DNA of 63,951 bases, filler included, from Fonticula-like sp. SCN 57-25 (taxonomy: Eukaryota): the NCBI GenBank assembly GCA_001724245.1. It is 4 parts of 4 records of this genome, joined end to end, with 100 filler letters (N's around TTAATTAATTAA, not from the genome) between each part and the next. Parts side by side here need not be neighbours in the genome. Positions count along the whole stretch, not along the records: positions 1 to 16,222 come from MEDX01000125.1; 3 more parts are not named here. One strand, written 5' to 3'. Below the pieces are notes generated by a model. It had not been told where the DNA came from. It saw only the letters and a program-made list of their open reading frames with translations, and searched no databases. Every line of letters begins with the position of its first letter. The stretch's first letter is position 1. Positions 1 to 63,951 of the stretch are shown here, in pieces. Both the position numbers and the translations under genes were made by a program.

Positions 1-549
1 ACGCTAACGCTCGCTGGGGTGATGTAGTGCCGGTGTTGGGTTGTCAAACTATGCGCGCAATCTTGTACAGTCCAGGGCAGAGTCGGACCACGATCTGCGT
101 TCCAGTCCAGGCGCACTGGCTTCAAACAGAGGTAAATACGTGGCGAAAAGTGGGCTAGAGCAACAGCGTTGCGCTCTACCTGTGCTGTGGGCAAAGAACC
201 CAATTTAACAAAAGCCTACTACCCGCACAGTGCACGGTTATCACAGCCTTTGTTGCCAATAACGAGGAATGGGTTATGCCAATAGGCCAGTAAAACCGTC
301 TTACTCTCGGCGTGTGACAAACGAAAGAAGCTAGAATGGCCAGGGGAAAAAATTTTGAATGAAGAAGAGTGTCCTTGGCCACAAAGGGACATGCTGAAAG
401 GCAGCAAGGACGCCTTTTCATCACAAGACTACGCAGGCTTCAAGCTGTGTGCAGCAAACTCTGGAACAGCTGGGCATAATTTTTGTGGACAAGGGCCAAA
501 AGAAAAGATGACTGACAAAAGTGCAATTGAAAGCTTACAAGCTGTCCGT

Positions 550-1123
<574 letters not shown>

Positions 1124-1378
1124 TGTGATTCCTTCGGTCTTCAACGAACAAAACACAAAGAAGCCGCAGGAAAAATGTCGTCTTTTTATATGCGCCCCTG
1201 CCAGCCAATCAGCACCGACCAACATGCTGCAGCGATACAAACAATCATACGATTTACTATTCACTTTGGTCCCTGCAGCAAATACCTGATTGCTCTTTTC
1301 CCGGGAAGGCAAATCGTCGTGCAGATCCACAGGGCTGTAGCACGCGTGTTGTGTCACCATTGTGACAGGCCTGCGCAC

Positions 1379-1648
1379 ATGACGGAGAACAAGAAGCTGG
1401 CGATGGTGATCGCCGTGGGGACGCTGGCCGGAGGCGCGTACGGCTTCAAGTACATCGAGTCGTACAGGAGAACGCAGAGAGTATGCGCACTCTATAATCT
1501 CTTTGTCTTGCTGACGAGCGGCGTCGATCGGTAGCTCGACAAGATCGCGCGGCTGGAGCAGCGCAAGGCAGAACTAAAGGAGGCCATATTGGCTGCAGGA
1601 GGCACGCTACCCGAACCAGGGTCTACGAGGCGTTCCGGCGACTCATAG
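1379..1648 (+). CDS. Small single-TM coiled-coil protein, ~71 aa; join(1379..1480, 1535..1648)
   Basis: MTENKKLAMVIAVGTLAGGAYGF... A phase-0 intron (GTATGC...CTGAC...TAG) gives the in-frame continuation LDKIARLEQRKAELKEAI. Divergent from calmodulin, with CCAAT/TATA-like elements at ~1184-1213. Confidence 0.7.
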
Positions 1649-1832
1649 CCTCACTATTAGATGATATGTTTGGGTGATGCTGTGGCTTTTGCTGTTTGGG
1701 TGTACAGTGCCGTATATACTATGTGATGGTTGTACAAATGTGACAATTTTGTTGGTGCCTCGTGCCAAATGACTATAGATCAAAGTGTATTCAAATAAAA
1801 AGAAACATTACTACAACGTATATTTATGTAAA

Positions 1833-2591
1833 TTATGCAGTTTTAGCAGTCTTTTTTGACCGCTTTGGCGTAGAGACGGGGGAGGCACTCGACGCATCGA
1901 TCGAATCTTTCCGCTTCCTCTTGCCTTCCTTCTCGGGCGAGGCGAGCACTACAGCAGCGGGCAAATAAGTAAAGCGTGCTACACAGCCAAATGTATGCGC
2001 ATGTCCGTACCCGAGCCAAAAGGAATAACAGGCCTCCCGTACTTGGTGATCTGCGCATACGGCGCCTTGGCAAAGTCGTTCACCTTGGCCAGGCCATCCG
2101 AGCCGTGCGTCGCAGTATCCACCACCCGGTTCACAGAAAGGTGGCGGGCGAATTTGAGCCCTGCCGAGTACGCGCTCGACTTTTCGCTATCACGCAGGAT
2201 CGGGAAGAGACCGTCCGCCTCGAACGCGCTGGTCTCATCGCTCATTTGAAGGCAGTAGGTGCTGCTGGCCGACTCCTCCTCGCCCATCTTGTCAAACGTC
2301 CCAAGGCGAGCATTCGCAGCGGAGGCGCCGGCATCGCCCTTCAAATTCACCCGGAGCTTGAGTCCATCCAGGTCAGCAGCCGTGATCTAAAAATCGTCGC
2401 CATGGTGAGCCGAGGGACACGGGTGAGCGGATCGCGATGATTCGTACAGCAGCAGGCAAGCGAATGAGCCAAAGCTCCTTGCCGTCGACCATCTGCTTCG
2501 ACCAGCCTTCGTTCTGCACATCAGAGACCATGGAAAACCCCTCCGGCGCCGTCGCCGGCGCCGATCCCGCCGACCTCTTCGACTTTGACAT
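1833..2591 (-). CDS. RNA polymerase I subunit RPA34-like (spliced)
   Basis: KELWLIRLPA motif, then intron 2387-2447, then ITAADLDGLKL. Basic Lys/Ser-rich C-terminal tail. Confidence 0.65.
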
Positions 2592-2851
2592 CGTGCGCGT
2601 GGACTTGATCACGTGGCCACGATTCGGATTGCAGTGGTTTGCAATGGCTTCCAGCGTGGTATGAACACCAAACGGGTTCTACTTCTTCTATGGGTTTTGC
2701 TGCCTGCGCTATAGCGTTTGATGGTCAGCGATACCTTAATATATAATGTCCTGGTATCATTATGTTTGCCAGGCGAATATTGTATGATATGAATGCCTGA
2801 TCATCAATACCAAAAAAACTATTCATTGAGCAAAGCTAATATACAACGAGA

Positions 2852-3907
2852 TTATGAAAAGACGGGCTTGTACATAACGGCGGTGACGTATTTCTGGCGG
2901 TGGCGATGCGTGCTGGCGAGAACCATAACGCCGTCTCGAATGGAGAGAGCATAGAGATGGTTCAGCATGACGTTGTGCGGCACCGGCAGGACAGACGGAT
3001 CCGTCTGCGACATTGTGTCTGCGTTCAAAATAATTTTGTTCAAGTGCGGCGGAAGCATGGGCGGCTCCTTGTCCGACGGCTCGAAAACCGGCGGCTCCTT
3101 GCTGTACTCGTGGATTGTGGCTACACGCGAGAGGGTCAGTAAAGGGAGTGGATCGAGGTTGCTGGCGCGTACGAATGCTGTTGGAGGGATTAAGGTCGTC
3201 CATCACGGTCGCACACTAAACACATCACGTTAGCAAGGCACATCGCTGCGGTCACGCGAGTGTGCGTACATTGGCGACCTCGACGTAGTTGACCAGCATT
3301 CCGCGCTCGTCGATCTGGGTCGGAAGATCGGGGGACGTGCGCCATTCGCCGTCGACATTGAACCGGAACGTGTACTTTTCATCCGGCTCCAAATAAAGGA
3401 CTGTTGAAAAGTCATCGTGGCTACGGGTGAGCGGAAGCCGCGCCCAGCTGTTGAAAGTCCCGGACACCGAGACGTCCTGGCCGCCGTGCTGCCATGTGAG
3501 GACCGTGGACGTTTTCTTCGGCCGCTCTTTGAGCCCAACAGTGCCTAGAACAATACAAAAAAATGTTAAGCTAAAGCATACGAAATAAAAATAGACGCAC
3601 CCGAGCTAGAGGCGGACGACTGGAAAAGAGAGGGTGTGATCGGTGACAGGAGAGGTGAGCCAAATACAGTTGGCGTCGAGCGCCCTCGCCCGACAGGGAC
3701 TGCCGAGGACCGGCTCGCTACAGATTGAATAGGCGTTGCTTCGCTGCGAGGAGGAAGCGCAGATGCAGGGAAAGACTCGGCAGACTAGCGGGTTCAAGTT
3801 GGTCAGGGCACGGGAATTCCGCTAGACGATCGTACCTGCTTGTTCACCGGGGGCTGCGAGGTCGACGTTTCCTCGTCAGCGGCCGGTACCGATTGCGAGG
3901 AACCCAT
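2852..3907 (-). CDS. AMPK/SNF1 kinase beta subunit (spliced)
   Basis: N-terminal MGSSQS myristoylation motif, glycogen-binding domain (SGTFNSW...FRFNVDGEWR) and ASC domain (PPHL...LPVPHNVMLNHLYALSIRDGVMVL...KYVTAVMYKP). Confidence 0.93.
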
Positions 3908-4187
3908 GGTTAAAAGGCGTAGATGGGCGCGTTAAACTTGACGCGGCCAAACAAAATAATCCGCTGCGCGCCCGCAAGAGCAGGCAGAGAGACCGTCGGC
4001 GCCCGCCGGTTCGCGTCAACAATCCAAGGAAGCCCACGTGGATGAGTCCACGTGGCCGTCGACTGTTTCGAATTGCCCTGCTAGCGTGGTGTCACGGCTG
4101 CGGATCCGCGTCGCCTTGGCCGAGAGGAGGCCAGCACAGGAGGTTGTTGTCAAGTAGGGTAATTTGTTGGTATACTGCGAACCGTTC

Positions 4188-4949
4188 ATGGAAGGTGGTC
4201 CCGAGCGGGCGTTGGCATCGTCGTTCAAGGCCGCGGCCAACTCGCTCACGCAGCTCTACAAGGTACGCGAGCGTCAGCATGACTAGCGGGTTTAGTAACG
4301 CATCGCTGTGAATAGGAGAGCCTCGCTGCCCAGAAGCAGTCCTATTTATTGGGATATCAAGCAGCGCTCAATGATGTCGGCAAGCTTCTCGCCACGCCGG
4401 GCGCAACAAGCGACGATCTGCGCAAAGCCGTCGAGCTCAAGCTCGCTGAGCTTCACACAATATTGAACCCACCGCAGCAGCAGCAGCAGCAAAACCATTC
4501 AACACAGCAGCATCAGCAGCACCAAGAAGCCCAAGTATTACATCAGCAACACGTGCAGCACCAGACGCAGGCTCCGCTGAACCACCAAGATCCGGGGAGT
4601 ACGGGTCAGCCGTCGACCCCCCAAACCAGCTCCAGTACCGAGTCAATGGTATGTCTCTCATGATCGTTTTCATTTTCTCATTGGGTTGTATTAGGCGCCG
4701 TTTGACCCATTCGCTGGCCAGTCTCAGCTGAACCCGCCGAGCATGCCCGCGGCGATGCCGTTCCCCTCTGACGTTGGCTATATCCCGTGGGGCGTTGCAT
4801 CTCACTCGAACACGACATCACCAAATTCGGGCCAGAAGCGCACACGACATAGTCGTGACTATGGCGTCCAGGAATTCGGACTTTTTGGCTTTGACGGTAA
4901 TATCAAGCGCTCGCGAAACGGCCCCAACAGTGATGGCTTTATGAGCTAA
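4188..4949 (+). CDS. HAPSTR1/C16orf72-like protein with Q/H-rich region (spliced)
   Basis: SFKAAANSLTQLYK|ES...GYQAAL helical motif of this family. GTACGC intron begins at 4263. Confidence 0.7.
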
Positions 4950-5197
4950 GTATGTTTGTGATAATGTGCTTTTTATGGATGTTTATTGTAAATTATTTGA
5001 GGCGCAGCTTGTTTTTGCCGCGCGCCAGTACCACAATGACAATAGATTCTGAGCTGACAGCGAGGGACCCACGATATACCGCGCACGCCTGGCCCATGCC
5101 GTGTGTGATCACCGTTATGGTGGGATTATAAAATCGCTGTTTTTCAACCAATCAGAGCATCAAGAACGCGACCTCGCAGGAACTGGAGCGGCGGGCC

Positions 5198-8100
5198 ATG
5201 GCGACATTGGACGTGCGTGATAGCCAAAAGCTATACTTTTGTATTCGGATGGCTCAGCCCTGCCTTTTACGTTGCTTGCTTACACTTTTTCCGTGTTTTA
5301 TCAGCTTGCCCCAGGAAGCCTGGTGTGGGTCGCACACGATAAGGCCAAGTCCGACTTTGTTGACGCGACCGTCGTTGGCTCGGCGGCGAACACCGTAGAG
5401 GTGCAGCTGATCGGCAATGATGTACGGGCTTTGGCCATTGTTTCTCGGTTTTCTAATAAAATATGTGCAGGAGCTATTGAAAGTGCCGCGTGCCAATGTC
5501 AAGGTGATGCACGTGTCGTCGAGGGATGGCGTGGCCGACATGACCCATCTTGCCGATCTCTCGGAAGGATCGCTGCTGCGTAATCTGCGCCTCCGCTACG
5601 AAAAGGACACCATCTACGTGCGTAGGACACATTAACATGAGCTTTTGTCTAACTGGCGGGTGCAATAGACATACACTGGCACGATCTTGGTGGCCGTGAA
5701 CCCGTACAAGTCGGTCCCGATCTACGGGCAGAGCATCGTCAACAAGTACACCAAAGACAAGCTCGGCGTTCTCCCGCCGCACATTTTTGCCGTGGCGAAT
5801 GACGCGTACGAGTCTCTGATGCGGCAGCCCACCAAGCCCCGCGCGATTCTTATCAGGTACGCCCCTCGTACCCCTTTTACCGGCCCGTTAACATTCTGTT
5901 TGCAGTGGCGAGTCGGGCGCCGGCAAGACGGAATCGACCAAGCTAATTTTGAATCATTTGACGCACTTGTCGGGCGCGCACTCGCACATTGAACAAATTT
6001 TGGTCGAGTCGTCGCCTATTCTAGAGGCATTTGGAAACGCTCGCACCTCGATCAACGACAACTCGAGTCGTTTCGTACGCATCAGCCTCCCCTTTTTAGC
6101 CATGCCGTGCTCGGTTCTTACCGGTGTTATTTCAGGGTAAATACATGGAAGTATTCTTCTCGCCTTCGGGAAAGATTATTGGTGGCCGCATTTCGGAATG
6201 TACGCTTATTTCTCTTGTCCCTTATTTTTTTTGGGTTTCTGTGGGCAACACGAAGGCAGATATCTATAGTCACGAGGTTCTGTTGATACTTTTGCCCTAT
6301 ATTCATATCTCACTTGTGAGAGCCGATGGCATATCACCGCGGCTTGCATAGTCCTGCAGCCGTCGGTACTACACCGCCGGACAACCCTTTTTCTCTTTAC
6401 ACTTCCTCTTCTCTCCACTAACACGCGTGCCCAGATTTGCTTGAAAAGACGCGCATCGTCAAGCAGCCCAAGGTTGATCGCAATTACCACATTTTCTACG
6501 AGTTGCTCCACGGCGCGCCCGATGCGCTCAAGACGCAGCTCAAGCTCAAGACGCCAAAGGACTACGTGTACCTGAGCCAGAGCAACCTCACCATTGTCGC
6601 GCCGGCCGACGACGCCAAGGCGTTCAAGAACGTTTCGGTACGCTCGCGCCTTTCGTTTGTGGTCATATCTAACACCCTCGACTAGTCTGCGATGCTGGTC
6701 AACGGCTTTTCAGAGGAGGAGCAGCTCGATATTTTCCGCATTGTGGCCGCCGTGCTTCATCTCGGCAACGTCACCTACACGGTGGACGACAAGGACAACA
6801 TTTCGATTGGCAACCAGCAAGGTACCGTCTCGCATGCTATTTTATGCTAGTGCCTAACGCGGCTACCCCAGATCTTGCATTTATTGCGAGCCTGCTGTCT
6901 GTGCCGGCCGACCAGTTGGAGCGCGCGCTGACCTTTACCCGCATCAAGACGGGCAAGGAGTACGTGGAGAAGAAGAATACGGTTGTGCAGGCCGAGAGCA
7001 CGCGCGAGACGCTCGCCAAGACGCTCTACACGCGCCTCTTCCGCCACATCGTGTCCAGCATCAACAATGCCATGGCGCTGCGCCGGTCCAAGCTCGAGGA
7101 GGAGTATGGCGAGACGAACGAGGATTCGGGCCAGCCTTCGGTCGGCGTGCTCGATATTTTTGGCTTTGAGGTGGTCGAGGTGCGCTGCTAGGCTAATTTT
7201 TTGATACGGGAGATTAACACGAATGTTTTCGCCGTGTGTAGAACAATAGCTTTGAGCAGTTTTGCATCAACCTGGCCAACGAGACTCTGCAGTCCTACTT
7301 TAACGAGCACATTTTCCGCATGGAGCAGGAGGAGTACGCGCGCGAGAATATCACGTGGGAGCGCATCACGTACTCTGACAACGAGACGTGCCTCAACCTG
7401 CTCTACAAGGTGCGTGGAGATACCCCTGTTGCTTGTAGCTGACACACTAGCGCAGGACAAGCTTTCCCTTCTCAGTCTTCTTGACGAGGAGAGCACGTTC
7501 CCTTCTGCCACGGACGACACGCTCCTGCAAAAGTTTGTCGACAACGTGGGCACGAGCCCCGCGTTCTCAAAGTCGCAGAGCAAGAGCAAGGACTTTACCG
7601 TGGTTCACTACGCCGGCAGGGTCACGTACGGCACCGTCGGCTTTTTGGAGAAGAACCAGGACGCGCTCACCGACTCGCTCGTCTCCCTCTTCAACACCTG
7701 CACGAGCACGTTCATTACCAACTGGTTTGCGCGCAACGACGCGGCCGAGGCTGCGGCGTCGCGCGGCACGCTTAGGCGCGCCAACAAGCCGCCGACCGTC
7801 GGCGGGCAGTTCAAGGTGCGTGATTTTCTTTACTCGCACCTTTTGCTTACATATTTGCTTTTCAGGACTCGCTTGGCGAGCTGATGAAGACGCTTGAGCG
7901 CAGCGAGCCGTACTTTGTTCGCTGCATCAAGCCGAATGCCAACAAGGTGGCGAACCGCTTTGACGCGAGCATTGTCCTTTCGCAGCTGCGCTACACCGGC
8001 ATGCTCGAGACCATCCGCATTCGCAGCCTCGGCTACGCGCTTCGCCAGACGTTTGACGAGTTTTACGGGCGCTACTACATTGTCAAGCGCGGCAACATGT

Positions 8101-11100
8101 CCGATCTGCGGACCTCTTGCACGAGCATTCTCGAGTCCCTGCGCCTGACATCCAAGGACTACCAAATCGGCAAAACGATGGTGTTTGTGCGCAACGATGC
8201 GTCCAGGCAGCTCGAGCACCGCCGCTCCATCGCCGTTAATAGTGCTGGGCGCAAGATCGCGACCTTCCTCAAAATGGTCATTCAGCGCAAGCAGTACCTC
8301 GCAACGCGCAAGGCCGCCATTCGCATCCAGTCGGTCATCCGCGGCGCGCTCTCCCGCTTCCACTACCAGTACACGCGCGAGTGCGTCCTGGACATTCAGC
8401 GCATGTACCGCGGTCATCTCGCCCGCCGTCGCTTGCGCGAGATCAGGCAGGCGGTGCCGCGCGTCGTCAGCGGTACGACCACGCCGCTCCCCCCTCTATG
8501 ATCGGCTCACCTGACTTTTTTGTAGCTTTCCGCCGCCGTGCGAGCCGCCTCATTCTGCTCGAGCGCAAGATCACGTTTGACGCGACGCACGAGCAGCGCG
8601 CCAAGGAGGAGGCCGCCCGTGCCACCGAGGGCGGCAGCGGGGACGGGACGGATCGCCTGAAGCGCCAGGTCGAGCTTGCCGAGAACCCTGGGTTCAAAAT
8701 CATTGGCCTGGCTCAGGAGCTGGAGGCGGAAGGAAAGAGCGCGCTCGACATCTTTGACCCGGAGAACGCGTTTGCGTTTGTCAAGTTTGTCTCTACGTAC
8801 TTTAGGGCGGGCAGCACCGCGTCATACGTCGATGTGCGTGCTCGCTTTTGAATCTGCTTGTACTCACCCGTAATGGCTAGACACCGCTGCAGAACCCGCT
8901 TCTTGCAAAGATGACGCCGCTTGAGGAGACGTATGCGCTGCAGTTGAGCTCACGTACGGGACATTTGTGCCTTTTTCGCGCTTTGCTAACGTCGCATAGT
9001 TGTCCGCTCTTTTATGTCTTCGATGGAGAACGGCCGCTTTGAGGAGAGCCGTAACACGCTGCAGACCATGGTCGACGTCGTCGGCCGGTCGCAGAAGCTT
9101 TCTGACGAGCTCCTTTGCCTAGTGATCAAGCAGACAAACTACAACCCGTCAAAGTACGCTGTTCATTTGCCTTTAAAATGCTGTGCTGACACGCGGTTCC
9201 CAAGGTATAACGCGCTTGCTGGCTGGCAGCTGCTGGCTCTCCTGCTCCCTGTCTTCCCGCCGTCCGAGAACCTCAGCAACTATGTCAGGAACTACATTGT
9301 GACGCGCGGTGTGAACGGCTACGCGTCGTACTGCGAGTCGATCCTGCTCCATGCGCTTACCTCTGGCCGCCGCCGGCAGTACGCCCGTCGTCTTTGCTTC
9401 TCGCGGCCATGCTAACTTTGCCTTTTCAGATCGCCGACGCAGCTCGAGTGCGATGCGGTGACCGACCGCCGCAAGATCAACCTGCAGGTCCGCGCCGTGG
9501 ACCGCGCCGAGCCTGTTACATTTGAGGTGGACGGCGCGCTGCTCACGAGCGACCTCGTACGTGAGGTGACCGAGATCCTCGGGCTCCCGCACATCGCCGG
9601 CTATGGCATCGAGCTGAACCGTGCGTGTTTTTACTTTTGTTTCTTATGACTGAATGGCCGCTTGCAGACAACCTGATGTCGGAGGACTCGCACGTGTTTG
9701 ACGCCATCCGCGTTGCCGAGAAGAGCGGCGCGCCCGTCGTGCTCGCCTTCCGCCGCGCGCACCTTCACCCGGAAGCCAAGTGCGACGACGAGGCATGCCA
9801 TTCGTACACCATCGCGCAGATCCGCACGGACGTGCTCAGCAGCTTTGTCGACGTCCCGCTCAAGGACGCGCTGACGTTGGTGGCGCTCCAGTTCCTCCTC
9901 TCGGGCGCCCTCCCCGAGCGGCTGAGCGACCTCTCGCTCGCGAGCGAGCTGCCGACGGCGCTGTACGAGCGCAACGAAAAGCTGGCCATGATCAGCGACC
10001 TGCGCGAGATCTTTGACGCCCTGTTTGCCGAGCACCTCTCGTCGCCCGAGCTCCGCAACCGCTTCATCAAGGTTGCCCAAGGCTGGCCGCTCTACTTTGG
10101 CCATGTGTTCAAGGCCAAGCAGCTGGACGGCACGCCGCTGTCCAAGACGACGACCGAGCACTATTTCCTCGTCAACGTGCTGGGCCTGGAGGCCTTCCGC
10201 ATGTCAGAGGGCGGTCGCCGTGTCATTCTCGGCACATTCACGTACAACGAAATCACGGACCTTGTCACCAAGGGCGATATTCTGACCGTGTCCGTTGCCG
10301 GGCGCGCGAGCTCGTTCGAGTGCGATGCGTCGACGATCAAGACGCTCATCAACGAGTACATGGTCCACCTCATGTCGCAGGCGACTGTTTGCGTGGCCGT
10401 CAGCGACCACCAGGTAAGCGACGCCGACCTCCTCAGCTTTACCAAGGGCTCGCTCATCCACATCATCCGCGAGGGCGAGAGCTCGGACGGGTGGGGCAAG
10501 GGCGAGTTTAATGGACAGGTGGGCCAGTTCCCGTGGAACCGCGTGGCGCCCCTCGTGGGCCAGACGCAGCCGTCGACCAAGGAGGCGCTCGCGTTCCAAA
10601 TCCTGCTCCGCTCCTCCTCGCATCTCTCCCGCAGCGAGCTCATGAGCGTGCTGGACCCGTCACGGCCCTCGCACGCGCAGCGCGGCTCCGACTCGTCGAT
10701 GGGCAGCTTTGCGTCCGACTCGTCGTCGGCCAAGGCTCTGCCGCCGATCAGCGAGGCGGAGGTCGCTCCGCCCGCCGCTGCCGGCCCCGCTGCGCTGGAC
10801 GAGCGGTTCAACTTTTACGAGTACGCCCGCAAGTACTTTGCGGTGCCCAAGCGGTCCAAGGGGACGCTCACGTCGCGGATTCTCGGCCGGAACGGGACAC
10901 TGCGCGGGAAGCGCGGCTCGATCATGATGTCGGCGTCGGGCACGCTGCGCGCCGTGGACCCGCAGGCCATCATTGCTCTGAGCACCAGCAAGCTGGACGC
11001 CAAGATTGGGCCCGACGAGATCCTGCCCGAGGAGGTGTGCTTCTCGGCCGAGGCGCTCACCAAGCCGCTTCTTCGCGCCACCGAGGGCAAGAAGCACGCC

Positions 11101-12491
11101 AAGCTGGCGCTGTCGCTCAACCAGGCCATCTTGCGCTGCATGGGCGACTACCCTAGCAAGCGCGACTGGAAGGAGCACGCGGGCGCCATCATCGAAGAAT
11201 CCATCGAGACGCCCGAGCTCCGCGACGAGATGTTTGCGCAAATCATCAGGCAGCTCATCAACAACCGCCGCCGCGACTCGTGCGAGCGCGGGTGGTGGCT
11301 GCTCAGCCTCGCCGTGGGCTGCGTGTTCCCGTCGCCGACGCTGCAGCCTTTCCTGCACCAATTTTTGCTGCAGACGGCCGCGCGGACGCCCGTGTACAAG
11401 GAGGTTGCGCTCTCGTGCGCCGCTCGCCTGGACCGCACGCGCGGCAACGGCATGCGCCGCCATCCGCCCATCCAGGCCGAGTTTGACGGCGTCACGTCCA
11501 ACATCCTGCTGGCCATCAAGGTGTACTTCCCCGACGACTCGTCGCGCTCGTTCGCGGTGGACAGCGGGACGCTCGCCGGTGAGCTCATCCGCAAGATCGT
11601 CAAGAAGCTCGACAGCGAGATGCACTACTTCCAGGGCTGCGCGCTCTACCTCGTTGCCGACGCGTACCAGATCTGCATCCCGCACAAGATGCACCTGTTT
11701 GATGCCATGTCCGAGGCCGCGATGACGCCGCAGACGTGCAAGGTGTACTTTAAGAAGAAGATCTGGCTCGGGACCGAGGGCACGTCGTCGGACCCGCTCA
11801 ACAACCTGCTCTACTACCAGTTCCTGCCGGGCTACCTCCATGGCATGGTGTCGTGCAATTCGCCCAGCACGGAGGAGCGCCTCAAGCAGGTCACCTACCT
11901 CGCGGCCCTGCAGTACAAGGCCAACGGCGACGACCAGCGCAAGAGCAGCAGCCATTCGTACGCGCTTTGTGTATTTTACGTGTTTTTTACTTACGTATTG
12001 CTTCCAGCGACCTCTTCAAGACGTATATTCCTGCAAAGGAGTACGGCCTTCGCTCGCCGGACGAGTGGACCAAGGCCGTCTTGTCGACGTACACGGCAGA
12101 GATTAGCGGCAAGACGCCGGCGCAGGCCAAGGCGCTCTGCATCGAGCTCGTGAACAAGTGGCCCTTCCACGGGTCGTCCTTCTTCTCGGTCAAGCAGACA
12201 TTCAACCCGTCGCATCCCGAGAACGCCACGCTGGCCATCAACGTGCGCGGCATTTTCATCCTGCACCCGACCACGTCCGTCCCGCTGCTGTCGATCAAGA
12301 TCGGCGAGATCGCCACGTGGACAAGTGGGCCGCGCTTCTTTAGCATCAAGGTGCACGACCTCCTCGCCGGCGAAAAGTATACTTTTACTACGTCGTCTGG
12401 CGAAGAGATCGCAGACCTGCTGGAGGAGTACATCCATGCACTCGTCGAGGCCAAGAAGGCTGTCGAAGGATCGCCGGTTCCCAAAAGGTAA
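5198..12491 (+). CDS. Unconventional MyTH4-FERM myosin (motor, IQ, MyTH4-FERM, SH3, MyTH4-FERM; myosin VII/22-like), multi-exon
   Basis: VAVNPYK, P-loop [39 protein letters not shown] motifs, SH3 (LLSFTKG...GWGKG...GQFP) and MyTH4 ([13 protein letters not shown]...GWWLL). Many short GT-AG introns. Confidence 0.95.
6241..6386 (+). ncRNA. Intronic box H/ACA (sca)RNA, predicted guide for U2 snRNA psi41 and psi39 (SCARNA4/ACA26-like)
   Basis: Two hairpins inside the unusually long 236-nt myosin intron 6200-6435. Pocket strands GATACT (6285-6290) and TACTACAC (6367-6374) are complementary to U2 GUGUAGUAUC. ATA (6299) and ACA (6381) each lie 14 nt after the pocket start. Confidence 0.75.
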
Positions 12492-12816
12492 CCGGGCTTC
12501 TTCTTAGTAGTTTTTTGAACACCCTGTATTCATTTCTTTCGCTTTTTATTTGTGATTATATTTTGATTATCTCTACCATATTTTATATAATGCATGCCCG
12601 CCCCTATCGCACCTTGGCCACTTTCGCCAAAAACTGCATGCAATCCGGATCGGGGTTCGATCGCGATTCAAATTTGTAATAATCCCGATGTTGACCCGGG
12701 ATAATGAAAAATCAGACACTCGGGACCGGGTTTTATTCAGCGGTCCGGATCTATTTGTGCAAGTTTATAAAAGTGGCCGTCGGGTAGCGCGTGCACATTA
12801 GATTTCCCTCGACACG

Positions 12817-13812
12817 ATGCCGTCCGTCCTCACGACGATCTTTGGAGGCCTGCTCGCGGGCTCCAGCGCGACGGGGCTTATGCTCTCGGTCGGCCAGGTG
12901 GCCGGGATGAGCGGCATGCTCTACGGCGTGCTTACCCAGACGCCCGGTGACTGGATCTGGAAGGCCGTGTACACTGCTGGCGTGGCGGCATCGGCGCTCA
13001 TGCTCAAGTATGCTGGCCTGGGCGCCGCCGCGTGGAATTTTGCCGGCCCCTGGTCGGTCATCGCGGCGTCGGGATTCCTTGTCGGCTTCGGTGTTACGCT
13101 CGGCAACGGCTGCCCGTCGGGCCACGGCATCTGCGGCCTGCCGCGCTTTTCTCCCCGCTCCTTTGCCGCTGTCGGCACGTTCTTTAGCGTTGCGGCGGTG
13201 GTCGCCAATGTGGTCGGCCCGGACACGTCGACGGTTGCCATTCTCGCCACCGCGGCAGCCGCCACGGCGGTGGGCGTGGTCGTCCGCCTTAACCAGAGCA
13301 AGAACCAGCCTCGCATCCGCGTGGCGCCCCCGCCCGAGCAGCAGGTCAGTTCGCCCGTGCAGCTGGCTACCGTCTTTGTGCTGGCCGCCCTCTTTGGCAC
13401 CGGACTCATCGTCGGCGGCATGGCCAACCCCGGCACCGTCAAGCACTTTTTGAAGCTCGACGGCGAGTGGGACGAGTCGCTCTTTTACTTCCTCACGTCT
13501 GCCCTCGCCAGCTCCTTCATCGGTTTCCAAATGGTCAAGAAGCAGGATAAGCCGGCGCTCGCGTGCAAGCATGTCCTGCCGACGTCCAGCGTGATCACGC
13601 CCGAGCTCGTTGTCGGGGCGGCGCTCTTTGGAATTGGCTGGGGGCTGCAGGGCGTGTGCCCCGGCCCGGCCATCATTGCGCTTGCTAACATGAGCGAGTC
13701 AACTGTCATCTACTGGGCGGGCCTCCTCGTCGGCATGAGCACGCACTATATCGTGGACGAGGTCGGCATCGACTTTGGAATCCGGCGGGCGCTCTACCTC
13801 AAGAAGGAATAG
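12817..13812 (+). CDS. YeeE/YedE family sulfur (thiosulfate) transport membrane protein, two-domain fusion
   Basis: LVGFGVTLGNGCPSGHGICG and LFGIGWGLQGVCPGP motifs. Multiple TM helices, no introns. Confidence 0.88.
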   Translation: MPSVLTTIFGGLLAGSSATGLMLSVGQVAGMSGMLYGVLTQTPGDWIWKAVYTAGVAASALMLKYAGLGAAAWNFAGPWSVIAASGFLVGFGVTLGNGCPSGHGICGLPRFSPRSFAAVGTFFSVAAVVANVVGPDTSTVAILATAAAATAVGVVVRLNQSKNQPRIRVAPPPEQQVSSPVQLATVFVLAALFGTGLIVGGMANPGTVKHFLKLDGEWDESLFYFLTSALASSFIGFQMVKKQDKPALACKHVLPTSSVITPELVVGAALFGIGWGLQGVCPGPAIIALANMSESTVIYWAGLLVGMSTHYIVDEVGIDFGIRRALYLKKE

Positions 13813-14113
13813 ACATGGATTAATTTCTGCAAGTGTCTCGAGAGTGAATATCTGAATTGAATATCACAAGAATTGAATATCATGCGCTCAAGCCGTCAAT
13901 TTCTGTATCTTTTTGTCAATCTCTTTCTGTTATATGTACCGATATAATGCGTGATATGGATGTATACAACGTGTTTATATTATAAAGGCAACATCAAGTG
14001 AATGGCAAACAAGTGGGCCAGAAAGGGAGCCAGGGGCACAGGGAGCAAAAGACCAGCTTTAACTACAAAACAGCTGCGCCGTCGAAAAATGCATATGATA
14101 TGGCTCGTCGCGC

Positions 14114-14770
14114 TCAGACACCAATAGCGCGCGCGCGACGCAACATGAGGCGGCTTGCACGCGCCCTCTGCGCGCAGCCTGCCGCGGACCCGCGCGAGTG
14201 GGCATGCGGGGCGCGCGAGAGCGGCGAGCGCGATCCCTTGTACATGTCGTATACGTCAAGCAGCTCAAAGTGATCCTCGCTCCGCTTGCGGCGCGGCTGC
14301 TGCGGCTTGGGGTCCCGCCAGCCGTCGAGGTGCAGCGCGACGCTCGCGGGGACGCCCGACAGATTCGCCCGCGCCGCTTCCTTGGGCGGCGTGGCTGCGG
14401 CGATCAGCGACCAGGTGGGCACGTCCGGGGCCTTGCCGACCGAGTGGGCGTCGTCAGTGATGATGCTAAAGTCGTCCTGCGACGACGAGCGCTTGAGGAA
14501 CTCCCAGTCGCGGTCCACGGTGAGCAGGTCCTTCATGCGAGGCAGCTTGTACAGGCGGAATGCCTCGGCGAGCGTGGGGAAATCTCGATCGCTGTCAAGG
14601 TCAAAGCCGGGCGAGCGGGGCGGAAGGGACGCAAGCAACGCGTCGGGATCATTGTCGAACGCGCCAAGCACATCATAGGCATCCTGCGCGTCAAGCTCGG
14701 GCAGCGCATCGAGCACCCGGCGCATGCTCAGCAAGAACGAGAGATCGAGGGACGCGGCGATGTTCGACAT
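14114..14770 (-). CDS. Hypothetical protein with N-terminal CUE-like domain
   Basis: Likely start MSNIAA. LPELDAQDAYDVLGAFDNDPD resembles a CUE domain; DFPTL motif; GC-rich codon usage. Confidence 0.45.
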   Translation of the reverse strand: MSNIAASLDLSFLLSMRRVLDALPELDAQDAYDVLGAFDNDPDALLASLPPRSPGFDLDSDRDFPTLAEAFRLYKLPRMKDLLTVDRDWEFLKRSSSQDDFSIITDDAHSVGKAPDVPTWSLIAAATPPKEAARANLSGVPASVALHLDGWRDPKPQQPRRKRSEDHFELLDVYDMYKGSRSPLSRAPHAHSRGSAAGCAQRARASRLMLRRARAIGV

Positions 14771-15317
14771 GGCAAGAGGGCTGATAGTGCAGGGGAGAAA
14801 ACAATATATGTTTTGAATTAAGCTACAGCAGTGATGCCCTAGCAAGGTGGGACGATGGACGCAGGAAAAGCGCGCGATGAGCCGATCTGATAGCACCGGA
14901 CGTCCCGCAGTTAAGCAGAGCAAAGCGGGCCGTCCAACGGGATTCAAGGAGTAATACTCTTCAGCGGGGCCGTTAGTGTTCCTGAAACGAGGAGCGCGCG
15001 GACAATAGGGGTCAACGGTTATGCTGCGCGCGCGCCAGTATATATTGATTGCGTCACCCCTTGCAAGCATTTTTGTTGCAACGGATTGCCCAGGATGACG
15101 TCACCACTGTGCTGCCAAGGCTCGCCACATTGCGCCTTGGGGGCCTCCAAAAGGTTGCGAGAGGTTGTCCATTCCGTGTTTGTGCACAAACGGGCGAAAT
15201 ATTAGTGTAATTTGTGGCAGGCAGCTTTTTGGGCGCCACTGTAACTGGCAACTTTTCCTTAGCATGCGATGACATCAACAACGCAAACTGCAAACTGTGC
15301 GCCACCGTCGTGCCACC

Positions 15318-16222
15318 ATGTCGAAGCGACGAGCGGGCGACGGAGGCGGCGCCGCGCCGAGCAAGCGAGCCGCCGCTGCTGAAAAGCCCGCGACGGAGAG
15401 CGGAGGGCTGGGAGGAGACGAAGACGATGACGCTGGATTTGCGCTACCGCCGTATGCCATCGAGCTCGATCGCCAATTCTACGCCTTCATGGCCGTCTGC
15501 GCGCTGTTTTACTCGCGCGACCACATCGTGTGCACCTGGACGAGGATACAAAAGCCCTTTATCGGCCTCGTCGGAAAGCCCATTACCGCGGAGGTGTTGA
15601 GGCATTGCAAGTTCCTTGCCGGCGACGCCTTTAATGTCGGGCACGTCGTTGTCCCCCGCGATCCCATTGCAGCGAGCGTGAATACCCTCGAGCCCACCTC
15701 GGTCACAGGCTTGCAGCAGGACATTGCAATATACCTGTCGGGAAACGCGAATGCTAGGCAACCTTCGTGCGTCTCTCTACTCACTACTTTGTGTATTGTG
15801 CTTACAAAGCCTCTAGTCCGCAGCAGAGCGGGCGCTCAGAGTCCACTGACGAGCTCTTTGGTGTTGCGTCCTTTGAGGCTCACGTAAACCGCTCGCGAAG
15901 CACGAGCGCCTTTGTCTACACCGAGCGCATCAAGTTTCGCCGCGCCATTTTGGACCTTGTCAAGAAGCTACGCGCGGCCAGCGTCGATGCGCCGGTGGAC
16001 GACGCTGCGCTAAAGGCCTACCTAGACGAGCACAGTGCTGAGTGCTTGCCCACGATCGACTTTAGCAAGGTCGACGAGAGTGCCGCGGCGCCCGTCGCGG
16101 TCGTGGCGCCTTCAGACTCGTTCCAGTTCCGAGGCGACGTGCAAGAGCTTTTAACGCACCTCCGCTCGCGCGGCTTTTTCGACGACCAGATTCGGCATCA
16201 CCGCGTCCGCTCTGGCCACAGC
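15318..16222 (+). CDS. HRQ1: Hrq1/RecQ4-like helicase, N-terminal fragment (truncated by contig end)
   Basis: LPPYAIELDRQFYAF...HIVCTW and VQELLTHLRSRGFFDDQI resemble the fungal Hrq1 N-terminus. Helicase core not in window. Confidence 0.6.
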
Positions 16223-16322
16223 NNNNNNNNNNNNNNNNNNNNNNNNNNNNNNNNNNNNNNNNNNNNTTAATTAATTAANNNNNNNNNNNNNNNNNNNNNN
16301 NNNNNNNNNNNNNNNNNNNNNN
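16223..16322. other. Artificial contig spacer (N44-TTAATTAATTAA-N44)
   Basis: Six-frame stop linker flanked by Ns. Composition changes across it. Confidence 0.99.
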
Positions 16323-17142
16323 ATGTGCACTTCTTTGCGAGGAAGACGCCCTGGTCGGATCTCCCCAATCCCATCTGGACAATCGTAGACTTGTAGTTCA
16401 AGGAAGATTGGGTCACGTGGTTCCACAGGGCCTTTAAACATTCTACAGAGTCGTTTTCTATCCAATGTGAAAGGGTGAAGACGTCGCGTGTTAAGACATC
16501 GAGAGAGTGCGCAAGGTAGCGTTCGTCCTTTCCTTCTAGGACCTCGAGAAAATAGAGCAAGCATTCTGGTTGGTTGTGCTTCATACTGACGTTCATAAAA
16601 TGGTGGCATCCCTTTTCGTCTGCGAATACGCCGCGGTTGCATGGATTTATCTGCTTGATAGATTCGATCTCTCCTTGCATGATGAGCCTTTCTACTAGTT
16701 TTGGTGTAGTGATGAACCTGCAAGTCACGGCTCTCTTGACCAATTCTAACGGACCGTTTTGTGTCATCCACTCGGTGTCAAACTTCCACTTTATAGGGTT
16801 CTCCTTGATATTGGCGGCTTTGCATATGTTTGACGACAAGCGCATGGCCATACAAAAGCTCGCGATTTTACTCACGGGGCCCAGGGATTTTATAACGGCT
16901 CCAAACTTTCTGACTTCTTCTGCGCGTTCTTGCTTGTCGAACATGTGCGCTGCGTCGTGGAAGAGCTTGCAGGTTTCGGTGAGAAAGGGATTGCATTGAA
17001 GCGCGAGACCGAGTATTTCCGAAATGATTTCTTTGGGAAGCTCGGCTAATTTGAAAACTTCTGTTTTGATCTTCTTGTTGGGCTCGTATTCTTCGGTGGA
17101 TTCTTCGCGAGCGCGCTTGATTCCGGCGTGTCGGTAATCCAT
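16323..17142 (-). CDS. F-box-like / ankyrin-like repeat viral protein (3' truncated)
   Basis: FKLAELPKEIISEILGLAL...TCKLF is F-box-like, followed by degenerate ankyrin-like helices (HNQPECLLYFL, NDSVECLKALW). Confidence 0.55.
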
Positions 17143-17433
17143 TTTTGTGTTGTTTTGAGTTGTGTGGTTTGCTTTGTTGCGGTGATGAAAAATAATGAAT
17201 TGGGAAACGGGATTTTATGGCTGCCAAAAATTGAAGTTCACAAACTAAAGAATTGTTCAAATCACAAAGTTGCGCTTTCTGAAGTTCATTCTTTATAAAA
17301 TTTATTTTCTGACGTGTTTAGAATGTCAGAAAATAATTTTTAACAAGACACGTCACCAGAAATATTCCGTCGAAACCATAAATTGCGGTTTTGTCCATTC
17401 GATCGAAAGCAAATCAGCCAAACACCACACATC

Positions 17434-17796
17434 ATGTCAACACTCACTTATCCTCCTCCGCTTCTCTCGTACGACGTTGTTCAAACGTTTATTTTGGCGG
17501 CCATCTGCGTCATTGTGCTCATCATAATATCTTCTCTGGTTACCGACTTTTACAAATTCTTCTTCTTTGGACATCACATGAAGAAGCCATGGGTGTTCGC
17601 AGCGTGCTCCATCTTCTTTGGAATCAAAACGGCACTCGTTTTATTGGCATTCACCGTGATCAAAGAGGTCTGGGATTCGCACTTGAAGGAGCTACTCGTA
17701 AACGCGAACGCTTATTTGAGGCTACACGGCAAGCCCATCACCGTTGATCAACCCAAACCAGCAGAGGTTCAACACGAAGTGTTTTACGATAAATAA
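17434..17796 (+). CDS. Hypothetical viral 2-TM membrane protein
   Basis: ATG after an AC-rich leader. Two hydrophobic segments; the stop overlaps AATAAA. Confidence 0.65.
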   Translation: MSTLTYPPPLLSYDVVQTFILAAICVIVLIIISSLVTDFYKFFFFGHHMKKPWVFAACSIFFGIKTALVLLAFTVIKEVWDSHLKELLVNANAYLRLHGKPITVDQPKPAEVQHEVFYDK

Positions 17797-17853
17797 AAGA
17801 CCAACTACCAATTTTTATTTTTCATTTCTCACGCGCGCGCACACGCGTAATTT

Positions 17854-18489
17854 CTATTTTCGTGGTTTATATTGCGAAATGTCCTTTACTGGACCCACGG
17901 CCTTGAAATCTCTCAAAATGACGTGCCCTGACCGCGCATTACCCGGAATGAAGCATTGGTCCACGACCGCTGTGCACTGGACCTGATTGTCCGTCGTCAT
18001 CATGTCAAAGCTATCACCAGGTTGTGGCTTCTTTATAAAGTTCTTACTACGCCTCGATTTGATCCAAAATGCCGCTTTGGAGATGTTAAAGTTGCGTTTC
18101 TTTCCTGGTTCGTTGGAATTGAAGGACATGATGTTATTGAATATGTCATTGGCTCTAGACCCGTCTCTAGTGTCGTAGTTATGAATTTGTTGCTCTTGAA
18201 AGTACTCGGGCGATATCTGCAAGTTGAAGTTTGCGCCCTTGGTCACGATCTGATTCTTCATGTTGAACCAATTGGGTCCAGGGTGCATGGCAGCCTTTTC
18301 GTCCGTCGGTCTCGTGTTCCACGCTCTCTTGCCCTTGATCACTTTCTCTTTTACTAAGCGTTGAATAGGTCTCGACTCTGGATTGTTGGGGTTCAAGAAC
18401 TCGTACGGAGGATTGCCAAAGGTTTGAACCAAGTTGTTGGGATCAAACCTTTTAGGGTCCAATAGGTCAGAGGAGAGTCCCTTTCTCAT
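17854..18489 (-). CDS. Hypothetical viral protein
   Basis: 211-aa ORF with AATAAA downstream on the minus strand. Confidence 0.65.
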   Translation of the reverse strand: MRKGLSSDLLDPKRFDPNNLVQTFGNPPYEFLNPNNPESRPIQRLVKEKVIKGKRAWNTRPTDEKAAMHPGPNWFNMKNQIVTKGANFNLQISPEYFQEQQIHNYDTRDGSRANDIFNNIMSFNSNEPGKKRNFNISKAAFWIKSRRSKNFIKKPQPGDSFDMMTTDNQVQCTAVVDQCFIPGNARSGHVILRDFKAVGPVKDISQYKPRK

Positions 18490-18572
18490 TATTCAGTAGT
18501 TTGGTGGCTTGTTTATTTATTTATTTTTCACAGAGGGTTGATTACAAGAAGCGAACAAAAAAAATGGCTCTT

Positions 18573-19301
18573 TCACACAATGTAATCAAAGCCACTTTCC
18601 TCGTCTTTCTCTCTGGTGAAGAAGATCTCTTTCTTGACCAACCAAGCCAAGAAGGGCTTGTCGTTCTGAGCTTGATGGTCCAAGTAGAGCATACGGCAAC
18701 ACAGATACCTTTGCACGTACACCTTGGTCTTCTGTTGCATGCCCATGGTATTCTTACGGTGAATGAACAACTCCACACCCACGTTGAGCACGAGAAATCC
18801 TGCGAGTGGTGCAATGTCCAAGGCTGGTGTCGATTGCAACCCCGAGTAATCGACCAAGTAGAACCAGAAATAGGCCCAAATGAACATGTTGGGAAACATG
18901 ACGTAGTTTTCGCGCTTCCTACCCAAGAAGAAGACAATGTCACCGCACAGCCTGTACGACAACAATGCCATCAAGATGGTGAGTCTGTAAATGGTAGTGT
19001 CGAACACGATGGGCCAAATGATCAACCCCGTGTGAAATGCGTAGTCCATAATCTTGTCCATGAATTCGTACTGGCCGAACCTCACGAATCGTGCAAAAAA
19101 GTACACGAATAGAGAGTCTACAATGTCGAACCCCAAGAAGCCGACGATCATGACCACGAACGGGTGGTACCATTTGAACAACAGCATGCCCCATAATCTT
19201 ATGAGGAAGCCGAAGCAAACCAACACCACGTCCCGCTTGTCAATGTCTACGACGGTCTTCTTGTCGTAAACGACAATGTCCGATGGATCGTGCGATGCCA
19301 T
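18573..19301 (-). CDS. Hypothetical polytopic viral membrane protein
   Basis: 242 aa with several hydrophobic helices. Repeated AATAAA downstream. Confidence 0.7.
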   Translation of the reverse strand: MASHDPSDIVVYDKKTVVDIDKRDVVLVCFGFLIRLWGMLLFKWYHPFVVMIVGFLGFDIVDSLFVYFFARFVRFGQYEFMDKIMDYAFHTGLIIWPIVFDTTIYRLTILMALLSYRLCGDIVFFLGRKRENYVMFPNMFIWAYFWFYLVDYSGLQSTPALDIAPLAGFLVLNVGVELFIHRKNTMGMQQKTKVYVQRYLCCRMLYLDHQAQNDKPFLAWLVKKEIFFTREKDEESGFDYIV

Positions 19302-19456
19302 TGATTCAGCTTTTTTTTTCCAACGAGAGCACCGCTCCTTATTTTATTGCGTCCTCCGCTTGGCAAAATTGAATTTTTTTAAATAGAAGCAAAAAATGCA
19401 TTATTAATAGTTATTAAAAAAATAAATCCACCACACCGCCCTCGACGACCGTGATA

Positions 19457-20161
19457 ATGCTATTCACATTATTCGGCCTATTTTGCGTTTTTTTGGTGGT
19501 TTACGGCTATCTGAACAAACAAGACCAATTTGGTTACAGAACGAACAAAATAGGAGCACTTTTATTGGACGTGCTCGTACCTTGGTTGTCAATGTTATTG
19601 TACCCGTTCAAGGCGAGAAAAGACAAGGCGCAAGGCAAAGCAACAAACGGAACGATTGCACTACGCAAGAGAGAAAGCCCGCACGCGAGCAACGAAGACT
19701 TGATGATCAATTCGGACTTTGTCAACGGTCCAAAAAAAGAGAAGCGCCAAAAGACGCTCGTCGATCTATTGTACAACTACGTGATCATTATCATATTGGT
19801 CGTGCTCATCTCGGGCACGGTCCTGTTCGTGTGCGGATTGTTGTACCAGGTCGTGTTCACTTATTTCCAGCAACGCGAAGTCTACGCTCATTTCAGGGGT
19901 GTCTCCGCTTCGTGCGCAGCAAAGGACCTCGACCCTTTGTTGCACCCGGAGTGTTCCAAGGCCAAAATAGAGCTGTCCATGTGGCCAGTGTTCAGGACTG
20001 CCAGCGTGCTGTTCAGGGCCGTCATCATCCTGATAGAGAACATTGGTTTCTTCACGTTCTTGTTCGTTTGCGCCGTGTTCGTGTTCTACTTTTATCTCCA
20101 ATCGAAGCTGCTGCAACACCGAGCCATCGATGCTATTAAACGTATAAAGAAACAAATGTAA
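19457..20161 (+). CDS. Hypothetical viral membrane protein
   Basis: Multiple TM segments and a Cys pair in a loop. ATG at 19457; AATAAA after the stop. Confidence 0.7.
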   Translation: MLFTLFGLFCVFLVVYGYLNKQDQFGYRTNKIGALLLDVLVPWLSMLLYPFKARKDKAQGKATNGTIALRKRESPHASNEDLMINSDFVNGPKKEKRQKTLVDLLYNYVIIIILVVLISGTVLFVCGLLYQVVFTYFQQREVYAHFRGVSASCAAKDLDPLLHPECSKAKIELSMWPVFRTASVLFRAVIILIENIGFFTFLFVCAVFVFYFYLQSKLLQHRAIDAIKRIKKQM

Positions 20162-20319
20162 CCATTCGCGCCGTCGAGAATAAAATACACAACCCACCGG
20201 TAGTCATGTAAAAAAAAATAAATTAGAGTCTATTTTTTTATGTGGTCGTAAAATAGTGACACAACTGACTGACAGCTGTCAACCCTTTACTCCGAGATTT
20301 CTCCACCAGAAAAGAGACT

Positions 20320-20829
20320 ATGGCCCTCGACTCCAAAAACAAGTACTTGATAGTATTTCTGGAGGCACTGGGCTTGGTGTGTCTCGTTTCCATCATTTTG
20401 TCGTCGATGGCAATCAACACGGTCCACAGCCCCACCAAAATTAGAATGTGTCACTTGCAACCAGCTTCAAACACTACGGACTTTTGGGAGGTCAAAATGG
20501 AATTTGTCAAGGGTAAAATTAGCTACTACGTCAGAAGCGACTCCGAGCGAAACGTGACTCAATTTTCCATATTGGGTCCTTACAACCCCTACAATGGGCT
20601 GAACGTTAGTGCACCCTTTGTGCGCATTTCGAGGAGTAGCAACTTTATAACCAGCTTCGACAAACCCCACGAGGGGTACATCACCTCGGAGTACATCGAC
20701 GGCAAAGCCATTCACCCTGTAATGTTCAACAAGAAGACGGACGACATTATAGACTTTACGACTCGTTATTACGTCTTTATGAACTACGGATCCAACAACG
20801 TGACGCTCCAAGTTCAAGACTCGTGTTAG
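20320..20829 (+). CDS. Type II membrane glycoprotein, possibly with a degenerate CHRD-like domain
   Basis: N-terminal TM and four N-X-S/T sequons. ISYYV...NVTQFSILGP...RYYVFMN loosely follows the CHRD pattern. Confidence 0.55.
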   Translation: MALDSKNKYLIVFLEALGLVCLVSIILSSMAINTVHSPTKIRMCHLQPASNTTDFWEVKMEFVKGKISYYVRSDSERNVTQFSILGPYNPYNGLNVSAPFVRISRSSNFITSFDKPHEGYITSEYIDGKAIHPVMFNKKTDDIIDFTTRYYVFMNYGSNNVTLQVQDSC

Positions 20830-20872
20830 AAAAAAAAATTATGTACAATATGAAATAAAAATACAGTTCGAT

Positions 20873-22540
20873 TTATATATAGAATACAGTGGCCAAAATC
20901 CTTCGAGCAAATGATGCAACGTACGCCAAATTGATCGGGTTCTTCTCGACGTATTCAGCACAATACGAGTAAACCTTCTTATCGAAACATTCGAATATGG
21001 CACCCATGTCAAAGCTCTCCATCATTTGTAGCATGTTCGAACCGAGCTCGCCTTCTTCGAGGTCTTCGGGGTTTTCTCTAATGGCCGAAAACAAAGCCCA
21101 AGGCAGGTTTCTGTAGTTGGTGAGGAAATCATCGCATTTGACAAAGGTGGTGCACGTAGATTGCATTCTCTTGATTCTTTCCATCAGAAGAGCTGCGGAG
21201 TAACCGTAGAAGAATCTATAAGACGGTGCCTTCGACCTCGCTGCCGCGGCTTGACGAAAGTAGGTAACGAACTGAGTTTCCAGCGAGACGAACGTAGAAG
21301 GATTCTTGTTCCAGAACAAGCACATGAAGAACAAATAGTCCAGGCAGTAGGCACCTTGGATGTAATTGCAGTGGATAATGACGTAGCACCAATACCAGAT
21401 GAAAATGTTGCGACTGTCACGTTGTTCGACGAGAGCGGCCAGCGTTTCGAAACCTTGGCGCGGCATGTAGTTCAAGAACAGGTGGTTCACGAGTTCGTCG
21501 TGCATGTCGTAATCGAGGAGGTGTTTGTCTTCGATGAAACTATAGCGGGCTCTCAATGCGTTGCAAAAGGCTTCGTCGGGGCCGTGTTCCAATATTGCCT
21601 TGCAAATGTAGTCCATGTTTCTCCTTACGAAGGCATTGGCACTCTCGCCTTCTCTGCGCAAGTGTTCAGTGGCGGCGGCTGGTGTGGGGGTTGTAATTTC
21701 GACACGTGCACTTTCGGCGGCCGTTTGCGTCGAAGCAAGCGCGCGTGGTACGATAATTTTGAAACGCGGAATTTTGTCGTTTTCACGTGAAGAGACGGGG
21801 ATGGCTGGAGGCACAGAAAGCATAATTTTGACGCGCGGAATTTCGTCGTTTGCGCTCGCAGGGGTGGGGACGGTGGGTGATGTTGCGTGGGCAATTTCAA
21901 ACCGTGCGACATCTTCTGTGATACCAACCACGTCCTCGGTGGTCTCGTGTCGTGGAGAAGAGACAGAAGAGCAGGAGGAGGAGGAAGAAGAAGAAGAACT
22001 CGACTCATCGCTTTCGCCCATCTCGACTTCCAAAGAAGACGGCTCGAACCTGAAACCATCGTCCAGTCTCGTGATGACGACAGAACTTTTGCTCGATTCC
22101 TCTTCTTCCATGGAAGCAGCAGACGCGGCAGCGACGATGGCCTCGTAGCGAATGTCGAATTCTTCCATATCGGGCTCGGATGAAGCGTCTGAGTCGATAC
22201 TGGGTAAATTACACTCCCTGTAACTCGGTCCGGCGGGAGCGACACTCATGTCAAATTCTTCTTCTTCTATGGAGGCTAAATAAAGACTGTTGAGCGAATA
22301 GGAACCCAAGCAAAGAAGCGAATAAAACTTACCAGTTTCGGCCTGCTTGTTGGCGAGAGCTCTTCTGGACAACGAGAATCGATTCTTTGCGAGATATTGA
22401 TTTGGCTCGAGTTTAATTTTGTTGACTGATTATAGCGGTATAAGAAAAAAGGTAATCGATTGAATTTGTTAACGTTACTTACTAATTGTCCTAGCCTTGG
22501 GAAACTTGGTAGAAGCTCTTGCTAATTCTTGGCTCATCAT
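20873..22540 (-). CDS. Spliced viral protein with acidic/Ser-rich region and internal repeats; join(22483..22540, 22333..22425, 20873..22275)
   Basis: Two 57-nt GTAAGT...YAG introns give a continuous frame from ATG 22540 (MMSQELARAS...). The first intron contains an in-frame stop. Confidence 0.75.
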
Positions 22541-22611
22541 TCGTGTTTTGTTCTGTTTGGTTAGGATGAAAAAATGAACGGGCAAAATTTGCCTTTTATC
22601 CTCGGTTTTGA

Positions 22612-22782
22612 ACGTCAAAAAATAAATTTTATAAAACATTCCAGAAGTTCAGAATATGAGATTTACGCACATTCTGAACTTCAATTCTTTATTCCGCATT
22701 ACCAAAAACTATAAAATCAGAATCATTCAATTAACTCGTATCAACACACACACACACAAACTACACAAGCAACATAACGAAC
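22612..22782 (+). promoter_or_regulatory. Conserved viral upstream module (ACGTCA-AT tract-GAAnTTCAGAA-TGAACTTCA-ATAAAATC-AC-rich leader)
   Basis: Colinear with the minus-strand upstream region 17143-17315. Contains a 12-bp inverted repeat (22644-22655/22671-22682). Confidence 0.6.
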
Positions 22783-23282
22783 ATGGAAGAAACGAACGAA
22801 TACATTTTGAATTGCGTGGCCAAGAATGGTGAGCCTTGGAACCCTCCAACATTAGAACCGCGCTCTTCCTTGAAGCAAATAAGAGACTACTTTTATTTAC
22901 TACGCTGCGATGGCTCCGTATGGGGAGTCACTCTAAAGGAGAAGTTCAAGTACGCCGATCCAATGTCTTTCGTGCATACGCTGCTGGGTTATAACGAAGG
23001 CAGTCCTCTCAACGTGGAAAAATGCGACAAACTACAAACCGTATTAGGCGTATACGTGCAGAGCCCTAGCATCATAAATCCCATCGTCGTCACGTCCACG
23101 GTGGAAGCCAACCGAAGAGCTGCTCAATTTCTAAAAGATCATTCGAGTGCCAACACATTGCCACGTGGTGACTGCGTATTATGTTTCCTCGACGAGGACA
23201 ACGAGACCGTGTTCGAGTAAAAGTCGTAAATAAATCATTTCAGAAAATCAGAAAACGAGATTTACGCACATTCTGAACTTCA
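22658..23282 (+). repeat. 26-bp exact direct repeat GAGATTTACGCACATTCTGAACTTCA (22658-22683 and 23257-23282)
   Basis: Direct sequence identity, extending imperfectly to ~47 bp. Each copy ends ~95-100 nt upstream of an ATG. Confidence 0.9.
22783..23220 (+). CDS. Hypothetical viral protein
   Basis: 145-aa ORF with AC-rich leader and AATAAA after the stop. Confidence 0.7.
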   Translation: MEETNEYILNCVAKNGEPWNPPTLEPRSSLKQIRDYFYLLRCDGSVWGVTLKEKFKYADPMSFVHTLLGYNEGSPLNVEKCDKLQTVLGVYVQSPSIINPIVVTSTVEANRRAAQFLKDHSSANTLPRGDCVLCFLDEDNETVFE

Positions 23283-23375
23283 GATTTTTTTGTTTCACAA
23301 AGTTGATTTTTACGAACGTCAATAATTCAATTCTTGACGCGGGCACGACCACGAATCAAAATACACGGCGAGTAA

Positions 23376-23684
23376 ATGTTTTGCATCATCGCATTAATTA
23401 TCGTCGTCTCTTTCGTTGGTTACTATTGCCTGGTCAAGGTCAGCAAGCCTGTACAATTTCTAAATCCCACGTTCCACACGCCTCCTGGTTGTGATCGCGC
23501 TTGGTTCGTCAGCATCCCTCGCGAGAAGGCTACGGGTGATTTCTTTGCCAAGATATGCTCTTTCGAGGGTGTCTTTATCACGGGCACCGAAATGGAAGGA
23601 AACAAATTGTATGTGATGCTCGTGGGCCCCAAGAGTGCGTTGGAAGCGATGGCGCGCGACAAAAGCCCTATATTAAATAAATAA
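23376..23684 (+). CDS. Small viral protein with N-terminal TM/signal
   Basis: Hydrophobic N-terminus; AATAAA at the stop. Confidence 0.6.
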   Translation: MFCIIALIIVVSFVGYYCLVKVSKPVQFLNPTFHTPPGCDRAWFVSIPREKATGDFFAKICSFEGVFITGTEMEGNKLYVMLVGPKSALEAMARDKSPILNK

Positions 23685-23812
23685 CGCATTCTACGATATT
23701 CTGTACATGCGCACGTCACCAACTCACCGGGGAAAAAAATGATAAAAAAAAAGACGTCGGCACATTTATTTCACTTTCCATTCAAACCAAACACCACACG
23801 CAACAAACAAAA

Positions 23813-24379
23813 ATGATCAACCCTTTCTATTTGGTTTACTCGAAGATTTACGACCACGTAGACTCTATAGCAATCGCAATCTTTTCAGTGTGGTTGCTCA
23901 CCGTGACGGCCATGTGGTCCTCTCAAATGCACCATTCTATGAAGGACACAGACGACCCCCTCCAAGCAATAAGTTTCCCACCGATCATAGGAGCAACGGT
24001 CAAAACTTATGCCCTCTGTAAAATGGTGACGACTACTCTTGTCGTGTTTGCCTGCGCTGCAATTCCGACGATAGCCTCGATTCTATTGCTCGCTCTAACT
24101 GTTAAAAAGGACACCAAGGCGATAACCAAAGTACCCATGATAATCTTGGGTACTGTATTGTTATGCGCCTTTATCGTCTTCCAAGCTCACTGGACTATCG
24201 ATGGTATTTCAAACCAGACTGTCATCCCTAGCAGAGAAGTGATACGCAAATCTTTCATGCACACGACCTTCTTTTTTATGACCACATGGGAGTTTTTTTT
24301 CACAACATCTCCCCTTTGGATCTTCGTATTTATTGTACTTGTATTGTGGAACAAATTTCAACCAACGGTACAATCTTAA
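23813..24379 (+). CDS. Hypothetical 4-TM viral membrane protein
   Basis: Four hydrophobic segments, AC-rich leader, TAATAAA at the stop. Confidence 0.7.
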   Translation: MINPFYLVYSKIYDHVDSIAIAIFSVWLLTVTAMWSSQMHHSMKDTDDPLQAISFPPIIGATVKTYALCKMVTTTLVVFACAAIPTIASILLLALTVKKDTKAITKVPMIILGTVLLCAFIVFQAHWTIDGISNQTVIPSREVIRKSFMHTTFFFMTTWEFFFTTSPLWIFVFIVLVLWNKFQPTVQS

Positions 24380-24579
24380 TAAATAACGTCCACCACGACG
24401 TCTTCTATAGACAATTGTTCTTTTCTTTCTCTTTCTTTCTCTGCGCGTTCTTCGTATATAGGAAACACATCACACCTTTCCATCTCGTCTATAAACCTGC
24501 AGCCGTAGCAAACGCACCCTCGCGTGCGCAATTGGAGCACAGTTTTGAGTGATTCGTGACCTATACCGCCTGCTGACAT
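24376..24579 (-). CDS. Small CxCxxC-containing viral protein
   Basis: ATG after AAAAACAAA; GCVCYGC motif. Confidence 0.45.
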   Translation of the reverse strand: MSAGGIGHESLKTVLQLRTRGCVCYGCRFIDEMERCDVFPIYEERAEKERERKEQLSIEDVVVDVIY

Positions 24580-24709
24580 TTTGTTTTTTACAATTCCTAG
24601 CAAATAGTACTTGGACGCCGTGTTATTTTTCAAAAATGGTTTATTATTACACAAAAAAAGTTATTATTCGCTTGAGGGGGGAGTCCTTTTTTTTTCACTC
24701 TCACTCTCT

Positions 24710-27700
24710 TTAAATCAGGCCTGACTTGACTTGAACGACAACGTTCTCTTCGGGGAAGCGCGTCTTTCTACCGTTCCAAACAGCGTTGGCTTGAGAACAG
24801 TTTTGAGAGATGAGACCACCGGGACCGGTACCGTCGATTCTGACCCATTGGTTCTCTTGGCCGATGGCAAAGTGAGGACCTCTGCACACGGTAAGGGCGA
24901 CAGCGTTGGGTGCTCGGGTAAAGTCGTTCATGAAAGTGCTCTCGACGTCCTGAGCGGCAGTGATAACAGGGTTGTAGATGCGTCTGTAAAAATCGCCCAT
25001 GGAGAAGGGCTTGATGGCATCGTAACTTCTGTTGTAAGTCTGAGAGTACTCGGTGGCGAGATCGCTATTGTCCCATCGGAAAGCTTCGGGCAAACGTTCG
25101 CTGAGGGGCTTGACCATGACGACGATCGAGTTTCTTGCACCGATCGGCTTGTTGCCGTCTCTGCTCAACTTGAAGAAGCGAGTGTCGAGACCACCCACGT
25201 AACCGCTCGGGGCAACGTTCTTCAACACGATAATGTTCTCCGAGTTGACAACCATGGGAGCAAAGTTGAGGTAACTGCAGAACGAAACTTCTCTGTGCAA
25301 GTTGTTGGTGTTGATGGTCACGTAGGGCTCGTCGGTGAGCGTCTTGACGGCACGACCACCGGAGGCGATCAAAATCATGGACAATGACTTGTAAGTGATC
25401 CAAGGACGCACGTAGACCATGTCGAACGGAGGGATCAAACCGTAACGCATAATGTTGGAAACGGCATTGACGTGCATGGGAGTGAACATGAAGCAGTAAG
25501 CGGCGAATCGGAGGAAAGGATCGGAAGTAGACATGGGCAACTCGACGAGTCTGTACTTCCAGGGGCCTCTGAAGTGCTTGTTGACGTCCGGTTGGAACAT
25601 TTGCTCGGGAACGGCTTTACCGGCAGGACCTTCGTCGTCCTCGAACGGGTAGAAGCGAGTGCTTCCGAACAAGGGTCCAGTGTTCTTGGATCCGTTCTTG
25701 GGTCGTCTGTCGTAAGAGAAATCTTCTTGATCGTAGAGATCGTTGGAACGACTCATGCTACCGGCACCGGCTCTGGTCGAGACCATTTTACCGGAATTGT
25801 GAATGGCGGAAATGGCGCGAGGGAAGTAAGAGTTCTTGATGGTGTGGAGGTGCTTGGCCTTGTTTCTATCAAAGTAGTCACTGATGGTTGCCATGGAAGG
25901 ATGCTTGGCGAGAGCGTCGGTCACGGGCAACTTGAAAGGAACGAGCAAGTCGAAGAAAGGATCGGCGGGGAGAGCCTTGGGCATACGACTGGGGATGGTG
26001 TTGATGAAATGAGGACTGCAGCTCAGGGGTGTTCTGAACCATTCGGCTCTGGCATAGGTTTTGGGATCGGTAAAATTGATGACAATCTTGTCGTTTTGAA
26101 GCAATTCAGGAACGTCGATGGATGTTTCCTGCACGCTCTTAAGATCGTAGATGCGAGCAGCGCGCTGTTTGGCGCTGTCCAAACGAGCGACGATCGATGA
26201 CCAGAATTCCTTAGCATCGTCTGGGGCATCGGCGAGGTTCTGTCTCGCTTGAGCCTCGGTGGTAACGCCAGCGTCCAACATTTTTTGGTAAATCTTGGAA
26301 AGGTCGGAGACGACGGCTTCGTAACTAACCTTGGCGTCGTCAGAAGACAACATTTCGCGCAGGCTTTCGGTGGCACCGACGAGAGTGTCGCTGGCTTCGG
26401 CCTTGACGGCTTGGGAAACGGCCTCAAATGCGGCAGCGTCGGACTTGATAGCGGCGATCAAGGCATTTCTCTTTTCGAGAGTCGTGCGAATGCTAATCTC
26501 GTCAATCTTGCCGGGTTTGCCAAAGTAGACGACCAGCGTGGACAAGACCCAAGAGAACCACTTGGTGTTGCTTTCGTTACCGGCGGGGAACAATTGCTTG
26601 ATACCGTCGGAGCTGGCGAGAACGGTCAAATTCTTGACCAAGTTGGCGTACTTCTTTCCCTTGTCTGCCGTGTCAATGTCGTTGTATCCGAGAGTGACCA
26701 AGGCCTTTCTGGCGGCGGGAGTCAAGGCTCTGTTGAAGACGACCGAAGACGCGATAGGACCCAATGTAGCACTATCGGTACCCAACAAAGCGAGGGGCAC
26801 TTCGATCAATTTGCCAGTTTCGTCTCTGATTTGAACGGAGGCAACGGGGTTGCTGAGGGCGGCTGCGGATTTAAAATCGAAGCTCATGATGACGTCGGTC
26901 TCGCCTTCATTTTCTGGTACTCTGACGGGTCTACCTCCGGCGTTAGACACTTTAGGAGCGTCGGCAGGAGGAGGAACGGGCAAGAACAAGGGCAATCTGT
27001 GGGGCAAGATGGCGTCGAACAAGCATTGAACCATGTTGTATTGATGGGCGTTCACAGGGCGAGTCAACGGGTCGAAAATCTTGCTGTCCAACCAAATGTC
27101 TTGAGACTTCTCCATGAGGATACGGTTGGCATCCATGATGGGACCGACACGGTCGGCAATAGCCTTGTAAGGAGAGTTGACCTTGGATCGCTCGGCGGCG
27201 ATAGTGTCCCAAGCGTTGGCGTCCAAGAAACACAAGGGTGTAATGTTTTCCATGTCGCTGGTCACGGGCGGCAAGTCGAGACTTCCGTATTGGTTAGTCT
27301 TGAATTGAACGATGCGTTCAGTCTTCTTGGCGGCGGCGAGATCCTCGGGGGTCAATTCACCGTCGACGACGTAGCTCACACCATCTTCGGTGACGACCTT
27401 GGTAAGAATCTTCTTAATGTTGTGCTTGATGAGCGCTTCCATCCATCTGTCGTTGTAAGGTTGAGCTTCCATGTCTCTGACAATGTTGATGAATTGGTTG
27501 AGCAACTTGGTGGGTGATACACCAGTTTCCTTTGCCAACAACTCGGCGGCAGTCTTGGCGTGAGCGAGGACTGCACCGTTGCTGAGGTGGTATCTCTCTG
27601 CGTCACCATTGTAGGTGGGAGTGAAATAGCGCGATTGTCCGGGAGTGTCGTCCCAAACGGCAAAGATGGGTTGAGTACGAGGACCTCTCTCGTTGTTGTC

Positions 27701-29076
27701 GTCGGGGCTCTCGGAAAAGTCAATGTAGCCCATATCGGTGAGGTTTTGAGCCTCGTATTCGCCTCTGTCGGCATCGGAGTGACCGCGAGGCTCGCCAACG
27801 CCTCTTTGGTTCATTCTGGAAACGTAGTTTTTGACTTCGTCGCTCCAGTAAGAGTTTGGTACGTTAGGGTTGGGGTTGGGGTTGAAGAGACCCGATTCTC
27901 TGACGGCGAGACTGTCGTCGATGGGTACGTATTGTGCGGCGGGGAAGTCGTACAAAGCGAGACGGTTGGGGCGCTTAGAGTAGACGTTCTTTCTGGGCAC
28001 GACGTCGGTAGAGTACCATTGGCCGAGAGTGACGTGGTTCTCCAACAAGTTGGTAGGTTGCGATTTGGGACCGGTTTGGTAAATCGGCAACTCGAATCTG
28101 TAGAGACCGTTTCTCATTCTGGGGACGTTCTTGGGACCGGGAATGGTAACGTCAACGTCCTTGCCGTTCTGGAAGATTCTGTAAAACGCTTCAATGTTGG
28201 GGGCTCTGTCCATGTCGGCTTGCAACAAGTACTGAGAGAAACCTTGAGGCATGATGGCACTGTCGATTTCCGGGGTGGTGTTCTTCTTGCTGGTCAAGAG
28301 GGCCATAAAGTTGTCCTCACCCTGGGCGGCAGCCATAAAGTCTTGTTGTTCCAAGAACATGATGCGTTGGGCGCTAATGTATTGGCTGACATCACCGTCG
28401 ACTTCACGGATAGTCTTGTTGTATCCCTCGGTCAACCAAGTGATAATGTTTTGAAGATCGACGACCAATCTCATGGAGACTTGGAAGTGCTTCAAGGCAC
28501 GCGCCAGAATGGCGGGGGCAAAGCGAGGGTCTCTCAAAGAGGTCATGGGTGCCATGTAGGCCAAACCGTGATTCTTTTTGGTAGCCCTGCTCAATTGTTC
28601 ATTGTCGGTGACGGCAATGGGCACAGCACCGTTGGGAACTCTGTGCATAGGCACGTAGTTACCAGAGTACTGCACAAACTCGACGACGTTGCTGTCAATG
28701 TACATGGAAGGGGAGATAAAGTTGATGAACGAAGTATTGTCGAGCAAGTTCATGACGTAGAGTTGTTCGGAGAGAATGACGTTCTTCTGTCCGGAGAGCC
28801 AGTCGGACACGTCCAACATGCTAATGTTCTCCCAACCTTGCTTGCTGAGTTGAACCTTGGGTGCGGGGCGGCCCAAGAGCTTGAAAAGCGTCTGCTTCTC
28901 TGTGGTGGTGAGAGGCGATGTGACGTTTGTCACCGCATCGTCGGGACGACCTCCGACTAAACCCTTGTAAACGGAAGACATGACTTTGTGAAGAAGTAGA
29001 CTAGTTCTTTCGTCGGAGAGGAAAGCGTCCAAAGACTAGATTGATAAAAAAACCGGTAAGTAATGCGGCGTACCAT
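24710..29076 (-). CDS. Putative mirusvirus HK97-fold major capsid protein, ~1442 aa; join(29074..29076, 24710..29035)
   Basis: N-terminal RVPNGAVP...HGLAY and C-terminal VRPWITY...MIL..SGG...NIIVLKNV...GYVGG.DTRFF blocks match my recollection of mirusvirus MCP floor motifs. Long central insertion and strong codon bias. A 38-nt intron supplies the ATG. Confidence 0.75.
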
Positions 29077-29329
29077 TGGAGAGGTCGTTACAAAAAAAAT
29101 AATTTCTAATTTCTCGGTCGAGGGGTGAAGAAGGGTAAGGTGGGTGGGGAATGACCGTCGAGGGCGGTCAAAGTTTTGAAGGGGTCGACTTACCAGGTAT
29201 CGAAAAGAAAAAACGATGTTGAAAATCTAACGCGAGCCTCCTAGATTCGAGCCGATAGTTTAAAAAAAAAGAAATTATATTGCCGAATGCGAAAAAAAAG
29301 GGCCGGTTTATTGTCCCACTTTCTCCCTA

Positions 29330-29581
29330 TTACATGGTACTACACCAGCAGGGTTTCTGGTTATCTTCCGACGAGTGCTCAACCACCACGGTGCGCATAG
29401 AGACATCGACGATCGTAGCATTTTGTACCGGCATGGTAATTCGGGGTGGTTGGGCCAAGGGTTGTGGTGTGAGCGCTTGTTCTGCTTTCGTGTAGCGCTT
29501 TGGTGGTTCTTTTACGTCAAATCCATCCTTGCCGCTCATGTGCGTGAACATTTGCGGGTAAATCTTCCTGCGTGTTGACAT
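29330..29581 (-). CDS. Small viral protein ending in a CaaX motif (CWCSTM)
   Basis: 83-aa ORF; AATAAA just downstream on the minus strand. Confidence 0.6.
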   Translation of the reverse strand: MSTRRKIYPQMFTHMSGKDGFDVKEPPKRYTKAEQALTPQPLAQPPRITMPVQNATIVDVSMRTVVVEHSSEDNQKPCWCSTM

Positions 29582-29737
29582 GTTTGTTCGTCGATCGAAA
29601 TGACGAGTTTAAATTTTTGAACGACGTTTTTTGTTGCTGACGTAGTTTTTTTTTTAAACAAAAAATAAACGATTTGTTTCAAACCGGGGTTCACGCCGTT
29701 CATAAAATAAAAACACACACCGCCCTTACTGGAGACG

Positions 29738-30529
29738 ATGCATTACTATCAGAGACCCCTGGTGGTGTTGTTATTGTCCTTTGCTCTTATTGGAGTCGCT
29801 CGTTGTGAAAAATACTTCAACCCCAGTAAATCGGAGACTTGTCTTTTGGTTCATGCCATCAAGGTGTGTTCTGCCGATCCTTATTGCTCGTTCATTTACG
29901 AGATGGACGAGATTGTCAAGGACCAGTTGAGAGGGTTTGTAGACAATTTTTACAACGACGAGAAGCAAGAAATTATATACGAAATGGAAATACACCCAGG
30001 AAACGACACAGATTTCCTTTTGGAACGTATAGGCAACATATCCAAGGAAGAAGGAGAGTACGTAAGCTCGGACAATAGTTTCTTGTCCTTTGGTGGCATC
30101 GTAAACGACATTAAAATGATCTTGGAGTATGACACGTACGACAAAATCAAACGCCTGGCAACGCTCGCGTTCTACTACGACATTTTGGACGGTTTCAACG
30201 TTACCCACCCGTCCTTGGCAAACGACCCCACGGTCGACTTGTTCACGTTAAACATGTTGCTCAAACTCAAGGTCTTGGACTCGAGAGGTTTCTCTTGCCA
30301 AGACAGCAGCCAGATCCCCACTTTCATCGAGGAAGAGAACAAAGTAGCTTGTTTGGAGTACAACCTCAGAGGGAATCAGTACAGAGAAAAGGCCAAGAGA
30401 CTGTCCACCACGGTCAATGGCAGCTGTGAAAGCAACGACGTGGACATGATCATTGCTCTGCTCGTGATTATATTAGTGGGTGTACTCATCGTCATATCGA
30501 TGCTCACTTGGATCTTCATAAAGATATAG
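29738..30529 (+). CDS. Type I membrane glycoprotein (viral)
   Basis: Signal peptide, Cys-containing ectodomain with NDT/NIS/NVT/NGS sequons, C-terminal TM, AATAAA after the stop. Confidence 0.75.
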   Translation: MHYYQRPLVVLLLSFALIGVARCEKYFNPSKSETCLLVHAIKVCSADPYCSFIYEMDEIVKDQLRGFVDNFYNDEKQEIIYEMEIHPGNDTDFLLERIGNISKEEGEYVSSDNSFLSFGGIVNDIKMILEYDTYDKIKRLATLAFYYDILDGFNVTHPSLANDPTVDLFTLNMLLKLKVLDSRGFSCQDSSQIPTFIEEENKVACLEYNLRGNQYREKAKRLSTTVNGSCESNDVDMIIALLVIILVGVLIVISMLTWIFIKI

Positions 30530-30567
30530 TTCAAGAAAATAAAGTACTGTTTATTAATTCGCATGGG

Positions 30568-32505
30568 TTAAGATTTGGTATTAAATCGCTTTCGCATCAT
30601 CGTAGCCAAATCGTTCTTCGCTTGGGGGTTGGCAGGCGGATTGGCGTGGTCTACATCACCACCAAAATATCCGCCGGTATTGGTGTTATTGTTGTTGGTG
30701 TTGTTATTGGTGATGGGGGTCGTCTCTCCAGATGGCACTTCGTAGTTTGCCGAAAATACTTTGCGTTGCATTTCGGCTTCCTTCATCTGAGCGTTGTTTT
30801 GGTAAGCGTCCACGGAGAACACGGTGACACCCTTGGAACCCAAGCGTCTCGTCTTGGAGTTACCGATGCTGGTGAGCTCGATCGAAATCTTATCGACGTT
30901 TGTGCGATTGGAGTTGAGGTTCTTTTGGGCTGAGTCATTTCTCGTAGAATCTGGTCTGGAAGTCTTAATACCCTTCATGAACACGTCGGCGACCTCTTTG
31001 TTGAGGGTGTGAGAAAGGTGTTCCATGGACCTCTTTTCGGCGTCCTCTGCGGACACGTTTTCGAGCGAAATTTGATCCAGACCGTCAATTTCATCCCGAG
31101 TCATTATTCCACCGCTAATATTGTCGTTGAACTGCCTGTTGTCGGGCATCGAAGGAACGCCCTTCATCAATTGCATGGCAACGGGATTGTTGGGGTCGAG
31201 CTCGCTAGAACCGACGCCGACGCTCGCGTCGTTCATCAAGTGCGGTAATATCTCCATCATATCCTCCGCAGAATCGATGGCCTTGACGGGGTCGTTCGAG
31301 TTACAATCGGTCTCGATCCACGACATGACTCTGTTGAGAGTTTCCTCGGAGTGGGGCTTGAGTTCAGGAACGAACGCACCGCTGGTTTCGTCTACCTGCA
31401 TCTTGCTTCTGTTCATCTTGTCGGACGACGCGAACAACTTCTTGAACAGATCGATACGCTCTTTGACTACTTCCACATCGTCTTCGTTGCGCTTGGGATC
31501 GAAGACGTGCAACAATAGCGCTCTGTAAAACTCTGAAGTGATGAAACTCTTGGGGTAGTGAAGAGGGTTTTCTTTGGCCGCTCTCGCCACGACGGGGAAA
31601 TCTCTGTTCACGAGCGAAACCACAAACTTCTTGGTCACGGGCGGTAACGCGACGATGGCGCGCGTGTCCAAAGCGGGGACCAGGTTCAACTTGCAGTTGG
31701 TTTCGTAGGCCTTGCAATCAAAGTCTTCGGTGTGCATCACCAATACGTCCATCTTGTTGTTCATATGTTGGTTGACGATGGGCTTGCCTCCGTACATGAG
31801 CGCCGCGTTGGCAGAGCTGATGATTCTGTTTCTGACCTGGAAAGTGATTCGATCCGATCGACCAAAGTACTTGACAGGTGAAATACGCCACATGTTGGCA
31901 GTAACGTTCTCGGTGTACTCCTTGTCTTGCTTCTTCTTTAGGATGCTGTAGGTGATCGTCTTTCCTTCGGCACCGGTGATAAAAGGTTGTTCGAGAAGTT
32001 CCTTTTCGGTAATTTTAAGGTCATTGAGCACTTGGGTAATCTGAGAACTGTAAACTTGGAAACTCTTGTCACCAAATACTCGCTCCAGAGCGTAGGACAT
32101 GGTGTCGTTCTTGGAGTTGAATTCGGTTCGAATCTTCTTGAGCGCTTCAATGTTGAATGCGATAAACTTGCCACCACCGTGAACGTTTTCACCCTTGATC
32201 ATCAAGTCGACTTTGGACCTGCGTTTCGTTCCATTGGGTGTCTTTCGCTTCTTTTGAACGTCCTTTTGATCGGGTTCGTCGCGTTGTCTTTTTTTGGCAG
32301 AGGAAGATCCAGTGGTATTGTTGTTGTTGTTGTTGCTGTCGTTGGTAGCGCTCTTACCAATAGAAGCCATGGCAAACCTTTGCATCATTTTGGTGAGATT
32401 GTTGGCCTTGTCGTTGTCAGCATCCTTCACCGCGCTCAAAATCTTGCTGACGACCTTCTTTTGTTCGCGCTTGTCTTCCAGGTCCATGTCGTCACCTTCG
32501 TCGCT
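30568..32505 (-). CDS. Large hypothetical viral protein (>=639 aa, possibly 5' truncated)
   Basis: Frame is open to the contig end. Asn-rich tracts, basic NLS-like KKRQR/KKRK, codon bias like the MCP. Confidence 0.75.
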   Translation of the reverse strand, partial: SDEGDDMDLEDKREQKKVVSKILSAVKDADNDKANNLTKMMQRFAMASIGKSATNDSNNNNNNTTGSSSAKKRQRDEPDQKDVQKKRKTPNGTKRRSKVDLMIKGENVHGGGKFIAFNIEALKKIRTEFNSKNDTMSYALERVFGDKSFQVYSSQITQVLNDLKITEKELLEQPFITGAEGKTITYSILKKKQDKEYTENVTANMWRISPVKYFGRSDRITFQVRNRIISSANAALMYGGKPIVNQHMNNKMDVLVMHTEDFDCKAYETNCKLNLVPALDTRAIVALPPVTKKFVVSLVNRDFPVVARAAKENPLHYPKSFITSEFYRALLLHVFDPKRNEDDVEVVKERIDLFKKLFASSDKMNRSKMQVDETSGAFVPELKPHSEETLNRVMSWIETDCNSNDPVKAIDSAEDMMEILPHLMNDASVGVGSSELDPNNPVAMQLMKGVPSMPDNRQFNDNISGGIMTRDEIDGLDQISLENVSAEDAEKRSMEHLSHTLNKEVADVFMKGIKTSRPDSTRNDSAQKNLNSNRTNVDKISIELTSIGNSKTRRLGSKGVTVFSVDAYQNNAQMKEAEMQRKVFSANYEVPSGETTPITNNNTNNNNTNTGGYFGGDVDHANPPANPQAKNDLATMMRKRFNTKS

Positions 32506-32605
32506 NNNNNNNNNNNNNNNNNNNNNNNNNNNNNNNNNNNNNNNNNNNNTTAATTAATTAANNNNNNNNNNNNNNNNNNNNNNNNNNNNNNNNNNNNNNN
32601 NNNNN
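32506..32605. other. Artificial contig spacer
   Basis: N44-TTAATTAATTAA-N44. Confidence 0.99.
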
Positions 32606-33096
32606 CACGAACAGGCACTGAATCAGGAACGTACGTCGACTGAGCAGCAGGGGCCGCCGTGCTCTTCATGAGCAAGTCCAACTTCTTCCGCGTCATTGCG
32701 ACGTTGTACACGTTCTGATCGCCGCCGTACTTGCAGAACTCGGCCACCGTGAGATCCCGGATGGCCGATGGCGTCTTTTGGCATTCCATCATGAGCTTGT
32801 CAGTGAGCAGGGTCACCTTGAGCTTTGCCATCTCGCGCATGGAGGCAATGCGGCGCGCGGCTGAATGAACCGCAGGAAAGAAAGAAAAGAGAGGAAGGGG
32901 ACATCTGAGCATGGATTCTCAAAAAGCATGTCACCAGCGTACCTTCAATGTCGAGCGACTCGATCAGTTGGCGCACCTTGCGCGCATCCACTGCGGTCTT
33001 CCGTGAAATCCCGGCTTCAGCATCAGACGAGAACGAGGAAAGGCCTCCCGCCACCGGGCCGAGAGGCTGAAACGTCGCATGCGCAGCAACCGCCAT
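32606..33096 (-). CDS. Borealin/Nbl1 N-terminal domain protein (spliced, 3' truncated)
   Basis: LIESLDIE|...RRIASMRE...TPSAIRDLTVAEFCKYGG pattern. Paired CCAAT boxes upstream. Confidence 0.6.
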
Positions 33097-33427
33097 GGTT
33101 GAGACGGGCGGGCAAGTGTGACCGTTACGAAATCGACAACGTCAAAATAAAACGGACAGATCACGTGACTACTGATCTCCAATCTGATTGGTGCCTTTCT
33201 GAAGACGCTGATTGGTCGAATGGATTAAAGTGTTGGTGAGTGCCAGGGCAGAGGGATGGCTTGGAAAATGCGCAGTGCATAAATATGAACTACTACGTCA
33301 TGCTAAACACACCTAAGTAGTCAAATTCGCCATGAGTAGCTTACGTGTAAAATAATATGATGGCACGTAGATGAGATCGAGACACGTTAAAACATCAATT
33401 TATGTACAAGTTAATGCATTTGACTTT

Positions 33428-35978
33428 CTAAAGCGGTAGATCCTGCGTCTTGCGCAGACTGACAACCACCGTAAACACCATTGCAAACAACGGCAACGCG
33501 ATGACCCACTGTACCGCAAAAATGAGGACAAGAGCATCACAAAAAGGGCGTCGCACCTTGAGCAAGCGGTAAAAGTACACGTGCACGGCGATTGGGAGCG
33601 CGTCCCCTACGCGCTCGTGCAGCTCATTGGTCACCTCGACGGTGAGAACGGTCGGCCATACGAGATAGTCTGGCGACGGAATGTTGACTCTGTGTACCCC
33701 TGCCTCCCGCACGGTCATCTCGCTCAGCAGCACCGTCCCGCCCAACAAGAACTATCCACGTCATCAGTACAACTTCAAAATTCCAAATAAAAGCGCACCC
33801 TGACGCGGTAGCTTGCATAGTACTCTGGCATGTCGCGCACGCGTCTCTTGTCGATAATCTCAAACTCGACGGGAAAATGCCTTCCAGTGACGTGCATCAT
33901 CTTGCGCGACGCATCGCTCACCTGCACGCCAAAGTAGGTCGGCCCGTACGGGACGGGCGACACGAACGCCGGCAGCGACGCGAGGATCGGCGTGAACGGC
34001 GTCTCGGTGCCGATGCAGTACACGTTGCCCGACATGGTCGCCACGATCAGGTCCAGCATGCCGTTCGCGTCGACGTCATCAACAACGACGCGCGCGGTCA
34101 CTTTTTCGCCAAGGTCGATGCTCTCGATGCACGTGGCGGCGGGGTCGACGACAAACAGGTGGCCGTCCTCGCCGGGCACAATTATGGACAGCGGCGCGTC
34201 AGGCCTACGAGCAGCAGTTAATTAAACAAAATTAAAAAAATTATATGGGCGTACGCTAGCTGGACGAGCGTCGTCGGCGCCACCACTTCGGAAGGGAGCA
34301 GGATAGGGAACCCTGGCAGCGCCATACCCGTGTCGCCCGACACGACGTAGAGCGCCTTGGCGGTCGTCGCAAAGGCAATGTCGACGATGCCGTCGCCGTT
34401 CACGTCGCCGATCGAAAGCGACTCTGGCGGCGACCCGGCAAAGCGCGTCTCCCAGATTTCGACGCCCGCAAGGTCAAATGCGACAAGGTTGCCCGAGCGG
34501 TCCGCCACCACAACCGCCTGCGTCCCTATCAAAACAGTCAGCAAATAAGCGCGACAGTGGCCAAGGCGCGCACCCTTTTGCTCGGCGTCGATCAGCACGG
34601 GCTGCGTGACGACCTGGTCCAGGAGGATCGGGAAGCCGTCCAGCACGGTGCCCTCAAGGTCAAACGCGTACACGTAGCCGACCATGGTGCCAATGAGAAT
34701 GTCGGGGCGGCCGTCGCGGTCCACGTCGCCAATGGTCGGGCTCGAGAGCGCGTACGCGCGGTACTCGGACCGATCGGTCGTCATGTCAAGCTCTGTGCGA
34801 GCGGTGAGAAAAAGGAACGACATTAATAGGACGTACGCTTGGAGAGGCGGATGGACTGCGTGCGCGTGTCGTACACAATGACGCCGCTGATGACGTACAT
34901 GGAAAGGTCAATGTGTTTGCCCTTGGAGTCGGCGCGCTGCTCGGTGCTGTACTTTGACCTGACGAAACAATAAGCATGCGCGGCAAGAGAATGGACCGCG
35001 CGTACCGGTCAAAGTAGTACGTCACGGGAAAGACAACTTCGGGAAAGCCGTCGCCGTCGAGGTCCGCGACGACCGGCGTCGCGAGGACGTGAGGGTCGAC
35101 GTTAATGAAGCCGTTGTCGGAAAGACGGTCGGACAGCGAAAGCGGCTGAAAAAATATCAGTTCGGTTAATATCAAGGGATCGAAACGTACCTCGTCATAA
35201 TAGTAGCCGTCATCCTAGCAATAAACAAATTTAGTACGCGGAATGGAAGAGATCAGCATGGCGTACGGGATCGACCGAGCGCATGCTCCTGTTGGTCATT
35301 GTGTCGGCCATGTTGAATGTGGCAGTCAAAAGGGAACTATCGAGCCCCTCGTACCAGTCCTTCATCACAGGAAGGTCGGGAAGACGCATGGAGCGGCCAG
35401 GCTGAAGCTGACCGCGCAAGCTAGCATTTTATGTTAGCATTGGGCAGAAGAAGCGTATCAATGGCGCACTCAAAGACAAAGACAGTTCCATCCTTGCTCA
35501 CGGCAACAATGTCGAGCGTCTTGTCGGCGTCCCAGTCAACCCAAATGGGGCTCGAGACAAACTCTTGATCGTCAAAGGCGAACGGCCATCCCGGCGACGG
35601 ATGCCCGTCCTCGCCGTCGAGCACGTCAATGTACTGATGGTACGACGCCGTCATGACGTGCTTGCCGTCACGCTCGGGATCGGGAACAACAACAGGAGTG
35701 GCAATGACTCCAGAGCCAACGTCATTGGCCCACAGCATATGCACGTCAAAGTGGCAGCCGCCCGATTCGCTCGCCCTGTTAATAGCGTCAGTCATGCTAC
35801 ATCGAGGGTGGGAGACGCACGATGTCGAGCCGCCGGCACTCTCTGGCGCCCTTCCGCGGTACTTGCTTTCGTTCGCAAGCGTCGTGTTCACGACGGATAT
35901 CCCATGCGACATGAGACGCCACGAACCCTCTTGGGCCAGCGCGAGCGCGAGCAGCGCGCACAGCACGACCACCCTCAT
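33428..35978 (-). CDS. DEX1-like FG-GAP repeat membrane protein (spliced)
   Basis: Signal peptide, VDPHVLATPVVADLDGDG, multiple DxDxDG repeats, C-terminal TM and DLPL tail as in DEFECTIVE IN EXINE FORMATION 1. Confidence 0.85.
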
Positions 35979-36054
35979 TCGCCGGTGTGCCTGCCGCGCA
36001 GAAAACGCTTAATCAGTCGAGATCAGTCAGCAAATCAGCAAATCAGTCAGCGAA

Positions 36055-37449
36055 ATGGACCTCGAGGATGTCCGCGCGACGTTGGCCGCCGGCCGGGACG
36101 CGGATGAAGCGGACCTAAGGGCCGCTGTTGTCGAGGTAAGGCGACTTGGAGCGACAGGGAAAGATGCGCAGTTAAGGACATGGGATGCTGTTGGAAAGTC
36201 TGTTGGTCTCTTGGCGCGCCGGCTGCTGCTCAGCGACGATGAGCACGACAACCCAGTGGTCCTCATTGCCGCCCAGGCGCTGGCCAATCTTGTGACGGGG
36301 AATGAGGAAACGCAAGCTCGCCTCTGGGCTGCACTTGTGCAAGACGACTCTGTTCTTTCGTACGGTTAACATTGTCTCGTTCTCCTTTACTTACTATTTG
36401 GCAGCGATCTTGTGGTTGGCGGCGGGCACAAGGTGGTCGCTGTTGTCGCCTACCTGGTTAACGCGTGCATTCGCGCGAACGAACAGCGCTTGCAGTCCAT
36501 GACGACAGGAAAAGGCGCGCACCTTTTCCAAGTATTGCTTCGCGGGGCAGAGCGCTTCTCCGAGGACGACTCTGAGGACGCCTTTGAAATGATTTACGAA
36601 GTGTCCACGGTGGTGGCCATGAACACAGACATTCTGCGCGCTGTCGTAACCGAACTCCAAGCACATCTTTTGGTGGGCGAGCTTTTGACCCTGCTGCGCT
36701 TTGTGGACGCTGCACAGGGCCGCGTGCCGGCGTCGTCTCTCGCGGCGCTTGTGCCGACGCTCGAGTGGCTCATCAATCTCGGCGACGCGTCGGTTGTCAG
36801 CGAGCAGATTCTGAAGCGCGCGCAAGAGGGCGCGTCGCTGCTCGTCCAGACATTCGCAGACCGCGCAGGCGAAGACGACGAGTCTGTCAGAGTGGCGCTC
36901 TGCGACGCGGGCGTCGTTGCGCCGGTGGTGCGGCTGCTGCGCCACGTTCACAAGGAGGCGCCTCCGCTGGCGCCGTCGGTTCAAGTTGACCAAGGTTTGC
37001 GCTACTTTATGTGTTTATTTTTGCTAAATTTTTTTGCTAGATACGGAGCATCTGGGCGTCAAGAAGGAGCTTGTGCGCCTGCTGACAAACTTGTCGCACC
37101 GGAACCGCGTTGCTCAGGACCAGATGCGCACCCTCGAGGGACTGCACCTGCTGCTGGACATGTGCCGTCTTGATAACCGGAATCCATGTACGTCCACCTT
37201 TATTTTGGTTTTTCCTCTGCTAATATTTTTGTTTTAGATATTCGCGAGTGGGCCATTTTCGGTTTGCGGAATCTCTGCGAAGGGAATCTCGAGAATCAGG
37301 ACGTGATTCGCAGCCTCGAAGCGCGCGGCGCGGCTGACCAACAGACATTACGTGAGTTGGGACTGGAATCGGAAGTTGGCAAGGATGGCCGGCTTAAAGT
37401 GCGCAGCACGGGAAGCCCGCTGGCACGGCAGCAAAACGAGTCGGATTGA
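36055..37449 (+). CDS. ATXN10: Ataxin-10 homolog (spliced)
   Basis: QDQMRTLEGLHLLLDMCRLDNRNP|YIREWAIFGLRNLCEGNLENQ signature. Confidence 0.9.
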
Positions 37450-37516
37450 ACATTGTATTATCGATAAATTTATGATTTTGATGACAGTATTTACACTCCA
37501 AAACATTCAAAATTGT

Positions 37517-40500
37517 CTAAAATACACCTTGAAGGTACCACACAATTGCGCGGGCCTTTTCAATTTCCAGTCGAAAGCCAAACGCGCCGTGCTCGCTTGA
37601 CACGTCCACAGTCACCTCTGCCATGCCATGGTCCAGCTCGATCAGCCTTGAATCTAAAATATCTCCAAAAGACACTGGGATGGCGGGGCGGCCATGGAGG
37701 CAGACCAGCATTCCTCCTTGAACAAGCAGCAGTTCTGCCGTTTCATCGACCCACTGCTTTCCTATACAAACACTGCACATATGCGGTTAGATAAGATATA
37801 ATACATATTTTACCTGGCGTACCATGCTACGTTTGGCAAGAGCAATGTTGCGTTGACCGTGCTTTCATCCATTGGCAACGGCGCGCATGCCTGAGCGTGG
37901 CCCGCACTGCCGAGGAGCGCCGACACGTGTCCCTCTTGCGTCCCTCCACCAATCACCGACGCGACGCCCTGCGCTGTCCCGCGCACAAAGTCGAGCAGTC
38001 CGCTAGCGGGCTTGACGACCGCGCCTAGGACGCCGCGCGCCATCCCCTGCACGCCGCCCATGATAATGTTGGGCTCCTCCACCATTCCCCTGACGGGTTC
38101 CTTGACGACGCCCGCCAGGCCGCTCACAACGGCGCCGCCGAGCGCGCGGAAACCAGACCACACGCTGCTCGCCGCCGACTGAGACCGCTCGCTGCGCGCC
38201 GCGCGACGCGACGCTGCGAAAGCCGCATCGCCCGAGAGCGCGTCAAGCCCACCAGCAACACTCTTGCTGAACGTGTCGACAGAGAGGAGCCCGGCTTCGG
38301 CAATGTGCGAAAGAAGCGAGCCAACGCCCTGCGCGACGCCCGACGCGACGCCGAGCGGGCCGCGCGCAGCGTTTGCTCGCGGCAGCGCAAACAGGTCGTG
38401 CAGGCCGGCCGCCACGAGCGGCAGCGCCGACGCGGGGCTGCCGAGCGCAGAGAGCGAGCCAATCACGGACGGGAGCGCGACGAGGGCGTCCGACATGTAC
38501 GCCATCGACAGCGAATGAAGCAGCGCACCGGGCGTGCGCACAACCTGGAGCGCGTCAATCTCTGAAAGCCGCAGAGGCAGCTTGGAAACGGCGACGGTCG
38601 TCGACGCGGCGCTTAGAGAGACGCGCACGTCGGCGGCAGAAACATAAAAGCAGTCAAGCTCGAGAAGCGATGCATGTACGGGCCGCGGCTCGGTCGGTGT
38701 GGAAGCATCGCCGAAAAATGACTTTGAAGCGGCGGCGGCGCGCGACACGAGCAGGCGCACGGTCGGCTCATCAAGCGAAATGTCAAGAGCATGCGGGACG
38801 AGGCGCACGGAACGAACATGTCCGTCGGCACTGCGGCGCACGGCCACATCAAAGCCCTGTGATGACGTGTCGCGTAGCAGAATAGGCAGCTCGCAGCCAT
38901 CCAGGCCGGTCGCAATCTCGGCGCCGCGAACCGTCGCGGTAATGCTTGAGGCACCGTCTGACAGCGTGGACAGTCTCGCTTCAACGGAATCTGCTGCGCG
39001 TAAGCAAAAACAAAGCGTAGTTCAAACAATAGACGTACCAAAGCCAGCGATGATCAAAGGACGGCCTGATGTAAATTGTGTGATGTCGTCCATCCACAAC
39101 AGGCGGCAGCTCCCGACGCGCACGGCCGTGCTCGCGGGTCGCGCGTGCTCGCGGACGGCCAATGAGCGGTCGTCTTTGGTGCTTGGCGCAATTCGGATGA
39201 CGCGCTGGCCGTGTTCACCGTCCTTGATGACGGCCACCTTGACCTGGCGCGCACCGATAGCCACGATCGAGCACATGGCCGACATGGAAATATCAACCTC
39301 GTGCTCGGCGTCAGGTCTACTGCCAATGTTAGATAAAAGCAAACAAGAATACCCATCGTACGCATCAACAAAGGCGACCAGCAATGTGACATAGTTCCTG
39401 TTCCTCAGCGGCGCATCGTCCTCAAACATAAACGGCGTCTCCAGGCACGAGCCGGCGGCAACCTCAAAGGAAAGGCGATCAAATGCCGGCCATCCGACAC
39501 GCAGCGCCTTGTCGCACTCGTTGATCAACTTGACGAGCGGCCGCGAGACGGGCTGAATGATGACAGTGACGGCGCCGTCGACCTCGGACTTTGACACAAC
39601 CGCTGTCGCGCAGCTTGCCCACGTGCCTTGCGACCATACGAGCGGGCGGCTGTACGACGAGTCAAACGGCAGGCCCTCGCTCCAGTCGCTCCACGAGTCG
39701 ACAGCGTCGCGCTCAATTGCAATGTACAGGTTCTCTTCCAAAAGCCCGCCAAGCCGCACAGAGCACGTCTCGTTTGGCTGCACCGCCACTTGGCCAACAA
39801 TATCCGCCTTGCCATTGCCGACGGCGATGTTGAGTGGCGCGCCAAACTCGTTCGTCACAGAGAGCATATCAGTCAGCACATAGTCACCGCCGTCCTGCGA
39901 GCAGCACAGCCCTTCCATCGGCGCGCCGCCGGCCGAGTTGTGCAAAAAGACTGTTGGCACCTTGGACAGCACTACTCGACTCAGGCAAATATCCGGTTTG
40001 GAGACAAGCGTGTCGCCATCCGGCCACGTGCACGATAGGGAGAGCGGTGCGTCCGAGAGCGTGTGGCTATGCGATTGCGTCCATGCTGAAGTAAACGAGT
40101 CGGCAGCGGCGAGCGGGATCGGTGCGCCTTTTCCGGGTGCAATTGACACAGCAGCACTGACAACATAATCAGCAAAAAGGAATAATAAAAGCAAATGCGA
40201 ACCTGACGCTGACGGAGAGCCGCGCGCAGCGGTTGATCAACATCGGCCCGCGGTCAAAGCTAAGCTCAAGCGCGGCGGTCTCTCCGCTTGCCGACGTGCG
40301 CACGACGCACTTGACAATCACGGGCAGACCGCCTTCCGCCATACAAATAAAATCTAAGCACGAGATTGCGTTAGTGATCGCGGGAGAGAAGCCGCATCGT
40401 ACACAGCGGCCCATCGGCGCTCGGCGGCCGCGTCAGCAACTCTGCAACCCAAGTACACGGCGGCGTCCAGAATGACTCGTCGTTGCGCGCGGGGCGGACT

Positions 40501-43500
40501 CGGATGCAGGTGTCCATCCACTCGCTGGGTGACAAATACACGTGGCTAGGCATGCCCATCTCCTGCCCCTCGGGGCCATGGCGAATCGAAATGTGCGACG
40601 AGGCGCTCCAGGTCGCCGACACGGGCGCGCTAATCCTGACACGGTGACGCGCGCTGCTCGGTTGCAGCGCCACAGATACCGTGGCGGACGGCCCAAGCGA
40701 TATCATACCACCAGAGGTGCTCTGTAATGCCTCTCCAACCAAGCCGACAGACAAGCTGGGGATCTGCGCGTCCAGTCGAGCAATGCTAGAGACGCTAGAG
40801 TGCGCCGCGAGAGGAACAGCAGCGGCGTCGGTGAGATGCACCCAGCTGATATCAAGATCCATTTCCGTCTCGTTCTCTATAGAGGCGTTTCCAGCAATAC
40901 GCAAAGAGGACCCGTGCTGCTCGAGCGAAATGCCGTCCCGGAGCTGCAGCGCGTCCCGCCAAACACGCGCAGTTCCACCAAAGAGTTCAAAGGGATCCGT
41001 CCATGATTCGCCGCCGTCGGCTGACACGCACAGCGACTTGCCGACCGGAGACCGCGACGCAAAGGACAATGATGCGCGCGCATCGACGCTCCTCGCCGGC
41101 TTGTTGTCGATGCGCACCAGCAGCGGCAAAACAGTTTCATTGAGAATTTCAAGTGTGAATGCCGGCTGAGGCGGCTCGTGGCGGGTCCACGCAAGGAGCC
41201 GCGCGCGGGCGGGCGCAAGGACGAGCGCATCGGCGGCAACATCAATTCCCGCCAGCGAGCAAGAGAGCCAATTGGCCGCCGTCATCACCTCGGCTCCCTT
41301 CATATGAACGCAGCGCTGCATTGAGCCGCTCGACGGACTCTCAAGCCACAGCGCCGCGTCCCATACGGCGACAACTGTAACGTCGCCAAACGAGCTTGGG
41401 GCATTCCACTTTACACCATCAATCGTCAAGGTGGCGCCCAGCTCAGGCACGGCGAGAACCGCAACATGAACGGCCACTGACAAGGAGCGCGCCCTCGGCG
41501 CAGGTAGCGGCACCGGGCTCATTCCGCGGACCAGCGACACGTTGAGCCGTCCTGCCAAGGCGGTGGGCACCAGAACGCGCCACGCGCGCGCAGCGAGACG
41601 AGAGGGCCATTCAAAGCGCGCGTGCTCTTGAAAGAGCGCGTGATCCGCGGGCACGTCGGCCACCTTGCGCCATGAGCCATGCAACAGCGCCTCGACGACA
41701 ATGACTGGCTGCGCCTCAAAGTGGTCTGCGCGGCTGTCGAGGGACCGGGAAATGGCGCCACGAGGGCGCGCCGACGAGTCCACCTGGACGGCGTGCACAA
41801 TGAACGCGGCGGGCATACGCCACTGGTACACGAGATACTCGCCTTCCTGGTCGAGCGGCGCAGCGTCCGCAATCGTCAAAAGTTTTTCATACACTGGAAT
41901 GACGGCGGGCGAGCGCAGGCGGCGCCGTTCACCGACCTTTGATGACATAGCACGCGTGTACTGCTCCCAGATACGCTCGACGTTTGTCTGCGCCGATCGC
42001 GTCACCTTGGCATGGAGCAGGCGCACCACCACGTCGATGGAGTCTTCCAAAATGGCGGCGTGAATGTCGGGTGGCGCCGACAGGAGCGCCTCGTCGCCCA
42101 CGACCACTTCCAGCCCACGGGCAAACACGTGTGCGCCGCCTTGATCAATGACAAAGGATGCAATGGAGACGGAAGCGCTGGTATCGGGTGATTGCACGGA
42201 CAACATGATTCGCTTGGTTTGCGCATCGACAATCAATTGAGGCGGCGACTCATCATGAATATCGGTATCAGCTTGGACCTGATGCTGCTCGATGCCATGC
42301 TGCTGCTGAAGAGAACTGACGTCACCAATGTCCATGGCGAATGATGCCACGTCGGCGACAAACTGCGCGTCTGCCGTAATGTCGACATTGTGGCCGACGG
42401 CCACGCTCAGCAGCGTCGCGCCGTCGCTCTGCTGGCGGAACCACGATCGCAGCAGTGGCGCCGCGCCGCGAGGAGCGTCAAAAATCACTTGCTGATTGCC
42501 CGACGTTAGGCGGGCGGCGTCGATGACGAGACCGTAGCTGCGGCCCTGTGCTTCGCCGCTACTGCCGACTTCCACGAAAATCGACTCGATGTCGGCCTGC
42601 GCGCACAGATGCCCTGCATTGTCAAACAAAGTGGCGCGCAGCTGTGGCAGCGAAATCGTCGCTGTGATGGCATTTTGTGACGATCGTTTTGTCGTCGCAT
42701 GCATAGCGCTGCCCGATGGAGTAATAGCGACACACCGGCTCGCGCGCTGCCATTCGTGTGTTGAGCGCTGCACAAAGGCAAAGTGCGCCGGGTGAACAAA
42801 TACAGCGGCCGCAACTGCCTTCCCCGCCGGCGGCCCTGCCACGTCCACCGTCGTGCGCCGCGCGTCCTCCTCAAAGCAAGCCACAATCGACACGTCGAGC
42901 GGGTCAACAATGGCAGCACTGATCTCAATCCACGAGACGGCCGCCGCCTGCCATACGGCAGCTGGCACGTCGGACGATGCCGGCGACGATTGTGATACCG
43001 ATGAAGAAAGACGAGCGACGACGGCGGCTAATGGCGCCATGCGCAGCGTTGCTTCCGTCAGCACCACCTCGTAGGTATGTGTGCGGCCGCCGGCGTCGCC
43101 GCCCAGGTCTTGCTGCTGCTCGACCGCCATGAGAGCAGCCGCCTCTTCTTCCTCCTTGCACAATGTGCACTGCAGCGCGACAGACCCCATGAGCACGAGG
43201 TCCTGGCCGTCCGCCGACGGCGACAGCGACGGCAGTAGAAACACACGAGCAGCAGCCAACGTCACATGAAGCTCAAACCGCTCACGCGACAATGGTTTAT
43301 CCTGCGTCGAATTGCGCAGGCGGCGCTGGCGCGTGCTATGCGACCGCGTGTCCGACACGCTGTGCCTTCGCATGTCCTGCTGTTGTAGTTGCTGCGGCCG
43401 CTGCGGCCGCTGTAAAAGAGCGACACGCGATGCAACATCCGCGAGGGTGACCAATAGCGGCACGGTCAGGAACAGCTCAGTCTCTGTCATGGATACCTTG

Positions 43501-46500
43501 AGCAGGCCAGCAGCGGCGTCCCGCACAAGCTCAGCTTCGACGATGAGCCACGGGTCCTTGGCGGCGGCCGCTGAAGATGACGTCGCGCGCCCGGCGATGC
43601 CGCCGAATGGCAGCGCCTCGCGAGCGGCAGACGCCACCTCCACGGCGTACGCGTGCGACATGCCAAATGAACCGCATGACAAGTACAGCGACCTGCTTGT
43701 TGCCGACTCTGCCAGCGCGCAGTGAACGCCATGTAGACGCGCAGCATACGCAGTCATCACGCCACCTGACGGAACATACACATACGCGGCGATCTGTGCG
43801 GCGGAAACGCTCAGCTCGGTTGACGCGGGAGTGATGGAGGCGGCTCGTGCACCGCCGTCTCGAGCAATGTCAGTATTCGGGTTATGCGAGACGTCGGTGG
43901 TCACGGGCTCTCGCTTCGTAAAGGACGGTATCATTGCGTTTATGGCAACGAGAAGATTCATTGCGTCAATGTCAACACCGGCAACGACACGACCCACTCG
44001 CACACCGACGCCGTAAACGACGGGCGCCGCATCACCTTCTGATATCAAAGTTGTAAGCGAATGCAAAGCGACCATAATAGTTTGTGCGCACGGAGCGTGG
44101 AAGACGACTGCCGCGCCGATCCCCATTGCGCATCCAGGCGGTCGACGCAAAGCAGCGGGAGGCGGTGCAAGCCAGAGGCCGCGGCCGCGTGCTTGTCGCC
44201 TGACATAAGATAGTGGATGGGAGCGTAGCCGGGCGCGGGCTTCAACGAGGCGGCGCACTCGAGCCCCTCAAGCACACCAAAGTGCGCCTTGAATGTGCGC
44301 GAGCGCTGATACTGCGGAAACTGGGAAAAATGACAGGGCATATTGATCAACGTGGCGGTTTCGCAGGCATCTTTTGGACAAAAAATGACGGTAAGACAAA
44401 TATAACTAAATGGAGGGAGAGAGGGCGTACTGCTCAAGTCAGCAACTGTGTGCTCTGGCCGCACACTTACGACTGGGAGCCTGACGAGCATGTGGGCGCA
44501 GTGCGCCAAACGAGCGGGGCGCGGCGACGAGGGCGGCGCTGCTGGAAATGGCGCGACCGCCGCTGACTGGCTGCTGTCCGCGTGCGAGTGTTCAGGGGAC
44601 AGGTAGAGGCGGCACGCGTCAATAGATATCAGCGTGTGAGGCGCCAAAAGGGACCGCGGGGGCTCTGGCGGCGATCGTAAAGGCAAAACTGCCGCTGGCG
44701 GCTGGGGGGGTCCGCGCATATCCACCGAAAATGACAGACCAGAGTCACTTTTCGTCGCTGCCGATGACTGTGTAGCAGTGTCATGTGGCTCACTCTGATG
44801 TGGAACGAGTACCGCAGCCGCGTCAGTGCCATGCTCCTGCGGAATCATATGTAAACATAAACGAAAGAAAAGGAATAAAGCGCACAGGCTCGCATAACCA
44901 TGCCGCCACGACAGGGTCAAAAGAGGCCTCCAAAGCAGCGCCGCTAACCACGAGGACGTCCATGAAATCATTGAGTGCGAGCAGGTAGAGCGGGTCGTTG
45001 TTGTTTCGTTTCCTTGGTGTTCTCCGCTGCCGCTGAAACACAAACGCATTTTCCCGCTTGTTCTGCTGCACGCCGTTAGCCATAGACAGGAACGATTGAT
45101 GTGCGCACCTGAGAAGACGACAATGGTGTTCGCAAAAAGGTGAGCTCGCCGCGCGATGCGCACACAGCGCACGAGGCGATATTGGTGATCGAGCCGCGCG
45201 CAGAGCCGAGCGCTACCTGAAGACAGGTGCCGACAATGTGTGTCTTTGAAATCACGCGCAGGTTTGTCAGCTCTATCCTGCATCTCGCCTCGTCATTGAC
45301 GCCGTCGTCGCTGTTAACGGTGCCGTGCCATGATGACGTCTGGTTGAGGGCGCTCCACCCGTCGACAATCCTGATCATGTCGGCAATCTGCGCGCGGCTC
45401 GCGTGCATCGTGCACTCGGCTACATCGACTTCTGCTTGCCCGAGCGGCGCCGCCGCCGCCCACATAATCCCGCCAAACGATGTCACGCGACCGTCCACAT
45501 ACCGCACGGCTGCATCGAAAGGGTCGCCGAGCAGAGCCAAACTCGCCACATCGCCGCGCCACGACATAGTGCCCAGAGCAACGGCGGCTCCATGAACATT
45601 AATCTTGTAGTGATCATACAAAAGAGGCGCCCAGGGAGGGAGCCGCTCCATGCCAGACATGCCCAGCGGCAGCTCGTCGCTTACCGAAACGGAGCTGATC
45701 CGAGCGAGCAGTGCAGGAAATAACCTACACCAAGCTGTTAGCCAATGCACCGTGAGAGCGCTGGTAAACAGGCCGTACGTGGTGGTCGGCTCGAATGGCT
45801 CACAGGAAGGAATGACGACATCAAGCCCATGAAGACGGATATTCATCTTGCGGGCCCCGTCACCCAACTCACTAAGGCGCGCAAGCATCGCGTCATCGGA
45901 CGCAAGATGAAGAGACTCCTTGTCCACAGCCGCCACAAGCGCCGCGTAAAACGGCAAGTGCGGCCCGGCAAAGTCGACCGCCGTCAGCGCAAACACCTTG
46001 CTCAGGGTGAGCCGCGCGGCGCCCACCGTCGCGTCAATGCGACGCCCCGTCGACTCATCACTACGCGCGATCAGTGCCCACGTGGTAACGTCAAAAGTCG
46101 CGCTGCGGTGCACGGCAGCCCACACGTTGCACGGCCAACCCCCCGTCAGCGCCCCACGCACGCTCCCGCAGCCCGACGCACCGGCCGTAAATACGGGGCG
46201 AAAATGAACCTTGTTCTCGTCCACGTGGACACGCGCGCCGTGCTCAACGGCCATGTGGTGAACCATGGCGTATGCGGACTGCTTCTGGTTGCGCTGCTGC
46301 TGATCGCCACCGCCAGTGTCGCTCGCAAATGCCGCGTCTTCCAAGACGACCCTGATACAGGGAACGCACATGATGCGGCGCAGGCGGCGCATCGCCACCT
46401 GGCGGTACCGCGTGAGCTGCAGCGTGACACGCGGTGCTGTGACGAGAAGAGCAAGCCTTGTGGCGGTCGGCGGAAGCGCCACCGGCGTCGGCGTTGGCGT

Positions 46501-47767
46501 CGGCACGTCGGCGCCTGCAAAGCTACCGAGCCAAGCGGACCATGAGAGAGGGGGTGGCGACTCTGGTGACGGCGACGGCGGCGGCTCAGAATGCGGAGTG
46601 GCAGCGGAGGCTGTAGTGTCGGCAGATGTTGCAATGATGCTGCGCCGGGCGACGAGGGCTTGGAGGGCGCGAAAGATAAGAGAGTGCTGCATGTCACTCA
46701 TCGAGATAACAAGTTCGGGGAGTGATACGTGGATGCTGCGATATGAATTTGCTACGGAATACGGTGATGTTGATGCGGGTGCGGCATTGTTGGTTTCCGG
46801 CGGTTGCTTTGGTGCTCGACGCATTGCTTCTAAAGGTATTGGTGATGATGCCGAGACCTCTTGAGGTATTCCTGCTGATGCGGATGTCGATGTGGATGCT
46901 AAATATGATGATGCACCCTCGCCGAGGTCTGTACCTGCAGCCACGGCTACACTGGCGGACGTTTCTAATAACGAAATGTCGCTGTCTGCCGTACATATAC
47001 GCACACCAAAGGAATATTTGTAAATGAGTGGATCTTGAAAGGCGACGAGCCGGCCGTCAGCCGCGCTATGGTCCACGCACAGCGTTAGCTCGCTGATGTC
47101 GAGCGTGCGGTTTCGTTGCCGGTGAGCGCCAACGTATCCTGTCACCGCCGGCCGCCAGGCAGCGTCCGCCGACGCCGAAACCACAGACTTGCATGACAGC
47201 GACACCACAGCGTCGCCGTCCGCGTACTTGACGACAACATTGTGGATCTCGAATCGAACATTGTTGAGCACCATCGGCAAAAGACCCATTTCGGCAGAGC
47301 CGGTAGCAGGCGCTAGAGCAGCGGGCGCAGTAGAAGACAAAGGGGCAGCGGTGGCCGTCTTTGGACGACTCGATGCGCCTTCGGGAGCAAGGACGATCTC
47401 CAAAAGGCTCAAGGAGACCACGACGGGATCGCGCGTGAGCGACGTCCAAGGGATGCGGACGCGCGCCTCGTGAACACGGCCACTAACAACATCCACGGGA
47501 AGATCAAGGTCACGCTTCACGGCTAAATAGTTTCAAAAAGCGCGAAAGTGAGCAGCGCGACACAGGCGGGTCTTACCGAGGGCGCGCACCGTCCTGGCGC
47601 AGCTCGAGGTTCCGCAAAACGAGATCCCCGCCTATTGCATCCCAGTTAAAAACGGCAATTAACAAAAGAAACGCACCCCATAAGGACAGCTCCAAATCCT
47701 CTGGCCGAATGTTCTTTAGATACTCGCTCGCATAGTACTGCAGCAGCGGCCGTAGTAGGGCCTCCAT
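37517..47767 (-). CDS. VPS13B: VPS13B-like bridge lipid-transfer protein (multi-exon)
   Basis: Chorein-N YLKNIRPEDLELSLWG|GDLVLRNLEL...GRVHEARVRIPWTSL of VPS13B type. C-terminal ATG_C-like glycine-rich helices (GAVVKPASGLLD). Confidence 0.85.
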
Positions 47768-48339
47768 CGTCCTCGCCCCTGCCGGCCGCGCTTGGCTCGT
47801 CACCGATTGCCCGCCAAACGCAAACGCAAACTAGTTTGCACTTTCTTATCATTGAACAGACTGTGACCAGTGGCCATCCCAAGTGTCTCCAACAATATGG
47901 ATAAATTCAATATGGTCTTATGTCACAGCAATTTCCAGCAAAACCGTAGTCTACAGCCATATTTTTTGTTTGGTACAGGATTTGTCAACTATAACGCACA
48001 GTATTCCCATTTAGCACACGATGCTACTAGCACTCGGCATTGATACTACAACCCTAGTCGTATGGTACCATAATAATTATGGATAATATTATGCATGAAA
48101 AGGCCGACTTCAGGTATTTATTTAATGTTCTGCGCGGCGAAATGCTGTTAGGCGAGGTCCAATGAACATAAAGGAATGGCTTGTCTATCTTCGGAAGCTA
48201 CATTTTACCAAATCGAGCAAATTGACCAGATTTGGCAAGTATACGATTCACCCCCGGCCTCATCCTGACTCCTGAGACCGGAGGCGGGGGCCTTACCATG
48301 GCGACGGCCAGGACGGATTGGGAGAGGAGGGCTGAAATC

Positions 48340-49646
48340 ATGAGTAGCGGGCTGCCCTGGAGTATACTGCTACTAGCCGCACTGTTGGCTGCCAACATCT
48401 TGGTTGCAGGTGCGCGTGCTCCCGTTTAAAATAATCGATGGGCGTCCGGTGGGGATCGGGCTATGCTAACGATGGTTGCAAATTTTTTGACAGACTCTCA
48501 AAACACGCGCGTCTACATGTACAATGGCGCTTCAACTTACTCTGGGAATGGCGCAAGAAACTACCAACTTGGCGCCAGATACAAGACGAAGTCGTGCGGG
48601 TGGTATGAGGTATTGTTGGGGTGCAGCGAAGAACACACCACATATAACGCTGTCTGGACGCAAGGAACCGGATCGGCACCGCGCTGGGTCAGCTACCAAG
48701 TATTCAACTTTGCTCCTCAGGCGGTATGTCCCAACGAACTCTTCGCTTGCACACTCTAACATAATTACTCTGCGCGACGGGCTCGCCCAAGCTCTTCCTG
48801 AGCCAAACTAACACAGGCGCGGCTCCCACTATGGCTACCACCGTTACAACGGACGCGCTTACAAACATGTACGACAAGCACCTCCATCTGCAAAATACCC
48901 TCGAACCTATTAATAACGCGCTGTTAGTAACTACGGTACATTGACGTGGAACAACCAACCTGGCCTTTCCTCCTACACCGCCCGCGTATCGCAGTCGGGC
49001 TACACATACTCTTCCCAGTACGAACTATTTTTTCATTTCACTACTCTAACAGGCAATCCATTTAGGTGGTGGTACTACGTGAACCTCACCCCCAACTTCC
49101 TGAACACTGTGGTGCGCATTTCAAACAGCGCGGTACGGGCCCTCCCATACAGCATTTGCCGATTACTCATCCTCCTCGCTCCTATAGGTGACGCTCCGCC
49201 AGCAGTACACTTCGATCACTCAAGTTGCGTGGGAAACCTACAAGACCGACGCGGCGTATAAATCCTATGTTCTTTTCGATTATTTGACGTGCGATGTGAA
49301 CGCCGTCTGCTCCAATGGTCAATGTATCTGCAACACCCACTACTCGGGATCGGGAATAACTTGCACCTGTATGATGCTTCTACATTGTTGCCTTTGTACT
49401 AACAGCAGTTCGTTTTTAGATAGCTCGTGTGCCGCGAGGAGCATGGGCAACGCCAACTTTCCCTTGACACAGACTGGTGTCACCGCGACGGGTAGCTGCC
49501 TTGCGGGTTTCCTCGGATCGCCGCGCGCGCTTTGCAGCAATACCGTTTGGGGCGCCGTGAGCAACCCCTGCACTCGTACGTCACGCGCTTGTATGGGCGC
49601 TTGTACTGACCTTGCCTGTAGCATCGACGTGCGGTGCCGACAACAC
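48340..49646 (+). CDS. Secreted/cell-surface EGF-like and Cys-repeat protein (spliced, 3' truncated)
   Basis: Signal peptide, EGF CDVNAVCSNGQCICNTHYSGSGITC, then repeat unit GNANFP...ATGSCLAGFLGSPRALC...WGAVSNPC. Confidence 0.7.
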
Positions 49647-49746
49647 NNNNNNNNNNNNNNNNNNNNNNNNNNNNNNNNNNNNNNNNNNNNTTAATTAATT
49701 AANNNNNNNNNNNNNNNNNNNNNNNNNNNNNNNNNNNNNNNNNNNN
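49647..49746. other. Artificial contig spacer
   Basis: N44-TTAATTAATTAA-N44. Confidence 0.99.
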
Positions 49747-50172
49747 ATCTGAACAAACGTAAATACCTTCTTCAGTAATTTTTGCAAGAGCTGTCTTGAT
49801 ATGAATGTCTTCATCGATACTGCGCAGAACCTCAGTGCCAATGTATTGGGCAATATGGCGAGGAGATTTAAGCGGAGTTCCTTCAGTTCTGGTTGTGAGT
49901 TCAATCCAAGTATCTACATCAACATCGAGCTTGAACATTGAAAGGATTTCGCTCAAATGAATCAGATTTAAATGAACTGGGCTTTCAAAAGGAATCTCTT
50001 TAAGGCTTTGATCATCAAAGTTAACGCGGGGGATCTTAAATACCGCAGCACAGGTATTCTTTAGGTGATCTGCAAATGCAACTTCCTTTGCTCCAATTTC
50101 CTTGAGCATTGAATAGATTGTAGATTTTCCAGACTTAGCGTAACCGCTGATGCCAATAAGTGCGTATTTCAT
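49747..50172 (-). CDS. Phage deoxynucleoside monophosphate kinase (truncated)
   Basis: IGISGYAKSGKST P-loop, AFADHLK, SPRHIAQYIGTEVLR. Confidence 0.9.
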
Positions 50173-50196
50173 TTCTCTTCCTTGTTGAATGAAAAC

Positions 50197-50225
50197 AATA
50201 TAGCAGACGAATCTGATTAGATCAA
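50197..50225 (-). promoter_or_regulatory. Sigma70-type promoter for the dNMP kinase gene
   Basis: TTGATC-N17-TATATT with TG extension; AAGGA SD downstream. Confidence 0.6.
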
Positions 50226-50231
50226 ATGTTT

Positions 50232-51557
50232 TTAGGCGAGAAGTTTGTAAACTCTACCAAGATCACTCTCTCGGTATTTGGCAGGAATAGATTTGTTGAC
50301 ACGAATCCTATTGCCAACAATCTCTTGAACGACCAGCTCGATTTCTTCTTGGGAATCAGAAACAATATAGGCTTTGTCACCAACTGCAAACGCCGAAGCG
50401 TCTAGTAGGTTTAGGAATGATGTCCCATTGGCCGCAGACTCAAGCTTGATAGCCGTCATCAAGGTCTCATAGGACTCGACGGTCTGCCTAACCATATTCT
50501 TTTGCTCATCAAGAGCGCCAGAACTTCTCATGATGGCGATGATCTTCTGAAGAGATCCACCAATGAGGTTTAGTCTTAAGTTGATAGCTGCACCACGGCG
50601 TCCATACATACCGGTTGTTGAAGTGATCTCACCTTCGGCGCCTTGAGTGATGTTTCCTAGGTAACCAGAGATTTGAGCGGCTCTTGTTCCAGCAAACGAC
50701 AGTCTGGTGGATAGGGCGTCTCTGATAGCTGTAATATTTGCTATCTGATATTTAGTTGGATAAAGAAGAGCTGGGTTGTAGCTATAAAATCCAGCCACAG
50801 TTGTTTGACCGTGAGCTGTATTCCAATCCTCATAGGCTTTCCAAGTAGTGATGGCTGTCAGTGCCGTATTCAAAGATGCAAGAGCTGCGGTTCTATCCAC
50901 AAGGCGTGCCGCGTTGGTATCTGGATTGTTTGTTAGAGCCGTCAATTCATCATTGAGAATGGCTTCAATGAACATGATCTTAGATTTTAATTCATCAGCT
51001 GCATCACGAAGAGCTGTATATGTTGCAATCACTGCAAGCGGAGGTGGGCCTGGATCTTCATATGCTTGCTGACCTGTAACTCTTTCCATTTCATTGGTGT
51101 ACGTTGAAAGGAAGTCGTTGATAGCGGTTACAAGCTCAGGAATTCTAACGTTTTCATAATTCAAAATAGAAACATATGATTCTGTTTTATCTTTACCAAT
51201 ACCTAAGCTCAACAGGAATGGCGGTAGAAACAGCCAACGGCCTGATGGAACATTTGGTGTGACAACCGCCAGGTCATTGGGGAAGAAGTAGTTTCCCTCA
51301 ACTCGGTTGGCGCTGTTCAAGATATCTGTTTCTGTAATAGAAGTTCTACCTTGGCCGTTGATCAGCTGTATTTCTACCTGATAGGCATCGATCAATGGTT
51401 GCTCTAGCTCTTGAATCTTACGATTAACGCTATCTACACGCTGAGCCTCAACAAGGCTGGCAGCTACAGCCGCTATGGTCGCATCAATAGCAGCAAGCTC
51501 CAAATCCTCGGAGACAATCTTTTTAGAAATTGAAATTCTTTCTTCTTTAGTCAGCAT
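50232..51557 (-). CDS. Hypothetical phage protein, probably virion-associated
   Basis: 441-aa ORF downstream of baseplate genes; TAATG overlap with the upstream gene. Confidence 0.6.
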   Translation of the reverse strand: MLTKEERISISKKIVSEDLELAAIDATIAAVAASLVEAQRVDSVNRKIQELEQPLIDAYQVEIQLINGQGRTSITETDILNSANRVEGNYFFPNDLAVVTPNVPSGRWLFLPPFLLSLGIGKDKTESYVSILNYENVRIPELVTAINDFLSTYTNEMERVTGQQAYEDPGPPPLAVIATYTALRDAADELKSKIMFIEAILNDELTALTNNPDTNAARLVDRTAALASLNTALTAITTWKAYEDWNTAHGQTTVAGFYSYNPALLYPTKYQIANITAIRDALSTRLSFAGTRAAQISGYLGNITQGAEGEITSTTGMYGRRGAAINLRLNLIGGSLQKIIAIMRSSGALDEQKNMVRQTVESYETLMTAIKLESAANGTSFLNLLDASAFAVGDKAYIVSDSQEEIELVVQEIVGNRIRVNKSIPAKYRESDLGRVYKLLA

Positions 51558-51775
51558 TAGTGAAGTACCGATTTCTCAATTCTTAGAGTGTTAATTAAAT
51601 ATTCAAACTCAGCAATTTTCTTATCATCTTTTTCAGTTTTGATCTGATAGACAAGCTTTTCATGATACTTATTTCGAAGCTCTGTAGCTTCTTCCAAAGT
51701 AAATAGATAAGTTCCTTTATAAGAAAGGTGAGTCCTTCCGGACATTACCACATAAAAGGAGTTTGTTTCAATCAT
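51557..51775 (-). CDS. Small hypothetical phage protein
   Basis: ORF translationally coupled to neighbours; start uncertain (51775 or 51784). Confidence 0.6.
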   Translation of the reverse strand: MIETNSFYVVMSGRTHLSYKGTYLFTLEEATELRNKYHEKLVYQIKTEKDDKKIAEFEYLINTLRIEKSVLH

Positions 51776-52305
51776 AGTGCCCATTTAATCAAATCCAAAA
51801 ACACAGATGTTAGACCGTAATGGCCGGCAACTACGATGACGTCATAAAGAACGTGGCAAAGCATAACCGTAGTGATTCCATGTTTCTTTGAATAATGGAA
51901 AGAAACCAAAGGATAAAGGACGCTCAAATACCCAGCTACTCCTTGATACATATGACCTTGAACAAACATGTTGGTTGTGATCAAAATCAAAGGAGATGCA
52001 AACAACAAGCCTCTATTGCCAAAGAACCTGTGGATCAAAAGATATGGTAACACAAAGAATAGATCTTCCCACCAAACACCGAATAATGTATTCAGAGCTT
52101 CAAATGGAAAAGCTACACCTTGAGGATAGCTTTTGTGAATAACAAAAGCTCTTACTACAGCTGCTATAGTAACGAACGTAAGGATAAATTTTACAAACTT
52201 GATAACTTTATCAATCTTGAACTGAAAAAGCTCTGGAGCAAGTTTGTACCCTCCAATTAGAAGGAGTAACGCTACGATGTAATAATAGTTGTATACAAAA
52301 AACAT
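51772..52305 (-). CDS. CPBP (CAAX/Abi) family intramembrane metalloprotease
   Basis: WEDLFF, FVQGHMYQG and MLCHVLYD motifs in a multi-TM protein. Confidence 0.8.
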   Translation of the reverse strand: MFFVYNYYYIVALLLLIGGYKLAPELFQFKIDKVIKFVKFILTFVTIAAVVRAFVIHKSYPQGVAFPFEALNTLFGVWWEDLFFVLPYLLIHRFFGNRGLLFASPLILITTNMFVQGHMYQGVAGYLSVLYPLVSFHYSKKHGITTVMLCHVLYDVIVVAGHYGLTSVFLDLIKWAL

Positions 52306-53193
52306 TTAAACAGACCTCTTTTTTATTATCTTTAAAAGATGTTGAATAAAAAACTCTTCACTAAGATTGCTTTTCATTGCGTTACAGATTCTGCAACAAG
52401 GAACCGAATTTTCCAAAAAATACCCTCTATCGCTGTCGACCCTGTCGATTCCTCGACTATTTGGCGTGTCACAATAATAACAATTTTCTTTTATCAAATT
52501 GGAAAACACGTCAAATGTTAGATCAAAAGATATGTTTCTTTTTGCTCTAGATCTTCTTCTAGAGTCGCTCTTATATCTAGAATAGATACCTATATCTGTT
52601 TTATTGTATTCTTTTCTTTTTTCTCTATCTGATAGGTTTCTTTTTTTCGGCTCACACTCTTTACAAGAAGGATTCTTGCGAAAATCATCTATTTTTTTAT
52701 TAAAAATATGGTTTTTTGTACATGAAAGTGTAATTTTTTCTTTTGAATTTTTATACTTAGATAAAAGTTTAAAGTTTAAAGAATTGATTTCATTTTCTAT
52801 TTCTTCGTGAGATCGATGCCCCGTCATTGAACAATATTTACACCTTGATCCTGTTTTAAACTTTTTATATGATATCAAACAACGATGTCCATTTTCACAC
52901 AACAAATCTAGTTTAAAATTTACATTTATATATTTCGTAGATAAAAGACTATATCTTTCCTCTTCAATATCTTTTTTTACTTTTTCTAAAGTGAAAGATC
53001 GGCTGTTGGCCAAATCTATGTGAAAGCATTTTTCACATTTTTTATTTTTTATAAAAAATGAAAGTTTTCTTTTTTGAACATGCCCATTTGGGCAAATACA
53101 GTTAATAAGGCTTTTGTGACCGCTATATTGGTCACTCAAACACTTCCATCCCAAATCAGTTACAATTTTAACTACATCGTTTATTTTATACAT
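52306..53193 (-). CDS. HNH endonuclease with three Zn-ribbon repeats (free-standing homing endonuclease-like)
   Basis: CPNGH..CEKC / CENGH..CKYC / CTKNH..CKEC repeats. C-terminal CYYC..GIDRVDS..GY..EN.VPCC.ICN.MK. More AT-rich than its neighbours. Confidence 0.85.
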   Translation of the reverse strand: MYKINDVVKIVTDLGWKCLSDQYSGHKSLINCICPNGHVQKRKLSFFIKNKKCEKCFHIDLANSRSFTLEKVKKDIEEERYSLLSTKYINVNFKLDLLCENGHRCLISYKKFKTGSRCKYCSMTGHRSHEEIENEINSLNFKLLSKYKNSKEKITLSCTKNHIFNKKIDDFRKNPSCKECEPKKRNLSDREKRKEYNKTDIGIYSRYKSDSRRRSRAKRNISFDLTFDVFSNLIKENCYYCDTPNSRGIDRVDSDRGYFLENSVPCCRICNAMKSNLSEEFFIQHLLKIIKKRSV

Positions 53194-53194
53194 T

Positions 53195-54244
53195 TTAGTT
53201 ACTTATAAAAACCTTACTGCTCATTCCTGAAAAAACCGTAGAAATAACCGGTGCTCCGTGGCTATCTACTCCCATAAACTGGGAGGACATTGTCAGCGAT
53301 GGAGATCCACCTTGACCGCCCAAGAACACAAGCTCACCGATAGTTACTTGTTGCCCTGTCAAATTAATTGTGCTTGACGCTTTCATAGCAAAAGAAGTTA
53401 CTTCTACGGACGTAGCTCCTTCTATCTTTATATCGCATCTTGCTCCTGAAACTGTGATTCCACCCTGAGCATTGATTAATAAATCCTTAGTAGCGATAGA
53501 AATCTTCTTTGATGCAGAAACTTCCATCTCTTCATTGGACGCAATCTTGATCTTTTTATCTGCAACAATTTCAACGGCTTTGTTTTTCTTATCTACCGTG
53601 ATTGTTTCTTTGTCGCCATCTGTAATAATTACAGATCCGTCTTTATCGATTTCGATGGATGTTCCGCCGACTGTGGCGTTCTTTGGCTTGCCAGTAACAT
53701 CTGTTGCACCTTTAAACAAAATCTTAAAGGCACCTTCTTTATCGATAGATGTTTCTAGACCGTTAAATTCTGAATAGTAGGCGTGACCAGCTTCTCTGGT
53801 TAACTTTGACTCTCTTTGAGCGTGATTGAGTCCACCAATGATAACCGCTGAATCATCTGCACCCGAAACGCACATTAAAAGAACTAAAGACCCTTCTTGG
53901 GTATCAATATCTTTTTGATCAGTGCTATCTAATGAGGTTTTTTCCTGTACTCTATATCTAAACTCTTTATAGTCAGCAATGCCGCCAAACAAATCTTTAA
54001 CAGTACAATTATGATATGTCATTATAGTTTGACCTAGGTCAGCGTTTTGTTCAGCAACTGCTACATCATATTCAACTGACATTTTACTTAAATTTTTAGG
54101 ATCGTCTATTTCGTAATCGGCAATAATTACGCCCATTTTAAGTTCGTAATTTTTATAAGCTCTATCATATGCTGATATACTACTGTTTCCGTTTTGCAAC
54201 AGTCCAGATGGTAAAACCGATCCACTAGGAAGAAAGTTATTCAT
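53195..54244 (-). CDS. Baseplate spike (gpV/gp5-like) protein
   Basis: N-terminal OB-like region (GSLVLLMCVSG...IIGGL) followed by beta-helix-like repeats; position after the hub gene. Confidence 0.6.
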   Translation of the reverse strand: MNNFLPSGSVLPSGLLQNGNSSISAYDRAYKNYELKMGVIIADYEIDDPKNLSKMSVEYDVAVAEQNADLGQTIMTYHNCTVKDLFGGIADYKEFRYRVQEKTSLDSTDQKDIDTQEGSLVLLMCVSGADDSAVIIGGLNHAQRESKLTREAGHAYYSEFNGLETSIDKEGAFKILFKGATDVTGKPKNATVGGTSIEIDKDGSVIITDGDKETITVDKKNKAVEIVADKKIKIASNEEMEVSASKKISIATKDLLINAQGGITVSGARCDIKIEGATSVEVTSFAMKASSTINLTGQQVTIGELVFLGGQGGSPSLTMSSQFMGVDSHGAPVISTVFSGMSSKVFISN

Positions 54245-56060
54245 TTGATTTTTTCTTTCTAGATCTAGTAAATGAGGCTATATCGCCCTCTTTTATTTTT
54301 TCTCCTAAATGCCTACTATCTGTTAATGGCGTTAAATCTTGAGAATCAGATACCCCAGGAAGAATTTCTCCTTCTTTTTCATAACTGTGTTTCCTTGCCT
54401 CATCTGCGGAAACAAATTCCATATTAAGGTAAGGAACTGAACTTGATGTGTTGTCATCCATAACACCATTTGAAACAGAAATAGTTGTTCTAAAGATTTT
54501 TACTCCTGCCGAATCTATCGCTGCTCTATGGGATATATTTTCTATATGAAAAACATTTTCTCCTATTTGTAAATTATCCCCTACAGAGATTGGTTTTTCA
54601 ATGCCAAAAGATTGAATTGTTCCTGACATTTTTAAATGTCCTCCAATGAGCCAATCAGCAATAAGCGTTGCCCAGTATGGGGTGTGGGATACTGTTTTTG
54701 AATCAACTTCAAAATAATCAAAAGGTATAGTTACAACAAAAGGCCTTAGTCCGGATCTTCTTATGTCTTCTTTTTCAATAACATAATTTCCCGCTTTTGT
54801 CTGCATAGAGATGCTCGCGTTGGGATTGTTAGTTTGATTTCTTCCAAAAATTTGGACAAAATTAAATCTTGCTGCGTCATCTTTTCCTATCTGCATGGAT
54901 GTTACGTTATCGTAATTTAAAACCCATCTTGGAAGAGATAAAAAAGGTGTTGTTTTTCTTTTTGTTTTTTTTGCAAATTTATTTGTTGTAAATGGTTTTT
55001 CTCTTATTGTCAATGTAGGAAAAATAGAAGTAGATTCACTATGTAAATCTGGTTTAAAGGATGTGTACATCTCGTTTATAGAGCCATTTAAATACTGATT
55101 TAAAATATCCCAAATTTTTATTTGGTTAAAATATTCAGGTTTGGCAAAACTATGTCCCTCAATGTGAGAGTTTGTAACAAAAATGTTCCCTTTTCTTGAG
55201 TTAAAATTTGGTCTCAAATTTAAGGCTTCTTTTGGATTACTTACAGATGTGTAACTTTGTTTTCCTATAATAACATTGTTAATATCGACAATGTTTCCTT
55301 TTTTTCCTCCACGCCCCATAAGGGACATGACGACAGATGGGACTTCATAAGGTCTTATAGGTGTTTTTTCTAATCCTTCTTTTAATGGTTCACCTACTAA
55401 ATTTCTAGTAGACTTACCCATAAAAGCATCATAAAGAGCCATAATAACGTTTTGAACGCTGTTATAATTTCCATCTTTTATTTTTAGGTTCCATTTATCG
55501 GAAACCGCTGTTAAAAAAAACAAAGGACTTTTCATGTATTCTTGAACAAGAAAAGGATTAAAATATATAGTATTGTTAAATTCTGAAAAAGCATATCCTG
55601 TTATTTTATAAACAACTCTTTTAATGCCATTTCCATCTATAGCTAGTGATTGATGGACTGATTGAACTTTAAACAAGCCTTTAAATCCATCATCGTATTT
55701 ATTTATTGCCTTATTCTCTCTTACTCTTTTGTACAAATCTAATATTTTTTCTTCGCTATCGACTATGTTTACTATAAAATAATCACCAGTAGATACTGCT
55801 GTTTGATAATCTATATCTCCAGATAAAAGGGTTATTTCAGCGCTATTGTTTAAAGATCCCTTGCTTTCATTTACAGTTACGTCTATACAATCATTAATAA
55901 CAGGCATGGCTTCTCTTGTTGACAAAGAGTCAACTCCTAATGGATTTCTATATTCATCAGATCTTTGTGAAAATCGCACAAAAGTCACCATCCAAGCTGG
56001 TGAAGTTTGTCCAGAATCATCGGAAAAATTATCGTGAGTGCTAATTTTAGCAGCTGCCAT
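54237..56060 (-). CDS. Putative baseplate hub / tail protein
   Basis: Lies between TMP and spike. C-terminal SGTIQ..G...ISVGD....FHIENISH is hub-like. Confidence 0.6.
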   Translation of the reverse strand: MAAAKISTHDNFSDDSGQTSPAWMVTFVRFSQRSDEYRNPLGVDSLSTREAMPVINDCIDVTVNESKGSLNNSAEITLLSGDIDYQTAVSTGDYFIVNIVDSEEKILDLYKRVRENKAINKYDDGFKGLFKVQSVHQSLAIDGNGIKRVVYKITGYAFSEFNNTIYFNPFLVQEYMKSPLFFLTAVSDKWNLKIKDGNYNSVQNVIMALYDAFMGKSTRNLVGEPLKEGLEKTPIRPYEVPSVVMSLMGRGGKKGNIVDINNVIIGKQSYTSVSNPKEALNLRPNFNSRKGNIFVTNSHIEGHSFAKPEYFNQIKIWDILNQYLNGSINEMYTSFKPDLHSESTSIFPTLTIREKPFTTNKFAKKTKRKTTPFLSLPRWVLNYDNVTSMQIGKDDAARFNFVQIFGRNQTNNPNASISMQTKAGNYVIEKEDIRRSGLRPFVVTIPFDYFEVDSKTVSHTPYWATLIADWLIGGHLKMSGTIQSFGIEKPISVGDNLQIGENVFHIENISHRAAIDSAGVKIFRTTISVSNGVMDDNTSSSVPYLNMEFVSADEARKHSYEKEGEILPGVSDSQDLTPLTDSRHLGEKIKEGDIASFTRSRKKKSNE

Positions 56061-58453
56061 TATTCGGATTTCCCTGCTGTAGGAATGTTGATTCTTTGTC
56101 CTGTAGCGTTATTGTTTTGTAAATTATTAAACCTTATAGAAAGTTCTAATGTTTCTTTAGTTAATTTTTTTGCAGATTCTGCAGCTGCATCTAAGCTGTC
56201 TTTCATTGTAACTAATTGTTCGTTAACTAATTTTTGAGACCTTGCTACTCCCTCAAGCTCAGATTGTCCTAAAGAAGGGGTACCCTCTGTAAGCATTTCA
56301 TCTGCTCTTTTTGTGTATTTTTCTTTTAGTTTCTCGGCACCAGTTACATCTCCTCTTAACTGAAAGTCGGTAAATGCCGTTCTATCTGCCGAACTCATAT
56401 TGCCGTAAAATTTACTTGTTCCAACATCTGCACCTATAGCTACTTGTGCTTTACCAAAATCAGAAATCATAGATTTTCTAGCTTCTTCAGGTGACATACC
56501 TGACTCAATTGCCGCCCTGTAGTTTGAACCAACTTCATTTAAAATACCTTGAGTTTTACTGCTCACTATCGTAGAGCTTCCAATATCCTCTCTAGCTTGA
56601 GATACGTAATCAGAAAAACTTCCTTCATATCCTGATTTTTTAGCTTGATCGTATAAATAAGCCATTTCCGGAGAGTCTTCTGTTATTCCAGACACTCCGA
56701 TATTTTGCAAAAACATTTTAGATCCCATATCGGCATATCCATATTTATCCATTATGGTAGCACCTCTTATTTGGGCATTAACCCCTTCTTCTCCTTTAGA
56801 TAATGATTCAAACAAATTATAAGCATTTTGCGCTCCTTGTAGTCCTACCATTGTGTTGGACGAAACAAAACCACCGAGCATGCCAGCAGTTCTGCCTACA
56901 GAATCTTGGCCCATTAATCCGGTAGACAGTACCGCTCCTGTTAGGATTTCTTGAAATTTATTATTTTCTTGTCTAAACTCTGAACCATCTAGACCGACCC
57001 TAACACCTTCACCTAAAAGACGTTTAAATGCCGCTTCTGTAGAACTAAAATCTCCCATTAAACTTGATAGTCTTGCAAAATTTTGATTTGCATTATCCAT
57101 TCCAGCCCGTGAAGCCTGCCCCCCCAAGGTTCCAAACCCTCTAGCTGCTCTTGTTGATCCGCCTGCTGATAATACACCACTAATAGAGTTAAAAAACTCT
57201 TCTCTTGTTACTCCTGCATTTAGGGCATTATTCAATATCCCACCTTCTACTGTTGTCACTCCTGTTCCTGGGTCAAAAACTCTTTCTCCAAACAAACCGG
57301 CGTCATTAATACCCAATCTTCTCTGTAAATCATAATTTTGGCGCCAGGTTTGATCGTGGAACTCTCTAGTTTTCCATCTAAGTGGATCTTTAGCCCTTTC
57401 AGATGCTTCCCTTTCTTGGGCTCTTTCAAATGTTCTAGCTAACTCTAATTGATCTAATTTTCCCGCTGCTTCTTCGCTACCAAAAGCAGATTGAATTGCC
57501 AACCACTTATTGGCTGAATTTTTTATACCAGGAATAACCTCGGATAAATAGCCTGCTCCGGCGCCAAGAAGTCCTGATCCAGGAATTGGTACGGCACTTC
57601 CTATCATTGCTCCTATAGAGGCTGATCTTTTGCCTCTTTCAATTGCCGATGACATATTCATACTTTTGGCGTATTCATTGGCAGCATTGATTCCGATAGA
57701 TCTTTCTCTTTGTCCAAAAGCAAATTGAGAGTTTTGACCTGAAAAAATAGAATTTAATCCTGAAAATTGAGCCATTCCTTGTGCTGCTGCTCCTTGAGCT
57801 TGTGCTATCTGAAAAGGTTCATTTGCATAATATCTACGGACTCCGGCGTATGTGTTCGCCGCTAAACCTCCAGCAGCAAGGGCTCCAAGCACTGGACCCG
57901 CCATAGCTCCGACCATGCCGCCTACTGCCGGGATACCAAAGCCTGGACTCCAGGTTTTGTTTCCACCCGTGAACCATCCTGGGGCACGCATCGCTTGAGC
58001 TTGATCGGCTGCGGCGCCAGCGCCCATGATACGAGAGTTTCTAAGCTCTTGAATGCGACCGATATCTTGTTCTAATTTTAGGATTTTCTTTTTGTGTTCG
58101 ATCTCATCTTCGAATGCTACGTTTTGCATACGGCGCATTTCTTGAAGGCGGGTTTTCTTTTTTTCTTCCAAGCGCTCAAGACGTTCAGCAGACCTGTATT
58201 GTTTTTGAGCTTCTCTCTCAACCTCAGCTAGAGCCCTTTTTCTAAGGTTTTCTTGCTGATTCATTTTGTTTTGATCTTGAGCTGTGGCGGGTATCAACCC
58301 CATACCTTGAAGACGTTCGCGAAGTTGGTTAGACGCTCTTGATGTGGCGTATGACCCTGAAATATTTTCAATACGGCTCTTAAGGTTCGTAAATGCCTTC
58401 TCAAAGTCGCCTGTGTTGAGTTTCGCTGAAAATTCTATAATCTTTTTAGACAT
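56060..58453 (-). CDS. Tape measure protein
   Basis: 797 aa, helical, Gly/Ala-rich hydrophobic stretches; downstream of chaperone-like genes. Confidence 0.75.
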   Translation of the reverse strand: MSKKIIEFSAKLNTGDFEKAFTNLKSRIENISGSYATSRASNQLRERLQGMGLIPATAQDQNKMNQQENLRKRALAEVEREAQKQYRSAERLERLEEKKKTRLQEMRRMQNVAFEDEIEHKKKILKLEQDIGRIQELRNSRIMGAGAAADQAQAMRAPGWFTGGNKTWSPGFGIPAVGGMVGAMAGPVLGALAAGGLAANTYAGVRRYYANEPFQIAQAQGAAAQGMAQFSGLNSIFSGQNSQFAFGQRERSIGINAANEYAKSMNMSSAIERGKRSASIGAMIGSAVPIPGSGLLGAGAGYLSEVIPGIKNSANKWLAIQSAFGSEEAAGKLDQLELARTFERAQEREASERAKDPLRWKTREFHDQTWRQNYDLQRRLGINDAGLFGERVFDPGTGVTTVEGGILNNALNAGVTREEFFNSISGVLSAGGSTRAARGFGTLGGQASRAGMDNANQNFARLSSLMGDFSSTEAAFKRLLGEGVRVGLDGSEFRQENNKFQEILTGAVLSTGLMGQDSVGRTAGMLGGFVSSNTMVGLQGAQNAYNLFESLSKGEEGVNAQIRGATIMDKYGYADMGSKMFLQNIGVSGITEDSPEMAYLYDQAKKSGYEGSFSDYVSQAREDIGSSTIVSSKTQGILNEVGSNYRAAIESGMSPEEARKSMISDFGKAQVAIGADVGTSKFYGNMSSADRTAFTDFQLRGDVTGAEKLKEKYTKRADEMLTEGTPSLGQSELEGVARSQKLVNEQLVTMKDSLDAAAESAKKLTKETLELSIRFNNLQNNNATGQRINIPTAGKSE

Positions 58454-58535
58454 CTACGTTACACCTTTATAGTCTTAAAGATTCTTTTTTGCTGGTCGAG
58501 CTTGCTTTTGTATATCTTTGTGTTAAGATAAATCT

Positions 58536-58754
58536 ATGAACAAAGATAGCAACATAACTCTTTTAGCAACTCAGGCAGTAAAAGCCTTTTTAGCTCTTGA
58601 AAAAGCTAAAGATTGTCCTGTCACCAAAACCAACAACACCAAAAAATTCAACGCTTTCTCCCAAGCTTGTCGTGACAAGAAGATCTCTATCACAGAACAA
58701 ATGGAAATTTTTACAAAAATCAAAAGCTCTATCCTGGAAGGTACCAATGACTAA
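58536..58754 (+). CDS. Small hypothetical protein (opposite strand, probably leaderless)
   Basis: TTGCTT-N16-TAAGAT promoter, ATG 6 nt later. Confidence 0.6.
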   Translation: MNKDSNITLLATQAVKAFLALEKAKDCPVTKTNNTKKFNAFSQACRDKKISITEQMEIFTKIKSSILEGTND

Positions 58755-58917
58755 ACAAAACCTCTATGCAGACAAAAGCGGCGAAGTATACGCAATCGTT
58801 GACACAAAAGAGGTTTTTGGTGGAACTTTCTATTTTCTCAGAGGGGTAAACTCTAAATTCCTAAAAAGAGTTTGTAATATCAAGAAGTTTGATAAAACAT
58901 TCACAAAAGTGAATTAA
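58747..58917 (+). CDS. Small basic hypothetical protein
   Basis: MTKQNLY... with GAAGGT SD, overlapping the upstream stop. Confidence 0.55.
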   Translation: MTKQNLYADKSGEVYAIVDTKEVFGGTFYFLRGVNSKFLKRVCNIKKFDKTFTKVN

Positions 58918-59357
58918 TCCTCTTCATCTTCTTCAATAGAATAGGTCTTATCTACTGGTTTTTCCACTGGTTTTTTCTTTTTAAACTTATGAGCACCCGC
59001 CATACTTTCGAAAGTAAAACCTTTGTCTTTACGGTCCTTTTTCTCTTTTTCGTATTCTTTTTCCCATTGTTTAATCTGATCATCAAGCTGCTTCTTTTCT
59101 TCCGGTGTCTCTTCGAAATCAAGAAGCTTATTGAATACTTCAACGCGTTTGTCATCCGGAACATTGCTAAAATTGTTCTCTAAAACGTTTTGATAAACGA
59201 GAGAAAACGGAAGCTTAAAAACTTCCGCAAGTGGAGTAAAAAATGATCTGGAATATTCGCGACAGAAATAACGATACCAATATGAGTCATCTTGCTCTAG
59301 GGTATCTAAAACAGCTTGGACCCTAAGTTCTGTCCAAGGGAAGTTATCGTTGCTCAT
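58914..59357 (-). CDS. Putative tail assembly chaperone (second)
   Basis: Upstream of the TMP; YWYRYFCREYSRSFFTPL; overlaps the previous gene by 14 nt. Confidence 0.55.
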   Translation of the reverse strand: MSNDNFPWTELRVQAVLDTLEQDDSYWYRYFCREYSRSFFTPLAEVFKLPFSLVYQNVLENNFSNVPDDKRVEVFNKLLDFEETPEEKKQLDDQIKQWEKEYEKEKKDRKDKGFTFESMAGAHKFKKKKPVEKPVDKTYSIEEDEED

Positions 59358-59841
59358 CCCCGTCTTCCTCATTCAAGACATCTTCTGGATCTTTATCAGC
59401 TTCTTCTTTTGCTTTTTTAGCCTGTTCTTGCATTTTAACAAAATGTTCTTGTATTTTTTTCAAATTGTTTTCAGAGCGCTTTTTGATCTCATCGCGATAA
59501 TAAAGCTCAACTGCCAAAGATTTATCCAAAACTTCCAAAATAATGTTTTCATCTTTAAGTCTTCCACCGTTCCAGAATGGAGCGGCTTCAACCATGCGGT
59601 ATTTGAGCTGAGCGATAGCAAAAGCTAGATTGGCCTCTAAATCAGAGGCATAAGCTGGATTCGGTCCCAAAAGAGCGCGGTATTCTCTGCCTGCTGCTAG
59701 CTTTTGTTCTGGATCCAAAACAGTTAAAACCTTGAATTTACCCATATACATATTGCCGGTAGTTTCACCGGTTGTATTAATTTCAAAAAAACCATACGTC
59801 TCATTTTCAGACAATTCAAATTTTTTATCGTTTTCTTTCAT
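59344..59841 (-). CDS. Putative tail assembly chaperone (first)
   Basis: GAGGT SD; GETTGNMYMGKF...APFW pattern and synteny. Confidence 0.55.
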   Translation of the reverse strand: MKENDKKFELSENETYGFFEINTTGETTGNMYMGKFKVLTVLDPEQKLAAGREYRALLGPNPAYASDLEANLAFAIAQLKYRMVEAAPFWNGGRLKDENIILEVLDKSLAVELYYRDEIKKRSENNLKKIQEHFVKMQEQAKKAKEEADKDPEDVLNEEDGDEQR

Positions 59842-60127
59842 AGAGACCTCTTAACATGACAGTATCGCAAAATTGTATAAATTTTAGATTTAAAAATTTT
59901 CCCAAAAAACAGACTAACAAACAACCTACCCACCTAAAAGACATGACGCTACGCTATATCGTATTTTTAAGAAGAAAATATATAAATAAGAATAATTTAA
60001 CTAAATCTTAATATTTACCTTAAAGAAAGTGTACTGAATTCTTCCTTGGAAGTTAACTAAAAGTAACTTATAAGCGCTCACAGGCTCGTATAGAGCGCAT
60101 TTACCCACCAGTGGTGGTCCTGAACGC

Positions 60128-60152
60128 AAAAAACGCCCTGATGAGGCGTTTT
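60128..60152. terminator. Rho-independent terminator (likely for the minus-strand holin-like gene)
   Basis: AAAACGCC-CTGATGA-GGCGTTTT hairpin with A/T tails on both sides. Confidence 0.7.
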
Positions 60153-60182
60153 GCTTGTTAAAATCGATTTTTGAGAGGTATC

Positions 60183-60482
60183 TTAGATAGCGCCCATCAG
60201 TTTCAGAAGGGTAGTGATGATTCCTAGCAGGATGCTTAACCCGCCGATCATTTTTAGGGCACCCTCAACCATGTGAACGTGGCGGTTGATTGGGTCGATG
60301 CTTGATTTTAGGATTTTGATGGCCTCTTCAGCGAGTTCTGTTCGTCTGATGTGTTCCGCCAAGCTAACCTCTTGTTTTATAAGAGTTTTATCAACGTTAT
60401 CGATTCTAGAATCGAGTCTGTCGATCTTGGTGAGTACCAAATTGAACAATTCATCGTGTTTTTGAGAAGCGCTTTTTTTCAT
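60183..60482 (-). CDS. Holin-like / XhlA-like coiled-coil protein with C-terminal TM
   Basis: KIDRLDSRIDNVDKTL...LAEHIRRTELAE coiled coil plus one C-terminal TM. Confidence 0.55.
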   Translation of the reverse strand: MKKSASQKHDELFNLVLTKIDRLDSRIDNVDKTLIKQEVSLAEHIRRTELAEEAIKILKSSIDPINRHVHMVEGALKMIGGLSILLGIITTLLKLMGAI

Positions 60483-60552
60483 GAAAAAAATCCCATTCAT
60501 AATAAAGATTATACAAAAAAAATATGCGATACAGTACGTTAGAGGTGTTTTC

Positions 60553-60780
60553 ATGAAAATTGATCTTAAAGAGCTAAAAGCTGCAATTGCCTGGTATGAA
60601 GCAAATACAAATTCCCCTACGGTAACGATTACTCAGTTTGATGGAAAAACACTTAGCTTAAAAAGCTTTGATAAATACGACTCAGAGGTAGAAATTACCC
60701 TCTACCCTCTCCATGGGGATGGCCAAAGCTCCATGCTCCCAAAAATTAAGAAAACTGAAGTGTTGAAGGTGCAAAAATGA
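60553..60780 (+). CDS. Small hypothetical phage protein
   Basis: AGAGGT SD before ATG 60553; ATGA overlap with the next gene. Confidence 0.65.
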   Translation: MKIDLKELKAAIAWYEANTNSPTVTITQFDGKTLSLKSFDKYDSEVEITLYPLHGDGQSSMLPKIKKTEVLKVQK

Positions 60781-61157
60781 ACAGATTATTCGTCTTGAAC
60801 TTTGTTAAGGTTTCTCAAGCTCTAAATGGTTTGGCAAAGTTTTCTTTGCCCATCAAAACGACTCTTAAGCTTAGAAAATTGATCAAAATGACCGAAGAAG
60901 AATATCAGGCTTTTGAAGATGTTCGCCTTGCTAGGCTACGTGATTTGGCTGAAAAAGATGAAAGTGGAAATCCTGTTTTGATTGGTCAAAACTACTCTCT
61001 ATCCAAAGAAAACGAACTTGTTTTGGCTAAAGAGATTTCAGAATATCTTAAGCAGGATTTGTCTTTCGACAAGATTGATATTTCAGAGCTTGAAGGTGTT
61101 TCCATTTCTATGGAACAGATCAACACCCTGTCACCTTTTTTAGGGGGAATGGATTAA
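60777..61157 (+). CDS. Hypothetical phage protein (helical, common near tail genes)
   Basis: LPIKTTLKL...AEKDESGNP pattern; AAGGT SD. Confidence 0.7.
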   Translation: MNRLFVLNFVKVSQALNGLAKFSLPIKTTLKLRKLIKMTEEEYQAFEDVRLARLRDLAEKDESGNPVLIGQNYSLSKENELVLAKEISEYLKQDLSFDKIDISELEGVSISMEQINTLSPFLGGMD

Positions 61158-61426
61158 AAACCCATTTCGTAAATTACCATAGGTGATTGATCCATGATCA
61201 CCGAGATGGCCCTTGAATTGCCTAAGGGCAAAGTCATTTTCTTGTTGTAAAGAATCGTTGCAAAAGGGACAGATGCTTGAACAAATTTAGGAGTTCTGTT
61301 CATTACCTTGTTTTCCAAGGTTTTGACGCTAGCTCTGAAGTTCTCGTTTTGCATATAATACGCTTCACTAGCTGTTTGGCAGCTTCCAGATAAACAAGCG
61401 TATATGACTAGTGATTCTAGCAGCAT
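61154..61426 (-). CDS. Small exported protein with C-terminal Phe (probably leaderless)
   Basis: Hydrophobic Cys-containing N-terminus; ends VIYEMGF. Confidence 0.55.
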   Translation of the reverse strand: MLLESLVIYACLSGSCQTASEAYYMQNENFRASVKTLENKVMNRTPKFVQASVPFATILYNKKMTLPLGNSRAISVIMDQSPMVIYEMGF

Positions 61427-61462
61427 ATGTTAATTCTAACATACACCGCCAAATGATTCACG

Positions 61463-61876
61463 TTAAAATTCTATGATGGCTTTAATGCCAATAAAATTAT
61501 CAGTTTGATACGTTACACCAAGCCAAATAGGTCCAGCAATACGGCGGTTTACATCCAAAATGTAGATTGTAGTTTCTCTCTCTTTTAGAGAAACGCCCGC
61601 ACCAAGACCTAAAGCCCAGTCGCGATCTTTAATAGAAACTGTCTCATTTTTAGACGTTTTATAGCCAGTCTCTTTAGACTTATCGGTAACTGTGGTTGTT
61701 GTTTCTTTGGTGCCATCAGGTTTGGTGACCTCTTTAACTACGGTGACAACGTCTTTTTTAACAACTTCGATCTCTTTTTCTTGAACAACAGTTTTTTGTT
61801 CGGCAGGCTTTAAAAACCAGCCTATACTAAGTCCAATCAACAATGCTCCAACAAAAGTATATATATAGTTTTTCAT
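61463..61876 (-). CDS. Membrane-anchored protein with four C-terminal beta-strands (candidate spanin-like)
   Basis: GGGAG SD, N-terminal TM, Thr/Lys-rich linker, amphipathic strands ending IIEF. Confidence 0.65.
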   Translation of the reverse strand: MKNYIYTFVGALLIGLSIGWFLKPAEQKTVVQEKEIEVVKKDVVTVVKEVTKPDGTKETTTTVTDKSKETGYKTSKNETVSIKDRDWALGLGAGVSLKERETTIYILDVNRRIAGPIWLGVTYQTDNFIGIKAIIEF

Positions 61877-61937
61877 GTTTGCTCCCAATAAAGTTGAATT
61901 ACTTGTTCCTCCTCTTCAAAAGTAAGAGGCATTGTCA

Positions 61938-62405
61938 TCATAAGAAAAAATTATCTGATAGCAGATTCTTCCACGAATTTTTAATGTCCGTAGTCAGCAG
62001 GGAATTTTGAATATCGTCCACACAGGAAAAAGCTATTTCAAAACTGAGAGTGTTGACAGCATCTAGTATCTGCTTTATCTCTGGGTCTTGTGTCAATGTT
62101 ATTAGTTGTTCTGTAGTCCAAACTCCGCTACGAACACGCTCCATATTTCCAGCGGCCATTTCTGCAATTATTTCATCTTTAGCTGCTGCTCTTTTTTTGA
62201 ATCGTGCAAAATCCTTCTCTCGTTGTTTTTGCTTTTGTTGTTCAACTGTTAACTGAAAACTTGGATTATAGTCTAAAATCAATTGTTGTATCTGTTCTTG
62301 ATTAGGTAGCGATTTGTCCCAAAAATAAATTCCAGATGCGTCAGGCCCTTTAACCCACACAACATCTGACCTTTGACCCTGAAGCCATTCGAGCATAGTT
62401 ATCAT
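61938..62405 (-). CDS. Putative tail fibre assembly/associated protein
   Basis: TAATG coupling to the tail fibre stop; GGAGG SD. Confidence 0.55.
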   Translation of the reverse strand: MITMLEWLQGQRSDVVWVKGPDASGIYFWDKSLPNQEQIQQLILDYNPSFQLTVEQQKQKQREKDFARFKKRAAAKDEIIAEMAAGNMERVRSGVWTTEQLITLTQDPEIKQILDAVNTLSFEIAFSCVDDIQNSLLTTDIKNSWKNLLSDNFFL

Positions 62406-63951
62406 TACGCAACCCTCCAAATCTCGCAAGTCACTCTATTAACCGTAGTTGTTGACAGAGCTTCTCCTCCGAACCGCAACTCTATTGTGTGAGTTCCTGC
62501 GCCAAGTGTTAAATTTTCTACGATTTGATCTATTTGATTAGTTGTAGTATCTTGCAATTCTTCGTTATGCTGAGTTCCTATTGCTACACCATCTACGAAT
62601 AATTGAAATCTGGCATCTGCTGTACCTCTATTGCTGGTCCAGTAGTATTGAAGAACTAATCTATAAACACCTGCGGTCAAAGTTCCAGTAGTAAAAGACG
62701 ATGCTACTGCTGTTAGCGGTTGTGCTCCACTATTAGATGTACTCTGCACAGCATCTTCAAAATGCTGGTAATGTCTACCAAATGTAATTGGTGTATTTTG
62801 TGCAGCAGTAATTCTACCTTGAGCATCTACAGTGAACTGACCTACGTTTAATCCATCGTTTCCGTAAGTTGCAGCAGAAACTCCAGTATTAGTCAAACTT
62901 AAAGTTCTGTCTGCGGTAAGATTTCCGCCGCCTTGCAAACCAGTTCCAGTATTTATATTTCGGTTAAACAGAGCATTTAATTGTCCCTGAATTTTTCCAA
63001 ATGCTTGCAGAACAGTGTCCGTAGCTGCAAGAGCAGCATTTGCTCCTACTGCATATCCAGTAAGTACCGTACCCAACACGGATGCTGCAAAATCAGTAAC
63101 TTGAGATGACACAATTGAAATTAAATTTACAGCTTTTGCTGTAACTCTACCCTTTGCATCAGTCGTAATACTCAGTGTGGAATTTGCTGCACCAATAGAG
63201 CTTGCTGTTCCAAGATTGGGCAATCCTATAGACGGATTTCCAGATACTCCATCCCCATTAGATACATCAACGTCTCCAGAAACTCCCTGTAGAGTTCTGG
63301 TAGTCATTGTATTTGCTGCCGTTCTGGTTACTAAACCAATTCCAGTTAAACTTGCCACGGCAGTTAAATCACCGTCTAATGGTTGCTTTTCTGCATCAAG
63401 TTCATTGATAGCTGCTTGTACGTTATTTGAGGATATATTTCCAGATGGCGTATTTGTGATGTTTGTCGCAGGTACGCCAGTGATAACAGTGTTAGTCACT
63501 CCACTTACACGTCCTTGCGCATCTGTGGTGAGGACAGGAACTTGTGTTGCTGAGCCGTAAGTACTTGGAGTACCCACGTTAGGCATACTGATTGTTCTGT
63601 TGGCAGATAGATCACCTCCACCAGACAGTCCAGCGCCAGCATTTACTTGCGTAGTTTTTGGCACTTTTTCAGAATCTAACTCTGCAATAGCAGCTTGCAC
63701 ATTGGTAGAAGCAACATCTCCAGCAGGAGTAAAAGGAACCTCAGAAGCAATTTGGTCCGCTGTAGCACCAGGCTCAATACCATCAAGCTTAGTGCCATCT
63801 ATTGACACATCACGACCATCAACAAGACCGGAGGTGATGACGTTATTTGCGCCCATATTCAAATTCCCAGTCATAGGCTGAGAACCATTTCTGGCAAGTT
63901 TATTATCGTCAAGATCAGAAAGTGCAGATTCTACATTGTCACTAGCAGCTT
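62405..63951 (-). CDS. Tail fibre protein (5' truncated)
   Basis: Repeated modules TPxGxxxSxNVQAAIxELDxEK and GxGLxGGGxLxAxRT...YG...TxDAxGRxT. C-terminal beta-sandwich (AGTHTIELRF). Confidence 0.85.
   Translation of the reverse strand, partial: AASDNVESALSDLDDNKLARNGSQPMTGNLNMGANNVITSGLVDGRDVSIDGTKLDGIEPGATADQIASEVPFTPAGDVASTNVQAAIAELDSEKVPKTTQVNAGAGLSGGGDLSANRTISMPNVGTPSTYGSATQVPVLTTDAQGRVSGVTNTVITGVPATNITNTPSGNISSNNVQAAINELDAEKQPLDGDLTAVASLTGIGLVTRTAANTMTTRTLQGVSGDVDVSNGDGVSGNPSIGLPNLGTASSIGAANSTLSITTDAKGRVTAKAVNLISIVSSQVTDFAASVLGTVLTGYAVGANAALAATDTVLQAFGKIQGQLNALFNRNINTGTGLQGGGNLTADRTLSLTNTGVSAATYGNDGLNVGQFTVDAQGRITAAQNTPITFGRHYQHFEDAVQSTSNSGAQPLTAVASSFTTGTLTAGVYRLVLQYYWTSNRGTADARFQLFVDGVAIGTQHNEELQDTTTNQIDQIVENLTLGAGTHTIELRFGGEALSTTTVNRVTCEIWRVA

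Follow-up and report, generated by a model that had tools for sequence, protein, structure and literature searches.

A candidate two-hairpin H/ACA RNA in a myosin intron of a Fonticula-like eukaryote, with pockets that frame U41 and U39 of U2 snRNA

Three animal RNAs are described as guiding two neighboring uridines of U2 snRNA from a pair of hairpins: SCARNA15/ACA45 of non-eutherian vertebrates, Drosophila scaRNA:PsiU2-38.40.42 and C. elegans C50C3.14 each direct their 5′ pocket to the U41 equivalent and their 3′ pocket to the U39 equivalent (PMC5733568, in the excerpt used here). In the same excerpt, SCARNA4 of human and Xenopus has experimental verification for psi41 only, not psi39; the 5′ pocket of the human RNA was verified for psi41 in yeast, and its predicted psi39 pocket was inactive. 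Yeast snR81 directs its 5′ pocket to psi42 of U2, which is the U41 equivalent, and its 3′ pocket to psi1051 of 25S rRNA (PMC6049503, also an excerpt), and a fungal survey traced the snR81 family in Saccharomyces only (PMC5824354). For plants, a review calls it unknown if guides have any part in snRNA pseudouridylation (PMC9241379). Computational guide assignments, moreover, often fail experimental tests (PMC5733568, in the excerpt). The original prediction for the locus described here had named SCARNA4 as guide of both psi39 and psi41, of which the excerpted literature bears out the psi41 half and not the psi39 half; its mention of snR81 as guide of the psi41 equivalent agrees with the U2 psi42 assignment (PMC6049503, excerpt). 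Among Creative Commons PMC papers and bioRxiv preprints, we found no psi41/psi39 U2 guide outside the groups of the known guides.

We analyzed a 63,951-nt stretch of DNA, filler included (hereafter the window), from Fonticula-like sp. SCN 57-25, in which an intron of a myosin gene contains a candidate of this kind. We consider it fairly probable that the intron yields a real H/ACA guide for U2. The features of the locus are the following.

6200–6434, plus strand: host intron of the myosin gene, from GT 6200 to AG 6434, 235 nt
6240–6386, plus strand: predicted mature H/ACA RNA of about 147 nt, both ends predicted
6243–6297, plus strand: hairpin 1, lower stem 6243–6248/6292–6297, upper stem 6255–6284
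6249–6254, plus strand: hairpin 1 5′ pocket CACGAA, in which GAA 6252–6254 pairs with U43-U44-C45 of U2 (3 bp)
6266–6271, plus strand: hairpin 1 apical-loop motif AUAGUC (fold and sequence)
6285–6291, plus strand: hairpin 1 3′ pocket GAUACUU, in which GAUACU 6285–6290 pairs with A35–C40 of U2 (6 bp)
6299–6304, plus strand: H-box-like AUAUUC with an ANA core and a sixth base C, not A, 14 nt past the upper stem
6308–6321, plus strand: small 5-bp hairpin in the hinge (minimum-free-energy fold)
6323–6380, plus strand: hairpin 2, lower stem 6323–6329/6374–6380, upper stem 6337–6366
6330–6336, plus strand: hairpin 2 5′ pocket CAUAUCA, in which only CA 6335–6336 pairs, with U41-G42 of U2 (2 bp)
6348–6353, plus strand: hairpin 2 apical-loop motif AUAGUC (fold and sequence)
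6367–6374, plus strand: hairpin 2 3′ pocket UACUACAC, pairing with G31–A38 of U2 (8 bp)
6381–6383, plus strand: box ACA, 14 nt past the upper stem of hairpin 2 and right after its lower stem
6418–6422, plus strand: host-intron CUAAC resembling a branch site, 11 nt upstream of AG 6433–6434

The host intron is set apart by its length. Splicing the 13 introns out of the myosin stretch 5471–9560 gives a single open frame of 1080 codons; over that stretch, where the lengths were checked by splicing, the introns measure 51, 49, 61, 235, 48, 50, 62, 46, 50, 53, 47, 46 and 51 nt, so that 12 of the 13 lie at 46–62 nt and the 235-nt intron is the sole outlier. The contrast with short neighboring introns that had been pointed out beforehand is therefore real. 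The intron had also been located correctly, though as 236 nt ending at 6435; that last position is exonic, the first base after the junction in GAA T|AT TTG, which encodes E-Y-L of the myosin motif YLLEKTR. The 235 nt can be divided into a 147-nt insert and, on its flanks, roughly 88 nt of intron of the ordinary, pyrimidine-rich sort. A blastn search of the intron against the window for a repeat or transposon origin returned itself and short chance matches only.

The minimum-free-energy fold of 6238–6390 is hairpin-hinge-hairpin-tail with both internal loops (the pockets) open, and the constrained stems agree with this architecture; the two hairpins of the original prediction, and its H/ACA-like layout, were thus recovered by folding. 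The stability of the fold is modest: its z-score is −1.89, and 5 of 200 shuffled sequences fold equally well. Hairpin 1 closes with six of six pairs in its lower stem (GGGCAA 6243–6248 with UUGCCC 6292–6297), and its upper stem (GGCAGA 6255–6260 with UCUGUU 6279–6284, two of the pairs being G-U) is weak, at −5.3 kcal/mol; these stems and the GAA + GATACT pocket are as first proposed. Hairpin 2 has six of seven pairs in its lower stem (CCG-A-UGG 6323–6329 with CCG-C-CGG 6374–6380) and an upper stem of −15.2 kcal/mol, and as a hairpin it is strong and GC-rich; C6374 may belong to the lower stem rather than to the 3′ pocket. The predicted 5′ end is where an Rfam alignment begins, at 6240, and the predicted 3′ end, 6386, follows from the usual H/ACA spacing of 3 nt past ACA.

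The distance from upper stem to box is 14 nt in both hairpins, with AUA at 6299 and ACA at 6381 exactly where they had been claimed to lie. Deryusheva and Gall give 15 ± 1 nt as the correct distance from target uridine to box H or ACA (PMC5733568, in the excerpt), and both 14-nt distances, counted from the upper stem, fall inside that range. A pyrimidine tract follows the ACA. The H box had been called imperfect, which it is: AUAUUC fails ANANNA at its sixth base, where C stands for A (the next base, 6305, is A), and the sequence of the hinge, 6298–6322, contains no ANANNA. The hinge is long, at 25 nt, and has a small hairpin of its own.

The U41 and U39 sites lie in or beside the part of U2 that recognizes the branch point. 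Pairing was scored against a U2 motif taken from the original prediction and from general knowledge, which may differ from the U2 of the host; the introns here have branch sites of the CUAAC type, and these do fit a canonical GUAGUA in the host U2. Against this motif, hairpin 1 forms 6 + 3 bp, all nine Watson-Crick, and leaves U41-G42 open with U41 as the target, while hairpin 2 forms 8 + 2 bp, all ten Watson-Crick, and leaves U39-C40 open with U39 as the target. The two pairs flanking the open dinucleotide are intact in each pocket. Both targets originally assigned to this RNA are thus framed according to the H/ACA pairing rule on the quoted U2 motif.

Among the known guides, SCARNA15, the fly PsiU2-38.40.42 and the worm C50C3.14 appear closest to the candidate in layout, and on that comparison they are better analogues than SCARNA4. 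They have the same two-hairpin arrangement of psi41 in the 5′ hairpin and psi39 in the 3′ hairpin, as judged by the base-pairing rule only and from the excerpted source; the likeness is one of layout, and the host of the candidate is a distant eukaryote. They differ from the candidate in that a second configuration lets their 3′ pocket extend to the U37 equivalent as well (excerpted source), and reading the candidate for such a configuration reaching U37, as in SCARNA15, found no fit. SCARNA4/ACA26 agrees with hairpin 1 in the pocket letters GAA and GAUAC and has a similar base to its upper stem, but its own psi39 pocket is inactive (per the excerpt), whereas that of the candidate has eight clean pairs on the 3′ side. 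For yeast snR81, the psi42 pocket appears to be matched by hairpin 1, by pairing, but the 3′ pocket of snR81 reads 25S rRNA, whereas the second pocket of the candidate matches U2 rather than a known rRNA site.

A possible objection is that there is no RNA gene here, just a long intron with two chance hairpins that resemble guide pockets. A rule-based scan of both strands of the window for three U2 targets found exactly two units, both in the myosin intron; they share a strand, follow one another in the right order and are separated by 82 nt. Two runs of 10 Mb of random Markov sequence gave 20 and 21 units, or about 2 per Mb, and not one pair over the 20 Mb; by our own arithmetic, chance would then supply about 4 × 10⁻⁵ pairs per window when the three U2 targets are scanned. 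Admitting every combination of two known pseudouridine sites, whatever the RNA, would raise the rough expectation to about 0.07 pairs per window. A pattern of four motifs, GATAC-N9-ANA-N40-70-TACTACAC-N6-ACA, has a single match in the window, and none of 100 shuffles contains it. A metagenome scan with this pattern returned at least 117 stretches, and among the 117 pattern-bearing matches listed none has both structural units: the psi39 unit lies inside the pattern in two (L013 and L040) and the psi41 unit in none. We conclude that the framing of U41 and U39 in the quoted U2 motif is very unlikely to have arisen by chance. To these figures can be added the status of the intron as single length outlier of 13 and the presence of the same 6-mer in both loops. 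The chance-hairpin explanation draws on the non-canonical H box, the modest z-score, the absence of a significant Rfam match anywhere in the window, the many possible targets that were open to the matching behind the original prediction, and the lack of a homologue in the searches described below; taking both sides together, we regard it as distinctly unlikely. In the metagenome matches listed, the psi39 units of L013 and L040 and four units elsewhere were read as chance, and L013 was unconvincing by eye. An Rfam search of four of the 117 loci (L013, L040, L069 and L034) gave no hits.

A second objection accepts a real intronic H/ACA RNA and gives it other targets: the 5′ hairpin alone might act on U2, with the 3′ hairpin structural or directed for example to rRNA, or U2 might be no substrate at all. 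In vitro work put the requirement for efficient modification at 3 bp or more per side (PMC6800473), and guide-target pairing has a minimum of 8 bp, one-sided anchoring failing (PMC6049503, excerpt). Hairpin 1, at 6 + 3 bp, has at least eight pairs in total and three or more on each side; hairpin 2, at 8 + 2 bp, likewise has at least eight in total, and its 5′ side, with two, falls short of three, which favors the objection. It is favored also by precedent in the excerpted sources, as snR81 joins a U2 pocket to a 25S rRNA pocket (PMC6049503) and the predicted psi39 pocket of human SCARNA4 is inactive (PMC5733568). Against it, the 3′ pocket forms an unbroken run of eight Watson-Crick pairs with U2, placed exactly 14 nt from ACA, and the pairs flanking the open dinucleotide are intact, the psi39 unit recurred inside the pattern in just the two of 117 metagenome matches listed, and two targets 2 nt apart in one RNA are what the known dual guides have (PMC5733568, in the excerpt). 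We hold a different set of targets to be unlikely and prefer the U2 guide reading.

The original prediction went further and called the RNA deeply conserved, related to SCARNA4 and snR81, and it is here that we part from it: the architecture, the distances and the U41 and U39 pockets of a U2 guide hold up, and the deep conservation and homology find no support here. The best Rfam match in 6150–6480 is indeed SCARNA4 (RF00423), as had been anticipated, but its 18.6 bits (E 0.23 when 331 nt were searched) stay below the gathering score, which is 60; it aligns hairpin 1 end to end and skips hairpin 2. Since this score largely restates the pocket match, it is not independent evidence. Over the whole window, no family reached its gathering score and no match had E ≤ 1. 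The Rfam matches given for 6150–6480 do not include snR81; the search keeps the best match per clan, so the absence of SCARNA15 from them is no test of that family. The host gene gave no close relative either. A 210-aa motor/IQ exon query matched 14 proteins, the window's own included; apart from that one, the matches spanning most of the query have 36–40% identity, and those at 47–61% identity span less than half of it. None of the 14 is a close relative, hence no orthologous intron was available, and a myosin tail exon used as query matched only itself. Neither the motor/IQ exon search nor the metagenome pattern matches, at least 117 in number, turned up a relative of either the locus or the RNA, although the rigidity of the pattern means that those matches say nothing on the existence of homologues. 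In a separate Pfam search, ten large ORFs gave one weak VPS13_N match and nothing else.

The hairpins might instead have a role in the host transcript itself or in a different small-RNA pathway, as a splicing-regulatory structure, a U2 decoy or a miRNA-like precursor. Points in favor are the complementarity of UACUACAC to the region of U2 that reads branch sites and the strength of the GC-rich hairpin 2; searched alone against Rfam, hairpin 2 hit no snoRNA family and gave weak rows for miRNA families at E 3–9. Those rows are at chance level, however, and a decoy would account neither for the second pocket nor for the lower stems and the 14-nt distance to the box in both hairpins, while the real branch site, CUAAC, lies elsewhere in the intron, at 6418–6422. 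We judge such roles highly improbable.

If the locus does encode a U2 guide, the RNA would be freed from the spliced intron, and exonucleases would then cut it back as far as the H/ACA proteins bound to it, putatively dyskerin/Cbf5, Nop10, Nhp2 and Gar1. The 5′ hairpin would pair with U2 on either side of the equivalent of vertebrate U41 (6 + 3 bp) and the pseudouridine synthase would convert that uridine; the 3′ hairpin would act alike on the U39 equivalent (8 + 2 bp), and probably with lower efficiency. Acting on an snRNA, the candidate would count functionally as a scaRNA. At present it is an annotation-level prediction and entails no new mechanism. The two-hairpin U2 guide is a known kind of RNA, and a credible one in a poorly sampled eukaryote would extend its distribution; the candidate is moreover a concrete RNA for the established yeast snr81-deletion assay.

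The apical loops carry one more feature, AUAGUC, which had been described as a shared motif resembling the CAB box. The sharing is plain, the motif being in both loops. A 6-mer common to the two loops arose in 5053 of 200 000 shuffles of the apical regions and in 793 of 200 000 when strict loops were used. The CAB box consensus is reported to be UGAG (Richard et al. 2003). AUAG has AG alone in common with it, and AUAGUC is not that consensus. AUAGUC in the two loops may be a localization signal, and a credible dual guide in this eukaryote would supply it as a candidate motif for the targeting of scaRNAs in a new lineage. A broader reading would make the psi41/psi39 dual U2 guide ancient, pre-animal and a survivor in this distant lineage, the homology of hairpin 1 to SCARNA4 true, and AUAGUC a lineage-specific CAB counterpart read by a WDR79/TCAB1-like protein; if so, Cajal-body-type targeting of snRNA guides would occur outside animals, but we find this combination quite doubtful. 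ATAGTC shows no enrichment across the window, with 18 occurrences found versus 16.5 expected, and a 19-nt similarity to the intron at 47726, GCATAGTACTGCAG, differs from the loop motif.

The gene that hosts the predicted RNA is a myosin. Its exons encode the motifs GESGAGKTE and YLLEKTR, and in the tail exon the window's own protein has the Pfam families MyTH4, FERM and SH3.

Host gene features
5471-12500, + strand: host myosin with MyTH4-FERM-SH3 tail
6200-6434, + strand: host intron (GT..AG, 235 nt, read from sequence)
6418-6422, + strand: CUAAC branch site of the host intron

Removal of 13 GT..AG introns (the host intron and 12 others) from 5471-9560 leaves one open frame of 1080 codons. 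In order the introns measure 51, 49, 61, 235, 48, 50, 62, 46, 50, 53, 47, 46 and 51 nt; 12 of the 13 lie within 46-62 nt and the host intron is the sole outlier. The original prediction had this intron running from 6200 to 6435; the start holds, while 6435 is the first exon base, the junction GAA T/AT TTG restoring E-Y-L, so that the intron ends at 6434. Its outer parts (the first 40 and last 48 nt) resemble an ordinary short pyrimidine-rich intron, and the extra part is the middle 147 nt. Splice signals across 5400-9450 (+ strand) are very regular, with donors mostly GTACG or GTGCG, introns of about 46-62 nt, and a CTAAC-like branch motif a few to about 15 nt upstream of AG. CUAAC-type branch sites agree with a canonical GUAGUA in the organism's U2 and say nothing on the flanking letters.

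The minimum-free-energy fold of 6238-6390 has two hairpins with a 25-nt hinge between them (-45 kcal/mol, z = -1.89; 5 of 200 shuffles fold equally well).

Features of the predicted RNA
6243-6248/6292-6297, + strand: hairpin 1 lower stem
6249-6254 and 6285-6291, + strand: hairpin 1 pocket (internal loop) strands, CACGAA and GAUACUU
6255-6284, + strand: hairpin 1 upper stem, -5.3 kcal/mol, two G-U pairs at its base
6266-6271, + strand: AUAGUC in the hairpin 1 apical loop
6299-6304, + strand: AUAUUC at the H-box position
6323-6329/6374-6380, + strand: hairpin 2 lower stem, 6 of 7 pairs
6330-6336 and 6367-6374, + strand: hairpin 2 pocket strands, CAUAUCA and UACUACAC
6348-6353, + strand: AUAGUC in the hairpin 2 apical loop
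6381-6383, + strand: box ACA of hairpin 2

Sequence and fold thus confirm the two-hairpin, H/ACA-like structure that had been noticed in the long myosin intron, with every named element in its predicted place. From upper stem to AUA (hairpin 1) or ACA (hairpin 2) is exactly 14 nt in both, in agreement with the distance of 15 +/- 1 nt that Deryusheva and Gall quote as the rule (PMC5733568). The same authors stress the importance of stem stability, and note that computed guide assignments often fail under experiment (PMC5733568). The upper stem of hairpin 2 is strong (-15.2 kcal/mol). The weaknesses of the RNA are the weak upper stem of hairpin 1, a long hinge with its own 5-bp hairpin, and a non-canonical H box, in which C replaces the last A of the consensus; a search for ANANNA across the hinge found no occurrence. 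The hinge hairpin (6308-6321, + strand, UCUCA/UGAGA) is unusual among H/ACA RNAs. Hairpins in an intron could instead serve the host transcript or have another small-RNA role; beside the matching box distances, we regard this as very improbable.

The 3' pocket strand of an H/ACA guide pairs 5' of the target uridine, and the 5' strand pairs 3' of the next nucleotide. We applied this rule to the U2 motif as quoted in the original prediction (human numbering). In hairpin 1, GAUACU is complementary to A35-C40 and GAA to U43-C45 (6+3 Watson-Crick pairs), leaving the dinucleotide U41-G42 unpaired; in hairpin 2, UACUACAC is complementary to G31-A38 and CA to U41-G42 (8+2 pairs), leaving U39-C40 unpaired. 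Both pockets exceed the 8-bp minimum for guide-target pairing, and the pairs flanking the unpaired dinucleotide are intact in both (PMC6049503). Efficient in vitro modification needs 3 bp per side (PMC6800473); because the 2-bp side of hairpin 2 falls short of this figure, we rate psi41 the firmer assignment and psi39 the weaker. We consider it probable that the intron truly encodes an H/ACA guide, one that would act on the U41 equivalent of U2 and, with less certainty, on the U39 equivalent. An authentic H/ACA RNA whose targets differ in part is an alternative that we think unlikely.

Chance hairpins in a long intron are another possible explanation, to be set against how rarely such units arise. 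A deliberately lenient scanner sought units (hairpin, pocket and box fitting a U2 site) with at least 5 pairs on the 3' strand, at least 2 on the 5' strand and at least 9 in total, ANA 14-16 nt past the upper stem, an upper stem of -5 kcal/mol or better, and a lower stem of 6 pairs in 6-7 positions. On both strands of the window it returned exactly two units, hairpins 1 and 2. First-order Markov sequence (10 Mb each) gave 20 units when intron-trained and 21 when window-trained, or ~2 per Mb, with no pair of units 50-130 nt apart in either set. By our own arithmetic, allowing the three U2 uridines of the motif, the expectation for the window is about 0.26 units and 4e-5 pairs. This figure calls for a look-elsewhere correction: if any two of the ~130 pseudouridine sites known across all RNAs were acceptable, it would rise, by rough scaling, to about 0.07 pairs per window. 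Limiting the choice to two sites close together in a single RNA, which is the case here, returns it to ~1e-3 or less. A second control, the pattern GATAC-N9-ANA-N40-70-TACTACAC-N6-ACA, has one match in the window and none in 100 shuffles. It occurs in at least 117 metagenome stretches; among the 117 matches listed, none has both structural units; a psi39 unit falls within the pattern match in two and a psi41 unit in none. The pocket words alone therefore do not bring the remaining architecture. We judge chance hairpins unlikely, slightly more so than a partly different target set.

One metagenome contig from the pattern scan (L013, about 2240-2330, - strand) carries a unit that could pair with the U39 site by 8+5 bp and has its ACA at a distance of 14 nt; we judged it a chance occurrence, its 'upper stem' being long and weak, with no matching 5' unit and no Rfam match.

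AUAGUC is the only 6-mer common to both hairpins. A common 6-mer arose in 5053 of 200000 shuffles of the apical regions and 793 of 200000 of the strict loops, and AUAGUC is not enriched across the window (18 found, 16.5 expected); its presence in both loops is moderate extra evidence for function. The CAB box consensus is UGAG. The loops had been called CAB-box-like, and the shared motif stands, but the likeness is limited to AG; naming AUAGUC a CAB box exceeds the data, although a CAB-like role is possible. Upstream of the myosin gene, at 4849-4862, ATAGTC (+ strand) is followed three bases on by ATAGTC (- strand), a short palindrome.

The predicted RNA would belong to an already known kind of guide. 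Human SCARNA4 is annotated for psi39 and psi41, yet in yeast human and Xenopus SCARNA4 modified the psi41 equivalent only, the authors judging the psi39 pocket too weak (PMC5733568). The predicted intron RNA has the pocket layout described there for SCARNA15 of most non-eutherian vertebrates, Drosophila scaRNA:PsiU2-38.40.42 and C. elegans C50C3.14, with psi41 in the 5' pocket and psi39 in the 3' pocket (PMC5733568). Yeast snR81 targets U2 psi42 and 25S psi1051 (PMC6049503). A fungal survey traced snR81 within Saccharomyces only (PMC5824354), and according to a plant review it is not known if the pseudouridines of plant snRNAs have guides (PMC9241379).

Rfam placed no family at gathering score in the whole window, and none at E <= 1 window-wide; hairpin 2 searched alone gave nothing relevant. 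In a search of 331 nt SCARNA4, a family anticipated by the original prediction, did head the results, but at 18.6 bits (E 0.23) against a gathering score of 60. For the most part that score repeats the pocket match, and it demonstrates SCARNA4-like geometry, not family membership. Deep homology to SCARNA4 or snR81 is a possibility.

With the window's own protein set aside, hits of the 210-aa motor/IQ exon have 36-40% identity where most of the query is covered, and more identical ones (47-61%) span under half of it. The organism seems to be poorly sampled. Of ten large ORFs of the window searched against Pfam, the one at 45076-47529 (- strand) resembles VPS13_N weakly (29 bits; cut-off 80), and the remaining nine (314-1440 aa) match no family at E <= 1e-5. 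The window as a whole contains 264 N and is 50.6% G+C.
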